This document shows, piece by piece, positions 1 through 64,000 of a stretch of 64,000 nucleotides of DNA. Each line of letters starts with the position of its first letter. The first letter of the stretch is position 1. A program made the translations under genes and the position numbers. The stretch is from Adineta vaga (lineage: Eukaryota > Animalia > Rotifera). A model generated the notes under the pieces. It was given only the letters and a program-made list of their open reading frames with translations, was not told where the DNA came from and searched no databases. Location: positions 8,990,001 to 9,054,000 of the forward strand of contig CP075495.1 of the NCBI GenBank assembly GCA_021613535.1, in the 5' to 3' direction.

Positions 1-1265
1 AAATTTAATCAATTATTCGACTTCCGGAAAATAAATTTCTTTTTGTTTGCATGAAAGAAAAAGAGCGCAGTTTTTGTCATCAATAAAGCTCAAAAAATGT
101 CCTCAATGTCAATATTGACTGGGAAAGAGTATCGTGATATTAGTCATGAGAACTTTTTCAATCATTTAATCTACATCACCTAGAATAGACTATTCTTCAT
201 CAGAGAAATGAATGACTTGATTATTTTTGATCAGTCTCATCTCCATAGAATATTCATATGTGTATAGTTGTCTTTCAACGTCACGTTAGCACATTTATTG
301 TCTCAGAAGATTTTCAAACCCATAGAGTAAAGAAAAAAAGGATTCTTTCAATTTATAGATTATTTCAACTAGTTCTATGTCATGAAACTAAACCAAGCAA
401 GTAATCAACTAATAATTTACATACAATTTTTTTCTTTTAATATACTCCTGATTCATATTTATGCTATATGTTATCAGATTAAAATCATGCAGAAGTAATC
501 ATTCATGCTTAAAGATATCATCCCTTTTCCTATCATAGTAAATTAAATATTTCAGTTTCTATTCTATAAATTACAATTTTGTGGATTCGAATTCATGACA
601 TCCAAATATTGATAAGCACACTTAATGTATGTCTAACCTTTGACTACATACATTTTCTCCAAGGTAATCTAAACATGCGTGTATACATAGACAAATATAT
701 TATTAATTATTTACTCCCACATATATAATGAAATCAATGTATAGTTTAATTAAAGTGCATATCAAAATAATCTATTTTTCTTCGAAGATTAGTGAAACCA
801 AAAGCTTAAAATATTAACTAAATGAAATCATATTCAGGTACAAGTTTTCTCAAATACGAGACGATACTATAAAAAGAAAACAAATCCGTATTGTTAGATG
901 ACTAAAAATACGATTATATTTAGAAAGGCTTATCTTATGATTCACTCGAATAACTATTGCTTATTCTACAATGAAATAAAATACATCATATCTAAAAAAA
1001 TCTTTTTTTATCATTTCAACCAGTCTTTCAACAGACTTCTATTTAACAATGAGAAAAAAAAACAAAAATAAATTTCATTCTTTAACAGATCATGTATAGC
1101 AAAACGCAATATACAGCATTGGTATAGAGATCTAATACTAATACAAATAACAACAAAACCACAGAGGACAAGAAAAACACATCGCATTTGTTTTCTTTTT
1201 TCACAGAGAAACTTTTTGATAACGAAAAGAAAGAAATGAAACATCACCAAGATCGTTTGGACATT

Positions 1266-1267
<2 letters not shown>

Positions 1268-1299
<32 letters not shown>
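1268..1299. repeat. (AG)n microsatellite in the GPCR 3' region
   Basis: Perfect AG dinucleotide run seen directly. Confidence 0.95.
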
Positions 1300-1303
<4 letters not shown>

Positions 1304-1325
1304 GAAAGTAGATATATAGATATAT

Positions 1326-2600
1326 CTAATATCCTGTTGATCCATCACCGTCCACTGTTGATAGAGTTGCTCGAATAGGATTTGTTCGTTCTAGTGCATA
1401 TTCATTAAGTCGACTATTACTCGAACCATTTGCTATACTAATTTGTGCTTGAAGAAACGGTCGGATTTCATGTGAAGATGATGGTCCACTCATTGCACGA
1501 TTTATTCCATGTTTTGGTTTGTCATTTCTATGTAGAAGTTTCTTTATTTCACGTCGAAATATTGATGAAGATGCAAAACAAAAGACAAATGATGCTGCAT
1601 AATATGTATTAATTAAACATTGGAATATGCCAACTTTAATCATAAATGATTTGTATATACTTGGTGTTTCAACTCCACGTTCTGGATCAAATAAAAGTGC
1701 AATGAATATTTGAGCAGGTGCTACCATAGCTAAGAAGCCAATATTCGATGTTAATAACATAGTCGTTACACGTCGTGTTCGACTTTTCGATCGAGATTTT
1801 AGATGTTCATTGCTTGTTGGATTGAGAAAAGATTTTTTAATAATAAATATATTCAATATTAATGTTAATATACATGGCTAGAAAAAGAAATTTGTTGGTT
1901 TTCAGAAAACGAAAATTATTTATTAATACTTACAACAATAATAATTGTAACTAATTCTTGCCAAGTATTTGTTGATGCAAAGAATCGATGAATAGCACTA
2001 CTACTATTTTTATGGAATATACATGCAAGAAACATTGTTTCATGATTTAATGGTATTCGTATACCCGTAAACAAAAGATAATGTAAATTCAACACTAATA
2101 AAAATAAACTAATTTTAATAATCGTATAAGAAACTGTATGTTTATCTCGAGATGGTGTACGTCGAATGATTTTCGATTGTCGAAAACGATCAAGTGCAAC
2201 GACAACAAGAAACCAGGAAGCCATTCCACGTATCCATTGAGAAACAAAAACATTCGTACGACACCAACTAAGATTGAATAGACTACGAACATGAATACCA
2301 TAACCATTGGATAATGACATATGCAGTGTATTTGTTAATAGAACTCCAATGTTTGATATAGCACAAACAGCCATAAATTGACATGTTGTATATTTACGTA
2401 ATTTAGCTCGAAGAAGTGTTATTGCTGTCAAAAGATTTCCACATGTACCAGCAATAATAAGAAAAACAAAATAATCACGATAAATAAATCGATTGATAAA
2501 TATTACAGCTGAATAATCTTCGTGAGATGTAGAACTAAATGAAAATGCACTATCAATAAAAACAAACAAACAAACATTGATTTAATACATACTTATTCAT
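1326..2600 (-). CDS. Rhodopsin-family (class A) peptide-type GPCR, 3 coding exons (~2600-2593, 2549-1934, 1877-1326)
   Basis: ORFs 1916-2569 and 1326-1856 join through GT-AG introns. TM1 GTCGNLL, TM3 end VVALDRF (DRY variant), seven hydrophobic stretches, helix-8-like IFRRE. ATG AAT AA|gtatgt is in frame with the next exon. Confidence 0.85.
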
Positions 2601-4838
2601 AATTTCGAAATATGATAACTAGATCTTCGCTTTAATCCTACTAGACAAGAATAATCGAATGATTTATGAATCTAAAATACACATGTTTCATCTTAGATAT
2701 TAAATAACATTTCATTAAGAATATAAACAATGAAATCACAAGTGCACGGTTACTTCATTACGGAAATCGTTTCATTTTTCTTTTATGTAATTGGATATCT
2801 AAGAAGTCGATTTCTTAGTGAAGTCACATATCAACTTCGCTTGTTGTCTAATAATAGATATAAGAAGAGAAAGAGAAATGAAACTAGACGGAGGTAGTAT
2901 AACATGCAAGAAGATCAAAGGAGATGTGTCAAACAGAAGAGTAAAAAAAACTTTTTTCTCGCCCATGCACATATTTTTCTTCTTTTCCTTTCAGTAAATT
3001 TTATTAATGAAATGTTGAATGTACTTTACCGAACTTTGTTTCCTTTTCATCACATAGCGGAACAAATTCATAATCGATTTTAGGACTGTTCAACTCGAAC
3101 TGCAAAACCAAACTTTTTTATGCAAATAAAATATATTAGAAGATGTGGTATGTCTTAAAGATTAACCAAGACATATCTAGCAAACTAAATACTACTGTTT
3201 AACATTTTAGCCAACAATTCGTTAATCATGATCTGACCTATATTACTATATTTTAATATTAAGACTATTTATTTTCTCAGTTTTAACTATATTCATTGAC
3301 GTGAATTGGACAGAAAAATAGTATAGAAATAAATGCCTAATAATGCAATTTATAAATATTTCTTGTTCATTAATTCTTTTGTAAAAGAGGGAAAAAAAAG
3401 AAAATATTTAGTTTTTCATCGAGTTAAATTGGTCGAATAAAACTTAATGAACTATTTTTTTCTTTCAGATCGTTCTAATCAAGAAGAATATTTATTAGTT
3501 ATTAAATATAAGATTACCTTGAAAGAAAAACACGGGAATACTATTGTTTTAAATCATATTGATATGACGATTTTCTTGTGATACAAACGACATGAATAAA
3601 ACAGATGGAATAAATACTCATGTGAATATTTTCGTTTCCTTTTATTGACAACAAGATGTCGAAAAAAGACTTAATCAACACGAGAAATTCTGATTACATT
3701 TGACATTCACAGCTGTAGGATGATTTGTCTGTCAATAAGGTTAAAATATAACAAAGACAAAGAAGATAAACAAAATACAGTAAGTTATTTATGTATTTGA
3801 TAGTGTTCAATAAAACGAAACAAACTGTTCAAAAGTATTGAAGATTACTTCTGGAACGTGAATAAAAGAATGATTATAGTCTCTACAATTTCTTCTCATC
3901 AACTAATGAAACAATGTCAAAAAAAAACCATCTCCTTGGGCAATATTTTCTATCGATGTCTTCCTAGTTCATTTTGTCCTCATTACTATTAGATCGTGAT
4001 AATCATGCTCGATTAGAAATTCTTCTAAAGAATTATGATTGACTATTTCGGATTTCCTGTGTAAATGTCATTCATACCACTTTCTTTGTACGAAAGAAGA
4101 AAAAAATTTATGATCTTGAAAAACAGGGTCATGTTCGCTCATTTTATCAATTTCATAATAGAAAAAAAGTATGTTTCTCGGAAGCGCTCATTATTATTGA
4201 AACAAATAATAATAATAAAAAGAAATACCTCTCATACTAATGATAGATAGAAACAATGATGTTATTTTATATAAAAATACAAGCATCCTCGTATATCTAT
4301 GCGAACACTAACAATAAAGAAGTCTAGAACAGATTTATTAACAAGAATTTATGGTATTCTTTAAAAGACTCATTCACGAAAAAAGCCAAAAGCAGGAAAG
4401 TTGTTCTATTATCAATGAACCACCTCCTCAATCTCTCAAATAATTTCACATAATTACAATGTCATATTCATTCACTGTGATCCTTCGGAAATTCAAGATA
4501 TTAAGACAAACAGATGCACGTCAACTACCTACGAGTAAATATATTCATTAACATTTGTAATTATCTATGATTTCTTAACAAAGAATTAAAAAAGAAAATA
4601 GATCTTAGATAAATGCAATATGTAAATTAATATTCCATTTTCTATAGTATGAAATAAATATAAACCTACTATTCAAAAAAATAGAAAAAAACAAAATGAA
4701 TTCTAATAAGTAGAAAGGAAAGTAGATTCAGTCGAATAATAAAACGATAGCTTCCAGTCTTCTCTTTATTCTAAATCTAATTCGAGAAAAAAATCTACTT
4801 TTTAGACTGTCGGTTTTCTTTCTCTTCTCTCTAGATCT

Positions 4839-4851
4839 TATATATATATAT

Positions 4852-4882
<31 letters not shown>
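4839..4882. repeat. Compound (TA)n(AG)n microsatellite
   Basis: Seen directly. Confidence 0.9.
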
Positions 4883-4884
<2 letters not shown>

Positions 4885-7693
4885 TTATACAGGAAAGATA
4901 CTTAGAGAAATAATAAACGAGATCTATGACGTCGTTAAGTAGAAGAAAAAGAAACGTCGAAGCTTTTTCATCTTCATTTCCAATTAATTAATAAAATGAA
5001 TTATGTATATTATCATACGCAATATGTCGCCGATTTTCTTTTTTTGCGGAAAAAATGAGTTTTCCTTACTCATTCACTCGTTTTCTTTTTAGAAAAAGAA
5101 AGATTAGAGGTTTTGAAATAACTTTCAATTATATTTCTCGATTAACACATATAGCAAAATAAATCTCATGGACGCATTTATTTGAAAAGATTTGTCCCTA
5201 TTATTCTTAAATCATCCTACTTAAATATATCTTCTATTCTTTTTGTAAAAAAACAGTAAATATCAGATGAAAATCATTAATAACTAAGACTAGTCATTTA
5301 ACATGATTATAAAAACCAAGTAATTCTCATCTAACTCTTGGCAAATCAATAAACTTCATGTTCATTCATTTTCTCGAGAAAACAAATCTGTATTCGTCAC
5401 TCATCGTTGCGATTTTTCACTTTAACGAAAAACTTATAACAATACTCAAAATGAGACTTATTTGTTAGCGTATGGAGGAAGGAAGTATGTAGTAGAACAG
5501 ACAAAAAATACTTTATCGAAAGTCAGGAATGCCTTCAAGGAATAACATCATTTATATTAAAACTTATTTTTATGTAGTACTTATCAAGTTTTGATTGTCT
5601 ATTAAAGCACGAATGAAATTACTTATTCTTATTAATATATAATCAGATTAGATAATTAATCAATGCTGGAACAACTAATCATTCGTTACACAGAATTATA
5701 ATTATTCTAGAGACGATAAATAATTTAAGCAAGTAAAAGTACTCAATAAATCGATCAATTCATAAATGGAACGAAATGTTTTCATCGGGACAGATATTAT
5801 AATTAATATAAAAGCGTAGTTGAAAGTTTTCTCTGCAAGGAAAAATTCTCTTTACCTTACCGGAAGATTAGTAATTTCTATCGGTTATATTCTTGATAGG
5901 TAGTTTAAGAATAGATTTTTAACGTGAAAAAATGTCTTACACTTGACAAACTAATGTTCTTATCGCTCAACTTACTGTTTTAAAAGTACAAATTTCTGAG
6001 TTACTATGCAAGTACTTTTGTGCTTTCATTTCTTAATTGTAGAAAAATATTTAGTATATATCGAAAGCAACACATCCATCTGTTCTATTCAATCTATTGT
6101 TAGATCTATAATTTTTTGGCGTAACAAAATATTTGTTTTAGAACTTAATCGACAACAAGCTACACTAGAGATCCTTTTATCCTTACAAAATATTGTGTTT
6201 TTATAGGTTTACTATAAGACTAAAGCATTAGACAATATATGTAGAACAGAAGAAAGTATACGTATAGAAAGGAAGGAACATTTAGGGTAATTCCTTATGG
6301 AATGATTTAAGAAATATTTCATAATATCTATTTCCTTCAAAAAAAAAGAATCCTCACGTGTTGCGTTCACAATCACCTACGCGTAGTAGTATCCGCCTTT
6401 CTACTAATTACTTAACTTTCTTATCTATCATTAGCTAGTAAGTTATTATCTATTCCGGAAAAGCCGAAATAAAAAAAATTGTTCTTCTAAAAACTCTTAC
6501 TTTTGTTTCTTTTTAATTTGAGAGAGGAAGTAAATGTCAATGAGAGTCTAAAATATACATTGAAATGGCGTAGTTTTCTTTGTTGACCTAATCTTTTTCG
6601 ACAATAGTTTATTATGTAGATAACTTCATGGAAAACATAGAAAAATAAAATAACAATATGAACGGATGTTTGTTGACATAATTTAGAAACGTGCAATGCA
6701 TTAAAGATCAATTAATGAATGTCGTAAGAACGAATTAATAGAGAGAAAAGCTTTGCATCTATATTCATTTTTTATACAATATTTTGTACCCTTAAGAAGT
6801 GTATATTTACAAAAAGAAAAAACTTGTCCTATTCACATGATTTGATTTACAGAAATAGTTCATAAAAAAAACGACGATATTAATCATAGTGTTAAATAAA
6901 CACTCGATGATTTGAGATTAGTTGTAGTAATGAGCGAGAAAAGGAGAACTTATTCATCGTTTACAACATTTCCATGATTTTCTTGTGCAATTTTCTAGAA
7001 CATAATTACAAGGTATTTGATTATACATGATACATTTTGTAAGATCTATTTCAATATGCGTATATTAGCTATTTATTCTATATTTTCCATCGATAGTCTC
7101 CAACTGATATATACTAATGAATATTCATATGGTTTCATGTGTTTCTACGTTGAAACACCATGCAGAATTATCATCATACATTGTTGTGTTAATTTTTCAA
7201 TATGAATAATAATAGTTATCAGACGATTATTTTGTTTTTTTCTCTTAGGCATTCCACAATCTAAATGGACTAGTTCTCATACATCATATTAATTGTTCTA
7301 TGTCAATATGTAATAACTATCTATATAATGAAACATTATCTACTTTGCTCCTGATGCATGAATAGTTTCTCTATTCGCCTGAAAAATAATTTTGTAATGA
7401 AGTGAAATAATACATCATGCATTCTTCAAAAAAACTACTAGACTGAGAAAATTAAACTATCAGAGAGAGTTTCCTATTTACAAGTCTGGGATCAGTTCTG
7501 AACAATCGACGATATCTGCAATGAATTTAAATGAAATGATTTTATTTTTATAAAAGAGCAAGAAAAATCATCGTTCATCATTAACAATATGTGTTTTGTG
7601 TATCAATTCGATCCACAACGAAATGTAGAACATCTCACTATCATAAAGTTCGTTTCTTGGATAAAATAAAAGACAAATGACCAGTCCATAGTA

Positions 7694-9653
<1,960 letters not shown>

Positions 9654-10911
9654 ACTGAAATTGTCGAAATTCAAAATACTGTTCACAAGAAAAGTAGTAT
9701 CGATGAACGTAACGGTAATGTCGACTAATGCTTTCTGGATGGTCTTGTTACTGTATAAGCATGTGTCTGACACATTGGCACGCGGAGACAAAAGATGGAG
9801 AATAGAGGTGAAAAGAAATGTGATGGTAGTCGTGAAGCAGCGGCAACCAAAATGCTTTCTTTCCGTTCTCTTTTTTTCTCTCTTGCAGATTGATCGTCAA
9901 TGTAGTCAGAAGAAGAAGAAGAAGAGAAAAAAGAATAAGAAAAAAGAATGAAGACGGCGACTACAACGACGATGATGATGATGATGATGATGGTGGTGGT
10001 AGTAGTAGAGTGGTACGCTGTAGCCGCGTGTTAAGGACGACAATGTGGATGTCGACGGCGAAACACTGCCGCTGTTCGATGATGTTGTTGACATACAGCA
10101 CGTTCTATCTCATGACATGTTGATGTTGTATACAACCATTCGATCGTTGTAATAAAAAAAAAGAGGAAAGAAAAGAAAGAAAGAAAGAAAGAAAAAGAAC
10201 TACTCGTTCTCTTCTTTTTTTCTGAGTCCTTACTCTCGAACATTGTGCATGAAACAAAACATACACAGACATACAATGAATGATCCGAACCAGAAAAGAA
10301 AAAAAACCCGTTGATACGTCTAATTTTTATTTCTAGGCATATTTGATAAAATCGCAGTAGAATCGAGAGAAGAATGGATTGTTAGTGAAAATTAAATCGA
10401 TTTTTTTTCTATTTTATTCTATAGAATAACGAAAGCATAAATATATTGAATTTTCGTATAAAATAGAGACTGAATGCGTAACATTATCGATTTGATATAA
10501 TAAAAAAATACAATTACCAAGATTAATCGATTGATATTGAGCTGTGAATAGTAGATGTCACCATGAATTTTGTTGGACATATGAAAAAGAAGGATGATGT
10601 TTCCAGAAAATGATTTTCGTAACTTTAAACATATCCAGTCTATTTAGAAGACTATACGATATACTTTCATTTTCGATTACTTTGTTATACTGTCTGATGT
10701 CTAATAGATATCGACAGGTTTTATAAATGAAAGATTGACAAGAACTTAGCATTATCAAAGTATGCTAAATTCATTTCTTTATTTCTTGAGATTTTCGGTT
10801 AACATGAATATGATCTTTCTTTTTATTCTGTGAAAGAAATCTGAACTAAAAAAAATAATAATAAACAAAAATCTAGCATTTTAAATTGATCACACAGAAA
10901 AAAGGATAATA

Positions 10912-13303
10912 TTAGGAAGCGTTAGTATCGTTCTTTAATAGTCTTTGATATTCAAACATCGCATCTAATATTGTCCAAAGACAAGAACCTTCTGGATAAT
11001 CATTATCAACTAAATTCACCAGAAAATAACTATTGGCAATTTGCTCAATAACAGCATGTGAACGTGAGTCAGGTTCATACAATTTACCCCAACGTTCAGT
11101 CCATAAACTAAAAGCTTCATCCTATAGTCATGAAAACAAATTAATTTTCAGAAAATCAAATCTTTATTGTCTCTTACCTTCCAAATCATGAAACTAGTAG
11201 GATCAACAACAGTTGGTTGAATGATTTCTCGGCCTGTAAAGACACCCCATGTCACAGCTATGGGTTGTTCGTCAACATTATTCGTTTCATTGACTTCACC
11301 CTACAAACTTCGTGTAATGAAAGAAAATGAAATGAAAAATAATCTTACAGATTTATTCACAAAATGATAATTAACATTCGGAAAGTTTTTCAAAACACTG
11401 CGTAATGCTGAGATATTGTCAGCACTGGTAAAAAATTCCAAATATGCCTAGAAAAATGAAAATAATCTCTTTTTAACAGTGCATCAAATGCAAATTCTAT
11501 GCTCACTTTTTGATAAACATAACCATTGAGAGTACCCCAACCAACAATTGTATCAGAACTCGGTTTTCCATTGACTGCTGGTTGAGAATTAATTGTTAGA
11601 ATTCCACGTCGATTGAATTCAAGTAAATTGTTTTGAATCAATGATGTTTCCGATGACAATTCCTCATCTGTCCAAGGAAAATGACGAACAACTTTACCAA
11701 TATGATTTTTCTCTCCACCGATATAACAAGCAAACATCCGCCAAACATCTTCTTCACATGTCAATTCTCGTCCCCATTCATCAAGTAATTCATCACGTGT
11801 TGCATCGATCTTCATATAAAACAAATGATAATCAGTTAGCATACCAAATGAGGGTGCCGATGATAAACCCCAACGTCCATTAGGAAATTCATTCCAATTT
11901 GATGTTCGATGAACATAAGATTTTGGTCGTATACTCCAAAAGATAGGCCGAACATTTTCTTTTGAACGTGCAAAACTACTCGATGTTTTCTTCCATGGTA
12001 GAGCACGTAAGGGTTGTTCTTCTAACCAAAGACCGAGCTTTTTTAATATTTCAATTGTTGCAAATTCTCGATTTAATGTATAGAAATGTAGACCATAGAC
12101 TTTACCAGATTCTAATAATTCACGACATAAATCAAGACATGCTTGTACACCAAAATTTCGGATAGCTTCATCATTTTCTTTGATTGGTTCAATGCAAGCA
12201 AGAATTTCTTTGGGTACATCAAGTTTTGCTAATCGAACAATATTACGAAGACTTGCGTAACCCTAGAATTATCCTATTTTACTAAATTTACATGAAACAA
12301 ATTCGTTTACTTGAATTGGAAAGATGCCTGGGATAATTGGGCATGTAATACCTGCTGCTCGACAATCAGATTCAAATTTAATAAATGTTTCAGCTTGAAA
12401 GAAAAGTTGAGTAATGATAAAATCGGCACCACAATCGACTTTTTCTTTCAAATAACCAAGATCATCTTCATAGGATGTTGAATCTGGATGACCTTGCGGA
12501 TAACCTTGAATGAATACAATACAAACTTAACAATCTATGGAAAGAAGAGCATGTCATATACCAGCAACACAAATAACAAAATAATTTCCAAAATGTTCTC
12601 GAATAAATTTGACTAAATCAAGTCCATACCGAAAATCACTCTTACTCGGATCCCATTCTTCACCAACGGGAGGATCTAAAAAGAAATATATTTCTTTGAT
12701 ATTAAAATCTTTATTTTCTCCTATTTCAATTTACCTCCACGTAATGCTAATAAATTTCGAATACCAAAATCTTTAGCTTTATTAAGAAAAGTTAACATTG
12801 TTTCTCTTTTTGCTCCATAGCATGTAATATGTAACATTGTATCAATGCCACAATAGTTTAACATTGTATTAGCAATCATCATTGAACTTGTTTCTTTATT
12901 ACTTGCTGGATCACCAGCTGGATGCCAAGTTATATCACAGAACAGTGGTTGACCAATAGCCATTCGATCAAAACTAGTTTCCATGATGAAAATAAATATT
13001 CCAATCAAGACTGAATCAAATAACTTACCATCCGATTAAATTAGCTGCACCACTTGGTGTACGTGGTGGAAAAAATTCCAATGAGTACCAACGATCATTA
13101 CTTGCCATACGTTTCTCAATTTTTTCTGTTAAACTTACATATTTAGTCGCTTGAAGACAACACCCTTTAGCAGCTATATTGGCACCTTCACTCTCGGCAC
13201 GTTTCAAAGTCTGCATATTATGTTTTGTTTCAGGATCAATTTCATTATCGTACATATTGTGACTACTTGGAACGGTCTGATTTTCAGAATCTGTTCGTGT
13301 CAT
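10912..13303 (-). CDS. MTHFR: Methylenetetrahydrofolate reductase (eukaryotic type with C-terminal regulatory domain)
   Basis: [48 protein letters not shown] and AVTWGVF motifs across GT-AG spliced exons. Confidence 0.97.
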
Positions 13304-14510
13304 ATGCGTTTGAAATAGTGAAAACAGTTATATAACTTATTTCGATCGACAAATATTGAAAGAGAAAGAGATAGAAATATATTAACCTGTTTCGTTCTAT
13401 TTATTTGAGACAGTTATCATACATCAAATGCGTGATATGATAATAATCTAGAAAGAAAAAAATGATTGAAAGGAGCAAGGAAGAGGCTCGAAAAAAGAAC
13501 CTTGCTCGTGTTCCTAGGGAATATTAGTTTGTATGTATATAAGTACTAAGTACATGTACATGTACATGCATCTATCTATCTCATAGGTAATTTCAATAAA
13601 TGGACAAAAAACATATCCATTCAAATATCGAAGAAAACGACCAAATTCAATGGAGGTCGCTATGAAACATTCATACACTTTTTTGAATTATTTTTACTTT
13701 TGAAACCAATCCTTTTTGTTTAGCTGAGAAAACGCATCGATGATATCATACTGAGAGCAGATGTAGCTTTAAATGAAAGATTAAAATTTATTTTTTTTTA
13801 AAGTCCTGGTATGCATGAGAAAGAGAAAAAAAGAGTATGCTGATAATAAATATTTTGAAAGTGTGAGAAGCGAATGATATAGAATAAATTTTAGTCAACA
13901 TAAGATAATCGAAAGTACACTTACATTTGGCGAAAAGAACGTTTAAAAAGTACAAATTATAAATATATGTAACCTCCACGTTTGATTCCGTTCTTAGAAT
14001 ATATAAACTTAAAAATATGAAAAGTCTGATCACACGAGAGGTTTTTTTTCTTCGGAAGATTGTACTTTGATATTGCCTACTTAGCGTATTAATAGATTTA
14101 CTATCGATCGACAATCATGCTACTGTATTTACTTTTCGATTTATAATCGACAGTTGATGATATATTAACATTCGGTCACAAAATGTTGTCTATTCAGTTG
14201 CATTGAATATGTATTTCGTTAAATAAAAATTACGATTTATGATGTAGAATTATAAATTAACATCATCATTTACTGAGATTAAAAAACGTCTTCAGAAAAC
14301 AAATAGCCGCTTTGTTAAAATCAGTACTGCAATGAAATTACAGCTCAGACGGTAATTCTGATATTCATCAGTAGACGTTTTCGATATTTCCAATTGTTAG
14401 ATTCGAACATTGGACGGACATCTATCGTTTTTATCGTTTCTTTTTTCTCTTCTAGATCCATTCATTCAAACATATCCTATATAATGCTTAAATAAACTTT
14501 ATTTCAATAT

Positions 14511-16611
14511 CTAAACTGAAATATCTATAACATCTTGCTCATCGGTTACATCAGAAAAAAGAACGTTGAAAACTTGATTGTAAAAGTTCGGATAGAAAGT
14601 ACAAGCACGATGACAATCGGGTGTGAAATTAATTTCTAATAATTTTGGTTGAACTTGATTATCAATCATTTCAAGCATTAAATCAGCAGCATACAATGCG
14701 CGAGATGAAATACATCCGTCAATACCTAAGGGTGGTTCTTCATGACTTGCACATTGAAATATTTCTCTAAACATTTGATATATACGTTGTTCAACAATAG
14801 ACCATGTTTCTTTATTTTGACCATATTGTTCATTATACATTGAAATAAATGTTTGACAATTCATTTGTCGAAGAAATGCATTCGGTCGATAATTCATCAC
14901 AGTAAAATGTGTTTCGTAATCATCGAGTTCTTTTAAAGAAAATGGTTTATTTGCAAAACGAAGCCAAAATATCTTATGAATATATAGTTTTAAAGGACGA
15001 ATACTTCGTAGAAGTAAAACATAACGAACATCAAATTTAACACCACCATCAATTTCCGGAATTTGCAATAATATCGGTGATGAAACATATTTGCAGGCTA
15101 TTTTTGGACCTGATTCAGGTAAACGAACGATCATATCAAATGAATTCGTTACTGACATATCAATCGAACGTGTTAAATTAATTGGCTTTATTATCCATGT
15201 ATTATCAAGATGTTGATCTTCACGATACTAATGTACAGAAAAAGAAATAATTGAAACAAAGATAAATCATAAAAAGAAATAATTAATACTTGAAAATAAA
15301 CAGCAAATTGTGCTAATTCATACGTTAGATTGAATGTTGTTGCTAACCATGGTGGACTTCCTTGAGAATCAATAAATAGATCAGTATCTGATGATTTTGA
15401 ACTAAAATGAAATCATCTTATTTGAATCCTAGATGAAATTATTTTTACCCAAATAATGTTTTCCATCTTCTTGCAACAAGTGATAATAATTCTTTGTTCG
15501 TAACGATATTTTCCAGAGGAAATTGATTGATTAATTTATCGCCTAATGTTTCATAACGAAAATCTTGTATTGGTTTCATTAAAAATAGTATATCAGCTTG
15601 ATCAGGATTATCAACTAATTGATAATGTGGATCATTTAAATGTTCTTTAACAAGATCATGATCGGTATATACTTTCCAAATATGATTTAGATCAATTTTC
15701 CTTGGTTTATTATTCCTTGGTGTTTTATCATATAAATCATTTTGATGACATTTCTCATAGATTTCAATATTATTTTCAAGTTTTTGATTGAATAATTCTG
15801 GATTAGTTTCGATTGTTAAATTTCGAAGAAATTGTTTTCGATTATTTATATGTCGCCATGGTAATAATCGAATACTTCGATCGAGTGTATCCTTATTATC
15901 GTAGACAAAATTTCGAAAAATTTCTGAATATGGTTGATCAATACGAACAATGGGATAGAAAATTGAAAACATTGTTTGAGTTGGTGCGAAGAAAAATGAT
16001 GTACAACACACATTTGCATTCGTACTTGAATGACGTATCGATGAACCTAATTCATCCATTATATACCTAGTAAATAATCAACCAACATTGTCTAATTCAA
16101 ATCAGATTCATTCAACCTACCAATACGGTTCATAGACTTCTTCACAATCCTGTTGAGGATTGATTTGTGTTGATGTTAATGTATATGTTTGATTATATTT
16201 CCACATACGTTGTAAGATAACTTCAATTCCATCTTCTTTCGTGTCTGTATCAATATTCATTAATGATGCCATACGTTCATATAAACTTGGTATATTTATT
16301 AGATTACTTCTTGCATCTTTTATTCGATATGTCCATGCATGATCAATAAGAAATATAGCATTTTCATCTGTATGTGGATCGAGAATAACATTTTCTAATG
16401 TTGAAACATAATACCGTCGTTCACCATTGAATACATCATTTTCAATCTCATCATCATCCACCGGACATAATTGAAAATAGGAACCACTATCAAAGATTTC
16501 ATTCTTCATTTTTTCATATAAACGTCGATAAAGATGTTTGGGTATGTTATTCAATACAAGTTGAAATTCATGTATTCGAAGAAATTGTTCGTAATCATTA
16601 TCATCCGTCAT
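14511..16611 (-). CDS. TTLL12: Tubulin-tyrosine ligase-like 12 (SET-like + TTL-like)
   Basis: IFLIDHAWTY, MDELGSSIRHS, WIIKP, KFDVRYVLLLRS and LLEINFTPDC motifs typical of TTLL12. Confidence 0.93.
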
Positions 16612-17015
16612 GATCTATAAAGAATTCATTCTTAATATATATATATATGTAATTATTCTTCTGAACTCTTTTATTCACAACACAGATAAGCCAGAAATTT
16701 AGTATCGTATCAAGCAAAGCAAAAATTGAAAATTTTCAAAGTACACACGCGCATAGAATATTCAATAATAATAAAAAGACAAAAGAAAAAGACAAGAAAA
16801 CAAAACAAGATAAAAAGCAGCGTGTATATAACTGACTTCTTTAATTTACGTCTGTATAAATTGAATAGAATAGAGAGTAGAAAAGAAAGGATTTTGTTTT
16901 CTTCAAGATTATTCATAAGACAAGAAATTAGCCGAAAGAAAAGTATTCAATTGATTTTTGTATACATACTCTTCGATAAACTGTAGAAAAAGAAAGAAAA
17001 AACCAAATGAAAAAT

Positions 17016-19634
17016 TCAAAAAAGTAGATCAGTGGTAGTTGACATCGAACTCCATTGTATATTATTTGCCATATCAAACATTGGTTTTTGAGGATATTTT
17101 ATGATGGGATGATTTGATAAGGTTTTTGTTGAAATAATATCTGAAGAAGAATGCAATTTTTGTCGAGCCAATATCGAATAGGAATGAGTAGAAGAAGAAA
17201 TATCTGACGATTTAGAAGTTGAAAAAGAACTATGTTGAGTGCCAAGTTCATATTGATCAAGATGAGTTGGACGAAATGTATGTAATGTACCTAAAAATAA
17301 AACAATTTGTCGACATATAGATTGAATAGAGGAGATTCGGATAATACTAATAAGCAAAATATCTACCTTTTGGTTTTAATGATTTTTCTTCTGGATTATT
17401 TGTATTGAATTTAGAATTTATACGTGCTAACCGTTCAAGTTCATCATCATTAGTATAACTATCTGGTTTCTTATATAATTGTTCTTGTTTATCATTCATC
17501 TTTCCACTTATATAATTATTTACAGTGTTACTATTACCAATAGTACCATTATTATCATTATCATCATCATCATCATCATCTACACCATTTTCATTATCTG
17601 AACCAGTACTGCCAAGTTCAGCCATAGCTATTTCAAAGGATGGATATTCAAATGTTTCAATATTATCAAGAAATTGTACTCGACTATCCTGAAAGTAAAA
17701 AGAAAAGAGTATTTAGATGAATGAATAGTATTTTTGAAATTTACTTTTTTCGTTCCTGAATAGATGGATGATTTATTCAATTTTATATTTCCACCGATGA
17801 TATCAGGCGCTCGAAGTACGTCAGTTGATGTTGACATGGATAATTGATCATTTTTTATATTTTTTTGCGATATGAATGACGATGGTGGCGGTGGTGGAGG
17901 TATACAACTTGGTAATGATGATTGTGTATTTCCATTTACTCGATTTCCACCGAAAAAAGTAACTACTTTAGCAATATTAATAACTGATTTTGATATGGAT
18001 ATTAACAATGGATTAGAAATAGTTTCTGGTTGTACATCTCTTTTTTCTTCATGTACTATACGAATTGGTTGATGAACAACAGGTTTTGTTAAAGTGTTCG
18101 TTGTTATTGTTGTTGTTGATGATAATGAATTGGAATGATTGGAAGACTTTTTAATAGGTACAGAGTTTTCATTAGATTTTTGTGTATTGGTACGATTAAA
18201 TAATGCTAAACGACTTTTAAAATCTAATGGTTGACAATCAACAATTTCTGTTGACAATGATGATGATGACGATGATGATGATGATGATGTTGTTGAAGTT
18301 AACAAAAGATTTGGACGATGTTGTTCAGTTAGAGTCGTTAAACTTTCATCAGCAATCACAACACGTAATGGAATCTGTTCGTGTGGAATGGCATTACGAA
18401 TTGGTATCAATACTTTTCTTTCTTTCATTGATCCTTGATGAACCGTTTCATGATATATTTGTTCATTGGTATTCTTAGTTGTATCTGTTGGTGGTGTATG
18501 TGATATAACAAGATCGGGATACGATGCTGGCACAGGTAATGATAAAGTTGTTGATGTTGATTGTACAATAGGTACAGATGTGATTGTTCGTCGTTGCCGT
18601 AATGCCATATCATTAGGTGAAGCACTTCGTGAACGTGTTGGACTGGAAAATTCACGATGTTGGCTACTCATACGTGAACTACCAGGTGTTGATGAATTGA
18701 ATATTTTATCAGCATCATAACGACTTAAACGTATTTGTCGTTCAAACATATTCTTAACTGTAGTAACCGTACCTATACAAATCACACTATGGATTAGATT
18801 ATCAAACTTAATCATCTCTACGTGTAAGAAGTTTATCTTTAGCAAGGTATCATTAAAATTGAATTCTCGATATTCGATTAATGGTTATACTACAGCTGTT
18901 ATCTGACAGATCTCCATCTACTACAGTCTGAAGGAGAAGAAAGGAGTTACTAAAATGATTAGAAAAATACTGTTAAACATACCAGGTTTTGGTGTTTCAT
19001 CTTCATGTATTTCCTTGTACGATTGTTTATGTGTTGATAGTTTTTGGCCTGTGTGTAATTTCTCAATATGAACATCATCATTATCATTAACATTAGCATC
19101 ACCATCATCGTCATCATCGTCATCATCATCGTCATCAACATGATGGTCATCATGAGACTTTTCATTTGTTGTTGTTTCGATAATAATAACATCTTGTTTT
19201 GGTTGTAGATATGATGTAAATTGTTCATGATTAATTAATTGAACAGGAATAGAATTTATTGTATGATTATTTGTTAGATTATCTTGACTTCTTGAAAGAC
19301 GTGTAGTATGTTTTAATGATGAAAATGTTGGTTTTGTTTGAAGAAGATTTTCATTTGATGATGGTTTTGATAATCCATGTCGTGTAATTGTTGAATTATT
19401 ATTTAATAGAAATGATTCATTAACTTTTTCAAGAAAACGTTGTTTCATAGAATTAACCACACCATGTGGAACATGATCATTTGTTGGTTCACTCTCATTT
19501 ATTATATTTATTGATAAACGATTTTGTTTTGTTTGAGAAATATTACCATGAATACGACGTGTTGAATTATTCGAATAATAAGATGTATGAGGATGATGAT
19601 GATTATTGATTAATGATGGGACAAGGACAGACAT
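17016..19634 (-). CDS. Low-complexity protein with taperin/phostensin-like C-terminus (putative PP1-binding)
   Basis: Spliced exon at ~17690-17630 reads DSRVQFLDNIETFEYPSFE (RVxF + EYPS), followed by an acidic run, GTLHTFRPTH and C-terminal ...DLLF*. This layout resembles the phostensin/taperin C-terminal domain. Confidence 0.65.
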
Positions 19635-19738
19635 GACGAATGAATACACCTAAATGTACATAATCTAAAGTAGAAGTAAAAAAAAATAATCATAATACAT
19701 ATGTAAATGAAATCCGATCTATTGATAGAAAAAATATT

Positions 19739-20059
19739 TTATTTCGAAGTTATTTCGTTTCGAAGACGTTCGATAAAATCATTTTCATCGTTAGTAGTTG
19801 TTGTCGATATACGTAAAACTTTATCACGTTGTTTATGGCCATGTATGATTTCCATTCGATTGGAAGGAATTTTCAGAATACTTTTCAAAAAATCGATTAA
19901 TTCATGATTTGCTTTACCATCTTGAGCATCAGCAGCAATATCCATACGTACTTGATTGTCTGAATCAATTTCACGTATGGCATTCGTTTTAGCATTGGGT
20001 CGTACATGAATATGGAGTAGAAGATTAGTTGTTGTATGAACAATTGTTTTTTTTGACAT
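19739..20059 (-). CDS. DUF167/UPF0235 (YggU / C15orf40-like) protein, single coding exon
   Basis: IHVRPNAKTNAI...DGKANHELIDFL...IIHGHKQRDK matches the YggU/UPF0235 pattern. Confidence 0.9.
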   Translation of the reverse strand: MSKKTIVHTTTNLLLHIHVRPNAKTNAIREIDSDNQVRMDIAADAQDGKANHELIDFLKSILKIPSNRMEIIHGHKQRDKVLRISTTTTNDENDFIERLRNEITSK

Positions 20060-20754
20060 CTAGAATGGAAGGTGAAAGGACAGAAGAAGAAGAAAAAATA
20101 ATGATAGTCAAAGGCAAAAGTGAACGTCCTTTCCTATTCTTTACTTAAACTTGACAAATATACTATAGTTAATCTCCAAGTAATCATTATCAACAACATC
20201 ATTGAAAAAGTATCCCACTCTTTTCCCTTCGAATAAACAATTTGAAACCCGTTAAACATGTATATGTGTACATACAGACTCATTCACTAAACAATCATAT
20301 ACGTACATACGCCTTTGTTCATTTTGTTTCTTCGATGTGATTGCGACATCATTTTACTTTAGTTTCTTTTTTCAATCATATATGTCCATACATCATTTCA
20401 TATTACACACTTAAACTATACGTAAGAAAAAAAATGCTGGAACATAATATTACTTTTGGAGAAGAAAGGAAAAAGTTCATTTCCACTTGACAATGAATGG
20501 TGTGATAGAAAGTAAGAAGAAGAAAGAAAATAGTAAGAACTATACGTCACCTCCGGTCGCTATTATACTGGTCATGTCACTGGTCTATAGTAATGTACAG
20601 AAGTAGACAAAACGACATATGCATATGCATTCGTTTATTTGTCTTTGTACATATGTGTGCCTTTCGCTTTTTCGTATTGTAGACTGTCGTCAAACAACGA
20701 TCTGAATCAGAACAAGATGTCTCATTTATGCGTATTTCTTTCTCCTTCTTTCTT

Positions 20755-20784
20755 TCATTCATTTATTCATTCATTCATTCATTC
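20755..20784. repeat. Imperfect (TTCA)n tetranucleotide repeat
   Basis: ttcattcatttattcattcattcattcattc seen directly. Confidence 0.8.
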
Positions 20785-20969
20785 GTGATAGTCTGCATTA
20801 ACGATAAAACGAATTTCTCTCTCAATTACAATTATGTACTTATTTAAGATCAGATCGAACGAACGGAGCAATGGATGAATAAATAAATGAATGAATAAAA
20901 GTGATACAATTATAATAAAGTTAATCATTTCTTCTATTCATGGTTAAAATATAAGAAAATCGAAATAAT

Positions 20970-22921
20970 TCAACTAATTTTACATTCGATATTGTCATTG
21001 GAGTTTTGTTGTACATGTGCACTATTATTTAAAGATATATGTTGTTTAATATTTGAATGATTTTCAGTGACTGATGAAAGATCAGTTGAATTTGAAGAAT
21101 ATATTTTTGGTTTAATATTATGTAATTCATTCATTGAACAAGCAGATGAAGTGTTACTTTTGTTGAAAAGTGATGAAGAAGAAGAAGAAGACGACGACGA
21201 CGACGACGAACGATGACGACGATATGTTGATTTTGGTCTGTGTCGATGATTTTTTTCAAAATCAGTATGATTGAGTTGATCAAAAGAAATATTCGAAGAA
21301 CGAATTAAATGATTTTGTGTATATATTTGACGCGCATCATCTGTCCATTTTTGTATAAAATCATGACGAAATTGTTTGATTTGACGATGATTTAATAGAA
21401 TTTCGTCTGAAATTTTTTCATTTGATGTCACATTTTCTTTTTGTTGCCGTAACACATTGGATTTTATTGAAGTATAATGACGATTTATATGTCTAGGTAG
21501 TTTGCCATTATATTTATTATTATTACTATTGATATCAATTGAAACACTAGCAAATAAAATGTAAAAAAGAATAAAACATATTCATTGTAGATCGATTTGT
21601 TGTTTCTTTTTCTCTTTCAAATCAAATTTGAAAAGAAGTACTCGAAAGTAAAAATGTCAAATTATTTCTAGTCTCGTGAACAATAGTTAATATTTTGCAT
21701 ATTATCTTTTTTTTTGATTTGCTTTCTACAGATGACAAAAAGATATCAAATGAAGAATAAAGACAATGAATTTCATGTTTCAAACATGAACTTTCATAAG
21801 TGTTTGATATACAATAAGCTCGACAAATCTTTTTGAAAGCTAATAATCGATCGTATATTTTCATGTGTCATGAATTGTCAGAAGTTATGAAGAAGAAAGG
21901 ATAAGAATAGAAGTATATCACCTCTTCTCATTGCAAGATTTCTGATAAAAGTATGAAATGATGTAATTTAACATACCTTTCTTTTAAACTTTTATCTGAT
22001 CGAGTTGTTTGTAATGTATTTGTTTGAAGAGATTGTTTGTCTGGATTCAATCGAATCTTTTGTTCACTAGCAGCTGTAATCATTGCTGTCATATCATGTC
22101 GACGCTGTTGAGATGTACGGTTCGTATTTTTTCCATTATATAAATTATCATTGGTTCGAGTTTTAGGTACCGGAGACGTTGTTGTTTGTTTCTGACGAAG
22201 AGGTGTTGTCGAATTTGTTTGTGGTACTTTTTGTTCTTGTAAAGCTTTTTGTTGTTCGGCAGCAGCAATTTTTTCATCGATTTCAGCCTTTTGTGCTAAA
22301 CGTTCCTAATTTCAAAGAAAAGAATAGATATTTTACATATTCAACGAAATTTCTTACTAATCGACTAAGAACAATGGATAGAACGGTCATCACATCCGTA
22401 ATTGGTGCAGCAAATAGAACGGTATCTTTCATTGTACTTGCACATTCTAAACTGCATATTAATAATTTTAAGTCATGTTCCAATTGTGAAAAAATGATTG
22501 AAATCTCTCGAAAATCTCGTAGATCACGTCGTGCAATCATTTTATCGGATCGAACAGCTTCATCAAATTCTTGAATTTTTCGTTGTAATTTTTGAAACTT
22601 AACTTTTGTTTTTGGTTCAAGTACTAATGGTGCATTCGGATATCGAAGTCGACAAACACGTAATTCATTTAATGTTGCACGTGCACGAAGACAAGCATTT
22701 CGTAATAATTTGTTAAACATCATTAAATCAAAATTCAATGAAAATCGAAGATTACATTCAGGTAAACAAGCATCATCACTAATTAAACCTATTTTTTGAT
22801 TTCGTATAGTTAGTAATTTTTGTACACGTAATGCATCCATAATATTCAAGCCAAAATCTAATAATTTTAAAGTCGCTTCAATCAATTGATTGATTAAATC
22901 TTCAGCTTTGGAACAAGCCAT
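20970..22921 (-). CDS. Uncharacterised multi-exon protein (helical N-terminus, Ser/Gln/Thr-rich C-terminus); 3' end uncertain
   Basis: ORF 22283-22921 splices (RL|gtaaga...ttag|ERLAQKAE) into an open exon reaching ~21977. Further open exons with plausible splice sites lie at ~21840-21640 and ~21548-20980. No family recognised. Confidence 0.55.
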
Positions 22922-23920
22922 TTGGAAAAGAAAATTGAATTAGAAAGAGAGGAAATGATGAAGAAGACACGAACAAATAAGAACAGAGTTTTTATTTGAA
23001 TATATTTCTATTTTTTAATCGAATCGTTATTGAAAAAGGCGAATGATTTATCATGAACATTCTGTTGCTGTGGAAGATTTTGTTGAATTTTGCTTTTTTT
23101 CGTATTTTTCTCTTTTGAAAATAAAAAATAATTGAATGGAATGATTTATTTTCCAAATTATTGCGCGCCATCATTTATTTAAATCTAGAATAACAGAACA
23201 TTTTGTTTTCATCAATGATCCATCATTGTAATAGAGATCTAGATTTGTATTTATATCTGTAATTGGCTCAGATTCGGTTAATAAACTGATCTTAAATATA
23301 CTTAAACTATATCCGTTATCGATCGGCACAATTTTATTATATTCATCCTGAGATATCTTTCTCTTATAGCCCCACTGTTCTTTGCAACTGTGATAAAACA
23401 ACAAAAACAAATGCCCAAGTGATCACAACTGATGAATCGTTATATCTTACGACTATACATAGCCCGACTAAAGTTAATTACGATTTACATAAAGATAAAT
23501 TACTCGATTTCTATCATTATAACTCTAAGATAATAAAATTCTACAGAGAAAAGTTTTGCTATTAAACGATACGTGTATCATTAATAAGAGAATAGTCTTA
23601 GAAAGCATATTACATTTCGTGACAAACGATATACTATTGATGAGAATTATTCTAATCAAAAGGGATTTGATAAATAGAACACAGAACCAAGAGAATGTCA
23701 ATAATCTTACTATTCAGAATTCATTTCATAAACTACGCAAGGTCATATACGTACAATCGAATAAAGACATTTCTAGTCATTGATCAGTAAATGAAATATA
23801 TCAAGTGCAAAAGAAAACCGTTTATTAATGCATAGAACAACAAATAAAACGAAGCCAAAAGATAACAAATAGAAAAAAAGAAGAAGAAACCTGAATCACA
23901 AAAGAAAAAGTCACGAGTAT

Positions 23921-23940
23921 ACACACACACACACACACAC
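23921..23940. repeat. (AC)n microsatellite
   Basis: Seen directly. Confidence 0.9.
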
Positions 23941-24460
23941 CTATACCACCATTCAAGATTCTTGTGTTGATATTTCCTGAAAGCGAATGAACATATATAT
24001 ATGTATAACTATTTGCAATCTCGTGCGTTGAATTTCTAACTATTTCAACGTTTTGTCGTAGTTTTTTGAAGCTAATGAATATATGAAAACATACTTCATC
24101 AGTGAAAGGAAAGAGAACAAAAAAAAACAAATGTGCTGAATTAAAGAATGTGCAAAGAGACAATAGTTCACCGATGCATTTGGCAAGATTTATTAGTTTT
24201 TATATAACGAAAAAAATGTTCTTTTTTCTGATGTTTTTTGTTGCGACTGAAATGAAAGTTTTGAAAACAGATTTTTTACTAAGAAAAAAACAAAACAAAC
24301 GAAGTTAAACACCGTTAACAAAACTTCAACTGTTCAGCATAATCAAGAATACAGACAAGACAGTCGCCGATTGATTTGCTAAGAAAGAAAAAGAAAAAAA
24401 GAAAGATAGATAGAAAATGTCAATCGAATGAATTGAGAAGTGAATATTTACATTTAAAAT

Positions 24461-26167
24461 TTATTCTTTTACTTGTTTAGTCGATTCACCTTCACTGGTC
24501 ATACGTTTTCGACCTTTTTGAGGTGCATTTGATGTTATGTCCTGATTGAGAATTTTCTTCTCTTCTAATTGTTTAAGAAGAGTTTGTAACTGATCATAAA
24601 CATTCGGAACATCTAATTGAATATCATCGATATCATCAAATAAACGTAACATGCCAGTTTTAAGTTGATCATAAGTAATCACAGCTGATTTAGTCAAAGG
24701 TTCAAGAAGACTTATCATTAATTGTTGCGCACTAGAAAAATAGTCATCAATGAAACAGATCAGCTTTTGTTTTTGAGTATGTACGATTATAACTCTTTAT
24801 AGAAAAAGTTTCACATCAATTGAAATACGTACCGTTCAGTATTTTTTTCCAAACAAAAGTCCATGAGTTCATAAACAAATTCATGAAAAAAATGTGGAAC
24901 ATTTAATTCTTTTAAACACCGAATTGTTTCAGCAGAATCACCACTATCATAATATTCACGTATAATTATATTCATTCTATCAGCTAATTCTCGTACTGGT
25001 CGAAATCCACCTAGAATATTACCGAATGAAAGATATTTTCTAAATTCATTGTCAATACATACTTGATTGAGCATTCCAAACGTTATTCAAAAAATAGAAA
25101 TCACCCATTGATACAAGTGTTTCAGCTTTATCTAAAGCTGCTTGCATTTTTGAACATTTTACATTGCCCTTAAATTGATTGAAATATTTTCCACCGGTAT
25201 TATCAATACATTTATCAGCAACTGAACGAGCAAGAAATTTACCTTGAAAAAAAGAAGAAAGAATTTTTCATGATAAACGAAATCGTTTTTTTTCATTCTC
25301 TTACCAATATCAGTTGAACATTCCGGATTATCAAGTGATAAATCATTTAATGACTCTAATAATGAATTAAAACCATTAATATAATCATTCGAACGTAAAA
25401 TAATGCCATTAAGATCATGTAATAAACGTGATATTAATTCTTTATGAACATTAGATTTTTCTAATGCTCTTGTTACAACATAAGAAATGAATTCTCCACC
25501 ACCACTTTGTTTAAAATCAAATTTTCGTAAACATTGAGCAACATCATTTGCATCACCATTAGCAAAATATTCATCAATCAATGGTTTAACATCTTTATCC
25601 ATACTTTCAATCAATTCTAATTTAGTGAATTTATTTTCTAATGATGATTTCGATGATTCAGCAATATGTTTGGCTTTTACTTGATTGTATTGTAAATCAG
25701 CTAAATCATCATCATCTAAATCTTCGTTATCTTCTTCAAGTAATTCAGAACCTAGTGCACCCCATGTGTATCCACCGCCACCACCGCCTTTCTTTGCTAA
25801 ACCACGACCTTTACCTAATTAAAAGAAATAATATTCATTTAATAGATAATTAAAAAAACAAAGAGAAAAAGAGAGAGAGAGAAGATGACAAACCTTGTCT
25901 TGATTTTCGATTATATTTCTTAGAAATCTTGGCATTCTTTTGTAATAAATGTCCATGAATATCTGTTGGTGAACCGACAACTTGTGTATTCGAATTGGAA
26001 CCTGAATTTCGACGTATTTGAACACGTTTTCGTTCAGATCCTGCTGAATTCGCATCACCACCACTAGCATTATTGTTAGTTGATGCCTTTCTGTCATCAT
26101 CTTGTGATGAACCTAATTGAGCGATTAAAGCATCTACTTCGGCTTTTTCTGTGGCCGATGAACTCAT
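24461..26167 (-). CDS. PDCD4: Programmed cell death protein 4 (two MA3 domains)
   Basis: RKSRQG|KGRGLAKKGGGGGYTWG, two MA3 repeats (LIDEYF...; IIREYY...LKELNVPHFFHEFVY...LDVPNVY) and C-terminal GRKRMTSEG. Confidence 0.95.
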
Positions 26168-29100
26168 TTGATTTGTCAATAAAAACACCGGAAATATGAA
26201 CAAGAAAAAAAAGAAGAAAAGAAACTTTTTAAATTTGATTAAATACAATAAACGTCTTCCTATAGATTATAAATAATGGCGTGTCAATCTAAAGAAAAAA
26301 ATTCAATCATTTAAATTCTATATAAAATTTTTTTTATTTCATTCTTTTAGTGCATCGTAAAAGAAAGTAAGGAAAATAAATAAATAAACATAGCTTCTGT
26401 GCTATTGTGTATGTATATATGTGTACGTTTCACACTGTTGTCGATCGAAACTTTACTAACGAATGATAAATAAGATTCAAATTAAATAAGTTGAAGAATT
26501 TTTTTGAAACATGAGTCTTAAGAAAATATAGATGAATTTATAAGAAAAAAGTGAAGAAAAATTATATTTTATGTAAATATTTGTAATTATTTTCTCAATG
26601 ATGTCGTTTAAATAGGAATTAGATGGCGTTGTCAAGCAGTTACAAGAAGTAGAGGACGTCAGTTGACTAAATTGACAGAAAGAAATTTTTACAAACTCAT
26701 ATTTTCGATGTATACAATTTGATATACAAACAATTGTGATTCGAATATAGTTCTTCTGATGACATTTCAATAATTAGAAAATTTTCCTTTGCCTTTCATA
26801 CGATTTTCAAAGAACAAATTGAACTATTTTTTTCTAGAACGCACAAAAGATATAATCTGTATAATCGCATGCTTTTAGTGACATGCTATCATTATTGCGT
26901 GATTACTATATCTATATCGTCTCGTTGACAATAGTAATAAGTTTTTTTTTTCTGTAATTTTAGTACGGTTCATTTGAATCGAGAAAATGGCATCGGAGTT
27001 ATAAGCGTAAGATGTTAATTGTCCGGAAAAACTCTTGTATCGTCTACGATAATTCGCATACAAATCAGTTTATATGGAACATACGTGTGAATTATTTCTC
27101 ATTTATTCGTCTCCAGCATCTGCAATCAATAACAGTTCTAATGATAAAACCATTTGACTTCATATTATGCATCTAAATTATTTATATTGAATCTAGTTTT
27201 CAAAAATATACGTCTTATATTTAGTGTCAATTAGCAAGTTTAAGAGTTTTATAATAAATACTTCAGTTTTTTTTTTCTTTAGTTAAATACTACATACATA
27301 AGAATGGCTATGTTGGTAATAGCAAAAATTGTCAAATGTCGAATGTTTTTTTGTGAAAATTATAAAATGAGATGCATCATTGCAATGAAGAGAGAAAATA
27401 AAATCTATTTGACTGATAGACGATGTTGTCTGAAACATAAATTGATTTTCTGATTACATTTTTGCCATCACGGTCACTAATTAGTATGCAAAAGCTAACG
27501 TTTACACATTACAGTATTTTACATGATTATTGCCGATCATATTCTCAGCAGCATATCAACAAATAACAGATAATAGCGTTTCAAATCGTATTTTTTTAAT
27601 ATCTGTAACTTTTGATTTTCAGAAAAAAAATCATCGGTTAATATTTCCAACAATTATCAGGTGATTCTTATTACATAATTTCATGTTCTAAAATTTAGTG
27701 TATCTAACAGATTTTTATCACAAATAATAACAACTTTCAAAAACTGTCGAGATGTGTATCAATATAATTCTTTCAGGGCTCTAAAAACGCGCAAAAAATA
27801 ATAGGCATAGCGTTGTTATGAAAGATGACCTCATCTAGTGTTTGATTTGTTCAAGAAAGTTTATTTGCTCTACTAAACTAATCATCGTATAGATTGTGTA
27901 TTAACCTTCTGTTCCCGGAAAACATCCCATTAACTGCATCGACAACCGTGACCTTGCTACTTGTATGAAATACGTTTTTTTGTAAAAGTTAATTTTTCAT
28001 TGTCATAGTGTTTTATAGAGACTAGAAACGTTTGAGAAAGTAAACATACACATCTCCTTCCATTTGCTTCTATAACCTATTTTTCTCCCCTTTTTTTCAT
28101 TTTCTGAAAGGATGTTATTTCTACTATAAATGCTCGAATAATAGAGTGAATGCTTCTAGATTTTTTTTCTTCTTTATAAGATACAAAAAAATATATGGAA
28201 TTGATAGGACGACAGATTTATTACACCAGTTGCGATATTCTTATAATAAATGATCGTTCTAACATCGATGTGTGTATTCAATAGATATTTATCGATTGTC
28301 TCTTTTAGGTACATAACATTCGTCTATTATATATTCAATATACATTTTTGGTTATTCTTATGTTTGAAGAAAAACAACAAGTATGAATAGTAAAACTTCA
28401 GAAAGGTAGTGTGTAGATGTCTATTTCTTTTGTGAAAAACTAAACGAGAAAACCATTGAAACACTCGTCGTATAAAAAGAAACGAAAAAAATCTCGTCAA
28501 GATTTCTTTTTCTCTCTCGAGCGACAGTCAATTGTTAACGTTATGAAATAGAATTGTTAGAAACCAACAAAATTTCTGTTCTCTTTTCTTCAAATTATCT
28601 TGTTTAGCCATAGAACACTCATTAAGCATGCGTATATGACTTTTTAGTTAATTATACATTCGTACTATTTCTGGTGAGATGTCGATATTCTCTTAGAAAA
28701 TCTGATCATTTTGACAAAAGTCATCGATGTAAGACGATATGGAAATAGATTGTACAAATCACGAACATCACAATTGCAATGTGTTCGAAAAGCAACAACA
28801 ACATCTGTGATGTAAGAAATAAGACAAATCAATTTACATTTCATCTTACTTATAGAAAAAACAAAGCTTAAGTAAATTGATCCAAGTTTTTAAAACTAAA
28901 GAATATCAATAGTTCTTTTCTATTTTGCATAATTTTATATTGATTAGTGTATGTCAAAGATTATTCAATCGTCTGAAGACTAGGTTATGTAAAATATGAA
29001 GGATGACGTTGGCCTTGTCATGTGCAAACTGATAAAATATGCGACGATTGGTAGATGATAAACTTATATTGTTCATATAAGCTAACCGATATTATTTGTG

Positions 29101-30240
29101 TTCTGTTTCTTTTATCCTCATTGTATAGATAGTTTATAGATTCGAAGAAAGAGATGTTTCTCTCTCTCTGGACAATTTAGAATGTATACATGGTGTAGAA
29201 ATATCGTCTACTTGCTTATCTCTTACTAGTTCTCTTTCATCTATCGCAATGGTAAAAAAACAGGAATATGTCAGTTTGCGATCGGCTTAGGATACTCATT
29301 TGTTTCTCTCTTTTGTTCTATTTTCTTACTTGTAGATAAAAACCTTAGCCTCCTTTTTCTTCTATATTGACATTCGACGATCATAAGGTATTTTATTTTA
29401 AATAAGTAAAGTGATTGTTTCTTTTTCTTTTCTGCTGATTATTGATGAGAAGAGAAAAGAAGAAAAGTAATCTGGAAATAATTCTATCTGTGCCATCAAA
29501 TATATTTTTTCCTATATAATAATCAACGTTTGCTTAATGGTTTCTTTCGTATTTGTCATAAGTAAATACATATGATAAAAAATCGAAAAAAGAAGAAGAA
29601 CAAGTTAAGTACATATCTGAAAGATGAATATGCTAAAAGGTGCTTTAACCTGAAGAACAAAGGTGCATTTATTTTCTTTAACTCTTTTTTCTTGTTCTTC
29701 AACGACATAAAATTTAACAAATAAAATGTCTTTTTTCTTTCTCCTAGTAGTTTCTTTTCTACCGGTAGCTCGTCACTATGTTGTTGTGAAGAGAAGCAAG
29801 AAGAAGAATTTATTCAAACTTTTGAGACACATTTCTTTGGCAATGGTTTGAACAGAAATAAATGAAGACTTTTACATACTTGATCACGTGTGATATATTC
29901 AATACTTTTATTTCAGATTGAAATCAAATATTCGTTTGATTATCGTTTCATGTTTATATATTACTGTTTATAATTTCAAAATTCTTCTACCGAACAGTAT
30001 CGCGAGTATATACGAAATCATTAACCTTGACAAAATTTATGATGATACTTTGAATAATTACGTATGAAATTATCATCAACCTTCGATTGAAAACTTTTTG
30101 AAAGCAATACATATATATATATAAACGTACTCGAATATCATTACTTTCATTATCTTTATACATTCAAATATAATTTATCAATAAAATAACCTTTTTATTG
30201 CTATAACTTTCCTCGGGACAAAATACAATCAATATTAAGA

Positions 30241-33200
30241 ATGAATTCAGCTCGTCGTTTGCTTGTAAGTTGAATTTTTCTAAATATAAATCAATGTAAA
30301 CTTCTTTAAATAGTGGAGATCAACGCGTAGTGCTAAATATCGTCTTCAAGTAATTATTCTTATTATTGCTGCAGCTCTTCTTGTATTGTTTGTATATACA
30401 CATCGTCAAGAAGATGTTAGACATCAGGAACTTATTGAAAAACCAGTATTTGTTCCGAAGAAACCGAGAGCAATTGAAAACAAATCGGTGGTAGAAAAAA
30501 CTATCACATCTGATTCGACAAATTGTGCTTATAAAGTATACTGAACTACTACGACATATAGACGATGATCTATTGTTTGTTTGTTTTTTTAGAATTGTCC
30601 TAAACTTGACGACGATGAAAATGTGATTAATGTACATATCATATGTCATACTCATTTAGATCCCGGATGGCTTAATTCAGTTGATGGATATTTTTTTGGA
30701 ATTCAACACGAACGTAACAGTAATAATGGTGGCAAACCCTATCGCCATAATATGCCAAGTGTATTAACAATATTTAATAATGTGATGGGTGCTCTATTAG
30801 AAAATGCTGATCGTCGTTTTGTTATGGTAGAAATGTCATTTATATGGCGTTGGTGGAAACGATTAGATGAAGATTATAAGAAGATTATTCGAAAATTAAT
30901 GCAAGAAGGTAAATAGTTGATAACGAAAGAAATGTTAATTTTGTATGGATTATTGATAAAACAAATATTTAGGACGTATTGATATTGCTGGTGGCAGTTG
31001 GACTTCAAATGATGAAGCTGTCAGCCATTATGCTGCAATGATTGATCAAAGCACACTTGGCTTTCGATTTATAAAAAATGAATTACGTACTTGTTCTCAA
31101 CCTGCTGTTGCTTGGCAACTGGATTTATTTGGTCACGGAAGAGAAATCAATTCTCTATTTGCTCACGTAGGTAAAACAAGTTCTCTTGTTGATGGATCTT
31201 ATATAGATTTAATTATTGAAAAAAGTTCATGTTCTTTTCTGTTTTGTAATTATATTAGATGGGTTATGATGCGATTCTTTTTGGTCGTTTGGATTATCAA
31301 GAGAAAGACCAACGAACAAGGGAAAAAACATTACAAATGATTTGGAAAGTCGATGAAAATGCTCGTAAGTTAATGAAGAACTAAATATATCTAAACATAT
31401 ATGTAAATATAAATATAGCGGAAAATGAACAATGGCTATTTACTGGCATTCTTCCAAATTTATATCATCCACCAGAAACCTTAGCTTTAAAATCCGATAT
31501 TGCTGGTAGTTTATTAGTAAGTAAAAGTTATTCGATAGAATATCAGTATTTTATGTTTATATTCATATCATTAGAGACCATCAGATACGGATACCATGCA
31601 AGAATCAGCTAGTACATATAGTAAACGTTTACTTGAAGAACTTAAAAAACAAGTAAAAATATTTATTTTAAATAACGTTTTTTTCAATAAAAGAAATTCT
31701 TTTCTAGCAAGAAAGATATAATTCAAAGAATATCGCTGTGATTTATGGTGGTGATTTTGAATATGAAGATGCAACACAATATTTTCAAAATATTGATGCA
31801 ATGATTTCTACTATTAATAATCTTGTAAGTCAGAAATTTAGAAAAGAAACTAAATGTTATTCTATTGATGATTCTGTGTTTTTCAATGGATTTAGCAAAA
31901 TAGAACGAATGAAAAATTTAAATACAATGTACACTATTCTACACCAACATGCTTTGTACATGCTATATCAAAAGAAAAACGTTCATGGCCAGTACGTGAA
32001 GGAGATTTTCTATCGTATGCACATCGTGCACATGCATTTTGGACCGGATTTTATACGTCGAGACCCGGAATTAAACTTTATGAACGTTCAATTGGTGCTT
32101 TATATCAAGTATGTTGTCTGTTTTCTTTTACCTAATCTGATCAGTATGATTCGACTAGTCTCTTCGACAACTGAGCATCTTTGCCAATCATATTAATTTT
32201 AATGAATTATTTGAATTAGCCGAAGTAATGGGTTTGTTACAACATCATGATACAATCACGTAAATTTGAACTTAATTAAAAATAAGCGATTGTTTTTATT
32301 TTTCTACACAGTGGAACAAGTCCAATGATCAATATTGCAGATGCCCTCCAACGAATGCATCGAGCAGAAAAACTTGGACAAGTATAAATTCTAACAATAG
32401 AATTGTAACTTTTGATTTTAAATATCTTGTTTTATTTAGAACATGACTTTATCGCTCTATCAACAGATATTGACACCAACAATGACAGTCAACTGGTCAA
32501 CACCATTAATTTTCTGTCAACTTAATGAAAGTTATTGTGAACCACTTGTTCAATTCGATAAAGTGAGTTACGATAGCATTCGATTCAAATTTATTTACAT
32601 GATCATATATTTTCTACAATTTTTTTGCACAGAAATTCTCAGCTATTATCTATAATCCTTCGTCTGTGTCTAATCAAGTTTGGTTACGTGTTCCAGTTGC
32701 AGAACATCAGTCAATTGTTCTTGATAGTGATGCAGTCAAAAAATTTGCTATTGATGCTCAAGAAATTGGCGTATGATTTTATTTTATTTTTATATATCCA
32801 TTGCGAACTGTCGTATTCATATCTTTATAGACGATCAAATTATCTTCTATATTACAAAGTATACCACTTGGTAATAAACGTGAACAATTTCAAGAAATGA
32901 TTGTTCGTGTTCAAGTACCACCATTAAGCATTCAAGCGATTCCATTTTTCTTAACACGTAGGTGATAGTTTATTTTTCTTAAAAAAGAAAAAGTTGATAA
33001 ACAAGCCGATACATTTTGCATTATCTGTCATTTTTATTATATAATAGAAAAAACTGGAAAAATTGAAGAATTTGCACCTTCAACGTCAAGCTGTTCCATC
33101 GAGAATCAAGTACAAACATCTCATACTCATAATTCTTGAATTTCACTAAATTGATTTTTCTTTATTGCATAGAATTACGTCCTAGAAGTCGATGAAAAAG

Positions 33201-35190
33201 GTTCAATTACTTCAGTAAAAATAAAATCAACTGATAAAACACTTGGTTTTAAACAAACATTTGGTCATTACACAAGTATTCTTTGTTTTTGTTGTATTAT
33301 ATCACCTTCAGAAAGTAATTTTTTAAAATAGGTTCTTCTAGTGATGCAACATCACATCAATCAAGTGGTTTGTATGTATTTCGTCCGATTGGTACTGATC
33401 CACCGCGACCGATTGGTATTAAAGAATTCTATTGTGTTAAGGTAAGATTTCAATAATAAGGATTTGTCTATGTATCATAGTTTATTTGAAATTTTAAAGC
33501 GCAAAGGTTACGAAGAAATTATTCAAGTTTATTCACAGTATGTTAATCAATCGATTCGATTATTGGATAATTCACCATACATTGAATTCGATTGGATTGT
33601 TGGACGACTGGAACCAAAGTAGAGTAGATTAAAGAATTCTAACAATAAAAGAAATCTTTCATTTTTTGTAGTGTAGAATTTGTTACTGAATATCGTAGTA
33701 AGGATCTTGTAAATGAAGGTATCTTCTATACAGATTCTAGTGGACGATCGTTGATGAAACGAAAGTATGATTGTTTATAATAGGAAATTGTGTGATAGAA
33801 ATGGGTTTTTTCGTTATAGACGAGACCAACGTGATGGATATACATTTGCACAAAGTGAAGCGAGTGCTGGTAATTATTATCCATTAGTTACTGGTATTAT
33901 ATTGAAAGTAAGAAGAAAGGAAAAAAGAAAATGATTCTTTAATACAAGAAAATTTAGGATGAAAAGAAAGATTTACAAATGAGTATAGTAACTGACCGAG
34001 CTGAAGGTGGTGGCAGTATCCAGGATGGACAAATTGAAATTATGGTAAGTAAAAATCTTTTGATCAACTTATAAATGTTACATTGATAAAACTGAAATAT
34101 CATGCATATATTCTTCATTCATTGCGTGAATAGCACCGATAGACTTATCGAATTTCTTTAAACAGATACTTATGTACTTACCTTTATAGAAAAAAAAGCA
34201 GACTGGATTTGCCAATTGAATAAGAATATTCATATATAATATAGAATACGATTGTAACAAGGAAAATGTTTCATCTAATAGTATTTATTAACTATTCTAT
34301 AGATTCATCGACGTGTTGCAACTGATGATGGTCTTGGAGTATCTGAAGTATGTCAATATTTTGTGAAAGCTTCTATTTTTTTATATCTAAACAACTGTTT
34401 TTATCTAGACACTCAATGAAATCGGTGTTGACAATCGAGGTTTAGTTGTTCGAGGTAAATAGAATTTACATCGATATTTTACATTATCCTATGGTTTTTA
34501 TCAATAGGTCGTCATCTTCTTGCATTAACAAACATGGAAGAAGGCATTAAATTCTTTCGTGAACATGCATTAAAATCTGTTTGGAAGCCAATAATTGCTT
34601 TTCGACATGACCTAACGAATGAGCCACTTGATTATAAATCAGTAAATAGTTATTAATTATACTAGAGTGGATAACATATTCTTATATTTCTAGTGGTCAT
34701 TATTGAATACAAAATTACCTTCACAAGTGAATGTTTTAACTGTAGAACCCATCTCTCAAGAAAACAATGTTTTAACAATTCTATTTCGTGTTGAACATTT
34801 CTATGAACCTAATGAACATTCCACGTTATCAAAATCAATAACATTGGATATGAATGTAAGTTCTTCACATATACTTCTATTCTATAGAACCTTGTGTTTT
34901 CTTTCAAATAGAAAATCTTCAATAAACATCAACTACTTGATGCAAAAGAAGTCACATTAGGTGCTAATATGTATAAAACGGAATCATTTGAACGGCTCAA
35001 ATGGTCGATAAATGCAACATCTGGTCTGTTATATTGATGTGTATTTCACAAATTTATCTAACTAATAGTTATCATTTCTTTTCTAGAAGATAAAAAAGGA
35101 CGACACGAAATGCCAAATTTTAATGGCAAAACTGTTGAATTACATCCAATGCAGATTCGATCTTTTATTATTAAATTAGAAAAACGTTGA
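30241..35190 (+). CDS. MAN2B1: GH38 alpha-mannosidase of the lysosomal (MAN2B) type, more than 20 short exons
   Basis: INVHIICHTHLDPGW (Zn ligands), SNDEA, WQLDLFGHG (nucleophile Asp), YGGDFEY, FWTGFYTSRP, QHHDTIT|GT, SGLYVFRP, FYTDSSG, AGNYYP, TDRAEGG, HRR...DDGLGVSE, C-terminal LHPMQIRSF. Confidence 0.93.
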
Positions 35191-35440
35191 ATTTATATAT
35201 AGTCTTCCTTTGACACTAGTGATAATTATTTTATGATCTGTGTGGTTTAATAAGTTGAAAGGTTTGGCGTTTATTATTTATTTTCGTTTTCATAAATATG
35301 AGATAAAAACATTATTGCCAATCAATATTCAATTAATATCGAAAGTGAAATCAGCTCTCTACAAATGCCACCTATATTAGAGATCGAAATAAAATATAAA
35401 TGTGCCAAGTTTATTCCCGATTATACTTATGGAATGCATT

Positions 35441-36110
35441 TCATTATTTTCTAGAAGATCAAAAAGGACGAGATGAAATGCCAAATTCTAATAGAAAAAA
35501 AAAACCTTTGAACTACATCCAATACAGATTCGATCTATTATTAAGAGATTAGAAAAACGTCAAGGGGTTGGTCTACCTCGACTTGTTTATGATAATATTC
35601 GAGAAAAAGCGTCTGGCACTAACAATAATTCGGAAGATTAGAATAATCGATTGTTGGCCAGCCTACCCATCCTCAAATGTACGAGTTTGGTTGTCTTTTA
35701 AAAGGTGTACATAAATCTCAACAACATAAGTTCAAAAAAGCTCAAGTTGAAGTGACAACAAAGAAAAACCTGGTACGAAAAAAGGGATGAGTGATTTCTT
35801 TAATTAATCAGATAGTATGAAAAAGTAAACTTATAGAATTGTTCTCCTATTCTAATGTAGTTTTGCCATATTCTATTAAACAAACAATAACTGATAAATA
35901 TTTACTGCTTTAGATGTCATAATTGAATTATTAAGAAACAAATATAGATGAAACCATTGAGATTAGAGACAGGTTTCGTTTGATACTAGAGATATTTATT
36001 TTATGATCTGTGTGCTTGAAACTGATTGGAAGTTCTTTTCGCTTTCATAAAAATGAGGAAAAAAACCAAATAATGCAAATTAATGTTCAAGTAATATTGA
36101 TGAATGATCA
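35441..36110 (+). pseudogene. Diverged tandem copy of the mannosidase last exon and 3' flank (copy of ~35072-35350), split by an insertion
   Basis: 35441-35560 aligns by eye to 35072-35187, and 35979-36110 aligns to 35209-35350. The exon copy is frameshifted in an A10 run. Confidence 0.85.
35561..35790 (+). mobile_element. Degenerate Mutator-like (MULE) transposase fragment
   Basis: Translates as LVYDNIREKASGTNNNSED*NNR, then after a frameshift IVGQPTHPQMYEFGCLLK. This resembles the TNNxxEGWxNR...VGxxHPxxxxF..LK segment around the third catalytic residue of MULE transposases. It lies inside the insertion that interrupts the duplication. Confidence 0.6.
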
Positions 36111-36800
36111 CCATCGCATTCTTTATGCATACTTAAATCAATTTTTGGATGTTTTAAAAGTAATTTAACAATTTCAGTATTTCCTTTCGAACAACAACGA
36201 TCTAGTGGAGTTTGTTTATATTTATCTGTTGCATTGACATCAGCATCATGTTCCAGTAATAGTTGAGTTATCTAAAATGGACATTAACGATTTCACATAG
36301 ATTTTTTAAAATGTTTTACTTCATTAAAATTTTTTGAACATGCATAATGTAGTGGTCGAGCACCGGATGAATTGGATTGTTCAACATCGACTCTTTTAGT
36401 TTTTAAAAGCATTCGAACAATATCAAGATGACCTGTTGATACGGCAATCATGAGCGGTGTCCAACCAAGCTAAAAACAGGAATGTACATTTAAACTGATA
36501 AACAAATAATTTATATTATTCTTACCTCATCTGGAATATCTGGTCGAACATTACAGATTTCCAATAGATATTGCACTATATCTTTTGCTCCACTTGAACA
36601 AGCCCAATGAAGAATAGTTCGACCATCCTAATAATATTGGAAAAGATAGTTCACGTCATTTGGAGACTGAAAAAGAATGTCTTTACGCGATCTTTCTTTT
36701 TGAGACATTCTGGATCCGCTTCTATTTTTGCTTTCAGTTGATCGAATTGTTTATCATACGCTAAACAGCAAACTTCTAAATTAGATATTTTCATCTCCAT
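36080..36800 (-). CDS. PSMD10: Gankyrin (26S proteasome assembly chaperone), 4 exons, C-terminus apparently short; absent from the ORF track
   Basis: MEMKISNLEVCCLAYDKQFDQLK..., DGRTILHWACSSG, GWTPLMIAVSTG, GARPLHYACSKN, QTPLDRCCSKGN closely follow gankyrin ANK1-5. Confidence 0.9.
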
Positions 36801-36822
36801 TATTAATCTGAAAAAAAGAATT

Positions 36823-39218
36823 TTATGATGTTTTCTCCGAATAAAAACCGGTTAGACAATTAAATGAAAATGATATTAGAAGAGTCTGTTCATTCAATAA
36901 ATCTAAACTATCAAGTAAATAATGCCGAATAATTAACGTAGAATGTTCAAGTTTATCACTATTGATTGTTGAATGAAAAATCACAAAATAAGATTGATGC
37001 GTAGCACCAAGAAATGAATATTGTTCAAATTGATTACGAACAAAAACAAATATTATTGAAGACGGTTGTTCCTGCAGAAAATCTACAAAATTTAACGTCA
37101 TTGATGAATCTGGATTGTTTGTAATCGATTGTACTAATGGTGATGAAGATATGATTTTCAAACCAAGAGATCCAATAGGACGAATCTAACAAGAACGTTT
37201 CTTATAGTATCAAAATTCGACGTAATGTCTTACTGATAGATAGCCAAGTTTGATAATTGTATCTGTATTTTTCTCAACTCGAATTGATACGCTCGTTATT
37301 GACGTTCGTTCGTTGACTTCAAATCGATATGTTCTACAAAAACCAAGATAAAATCTTCAATGAATGAAAGAAAGCAGCTATTTTCATACTTTCGTTTCCA
37401 ATTGCGAATAATCAAATCTTCTTCGTACTTATCCAATTGAATCAATTTACCATCATCACATTCAAGTTCAGGCATCACATTATCATTACCTTTGTAAACA
37501 AAAGTCACATTCCAGATTGATTCGACTGGAACCAAACATTTAAATAATCTAATAAAGAAGAACTTCAAACTTTCGAAAGAACAATCAACGAAAATCTACT
37601 TGAAGTAGTCTTTCGTATCGCCTTTCAGTTCAAGATATGATCCACCAAAATATGCATCATCATGTTTGATTGACCATATATTTTCATTTGAACTATTCGG
37701 TAAATATGATTGTAAACTAAGATTATACCATGAATTGCTTGCCATTTCCTAAATGATTGTTCATAAAAATTTGTAAATTTGTAAATTCTTACTAGACCAT
37801 GAATAAAGAATTTTTCACCATAACCATCGGAGAAAAATGTTGTTAACGACTTTAAATGTAAAATACTTTGATTTGTATATGGTTCTAATAAATTCCAAAA
37901 TCTATTTTGATACGCGAAAAATTGTTTAATCTATTCATTTGAACAGTCTCACTTCTGATCGTTCTCAATAAATTGTTTTGAATCTAACGTTTCAAATAAC
38001 CACCCTGGCGCAAAAATGGCCGTGCTGAGATCAGTCGCGTGACATAATGACATTGCCTAGTGACGATCATGACTATGATAAAAACGCAAACATCAATAAA
38101 GATAACATACTTCACATGTATTGAACCCACCACCACCGAAACAGCCACGACCAAACACATCAATACCAACAAAAATGTCACGATAACGTTCCCCAGCATG
38201 GATTTTTGATTGTAGAAGCATATCTGATTTCCAAGTATAGTTTAAAAAAATTCCATCACAAGCTTCGAAAAATGGTCTAAATAATATATTGATTATTAAA
38301 AAATAATAGAATCATGTATATGAGATTCGAGATATATATATGTATGCAGAACACTGTTTGATCTTATTCACTATGTCTAAGATACCACGAGGCATCATGA
38401 AAAAAAGGAACATATTCTTACTGATTTAATTCATTCAATTGATTTTGCCATTTTAAATCGCCATCAGTCGTTACACTGTCATACCAAAGAACGATACTAT
38501 TTCGATCAATTTCTGAACAAGCTAATTTCAGTTTAGAAACAAATGTAAGAAGACGTTCGACATGTTCTTTCTAAAGATAACGACTAACATTTTTTCACAC
38601 ATGACAATAAAATCAACATACATCTACTGGATTTTCTATATTCAATAAATATCCATCAAAACTATACCAATTCATTAATAATGCAAGTGCTTCAACTACT
38701 CGATCAACAATGTCATCAGACGCCAATAACTGACAACAGATTTCTTTTCCAGTATCGAATTCAGTTATAAATGTACCTAAAAATAAAAATTCAATGTTTT
38801 CAAAAATAATAAACATTCTGAAGGGTATATCAACCAAGTATTTGAACACCATTCTTATGCGCAGAATCAATCCAAACTAATGGTGGTATAGTTACAAGTT
38901 CATGAGCAAAATAGACAAATATATCAATTAGATGCCATCGAAAAAAACGATAACACGGTTCATTTGTTTGACAACCTTGTATATGTCTGCAATTAAACAA
39001 ATATAAATAAGAATACATATCGTATTAACATACTTATCCTCTAAATAACCACCTTTCATATCATGACAAAGTAAGATTTTTTGTCGTGGTGACGTATAAC
39101 GTGAGACAAGTTGTGAACATTTCAAACGATTTGTTAAACAGGATGATGATGATATATTTAGAAGATCAGTAAGATTTTTAATAGGCGAACATATTGTTGA
39201 AATTTCTTTCGATGACAT
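36823..39218 (-). CDS. ENGASE: Cytosolic endo-beta-N-acetylglucosaminidase (GH85)
   Basis: LLCHDMKGGYLED, IDIFVYFAH, AHKNGVQILG|TFITE, catalytic FDGYLLNIEN (N-x-E), VLWYDSVT, CDGIFLNYTW, VFVGIDVFGRG, AIFAPGW, WYNLSLQ. Confidence 0.95.
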
Positions 39219-39489
39219 CTAAAATAAGATGCGTTTTACAAATGAATGATCACAAACTGACATTCCTATAATTACAATTTTGACTTCGGTGTCCATATTT
39301 TTCTTTCTAACTAGTTATTCTTAGATTTTTGTGAATATTCTCATTGTCTGTTGAAACAATAAAACTAAGAGAATTTGATTACATTCTTATTTTTTGTTTT
39401 AATATTTTTCATATGAAACCATTGATACAGAACATGAGAACGCACATATTACGAAAAGAAAAAGAAAAGAGAGAGAGAGAGACATATGA

Positions 39490-42400
39490 CTAGGTTTTAT
39501 TGTCTAATTTTCGTCGTTTAACTGCTGCTGTTGTTGTTGTTGTTGTTGTAGTTGCTGATGTAGATGAAACTGGTGCTGGTGGTAGAGAAACAGAATTTCC
39601 ATTTTCAAATCGATCAACAAAAGTTTTATTATTCGTATATAATTGTTCATGTTTATGAATACAAACAATCAATGATTTAATTGTTGATTTAGATAATGGA
39701 ATATTCAATGGACTATCATCAATTGTTAAACAATCTTGTAATTCATCTTGATCAGATTTACTTTCTTGATTATGATTTGAATGATTTTCTAATAAGACTT
39801 GTAAATGTTGCAAGATATATTTCAAACCATTTTCATTTGCCATTTTAATTGTACCAATTTTATAATCAACTTTTTGTTTTGTTGGATCATTTTCACGTTG
39901 TATCCATTTTTGTAAGATTCGTTCTAAATGACGCCAAAATATATCATGATGCTGTTCATGCCAAAGAAGACAGAGTTGTTCCGAGAAATTCTTCGTTAAT
40001 TCATGTGCAAATAAACAACAAACAAGACCATATGTTGGAACTTTTGTTTTCAATATATCGAACACATTGGCTAATGCAATCGTATTTCGATATGTTTTAT
40101 AATGAATTGATTTTGCAAGACGTTGTTCACCAATAACAGATTTTGTTTGATTCAGTAAATGTTCAATAATATTTGTAAATAATTGTTCATACTCATTTTG
40201 AACAAAATCATGAGCACCTAATAATTTCCAAAAATCTTCTTGTTCAATTTGAGAAAATAATAATGTTTGATCAACAATCGAATAGAGTTTATGGGAATTA
40301 AATAATTGTAGACGATGTTTGAGTATATCTAACATAAATTGTTCTAATTCAAATTGATTGATAGTATGTAAGAGAAGACGAATTAATTTGATGTTATTGA
40401 AAACCTTTTTCGAATAAAGACGATAAATATAAGAAAATAAATAAAGAAATGTTTCGGTATCATCTTGTTCACAATGTGTTAAGATTTCATGAAGAAAATC
40501 AATAAAATCTTGATCATAGGTAGGCACTTTTGCTGGAGGAATGGCTAATCTATGAGAGGAAAAGAATTAAGCAAACTATGATTAAAAATGAGAGTATTAC
40601 AAATCAAATATTTACTTTCGATGACTACTACTCAATTTAATAATCTCTTTGGCAAATTTGTCAAAAATTTCTGCTGCTATTTTAACATCATCAATATCAA
40701 TAGAGAGATAATACAGAAATATATAAGCTAATTCTGGTTGAAAGAAATACATAGCTTGAATAAGTTTAATATAAACATCTTGATTCTGTAGATCATCTTT
40801 AATACAACGAAATAAAACACATATCGATGTTTGTTGTATTGATCGTTTGAGTTTTTGAGAGGATATATTACGAAAATCATTTTCTAACATAGAATTATTC
40901 TTATTTGTTTGTAAAATTCTGAGCGAAGGTAATAAACGATTATGAAATGAATCACGAAATATCCAAAGACATAGAAGAGCATGAACAATCGTTTGTTCAT
41001 CAAATATTGTTAATAAACGTGACTGAAATTTAACACTTGTTTTTTCATATTTTATCATGGCATATGAACTTATCGGTCCAGCAGGATCACTAGCTTGAAT
41101 TTGAAAAACTAATGGACGTTTATCACTTAAAGATAAAACAATTTGTTTGCATATTTGTACTAGTAGAGATGTTTTATTTCGATTTGTTGAAATAGAATAA
41201 GATAAAGCTAATTGTTGAAGTTGATCATTAATAAATGAACGAAATCGATCAAATGGAAAATTTGTTCGACTTACATTTGTATTATATACACTATTCAGTG
41301 CTTTACTCTCATCATTAATCATTAAAATATCATCATCGTCATCATCATCATAACCCTGATCTAAGATTTTCTGTGAATTCAATTGATTTTCATATTCATC
41401 ATCATCTTCATCATCAGAAAATCGTGGTGCTGCAGTAGCATTCGCAGACATAATCATTATATCATTCGATTCTTCATCATTGTTAATTGGCATCGCTGCA
41501 TTTGGATTGATATCATCATTAATAGTTATTACTTCATCATTGATAGGCGCACCTAAAACCAAGAAAAACTCAAGATATTGTGTATCAAATTTGATCTTAC
41601 TCGTAGTTGAAGATGGTAATGATAATGTAAAAAAAGTTACTAATAAACGTTGATATGTATCTCGATCATGTGTAAACATTTGTAATAATTGTTGTGAATT
41701 TAAAATTGGTACTCGTTGAAAGAAGTCGAGAAATAATCGTGCGATATTTTGTTGTAAAAATAATTTCAAAGATGAAATCAAATTTTCTGATGTATACAAT
41801 AGAAATAATAACATTTGCTTTGCATAATAATATGATACAGTTAATAGATGATATCCGACAATAGTTGAATTCATTTGTACATCAAATTCATTTGTCATCG
41901 GTTGACAACTATTCATATCAAAGAAGAACCAATCATAATAAATCGCTAAACGACATTGTACAATCTGTTCATTGATTTGTATCAATTGTGGTGATGATGA
42001 TGATAGAACTGCAGCCGCATTCATTGCTGTTTGACTGGCTGACATAATTGTTTGTTGTAAAGCTTGTTGATAATTATATAATTGTGTTAATAACCATGCT
42101 ATAAATGACCAACGAGTTATTCGATTTATATTCATTTGATTCCGACACACAACACAAACATAACGAATTATATGTGAACATAGATAAATTGAATCAGGTT
42201 GTTGTTTAAAATTTAAATATTGATTTTGAAACCATTCGAAATAATATTTCTCTTGACTATTGGTTCGACAATTATCGAGAAGAAATTGAAGATGTTTTTC
42301 AAGATTAAATGATAATGGTAATGCAAGATATTTAGGTTCAGTCTGTAAAGCAAGAATTTTTGGTAGAAAATCATTTGATGTATTTAATGATAAATGTTTA

Positions 42401-43119
42401 AGAAATGCATCTATTTCTCGTATATGTCCTAATTGTATTAATAAACGAATTGAATCACGACCAATACAATGAATATTTTCACGTGTTAAATTTAATATAA
42501 ATTCAATATGTCGTTGTTGTTGTTGTTGTTGAGGTTTTCGACGAATATATATTGGAAAGATTGAAAGAAATGTATAAATTGTTAATAATTTCATTTCGGG
42601 ATATGTTTTTAAAAATAACGGATAAGCACCAAGAAATTCAATAATTGTTTCACATAAATCCATACATTGTTCATGAGGATTAATTTGTCGTAAGAAAACA
42701 TAATAGAGACGATCGATACCATCAATATTTGCTGCTAATGTTTCACGAAGAAACCATAATAATTGTTGACGAACATTTTCATAAAATCGACGCCAATTTT
42801 TTGTTATTAAAGCTTCAAGTATCGAAATAATCGACGAAAGATTAGTACCATTTAGAGCAAGTAGATCTTGAAAACATTTAGCTTTGCTATTAATATCAGT
42901 GAGTATTCCATAGAGAAGTGCATGTGATATATGTTCTTTAGATTTTTTATTTGTTTGACCGATTTGAACAAGAATATCGGAATCGATTGTATAACGATTT
43001 TGATGTATAGCAGTAAAACATGATTCTAAATATGAATCATTTGGATCTTTTAATTCAATTTGAGTATATTGAATAAGTTTAGACTCAGGAGCTATGAGTT
43101 TTATATTATTTGTAGCCAT
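39490..43119 (-). CDS. INTS3: Integrator complex subunit 3 (SOSS-A), divergent; introns at ~41600-41553 and ~40615-40549
   Basis: ISHALLYGIL, IGRDSIRLL, YFEWFQNQYL, IIRYVCVV, RWSFIAWLL, LAIYYDWFFF, AAPRFSDDEDD and ELAYIFLYYL match INTS3 N- and C-terminal motifs. Confidence 0.85.
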
Positions 43120-43543
43120 TAATTTACCTAATTAAATTCACAGAAAGAAAGACTTCATTGAAAAACACTATGTGTCAGAGAGCTGATCTAGAAAAACAGA
43201 CATTTCAAAATTTAGCTATAGGTTTTTTTGTCTAATGAAATCGACTTCTTTTCATTTTAATGATGAAAACTATGTGGTAGATGACAATACATCAATGAAT
43301 GACATGAGACACAGAGGGCGTCCTTATACGATTCCTAAAGGGAGAAAACAGAATTTTTAAACAAAAGACGAAATTGTACAATTCCATCAGCATGTCACAT
43401 TCAGGAAAATTCTCGTTATTTCTTTGTCTTATTTATTCTCATCGAATATATATTTTTGTGAAAGTTAGTTTTTACAAGATAAACAAAAAGAATTTGAATA
43501 CGTAACCAACAAAAGATTTTATTTAACAAATATAGAACATTGA

Positions 43544-44701
43544 TTAAGGTGCTTGAAGTTTAGATGCAAGTGTAGGTTCAGCAGTCCAACTTTGTTCAAC
43601 AGTCATTTTCACGCGTTTCTCATATTCACGACGATTAGTTTGATAAAGATTCGCTGCTTCAGAATTGGCTGGTGACGAAACATTTGGTTCATCGAGTAAT
43701 GACTGAAAATTATTCGAAAAAAAAACAAACATTAATATTCTTATTTATTATTCATTTGAATTGTTTACTTGAATCGAAGTGAGAATAGCTGAAACATCAT
43801 ATGTTGGTGACCAACGATTTTGAAGAATATCAAGGCAAATTCCACCATCACCATAGACTATTCTCAAAAAATAGTAATAAATGGAAAAACGATTAACTAA
43901 AGTATTTTACCATTTGGATGAAACATTTTTGATGTAAATCGAACAGATGGTGGTTTATTTGGATAAGATTCTGTAAATTCTAAGAAATCAATATAAACAT
44001 AGACATTCAAATCATTCTTATGCAAAGAATCTTTCAATATAGCCTTGAGTTTTCCTATGAAAAGGACAGAGATTTACTAAGCTCGAGATATTCGATGAGG
44101 AGATTGTATCCAGAACGAGTTATAATCAAATAAATCATATTTGATTAGTTGTCATTTATAGATAAATAAAGGATATTTTTAACTGAATTATGTGTATTCT
44201 TTATCAGAAGAAAGCAAGAAGAAACAATTAGATTACTCACAGATTTTGTACGAAAATTTATAGATCAACTTCAACTCAGTTAGTTTTAAAAATAGCAACA
44301 GGAAATTAAAACTTCTATCTGTTAGTTTTCCTTTACGAATATTTCTCTTCAACATATAATAATCAATAATTTCACAGATCAATGTTTCGTTGTTTTTTTG
44401 ACCCTTTTGTTTGCAAAAACATACCTAATAATAAACGAAATGTTCCATCTTCAAATGGTGTATCATTTGGTCTAAACAAAAGAAGCGAAAATTTTTTCTT
44501 TTCAATCCAAAGATTTTCTACTTACCCGAGAATAAAAGCATGCCAGATAAGAATATTATCATCGGAAGGTACAGCAGCAATACCAGCTGGCGGATCTTTT
44601 TGTAATCTATAAAAGAAAAGAAATTTTCAATCGAATTAATTCAATTATTGAACTTACTGTTTAAAATCTCGCATCAAACGTAAACGAGATGGAGTTGACA
44701 T
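43544..44701 (-). CDS. UBE2A: Ubiquitin-conjugating enzyme E2 RAD6 (UBE2A/B)
   Basis: [38 protein letters not shown]|[37 protein letters not shown]. Catalytic Cys present. Confidence 0.97.
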
Positions 44702-44790
44702 TCTTTTTTTTCTCAAACAAAAAAAATTATCTGAAAAAAAAAATCATATTTCTGAGATTCTCTTTCTTTTCACAAAAAGCAAATATTTAA

Positions 44791-46358
44791 TTAAACTCTT
44801 CCACGAATTTTATGATGCCTAAAAGAAAACCAATTCAATTCAAAAATACATGATCAAAAAAAACAAACCATTCATATTTTGCATCTTTCAACCAACGTTG
44901 AAATATTGGTGTTAAATAATTTCCTAGAATAATCTGCATTGGATGATAGATTAACAAAGGTATCGTTATAGAACTATTATCAGGAAAGATTGTTTGTAAA
45001 ATAGGCATTCCTATATACATATGAACATGAAGTATTCATCATATGAAATTGCATTGATAATCTACCTGTTGTTAATGACTTTTGACTACCGCAGAATATA
45101 ATTGCAATTGTATCACTTGGACGGATATGAATTTTTTGACAAACAAAAAAAAGAAGACCTATTAAGAACATTTGAATACTAAAAACTAAAATCAAAGAAA
45201 AGAAAAGAAAAAAACAATTCAAAATAACGATGAAATGAGTATTTACTTGTAATAAGTAAAATCAAAAAACTAGTCAATGTTAAATTGATTGAACCACGTT
45301 GTTTGAATGTTTGACAAAATGTTGTATAGATATTCATTAACAATATCCAACTATATGAACAATAAAACAATATTTATCCGATTAACACACCGAATCGATT
45401 ACTTATTGATTGTATTCGAATATGGTAGTGTTCGATTCACAACAAATGGGAAATAGATACGTAAAAACTGTCCAATACCAATTGGTATTAAAATAGTACT
45501 TGAAAGTGATAATAAAACATGAATAAACGACTGTGAACTACTTGTAAATGATCCACCAAGCTATGGATGAAAAAATATATATTTCTATTAGATAGAAAAT
45601 TGGAACATAATTTTTATAATACCGAACCATGATATAAAGAAGAGTAGGCGTAAGTAGAGTACCTAGTAGACTACCAATCGTTGAATTTAACATAGCTATT
45701 GCCTAGAATAACAAATTAATAGCACAAAACATTTGTTTTTTTCCTCTTTTCTTTTTCATTCACTTCATTTCCACCGATAGCTCGAACAACAAAAGCTGCT
45801 GTAGAAACCGGTGATGGTAATGTACCTAACGCTTTTATTCTAGAAATAACGGTTCGAGAATAGTTAATGCTTAATGAATAGAAAAATGAGGAAACATGGA
45901 AATCCTACCCAATCGAAAGTTGATATTGATATGTTGATAATCGATAGACTGTTGATAGTATTAGAAAAAGAATTGGACAAATAAGAAATGAAAAGATTTG
46001 AATAGATAAATGAATGCGATACTGAAGAATGGTTTGATATAATTCCTATTAATTAAATCAAATAATTTGTTCACAAAAACTCAATAGTCATTTTTTTTGT
46101 TCTCACTTCACTTCGTATTGAACAACCATTGAGCAAAAAAATAATCATTGTTCCTAGAAATTTTACAGTTGATTCAGGTTTTAATGGACCTAGAAATGAA
46201 TGTTTTATAATCGATATTTATATATGATTAATTTGGATTAATTAATGACCTTCTTTTGAACCTAATTCTGGATAAATGAAAGCTAATAGAATTGAAAGAA
46301 AAATTCCATACAGAAACCAATATTTTGACAAGTGTGTTTTTCGATTAAGGACAAACAT
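44791..46358 (-). CDS. SLC10A7: Sodium/bile acid cotransporter family member 7 (SBF-like)
   Basis: KYWFLYGI...PELGSKEG|GPLKPE, LPSPVSTAAF...AIGGNE|AIAMLNSTIGSLLG, NIYTTFCQTF, IFCGSQKSLT, PLLIYHPMQIILG. Confidence 0.92.
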
Positions 46359-47076
46359 ATGTCTATATATATATATATATATGTATCTAAAGAATCTAAT
46401 GATAGAAGGCAATCAACAAAACAGCATGGCCAAAAAGACATTTATTTTAATAATTCATTTATTCTTTAAGAGAATCTTTCGTTGTTTGTTAGAAATAATC
46501 TCATTTCCAATCATCTCTCGTCTTGATGTTCTCCTGAGAGAGAGAGAGGGGGGAGAGAAAAGGAAAAGGATCAGCAGTCGAGAATTCAATATAATGAAAA
46601 AAAAAGAAAGAGAGAATAAGAGATCGACGACTGTTTAGTAATTCGGACCTGCGGACGTTTCCGCATATATATTTGCGTAGAATTTTTTTTCTTGTTCTTC
46701 TACTTCTTCATTTCTTTCTTTTCTTTGCTACACGAAGAAAGAAGAGAAAAACACTGATGTAATCAAATTGACTCAAGCGCTCCTTTCGCTATGGCTAGTG
46801 CGTTTTTCTCTTTTTTTTCTTCGTTTGTCACGCACTTCTAGAGGAAATGGATAGAGTGTCTATGTTAGTGCGACTGTTATTAAAATACATTGTGGAGCGA
46901 AGACATTTTGTTATCAGATTCTTTTGACTAATGAATACATGTAAACACGGGTAAGACTATGTTGTAAAATGATGAGTACTACTGAGTGAGAGATAATGTG
47001 ACCACATGTAACATAGTATAGTTCTTCTCTTTTATTTTTTTTTCTCTTTGAGTTCAGCCATCAATAATGCCGTAGA

Positions 47077-47090
47077 GTTTCTCTGACAAC
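47077..47090. promoter_or_regulatory. Candidate RFX X-box (GTTTCTCTGACAAC)
   Basis: 14-bp match to the X-box pattern GTTNCY-NN-RRYAAC, about 200 bp upstream of the ankyrin gene ATG in a divergent intergenic region. Confidence 0.4.
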
Positions 47091-47290
47091 GACGTGTGCA
47101 TACACATACACACGCGCACGCATTTCGAAGTAGAGAAAGCAAAGAACTATCAACAAAAGAAACGAGAAAAGGGAAAGAGAGTTATTTTATGAATCAAAAA
47201 GAAAAAAGAACGTTTCTTTTCCTATATAACAAATAAGTGTTCAGTCATCATTAGTTCTCGTTTTTCTTTTCTTTTCTTTTAGATAGAAAA

Positions 47291-49986
47291 ATGTCTGATG
47301 AGAATAACAATCCTTCTTTATTCGATTTATTAATTCGTACATTCTATCAAGATGATCGTACACAATTCGATATAGAACTTAATCATCTATTAGATCTATC
47401 TCGTACACAAGACATGCGTTTATGTACACAAATTATCCTTCAAGCATATAAACAAAATGAATATGCGTTTCTTGAAGAATTACTTGAAAGAGAAGTGATC
47501 TATAGTGGTATACCTAATCTTACACCATTACATGCCGCATCAGGTTATGCATTATCACGTCTAGTTAAATATCTTCTTGACGAACGAAAAGCAGATCCAA
47601 ATCAAACATGTACATTTGTCAAAAATGATCAACTATCGGGTATAATTATATCACTAAAAAAAAACGAACGAATAAACAAACGAACACAATTCATCTCATA
47701 TTTCTCTCTAGGTATTACTCCACTTCATTTTGCTTGTGGAATAGGACCAGAACATCTTGTTGATGAAACAACTGATACAGTCAAATATTTATTAGCATCC
47801 GGTGCGAATGTTAATGTAGTCACATCACGTCAAGATTCAGCTTTACATTGGGCATCGAAATTTACTAACGAACATATTGTTCAATTATTACTCGAATGTC
47901 AAGCAAATGTTAATGCAATCAATAGTCTTCAATATACACCTCTATGTGGTAAAGTGAGAAGAACTTTTCTTTCGAGAACAAAAAAATGTTTATCAATGAA
48001 AATTTTTGTCTTTTTTTAGAAGCGTGTTTTTATGGAAATTTAGAAATTGTTAAAATTCTCGTTGAACATGGAGCTGATGTTAATGGTAATCAAAATAATG
48101 AACGATCTCCAGGTAAGTTTCGAAATGAATTTCTATTCAAGGTTAAATTTCTATGACTATTTCTTTCTCATGAGATATAGAATGAATAAAAAAAACGTCA
48201 TTCTATTATTAATAAGTTTAATAGAAAAAAATAAATAGAAAAATCATTTACGCGTATGTCAAATCAAGGTCAAAAGTTCTACTAATCTTCAAACGCAAAG
48301 ACATGATCAAATCTGCTATGTCTGGATGTATATATATATTTAGATTCATTATCATTTTCGTCTGACAGGAAGTTTGTTAGCTATAAAATATTAATGAGAC
48401 AAATTTACATATCAATTAATCTGAAAAAGAAAAAAACAGAAGAAGTTATTCATTTCAATTTAAATAAATAAATAAAACTTAGTTTTCTTTGGTCTTAATA
48501 ATATGCGAAGGAAAGTTTTCATCAATAGAAAAAAAAAGAAGCTTCGCTAATTGTTTCAGATACAATGGTCATTTCTTCTTCTTTTATTCTCTTGATTATA
48601 TAAGAAGAATGCTTTGAAAGAGGGAAAAAAAGGAACTTCCTGACATAAAGTTTATAAATTCCGGAATAGAATCGTTGTCTTGTCTGATTAAGAAAACGAC
48701 TTTTTTTCTCGGTTTATATTCTAGTTCATCTTGTCTGTCGTGGTTTGTTAAGTGAACATGATGCACGTCGTACTAGTCCTATGAATGAAATAGTACTCCA
48801 GAAACTTGAACAACGTCTAGAAATTGTTAAATATTTATATTTACATGATGCAGCTATTGATACATTTGATCGAGATGGTCTCACACCATTCATGTATGCA
48901 TGTTCAAGTGGAAATTATTCTTTAGTAAAATACTTACTTGATGAACAAAAAAGTAAAGATGAAACATCAACATCAAGAATAATTAATGAACGATCAAATA
49001 CAGGTGAAACATGTTTAATGTATGCCGTCGAATCAGGTAACGTAGATATCGTTACACTTTTATGTAATCAAGGAGCTAAACTTGATGATCAAAAAAATCC
49101 ATCTTATGTAACTGCTGCTGCATTCTATGGACATAACGATATACTTAAAAAACTCATTGAACTTGGACTTGATATCAATGAATTTGGTATGATAAGAAAA
49201 ATAAAGAAATTTACTATGGTTTCTTTGTTACACTATCAATAATTATCTTTTAGATCAAAATGATGATGGAGTTATTTTCAATCCAATTTATGCTTGTTGT
49301 CATTGCGGGTCAGTAGAATGTCTACAATTATTACTTGAGGCGAAAGCAAAAATTGATTGGAAAACAAGTCAAGGTAATTTGATTATCTTTCTTGTCTAAT
49401 TCGAAATCAATCACTATCTATTTACCCTCTAGGAACAAATCCTCTACATGCCGCTTGCTATTCAGATAAAAGTTCTGTACAACTTGTTGAACTTCTTTGT
49501 CAATATGGACATTTTGATTTAAATGAAAGTACAAATTCAGGTGAAACACCTCTACTCATGGCTATCGAACAAAATGATTATGATTTAGTCGATTATTTAT
49601 TAAGACAAGGCGCCTATCCTGATCGACCTAATCTTGATGAATGCTATCCTATTCATCTAGCTTGTTTTAATGGGCAAGCAAATATTCTTTATCTTCTATT
49701 AGCATTCAATGCAACGATTGAACAATCGAATGAAAATTATCCACATCCATTAGTAATAACAACATATAAACGAGATTTAGTTTCATCGAAATTACTAATC
49801 GAATCAGCGAAATGTTCGGATCGAATTGTTCGTGAAGTCCTAATTGAATCAATCGAAAATGGTTTCGATGAATTAATTGGCGAAATTATTCATATTCGAC
49901 CTCATCTTATTCCAGATGATCTCAAAGATAAAATGACTGATACACTTCTAGCACTTGAACAGCTCAATATTGATTCATCCGCTTAA
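47291..49986 (+). CDS. Multi-ankyrin-repeat protein
   Basis: Repeated TPLH/SALH/TPFM/TCLM ankyrin motifs in ORFs 47291-48019, 48745-49242 and 49558-49986, linked by GT-AG introns. Confidence 0.9.
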
Positions 49987-50491
49987 TTTCTTACAGTAAA
50001 AAAAACCCAAAATATTGATGTCAACGCAAATCGTAAAGAAAACAGTGAAACATATTTTAAAATTCTATTTTTTTCCGTTTTGTTTTCTTCACAAAAAAAA
50101 TCATCTCTATATATGTATATGTATGAAAAGATGTTCAAGCATCAAACAAACAAAGAAAGAAAAAGCAACCAACAAAAAAAAAGATTTTTCTTTTTTTTTC
50201 TTTCAAAACAAACAAAATATATGTATAATGTAAACAGAATGAAATAACAAGAGAATAAATAATAAATTTATATCATAGGCAAGAACATATGAAGTGTAAA
50301 TATTAATTATCAATACATATACATGAAGAAGGGGGAAGAAAGAGAGAATCTATCGCATTTTCTCACATCACTGTAAATAATAAGAGAAAAAGAAAGAGAG
50401 AGAGAGAGAGGAAATTTCGATCATTTGTTTTCTTTCTGACTAGGTGAAAATGCGTACACGATAGGAGAAGTTATTTAATCGAACATTATTT

Positions 50492-53400
50492 TTAAATCGA
50501 ACCCAAATGCCAAACAATAAGATACGAAATATTTCTATTGCTAACAGTCAACTCATCAGATTTCTCATTTGTTGAATCACCAATCCGAAAATCTATATAA
50601 CCATCTCCACCACTTACAACAAGAATATCTCCAAATGCTAATGCAGATGAATCAGTTGTGTTTGATGTCGATGTTGTTGAGATAGATTCAGATGGTGATT
50701 CTTCATCGTGAAGTAATTTTGATGGTGGTTGACCAGGTACGGCAACAAAAAATTTTACAGCATCTCGATAACCATGAAAGGATAATTGGGCATTATTCAT
50801 ACTACAGTAAGGAATATAACTCGTTGGTGATGATGTTTGCTCGTATACGCGGACGACGGAGCCAGGTTTTGTTGTAGTTGAACTAGTTGAAGTTGTTGCA
50901 TCTGGTAAAAAAGAATAAAGATAATACTTTACATAGATGTTTTCAACAAAAATTATCAGATATAAATTATTTTATGATACTTACTATCTGTAAGTGGAAC
51001 AGAAATAATTATTCCATTGCCCGTTCCAATCCATAGACGACGACACGCAATTGTTAATGCACTAATATGAACAAAATACAGGCCAGCTTTTTCCGTTGCT
51101 ACGAAATATGAAAAATCGAGTATATGAATAAATTATAACGAAAACAAACCGATCATCTTTTCTACATAGGGTTGAACGTCAACATCTTGTAAATGTTGAT
51201 ATGTTTGAGCATGATACAATTGTAATGTACTTGATAAACGAATCGATAACCAAACGCCATCACCTGACCATGTCATATGTTGAACTGAATGTTCTGGTCG
51301 AGAATGAACATCGAATTGTTTCTAATCAAAATTCAATATGTAATTGAAAGAAATAGAAATTCTTTTTTTTCAGCCATACTCGAACTTCTAGTGTTTGTGC
51401 ATCAATGACATAAACTCGATTAGCAACACCACACCAAATTGCTCCATCTACATGGATCATACATCGTACTGATTCTCGACTTTTTCCCGTTATAATTAAA
51501 TGAAGATTATTTAAATTCCATGTTCCATCTTTACAAAAAGATAATTTGTTTTTAGAAAGAAACAATATCGTCTTTATCATAATTGTTCGTTTACCTGTAT
51601 TACGATGAAAAACAACGATCTTTTCATTAGCAAGTGAAACAAAAACTCGACCATGAACATGTCTAATAAGAGAAAAAGTTGATCAAATCATCATTTTTCT
51701 TCGAAATATTTCTTACACAATACTATAAATTGCATGACGAAGCCATACTTTTTCAATTGTTTTTCGATGTTCACTCGTAGCTGAATGAATATATAACCAT
51801 CCATCACCTGTTCCCAACCAAACCGTCGGATATTTTGTTGCAGAATTCATTATATTTTCATTTTCAGCTAAACGAAACAAAACAACCATGAAAATTATAT
51901 AAAGTTCTTTTTTTGATATGAAAAAATTCAATTCGAGCAGCTGCAAAGCATTACTATCGCCTCGACGTGCAGTAGTCGACCAAGATAGAAATGTTCTCGA
52001 ACGAGAACGTATTTCTTTTTCTTTAGATCTTTTCTCTTCTATTGAGAAAGAGAACTATCGGAATTCATATTTCAAACATTATGCATACGTTGTTGAGCTG
52101 AATTTCGTTCAGTTGCATATAATTCTGCACCACTAAGTCGATCTATAAAAACATTTTTCTATATCTATGCAATAAGAATAACTAAGAAATCTTACTTCCG
52201 CCAGTAGTTAATGATGAGATTGTACAAGGAGAAACTTTTACATCTAAAATAGTTATTCGAATAGATACAATAGAATAATCTTAATTAAATATTACCGCTT
52301 GCAGATGCCGTATCAGCTTCGAATAGAGTCCATTTAGATTCATCCATTGGTGGATAATCTGTACTAGATGATCCTATCAACAATTTTTTGATTATATTCA
52401 AAATCAATCATGATAGTTTCTTCTTTACCTGGTACACTACCCATTGCATAGACAATCGCATTTCCTAGTGTAAATGTATCGATAATTTTCTCTGCTTTAT
52501 TCGAATCAATAATTGTAATCATTGCTGTATCATTCGATTTAGCAGCAATCCAAATAATTGATGATAATTTCAAACATTGATCATCAACCATTTGATAATA
52601 AGATTCAATTAATTGTTTATTCAATTGATCAACTGATGTTTCATTTGATGTTGCTGTTATTTCATCAATATTCAATGGTGAACCACTCAGATCAATACCA
52701 ACAGCACACCAAATCTGAAGTAATTCAAAGTAATACATTTTCTTAAAAAAAAGAAATTCGAGTTTTTACTTGTGTCGTATCATTTGTATTAAAAATTGGT
52801 CGACAATAAACAGGAACAGGAACATTTACTTGAACTTTTCCGTTGATTTCAGATAATTTCAATTGATTTTTTGATGATAAACTCCAACCATAAGCTTGCA
52901 AACGATTGTCATCATTAATCAAGATTGAACTACCACGACGTGTTGTAGATGATTGTTTTGGTGTATCAATAACTACAGCACTAAATTAGAAGAAAAAAGA
53001 AATCATTGACAGACATATAGATCAGTTTCATCAAGAAATTTATCATAGTTAAAAATAGAGTGAATCAAACCTTTCAGAAATTGATCGATCCAATGGAAGA
53101 GTTTCGTCTATGGTTGTATTTTCATGTCTATTAAGGATAGGTGCAATCTGATCATTTGTTACACTAAGTTTCATTGTTGATGGTGATGATAGATTTGTTG
53201 TTGCTACACGTTTTGGTGGAAGTTCTTTAACACCAGTACCAAATAAACCCGAAAAGCTAGATAATGAAGTAACATGAATGAATCACAATCTTTTTTTTCT
53301 TTAAAATAAACAACATAGTTAACGTCAGTTTTTTTCCCTTACAACTCAGTTATTTGTGTTGTACCCTCTCTCAAATCAGTCTGTATCGCACCAGCATGAG

Positions 53401-56400
53401 AACTTAAAATATTTTTCGGTAACCAATCATTACTAAATACACGCCATAAAGATTTCGAAGTAGTCTTAACCGAATTCATAGATGTTGTCGATGATGTATT
53501 TGTTTGCACTGCTTGACGATAGTAAATTTTTGTTTGTGTACCTTTGCTTCTCATGAGAATTTTCTATAAGGAAAGAGTTTGAATAGACAATTGATTTGTA
53601 TTCTATCAATGATATCGTTCATTTCATGCATAAGTTAGTAAATATGCAAGAGAATGAAGAATGTACCGAACGATTAGATAGAATGCGAATAGATAGGTAC
53701 AACACAAATAATCTGATTTGTCGAAGAAAAATTGATTTCATTCGTTCATTTCTTACTTACAGTTTCCAAAATGTTGTTCGTTTCTTATTTTGTGAATGAT
53801 CAAATGAAGTATCATGAATTGCATTCATACTTGATGATGTATGCATTTGTTCTTGCTTTGATGCACGTAATGCATCATGCCAATGAATAGCTTCTTCAAG
53901 TTCAAATAAACGTTGTTTGTATTGATTACGTTCGAGAAGAACACGTTGCATTTCAACGCGTGTAAAACGCTTTCTATCTGCCGTCGGTACATCTTCCTGA
54001 GAGAATGTAAGAGATGAGAATCAATATTCATGACAGATATATAGATATATAGAAATCAGAGCAAGAGCATCGATCAACTAATTCTTTTTTCAATATACAA
54101 ACTTACAGTCGAAAAAAGCTCATAGATCTAATAGATAGACAGTTGCTATGTTATATTAAATAAATACATGCAAATAGCATGAATGTTAATAAGCTTTCTT
54201 ATATGCTTAGATAAATGAATATGACTTACTTCCTCTTCTTTTTTCTTCTTATTAAGTTCTTCACGTGTTTTACGAAGTTCTTCTTCGACTTCAGTTATTC
54301 TAAAAATTTATAATTTATTTCTTTTTCTTCTAATTAAATCATTCTTATTCGACTAACCTTGATTGTAGTCGACCTTTCACTGTTTGTAATGAATTTACTT
54401 CTTCACGTAACATTTCTTGTTCACTAGAAATGAAAACAATGTAATGATGATGATCACCACGAAAAATATCATCGTCATACTTCGATAATTCTTCGATTTT
54501 TACTAATAAATCATCTTTTAGTACGTTTAATGCATTTCTAAATAAATAAAATATGTAAATATTTCTTTTTTTTAATTAATATAAATCTTTATATACTTTG
54601 TTTCAAGAAGTTCATTGTTTTCTTTGATCAAATTCGACACTTCCTTTGTCATACCTAAATTATTTAATTGTATAAATAAGTATGACTATTTATCTTATTT
54701 AACATATGAAATGGCAACGTTAATATAAAATCTGACAAAGCATTAATGGAAAAACAAATAGAACACATAAGAAGTTTCCTTTATCCCACTTTACAACATG
54801 AAAAATCTCACCATAAAAACTTTGTCGAACTGAATAAGAATCAAAAGTCATGAGAAGTTTTAGAAAACTATCATTTATTTACCGAATAAATCTGCTGATG
54901 CATCCACATCCGATATATCAATATTTTCATTTCGTGTTTCTTTATAAAAGGCTTCTGAATTCTTTCTATATAGATGAAAAACAATATAATTATTTTCGTA
55001 AAATGACAACTTCATTTGTACATACGCATCATCGACAGAGACATCTTCATCGTCATCACTGACTGCCACATCTGTACAAAAACAAAATAGAAAATGTATT
55101 ATTCATAAATAAAAATCATTGAAAATGCCATTAACATGCACATGCAAAGTCATCTCTTGTTCTTTCTTTTCAATGATCGAATTATTAGATCACCTGCTGG
55201 ATTGTTTGCTGATTCGAATTCATCTTCATTATCGAAGAATTGTCGTTCATCGAACGGTTCCGATAGAAGATTGAGACTTCGTAATTTCGAGAATATTCCT
55301 ACAGAGCATGCAACATAGACAGTACAGAACAAAACAAAACATAAATTGATTAGAATAAATATAAAAAGAAAAACAAAATGATTGAATCTATTTTCGAGAC
55401 ACGATGCACACAAAAGCAAAAGCACGAGCAGCAGAAAAGTTCTGTTAAATGGGAGGGGAAGAATAGGTAAGAAAAAATCATCTCAATTTGATGATCATAA
55501 TTATGATCGTGATGTATTAATAATGGCCCTTCCCTCATGCATTTTTTAACTGGTTGGAAATGGTTTTTAAAAAAAGCTGCATTATTGCCAGTCGAAATCA
55601 AACTGTCAATACATGCTGCTACTGCTCGATGTGCTTCTCTCTTACCGCGTGTATATTTTTCAATGTAAGATTTATCGAAATCTAGATTAAATAAGACAAT
55701 TTCGATAAGTATTTCTCATTATTCTCTGTTCCGAATTCCCCATTATATTTCTACACTGAATATGATCACTTTTGTTTTTACATAACGAGCACATTTAAAC
55801 GAACAAATCAACAATATCAATTTTACAATAGCTAGCCGACCTTCTGCATAATCTTTCAATGGCAATTCGTCAGATTTTTTGCCCGAATTCGTTTTGGGTG
55901 TTCTGGATGTAGATTTCGACGATTTAACTGAAAAGTACTGATGTGCATTACAAATCATGCAAGAGTCATAGACAATAATATGAATATATAATAATTTCTC
56001 TTGCATATCATTCATCGTCTACGAAGATAAGATGAATACAGATTTACTTACATTTGTTCGACCAAGTTTCTGCCCAATCACCGTGGGAAACTAAGTTTGA
56101 ATATGAGATTTGTTTTTAAAAGTTAAGTCTTATGTATCCTTTTTTTTCTGTGTTGTTTTTGAGGAAAAAATTGAGAGAAGGAAAAAAAATGAAGTAACGT
56201 ACCTGTATTTACAGCTGCATCACTACTAGTCATTGATTCAGTTTGTGTTTGTGTACCATCTGTAGCTTCAAGTTCAGAACGAAAATTAGCACCAATATTC
56301 GGTTGTTTATAAGATCTACAATTAGAAATGGAAATGGATAAATCAATTTGATGGAAAATAGATAGATATTTACGGGAAGGAAATATCAGCACGTGTAGGA

Positions 56401-57696
56401 GTTATATCATCATTGATTGAGTCATTTGGACTTGATTGTTTTTTTTCTGATGATTGAGATTGTGATTGTGATATTAATGGTAATTGCAGATTGCCACTAT
56501 TGAAGAGAAAATAAGATCTTCAATCTTTTTCTTATATTTAAAAATCTGATTAATAAGTTTCTAATACAGATTTCCTTCAATACGAATTATGAAAAAAAAA
56601 GAAAGATGTATATATTTCTATTTGTTCCTCAAACAAAAATCTCCTTGTCAAATAAAATTAAATGTAATATGGAATCTTTTCTGATACATTCAAAGACATA
56701 TCAAACTTGAATAGGCTTACAAATCGTGAGAGTATTAAACTGGTTATATAACAATTTATTGACCTTGAGAAAAGGTCACATTTCAACTATCATTAAGATC
56801 TTTCTTTAATGACATTTAACTGACCTGTTTCATAAGAGAAAAGAAATACTAACCGTGAACGGGAAGTACTATTCGTTGAGGATAACTGGTCTAGCCGATC
56901 AGTTCCATATAAAATTTTTGTTCTCTCCATATAATCACAATGTGCTTTGAATAACTAAATAGATTTGTCATATATAATAATCAAAATAAAAGCAATCTCT
57001 TTTTCTTTTTTTATACTTCACAATAACGTTCATGCAATCGTTTATATTCTGTTTTCATTTCATTTTCTTTTTCTTCAAGACGACCCACATGATCAGCTGC
57101 ATTTCGTGCTTTAATTTCAAATATTTTAACAATTGATTCTAGACTTTGCAATTTCTCATCATTTTCACGTTTGGTTTCTTCAAGATTATCTTCAACTTGT
57201 AAATATCGCTAAATATACGAAACAAATCACAATGTATATGAATACTATAAAAATTACTTGTTGATATTCTTTATGAAATCCTTTTTCACGTTCGTACTGT
57301 TGAAATAATTGTTCATTCTGTTCTTTTAATGATTCAATTTCCAATTTACTAACTTCACGTTCATGTAAGGCACTATCCAATGATTCTGAAAAACAAAAAA
57401 TTAATCAATCAAAATATGTATTTTTCTTTTAAATTATCAAACAAACCCAATGTTGATATCATAACAGGCATTAAATCTTTCACACTATTTTCACCAAAAT
57501 TTTTTATAATACGTTCTAATTCATTATAAACATTACTGGCTAATGTCGTGACCGTTTCAGATAATAAAGCATGACTTTCTTCACTAGCTGCTGACGAAGA
57601 TAATTCATGTTCATTGGAAGCATTTTCATCAGATACTTTCAAAGGTCTTCGACTTGGTGAAAATAACGGTTTTGGAGTTGTTGATTCTGAAGACAT
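50492..57696 (-). CDS. MAPK8IP3: JNK-interacting protein 3/4 (Sunday driver/UNC-16): RH1, leucine zipper II, RH2, WD40-like domain
   Basis: RH1 [13 protein letters not shown]...[30 protein letters not shown]|[12 protein letters not shown]2 [72 protein letters not shown]. Confidence 0.95.
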
Positions 57697-58686
57697 CGTT
57701 CTTTTTTTTTCTTTATTATTGTGTAAATTCTCTTTCCATCTAATAACAAAACAAGTAAACAAATAGAAAGGAAAGGATTCAATTTCGTTGCATGTAAAGA
57801 AACTGATCTGATGTATTCATATTCAATTGAATCCCATTATTTGATTTGACCCCGCATAATAAATGAATCACTGGTACCGATTCGGATTTATTTTTATTGG
57901 AGATTTTAATGACAGATATGATTTTTTATTAAAATAAAATTATCTCTCAGAAAAAATAAATGAACTGTAAGAAAGATAAAAAGAAATCGATTTTAATTAG
58001 AGAAAATATCTTCAATAGATGGCGCTAGTATCTACTTTGATTTTATGTAGATTTGATACTGATGACCTTCAGTTAAAATCAAGTAATTATATGGAGATTT
58101 ATCTGAAAAAAAATAGATATGATAAGCTTGCAATGAAAGATATTTGTTCGATTAAAACTTTTATTCAAACAGATGCAATCATATTTCAAAGAAGAATGAA
58201 TAGAATAGTATGATATGATCTATATTTGTGCAATGTTTATTGGCATTGACCGCTGAGAATGTTTCAATATCAATTTCATTTGATTGTTTATTTTCAGATA
58301 TCTATTTCTATCAGCCATTATAAGACTGATCATACTATGAATCTTGATTTCAATAGTCATTGATGATATTCAAGACATCTATATCTAATAAATTTTGATA
58401 AGTGAAGTTATTAATGCATCACCATTTACTTATATGATTTTACATCAGATCACTAGTTTTGAATAGATCAAATATTCAAAATTCTGTCTAATCTTGGACG
58501 ACAGGTTTCATTGGCAATCTCAAGTAATATTGTATTGACATTTTCGCGCAATAGAATGCTCTTCACTGCGGAAGATGTTTTTAAGAAAATTAATTCTGAT
58601 TGATCGTATTAGTACGAGATTGCAATTGTTATATTTTATTCAAATGAAAACAATATAATCATGTACACATCATTTTGTACAATTCA

Positions 58687-59794
58687 TCAAAGAATTGTAC
58701 ATCGTTGATTATTACTCGATGATGATATAAAACTTACTGAACTTTTATTTGAACTCTTCTTCGACGATTGTTCCGAATAATCATGAAGGGTTTCACATGG
58801 ATACGGTTTTGATGAGATAGCATTATATATAATACTAGCAGTTAATTGACTATTAACAAATTGAACAATTGTTTTTGCATAATTTTCGCGCCAAACATAA
58901 CACCAAATTTCCATTTGAACAGCGTCATTCAAAGTTTCGAGTTCTGCAGGAACAATATCTTGTAAAATAAATAGAAAAGTCAGATAAATTGATGATATGC
59001 CTTTCCTACTTTTGAGTAAGAGAATATTTGGCATACAATTAGCACAGATATTGACTATTGTATAACAACTCCAAGCAACTAATTTTGAATGTTCATTAAT
59101 ATCATCAAGTGTACGTCCTGCATGTGGCATGGATGTTTTCATAACTTCAAACAATTTTGGTATCATACCGATTTCATTTAACTACAAGCACAATTGATTT
59201 TAGAAATGACGATCACATGTCAATGTTTTCAACAACAAACAATTATATTTACTTTCATTTGAAAACATAGATTATCAATAGCAGTTTCCGCAATAGCAAC
59301 CATAGCAGCCCAACGCATTCGTAAATCTCGATGTGATAAACATCGAACTAAGAGTTTTGAATAGAGTTGTGTAGAATTTTTGACTTGCATATGACCTAGA
59401 TAAACATTCGAAATGAGTTCTCAATTTTCGAATACATATACCACAACAAAGTGAATGGCCAATAGCAACAATAGCTTTGATTTTCTGTTCAATTGATAAT
59501 AATTCATCTTCATCTTGAACGATTTTCGATAGAGAGAGAAGATCAGCTCGAGCCTGATCATCCATGGATTCATACACATTTAGAATGAGATCATGAATTT
59601 CATTGATTTCCTCTTCAGAATCAGGCTTTCTTCGTCGTAAACGAAACCATTCCAACCAAGAGTTTTTCTGTATATAGATGATAATAATAATCAATCAAGC
59701 AATCTTCCTTTAATATCAATGCATAACATCATACTTTCTCATACGATTTAAACATTTTAATACCATTATTGTCGTACAGAAACTTCAGATCCAT
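58687..59794 (-). CDS. Armadillo-like helical domain protein, ARMH2-like
   Basis: Spliced product has SIEQKIKAIVAIG..CCG|G and LVAWSCYTIVNICAN...EIWCYVWRENYAKTIV. From memory this parallels vertebrate ARMH2 (...RAQAAQKIG...GG; FWTCYVL...ENWSGWTENFA). Start codon uncertain. Confidence 0.6.
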
Positions 59795-60092
59795 CTCAAC
59801 AAATTCAGTATTAAAACTAAAATCTCATTAGACGATAGTTTGAAAAAAAACTTCTTTGTAGATGTAAGAATGAATAATGCATTGAATAATTGTTTCTAGT
59901 TTGATCGGATACAACATGTGTACAAAATCAAGTATGTTATATAGCGGAGCAACAAAACTATCTTCTAGAAAATATTAGTTCTCAAAAACCATCTCGAAAT
60001 TTCAGCAAATATTGAAGTGAATTTTACTTATAGATGTCCTTTTCATACAACACAACTATATTTGATTGTAGTAAATTTTCTTTTAAAGGTCT

Positions 60093-60105
60093 GTTGCTTG
60101 ACAAC
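60093..60105. promoter_or_regulatory. Candidate RFX X-box (GTTGCTTGACAAC) in the ARMH2-like/tektin divergent promoter
   Basis: 13-bp near-palindromic X-box about 125 bp upstream of a tektin ATG. A forkhead-like GTAAAT/TGTTTGT sequence follows within 25 bp. Confidence 0.6.
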
Positions 60106-60228
60106 GTCAGCTGTAAATGTTTGTAGACGAATAATCAATTAATAGGGAAAAACATCTTGATTCAACTCGTGTCTGCCGAACAAAAATCTCTTCAACGATT
60201 TTCGTGTTGCCAATAGAAGAAAAAAAAT

Positions 60229-62041
60229 ATGATGTCAACAGAAAACTACGAATTCGATCCAAGCTATCGTGGTCAAACTGGATCGAGCATAGGAGTATCG
60301 ACAGTTGGTTTTCGTTCGAATAAATATAATCCAAATGAATGGCATGAAAATAATTATGCTAAATACTATCAAACTTTTCAAGATCGAGATGAATCAGAGA
60401 AACAGCGTTGGCAAGCAACACGAACCGAAAATGAGACATTGGCACTTTCTCATCAAACACAAGCTCTATCAACTAAAAAATTACAACAACGGTTGGTTTT
60501 TATCTTTAGTTTTTAGAGAAATAAGATTTTTCTTATTTATTTCTATTCAAATAGTTTACATGATGTAAATTTTTGGAAATTCGAACTTAATCGAATGATT
60601 GAAGATGTTCGAAATGAAACCGATCTTTTAGTTGCACAAAAGAAACGATTAACAAATGCATTAGATGCGACTGAAGCTCCACTTCATATTGCTACAGAAT
60701 CGTTGGCTAATCGAGATCGACGCTACGGTGAAGATCGTGTCTATGATGGAGTTGAAGTTGCACTTATGAAAGAAGTTGAAATTATTAATAATGTACAAAA
60801 TCTTCTGCGACAAACAATCATGACCGCTGAACAACAAATTAGGTGAGAGAAAGTATATTGATCGATCTGTCTCGGACATGTAATTTTCACTGAAATATTT
60901 TAAATACTACTATAAAGATTGATCATTATTTGAGTTTGGGCAAGTACAATAGTTCTAGTACATCGAGTGCTAATTATAAACGCTCGGACGAATTTAATGA
61001 TTTTTCTAAAGCTAACTTAAACATTTTCGAATTCGTTTTCGAGTTGCTCGTATGAGAAAATAATTTTCTAAGAGTTCAAAAGCAATAATGTATTTGTTTT
61101 CTAATAATAAGAGCTAATCGTAATGCTAAACAAAATCTCGAAATGGATTGGAGCAATAAATATGAAGCATCAATTGCTGATGCAAAAGCCACCAATCGAC
61201 GAAATGAAGATGTTGATATTATGTTTTATCCTGGTGTTGCTCGACATTATGACAAGTAAATCTTATCAAATCAAAACTTTTCATTTCTATTTATCATGAT
61301 GATTTTATTCTTTAGTCAATCAACACCTGAATCTTGGGCACAAAACTCTCATGATAATATTGTCAATGGTCAAAATCAATTGATGGCTTCAATTCAATTA
61401 CGTTCTTTGATTGATAGTATACTCGTTGATACAGCACGTGATATGCGTGAACAAGCTGATGTTGTCGAAACAGAATTTGGTAAACGTATTGCCGAAGTAT
61501 CTGATGCCATGCAAAAAATGACGTACAACATGCGTGAAGTATGTGATTTACATATGAAAAAGAATTTCGCTATTCTTAAAATAATATTTGCCATAATTTA
61601 GACATTGAAAGCTATTGCTGATAATGAGAAGAAGATCGATATGCTTCGAGCATCAATCCGTGCTAAAGAAGCACCAATGAAAGTAGCTCAAACTCGTTTA
61701 AATGATCGACGTGCTCGACCTGGTATTGAATCGTGTCATGATCCTGCTCAAGATCAGTACGTCAAACTTTTCTCTCTATTATAAATTGATTCATTGCATC
61801 TTATATTTTTATTTTTCTCAGTTTAATTGGTGAAGTCTATCAAATATCACAATCCATTGATAGTTTAACTGGTGAATTACGTGAAACTGAATCAAATTTG
61901 AAAAAACTACGTGATGATCATCAAGTTCTTGTCAAAGAAATTGAAATGAAAAAGAATACTCTCTACATTGATCAACAAAAAACTATGCCAATTCGAATGC
62001 GTTACCCAACTGTTCAACGATTCCTTGGTTATAATTCATAA
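60229..62041 (+). CDS. TEKT4: Tektin (tektin-4-like)
   Basis: GFRSNKYNPNEW, RLHDVNFWKFEL, PLHIATE, STPESW, tektin signature KVAQTRL..R..RPGIESCHD, C-terminal YPTVQRFLGY. Subfamily call is less certain than the family call. Confidence 0.88.
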
Positions 62042-62213
62042 TCAATTAGACTTCTTTTCGTCTTCTTCTTCTTCTCTTTCAAAAAAAGAACAATTTTTAA
62101 AATCGATATGTAAACATTGTATTACGTTCAATTTCATCCAAATAGCCAACATATTTACATATAAACATTCATCATACTGATAATCATTTATTTTTATTTA
62201 ATATTCTTATTAT

Positions 62214-62240
62214 CCTCTCTCTCTCTCTCTCTTTCTCTCT
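62214..62240. repeat. (TC)n microsatellite
   Basis: Seen directly. Confidence 0.85.
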
Positions 62241-63019
62241 ATCTATGCACAATAAAAGTTGATCAAAAACATCACATTGAATATATGTTCTAATAACTTC
62301 AGCTTGAAGAAATGACACATTTTGATGTTAAATATTCTGCTACAGAGCATGAACTACTGTTTCTGAAAATATAAAATATCTAAATTTCCTTAATTCTGAA
62401 TAAAACAGATTCAACAATTGATGACTTAAAAAGATAAAGTTCTGAAAATAGTTGAGGATCAATACATTATAATACACAGACGTAGTCTATGAATGATAAA
62501 TCAATCATTTGTTTATTGTTTCTGTGTAATCAAAGAATATATGAATCTGTATACAGGTGTATGATTTCAACTGTCATTACGTTGTATTCAATAATAGAAA
62601 TATTATTCACTGGAAAAATAGTTCATGTATCATGTTGTGTGATAACTGTAACAAAACATAATTTGAGGGTTGAGTGAGGTCAATTATGATGCAAAACATC
62701 GACAACGAATATTTATGATTGGCGATATTCGTTGCGCTTCATTTACTTTCTTCGTATAATGAAAAGTTACACTTCAGCTCATATTTTACATGTGCCTCTC
62801 ACGTTCTCTATGCTGTATGTAGCAAATGCATAGATAGTGCATTTGTTATTGTGTGAATATGGTTTGAACTTTGTCGTATAACTAATAAAAAAATGTTATC
62901 TATTCATAATAATAAGTCAGTTATATCAATCAATCTGCACATCACTGACTACGATTAGATATAAAACAATATGAATTTTGTATATTTTTAGATATACATT
63001 ATAATAGAACTTCGTTAAA

Positions 63020-64000
63020 ATGGCAACATTAAAGGTTTACAAAAAATCTAAAATAATCAATCATCGAAGATGTATGAAACTCTTTTACTCTCTGGTAATC
63101 TGTACAGTTATATTCTGTCTGATATTTAGTGAAGTCCTTTTGACTTTCGGAAAATTTATACCAACTTCTTTCTTATCGTTATCAGTTTTTAGTTTAACTA
63201 TTGATGCAGCATCTGATATTGTTGAACAATGGCTTTCATCTACAACAATTGATAATAATCTAACGCAATCAATATTTCAAGCTCGCTCTTATCCATACTA
63301 TCCACAATTTCCTATTCTTATTTACACTCAAAACTTATCATTATTACAAAATACATCTAAACTTATTTTATTGGGCAATGGATTTTTTGAAGATCCCACA
63401 TGGGGTATGACTGCAAGTGGAAAATCACAAAAAGACTTAAGTAATTCAATCAGCTATTAGAAGAAAATCTGTTAGAAATGTACATTTCTCTATTTATTTT
63501 TCAGTGACAGGACTTTCGTGTCCATATTTGGCCAATTATTGTGATATAACAAGTGATAAAACTTTCTTTTCCGATGCCGATGCTGTCGTTTATCATGCTC
63601 GTGATCCTATTGATAGAGAAGAAGCGAAAAAAAATCGTCATCAAAGACAACGTTTCGTATTTGCTCTTTGGGAATCTCCTGCACATACAGATAGTTTGAA
63701 ATCTTATAACTCATTTTATAATTGGACAATGACCTATCGATTTACATCTCATATTGTGGCTTCATACTATTCCAATACATATCTTCATAAATCTAGTGAT
63801 TATTATCAATTCTTATTACGAGAAAATGCAACAAGAGGTCTTCCTTGGACTTTTGGTCAACTAGATCATCAACCTTCAGATGAAATTCTAGCAGAGAAAA
63901 AGCTAGGAACTGTTGCTGCATTAATATCTAATCAAGGTGGATCAAGTCGACGTTTATATTATATTAAATATTTAAAACGTTATATTGATGTAACAGTTTA
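63020..64000 (+). CDS. GT10 alpha-1,3-fucosyltransferase, 5' part (runs off the window)
   Basis: N-terminal signal anchor, then C.ITSDK..FSDADAVVYHARD, QRFVFALWESP, FYNWTMTYR, AALISN...RR..YI..L..YIDVTV. Confidence 0.88.

Follow-up and report, generated by a model that had tools for sequence, protein, structure and literature searches.

Five unrelated housekeeping genes, SLC10A7 > UBE2A > INTS3 > ENGase > PSMD10, lie head to tail on the minus strand of a 64-kb stretch of rotifer DNA, which was analyzed whole and is referred to here as the window. In our preferred reading, held at even chances, this conserved bdelloid block comprises two, perhaps three, transcription units and includes two tight pairs that resemble spliced-leader (SL) operons. 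The cluster divides into units because of the conservation of its spacers and the conserved blocks upstream of genes. Unit 1 would be SLC10A7>UBE2A, driven from a divergent promoter region at 46.4–47.3 kb, with the SLC10A7-like gene as the candidate first gene and UBE2A as the candidate downstream gene. Unit 2 would begin at INTS3, under a conserved upstream element of its own, with ENGase>PSMD10 either included in INTS3>ENGase>PSMD10 or forming a separate unit beside INTS3. UBE2A and PSMD10 would have no promoter of their own, and polymerase would read through from the gene upstream. The upstream mRNA would be cleaved and polyadenylated a few nucleotides from the downstream 3′ splice site, and the 23-nt rotifer spliced leader would supply the cap and 5′ UTR of the downstream mRNA.

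Table 1. Coordinates of genes, spacers, and non-coding features of the cluster (positions in the window)
Feature	Position	Strand	Details	Support
SLC10A7 upstream region	46387..46515	−		Alignment of window, L017, L020
SLC10A7-like (SBF-like transporter) CDS	44791..46358	−	10 exons, 343 aa	Pfam SBF_like on exon 9
SLC10A7>UBE2A spacer, 89 bp	44702..44790	−	T10 tract, acceptor AG 44732-44731, exon start 44730
RAD6-type ubiquitin-conjugating enzyme (UBE2A/B-like) CDS	43544..44701	−	6 exons, 162 aa	Pfam UQ_con
UBE2A 3′ UTR	43412..43543	−	AATAAA 43437-43432, poly(A) site ~43416
INTS3-upstream conserved non-coding block	43289..43325	−	ACGCCCTCTGT ... ATTGAT
INTS3 5′ UTR	43120..43189	−	Acceptor-like TTCTAG, AG 43189-43188, exon start 43187
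INTS3 CDS	39490..43119	−	3 exons, introns 41551-41598, 40550-40615	Pfam Ints3_N, HEAT_Ints3_C
INTS3>ENGase spacer, 271 bp	39219..39489	−	Acceptor AG 39220-39219 adjoins ENGase ATG
GH85 endo-beta-N-acetylglucosaminidase (ENGase) CDS	36823..39218	−	11 exons, 596 aa	Pfam Glyco_hydro_85, three exons
ENGase>PSMD10 spacer, 22 bp	36801..36822	−	T-rich tract, AG 36809-36808, exon start 36807
PSMD10/gankyrin-like ankyrin protein CDS	36080..36800	−	4 exons, 185 aa	Pfam Ank families

Gene content, expression, and synteny of the cluster

The spliced gene models, checked by script, keep an open frame throughout, with GT..AG introns of 44–145 nt and one of 445 nt. Pfam was searched exon by exon, and the matches across the cluster were SBF_like, UQ_con, Ints3_N with HEAT_Ints3_C, Glyco_hydro_85, and Ank. 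The first (N-terminal) exon of PSMD10 matched only PSMD10/gankyrin chains in the PDB, a weak but specific result (E 0.02). A sequence-only reading of this DNA had named five unrelated minus-strand genes in this order, and the models, Pfam matches, and strand uphold it. Its stop-to-ATG gaps (89, 424, 271, and 22 bp in cluster order) and the distances of an AG upstream of each ATG (4, 29, 8, 0, and 7 nt) were reproduced exactly.

All five genes are given as expressed. The RNA evidence consists of contigs assembled from four runs and aligned over 39001-45000, a stretch that takes in three of the junctions. All five UBE2A introns are present as RNA joints, the last SLC10A7 intron is borne out by a joint at 44817/44868, and the INTS3 coding region is backed by joints and 3.6-kb contigs, which also reveal the additional 48-nt intron (41551-41598). 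No second, ohnologous copy of the cluster was found in the same genome with INTS3 and the last ENGase exon as queries, and an Rfam search of 35.5–47.5 kb gave no match. A scan of the locus for bacterial promoters and terminators returned chance-level results from a model irrelevant to this genome.

Gene order was then compared across relatives. The five-gene order is conserved in L015, and microsynteny is high at the locus in general, the convergent GH38 gene and divergent ankyrin gene being syntenic too; gene order alone is therefore weak evidence for an operon. Both linkage and tight spacing are conserved for SLC10A7>UBE2A and ENGase>PSMD10, with the other two spacers covering 184–1329 bp. 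Gene order in related genomes held for the tight pairs and in L015, but not for UBE2A>INTS3, whose linkage is lost in L016 and L019. A search for a full-length bdelloid RAD6 with the 93-aa read-through ORF of L015 UBE2A matched only general eukaryotic RAD6.

Spliced-leader genes and candidate acceptor sites

Rotifer spliced-leader trans-splicing has been known since 2005. Pouchkina-Stantcheva & Tunnacliffe are said to have found in 2005 that over half of bdelloid mRNAs carry the SL, and because of this an SL acceptor is not operon-specific. Using the rotifer SL sequence from PMC3795323 as the query, we searched the genome (100.8 Mb, 6 pieces) for the 23-nt SL exon and for variants within 1 mismatch. 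There were 42 copies, all with the same exon sequence and with a GTAAAT donor after it, in agreement with the earlier statement that bdelloid rotifers trans-splice a leader. The 64-kb window held no SL-like sequence.

Proximity to a YAG is not distinctive, as 46–48% of all ATGs in the window have one 0–29 nt upstream. With at least 8 pyrimidines in the 10 nt before the YAG, the figure falls to 5%, and within the cluster such strong acceptors were limited to UBE2A, ENGase, and PSMD10 (10, 8, and 10 of 10). The claim of a pyrimidine-rich YAG before every ATG thus stood for these three genes and failed for SLC10A7 and INTS3, whose proposed AGs follow 5/10 pyrimidines each. For both of the latter, the evidence places the site elsewhere. 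The conserved AG before SLC10A7 is at 46388-46387 rather than next to an exon start at 46362, and the AG proposed for INTS3 (43128, exon start 43127) falls inside a 5′ UTR, the mRNA starting at 43187-43189.

We infer co-transcription, with the SL added at 44730, 39218, and 36807. No spliced-leader letters were found at acceptors among the loose ends listed for the contigs of the four runs over 39001-45000. A search of JGI metagenome contigs, in which rotifer transcripts are perhaps few, gave 0 matches for the SL joined to the 5′ ends of PSMD10 or UBE2A.

Upstream regions of SLC10A7 and INTS3

As had been claimed, a GC-richer gap lies upstream of SLC10A7 alone (0.33–0.37 at 46.45–47.2 kb vs ~0.27–0.31 elsewhere). 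Three elements of this upstream region are conserved between the window, L017, and L020: an inverted CCAAT-like ATTGG (46511-46507), an A/T-rich block (~46446-46436), and the acceptor-like TTAG that would set the exon start at 46386. In the same three, the next gene beyond is the divergent ankyrin gene. These elements suggest that the region acts as the SLC10A7 promoter.

The gap between UBE2A and INTS3 has a different character. A contig from run X5 has a loose end of 20 T at 43416, marking the UBE2A poly(A) site, and in the other runs the contigs stop at 43412-43422. Beyond it, RNA depth is zero over 43201-43400 in all four runs. Within this RNA-free stretch is a conserved non-coding block (Table 1) shared by the window, L015, L017 (with one core change), L018, L020, and the Rotaria sp. 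Silwood2 contig L022, thus by Adineta-like and Rotaria contigs. It has its sole exact copy in the window here, ~125 nt before the INTS3 5′ end, and is a candidate promoter or regulatory element of INTS3, judged by its position and conservation. INTS3 contigs of runs X13 and X14 stop precisely at 43189, where TTCTAG|AT is kept in L015, L016, L017, and L023. This TTCTAG also fits an initiator (YYANWYY), so that transcription may start there. Loose ends at 43159 and 44125 were considered as alternative 5′ exons; they map to chromosome piece C4, have only ~20 nt in common with the window, and were rejected as spurious partial alignments.

At 424 bp, the UBE2A>INTS3 spacer exceeds the 250-bp limit of a same-strand spacing test, and among relatives it ranges from 268 to 1329 bp. 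Neither UBE2A nor SLC10A7 is present upstream of INTS3 within 3.4 kb in L016 or within 1.9 kb in L019, and Pfam assigned no family to the ORFs found there.

These data bear on the proposal that all five genes form one operon, with a single promoter upstream of SLC10A7 and four junctions resolved by SL trans-splicing, which we now regard as improbable. Its case is the shared strand, the order kept in L015, the confinement of GC-richer sequence to the region upstream of SLC10A7, and the existence of SL genes, and a short-lived precursor would be compatible with absent steady-state spacer RNA. The mapped UBE2A poly(A) site, the RNA-free stretch, the INTS3-upstream block, the variable spacer, the linkage broken in L016 and L019, and the placement of the proposed INTS3 acceptor within a 5′ UTR all argue against it. 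The block and the occurrence of INTS3 without UBE2A also argue, indirectly, for at least two promoters rather than one. Junction-spanning RNA was likewise absent among contigs of the four runs over 39001-45000, though contigs drop rare precursors. The 22-bp and 89-bp junctions, tight and conserved across taxa, do behave as the operon reading would have it; the single five-gene polycistronic unit is not supported.

Two tight junctions and the INTS3>ENGase spacer

Five taxa have SLC10A7>UBE2A spacers of 89, 90, 102, 77, and 124 bp (L018 and L023 were among those compared), and the spacer in the window lies below the 250-bp limit. The T-rich CAG|AT acceptor of UBE2A is conserved across taxa. An A/G-rich motif ending in AATCTCA (44768-44753), 22 nt upstream of the acceptor, is conserved in an alignment of four taxa and, going by its sequence, is possibly a branch site or 3′-end signal. 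SLC10A7 contigs end at 44735 (X13, X14) and 44738 (X5), 3–6 nt before the UBE2A AG, which puts the branch site and pyrimidine tract of UBE2A within the SLC10A7 3′ UTR. No contig in any of the four runs covers the first 40 nt of UBE2A (44691-44734). The contig depth of UBE2A is 1.5–10x that of SLC10A7, a measure that cannot rank genes.

The second tight junction, ENGase>PSMD10, passes the same-strand spacing limit by a wide margin at 22 bp. Across eight taxa the spacer is 21–71 bp, and the seven other than the window share its acceptor; lengths include 51 bp in Rotaria socialis and 21, 42, 50, 52, and 71 bp in five bdelloid-like taxa (GC 24–45%). Every spacer compared has a pyrimidine tract and a CAG or TAG 0–12 nt before the ATG. 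L019, which comes from run SRR27500695 and has an INTS3 that is 60% identical, has no ENGase in between, and PSMD10 follows directly, 36 bp from the INTS3 stop. The same acceptor is present at this junction, and an AATAAA overlaps the INTS3 stop. PSMD10 thus occurs behind either ENGase or INTS3; therefore, whichever order is ancestral, an embedded promoter would not outlast the change, and co-transcription would. Moreover, the 3′ exons of ENGase are its least conserved part (50–63% amino acid identity vs 75–94% for exons 1–8 in most taxa), and so show nothing that would point to a conserved promoter within them. PSMD10 is a candidate promoter-less downstream gene.

An unlikely but serious alternative is that there are no polycistrons at all: the genome being compact, each gene would have its own promoter, those of UBE2A and PSMD10 lying in the 3′ part of the gene upstream, with the SL replacing short outrons or with overlapping transcripts. 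Conservation at the PSMD10 junction behind two different genes, the weak conservation of the ENGase 3′ exons, and the end of SLC10A7 RNA just short of the UBE2A AG all count against this. The reported presence of the SL on over half of bdelloid mRNAs would fit it, as would the lack of bridging RNA among contigs over 39001-45000 and the greater depth of UBE2A than of SLC10A7. It also fits with a 2021 methods paper, in which operons and polycistronic mRNAs are stated not to have been reported in rotifers (Wenzel et al. 2021, PMC7986045).

The INTS3>ENGase spacer (271 bp) is borderline against the 250-bp limit. Its first ~90 nt form a block of INTS3 3′ UTR that is conserved in sequence, with ATTAAA at 39403-39398, and in which no conserved fold was found. 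An X13 contig (39295-39449) reaches 100 nt past this ATTAAA, and depth at 39221-39294 is nil in all four runs. ENGase contigs start at 39218 in X1, 39190 in X14, and 39220 in X13, the last with 7 further letters that do not align, and the AG|ATG arrangement is found in 6/6 taxa. The contigs over 39001-45000 give ENGase mRNA no colinear 5′ UTR, and with the AG directly before the ATG a leader would therefore have to come from elsewhere. The 7 unaligned letters may reflect differences between strains and not the SL.

That leader might in principle be a shared non-coding first exon, alternatively cis-spliced to the ENGase and PSMD10 acceptors (or to those of SLC10A7 and UBE2A), as the cholinergic ChAT/VAChT locus does with its shared first exon. 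We consider this very improbable. Acceptors that directly precede ATGs, the ENGase mRNA start, and the unaligned letters of X13 would be compatible with such an exon, but the joint table of the four runs links no upstream exon to 39218 or 44730, and the genome holds an abundant trans-spliced leader with nothing SL-like in the window.

Returning to the reading of two or three units with tight pairs, we tentatively propose, at a little under even chances, that operons of the tunicate style are genuine in bdelloids. PSMD10 would be a promoter-less passenger 21–71 bp behind any preceding gene, rotifer evolution would have brought ENGase into an INTS3>PSMD10 operon or removed it from one, and the poly(A) site of the upstream gene and the trans-splice acceptor of the downstream gene would share a few nucleotides.

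Comparison with known operon systems

The tight conserved pairs, with their defined junctions, are testable loci for whether rotifers use operons. A 2025 chaetognath paper names rotifers only loosely among lineages of this kind (PMC12460157). For annotation, spacing alone is insufficient for calling a same-strand cluster one operon.

Operons of the SL2 type in C. elegans have a spacer of ~100 nt with a U-rich element, and those of the SL1 type have no spacer. The rotifer cluster would resemble them in its same-strand arrangement, its apparently promoter-less downstream genes, and tight linkage conserved across species. The 77–124 bp SLC10A7>UBE2A spacer, with its conserved internal motif, is closer to the SL2 type, and the 22-bp spacer to the SL1 type. 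Unlike in SL2 operons, a second, operon-specific leader was not found here among SL variants within 1 mismatch.

In tunicate operons (Ciona, Oikopleura), a single SL class serves both monocistronic and downstream genes, and the intercistronic region is minimal or absent. The likeness would lie in unrelated housekeeping genes and in an upstream 3′ end that adjoins the acceptor (3–6 nt here, with a 22-bp spacer). The differences are the phylum and an unrelated SL sequence, and that for the rotifer we infer SL addition and the precursor RNA.

Chaetognaths are gnathiferan relatives of rotifers. In the chaetognath Paraspadella gotoi, SL use is not confined to operons. Operons there were identified from spacers <250 bp together with genome-wide read-level SL evidence, and housekeeping, ubiquitin, and proteasome genes are overrepresented in them (PMC12460157). 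Whereas those operons draw on SL reads, the candidate rotifer pairs are read from spacing and contigs, and two of the four spacers here fall within the 250-bp rule. The rotifer cluster also contains a ubiquitin E2 and a proteasome chaperone, and rotifer operons would bear on whether such operons in Gnathifera (rotifers, chaetognaths) are inherited or convergent in origin.

Gene models, spliced-leader genes and acceptor sites

Exon models were built by coordinates, joined models were checked for an open frame, and databases were searched exon by exon. The models and their Pfam matches upheld the sequence-only reading of five unrelated genes, all on the minus strand. For exon 1 of PSMD10, the PDB matches were gankyrin chains only.

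Coordinates of genes, conserved blocks and spliced-leader (SL) exon loci
Feature	Coordinates	Strand	Structure or domain
SLC10A7-like	46358..44791	minus	10 exons; Pfam SBF_like
RAD6-type E2 (UBE2A-like)	44701..43544	minus	6 exons; Pfam UQ_con
INTS3	43119..39490	minus	Pfam Ints3_N/HEAT_Ints3_C
GH85 ENGase	39218..36823	minus	11 exons; Pfam Glyco_hydro_85
PSMD10-like	36800..36080	minus	4 exons; Pfam Ank
MA3-domain exon	25162-25614	minus	
TTLL12-like	14511-16611	minus	SET_TTL and TTL domain ORFs
MTHFR_C	11393-11842	minus	
INTS3 upstream block	43289-43325		ACGCCCTCTGT ... ATTGAT
INTS3 3' UTR block	39395-39489	minus	core TTCTCATGTTCTGTATCAATGGTTTC
SL exon loci (among L001-L006)	C1:2551160-2551336; C5:9884356-9925969; C5:10912931-10934587; others		

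The window (30% GC) occupies C2:8990001-9054000 of the assembly, and its introns are short and GT..AG. INTS3 contains a 48-nt in-frame intron (41551-41598), removed in three RNA runs; it was missing from the sequence-only reading and from a plain ORF reading, and the ORF of relatives breaks at the same place. UBE2A intron 3 (43980-44424) measures 445 nt, versus 44-70 nt for most cluster introns, and its counterpart in relatives about 50-245 nt. Within it, a short stretch (~44125-44200) held in common with a transcribed locus on another assembly piece (C4:10610636) is perhaps a small repeat insertion. Farther along, the SET_TTL and TTL ORFs are exons of one gene, in the same long minus-strand run as the MTHFR_C and MA3 features.

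Searching the genome (100.8 Mb, six pieces) with the 23-nt rotifer SL exon listed in PMC3795323 yielded 42 copies, with a GTAAAT donor directly after the exon in every copy inspected, which marks the source as a bdelloid rotifer, in agreement with Adineta vaga. Many of the 42 copies form head-to-head pairs with exon starts ~130-155 bp apart, copies are also clustered on piece C5, and the first base is T in genomic copies versus G in the published SL.

Recomputation reproduced the stop-to-ATG gaps (89, 424, 271 and 22 bp) exactly, and likewise the distances of the AGs from the ATGs (4, 29, 8, 0 and 7 nt upstream). Since a YAG ≤29 nt upstream accompanies 46-48% of the window's ATGs, a YAG near an ATG is not special; only 5% have one preceded by at least 8 pyrimidines in 10. 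An AT/pyrimidine-rich tract ending in YAG had been noted before each ATG: those of UBE2A, ENGase and PSMD10 are strong, belonging to this 5% class, and those first proposed for SLC10A7 and INTS3 are not.

Gene order and spacers in relatives

Contigs of relatives were recovered by exon queries from JGI, ENA, Logan and NCBI, and window exons were mapped singly. Gene order was shared in part: the complete five-gene order is retained in one contig (L015) and partial order in six (L011, L016, L017, L018, L020, L023), with no UBE2A or SLC10A7 upstream of INTS3 within 3.4 kb in L016 or 1.9 kb in L019. ENGase-PSMD10 adjacency is retained in L007-L010, L012 and Rotaria socialis (L025). Microsynteny is broadly conserved, opposite-strand neighbours included, so gene order alone proves little.

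Spacer lengths form two classes. Tight junctions are ENGase-PSMD10 (22, 51, 21, 42, 50, 52 and 71 bp) and SLC10A7-UBE2A (89, 90, 102, 77 and 124 bp), both with a strong acceptor just before the ATG in every relative compared; variable ones are UBE2A-INTS3 (424, 357, ~390, 1329, 268 and ~860 bp) and INTS3-ENGase (271, 184, 237, 280, 538 and 1141 bp). This class difference, together with the behaviour of PSMD10, is the informative signal. In L019, ENGase is missing and PSMD10 comes directly after INTS3, at 36 bp; an AATAAA overlaps the stop codon of INTS3, and the acceptor is retained. PSMD10 thus keeps a distance of a few tens of bases whether ENGase or INTS3 precedes it, which co-transcription can explain and a promoter inside the preceding gene cannot. 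This arrangement is the strongest argument for co-transcription.

Conserved non-coding blocks

The block upstream of INTS3 occurs once in the 64-kb window and is shared with L015, L017, L018, L020 and Rotaria sp. Silwood2. Its core, ACGCCCTCTGTG, is GC-rich in a 30%-GC genome and may loosely resemble the CTCF core motif in reverse complement. Conservation upstream of SLC10A7 covers an ATTGG block, an A/T-rich block and, as a neighbour, a divergent ankyrin gene. In the INTS3-ENGase spacer, the alignment of relatives showed no conserved promoter-like block, and of the 184 bp left in L015, conserved 3' UTR or acceptor sequence takes up ~135; the spacer nonetheless reaches 1.1 kb in L018. The ~90-nt block at the start of the INTS3 3' UTR is recognisable in six taxa, some at 45% GC; RNAalifold found no conserved fold in it, and it may therefore serve to bind a protein or a small RNA.

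RNA evidence

Assembled contigs from four RNA runs of four studies were aligned to 39001-45000, a stretch ending short of the 22-bp ENGase-PSMD10 junction. All represent spliced RNA, with joints at every UBE2A intron, both INTS3 introns and the final intron of SLC10A7. What looked like two alternative 5' exons proved to be spurious 20-nt matches to transcripts of piece C4.

UBE2A contigs stop at 43412-43422, one with a 20-nt poly(A) tail at 43416, 16 nt past AATAAA, and depth across 43201-43400, in the UBE2A-INTS3 gap, is zero in all four runs. In two runs, the 3.6-kb INTS3 contigs stop at precisely 43189, on the A of an AG that follows a pyrimidine tract. The acceptor first proposed lies 62 nt downstream of this AG and thus falls within the 5' UTR. 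The 5' end at 43187-43189 may be a trans-splice acceptor or a sharp transcription start at an initiator-like sequence; that two assemblies stop at one AG speaks for the former, with the assembly graph branching at the acceptor. Conservation extends to the TTCTAG/AT site at this RNA 5' end.

For ENGase, contigs begin at 39218, at 39220 with 7 unaligned letters, and at 39190, and no RNA covers 39221-39294 upstream in the four runs. Mature ENGase mRNA therefore lacks a colinear 5' UTR, and a leader must be added to it. Those of SLC10A7 stop at 44735, 44735 and 44738, 3-6 nt short of the UBE2A acceptor AG (44732-44731) and within its T tract. No contig of any run covers 44691-44734 (depth recomputed from the listed pieces); an allelic synonymous SNP at 44660 in UBE2A exon 1 (A/G, minus strand) breaks the assembly at 44690 in each of the four runs, so no UBE2A 5' end is readable from the contigs. 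Across 39001-45000 in these runs, neither SL letters among the loose ends listed nor a junction-bridging contig among the pieces listed was found.

Transcription units and known operons

The data are consistent with two promoters, one in front of SLC10A7 and one in front of INTS3, and with two tight junctions that leave the downstream gene no room for a promoter of its own. Co-transcription is probable for ENGase-PSMD10, somewhat less firmly favoured for SLC10A7-UBE2A, and tentative, leaning to doubtful, for INTS3-ENGase; across UBE2A-INTS3 it is very unlikely, and with it the single five-gene operon of the sequence-only reading. Overall, comparative support is good and RNA proof incomplete.

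According to Wenzel et al. 2021 (PMC7986045), no operons had been reported in rotifers. Phylogenetically, the nearest described operons are those of chaetognaths (PMC12460157); in layout, the cluster comes nearest to the operons of tunicates and the SL1-type operons of nematodes.
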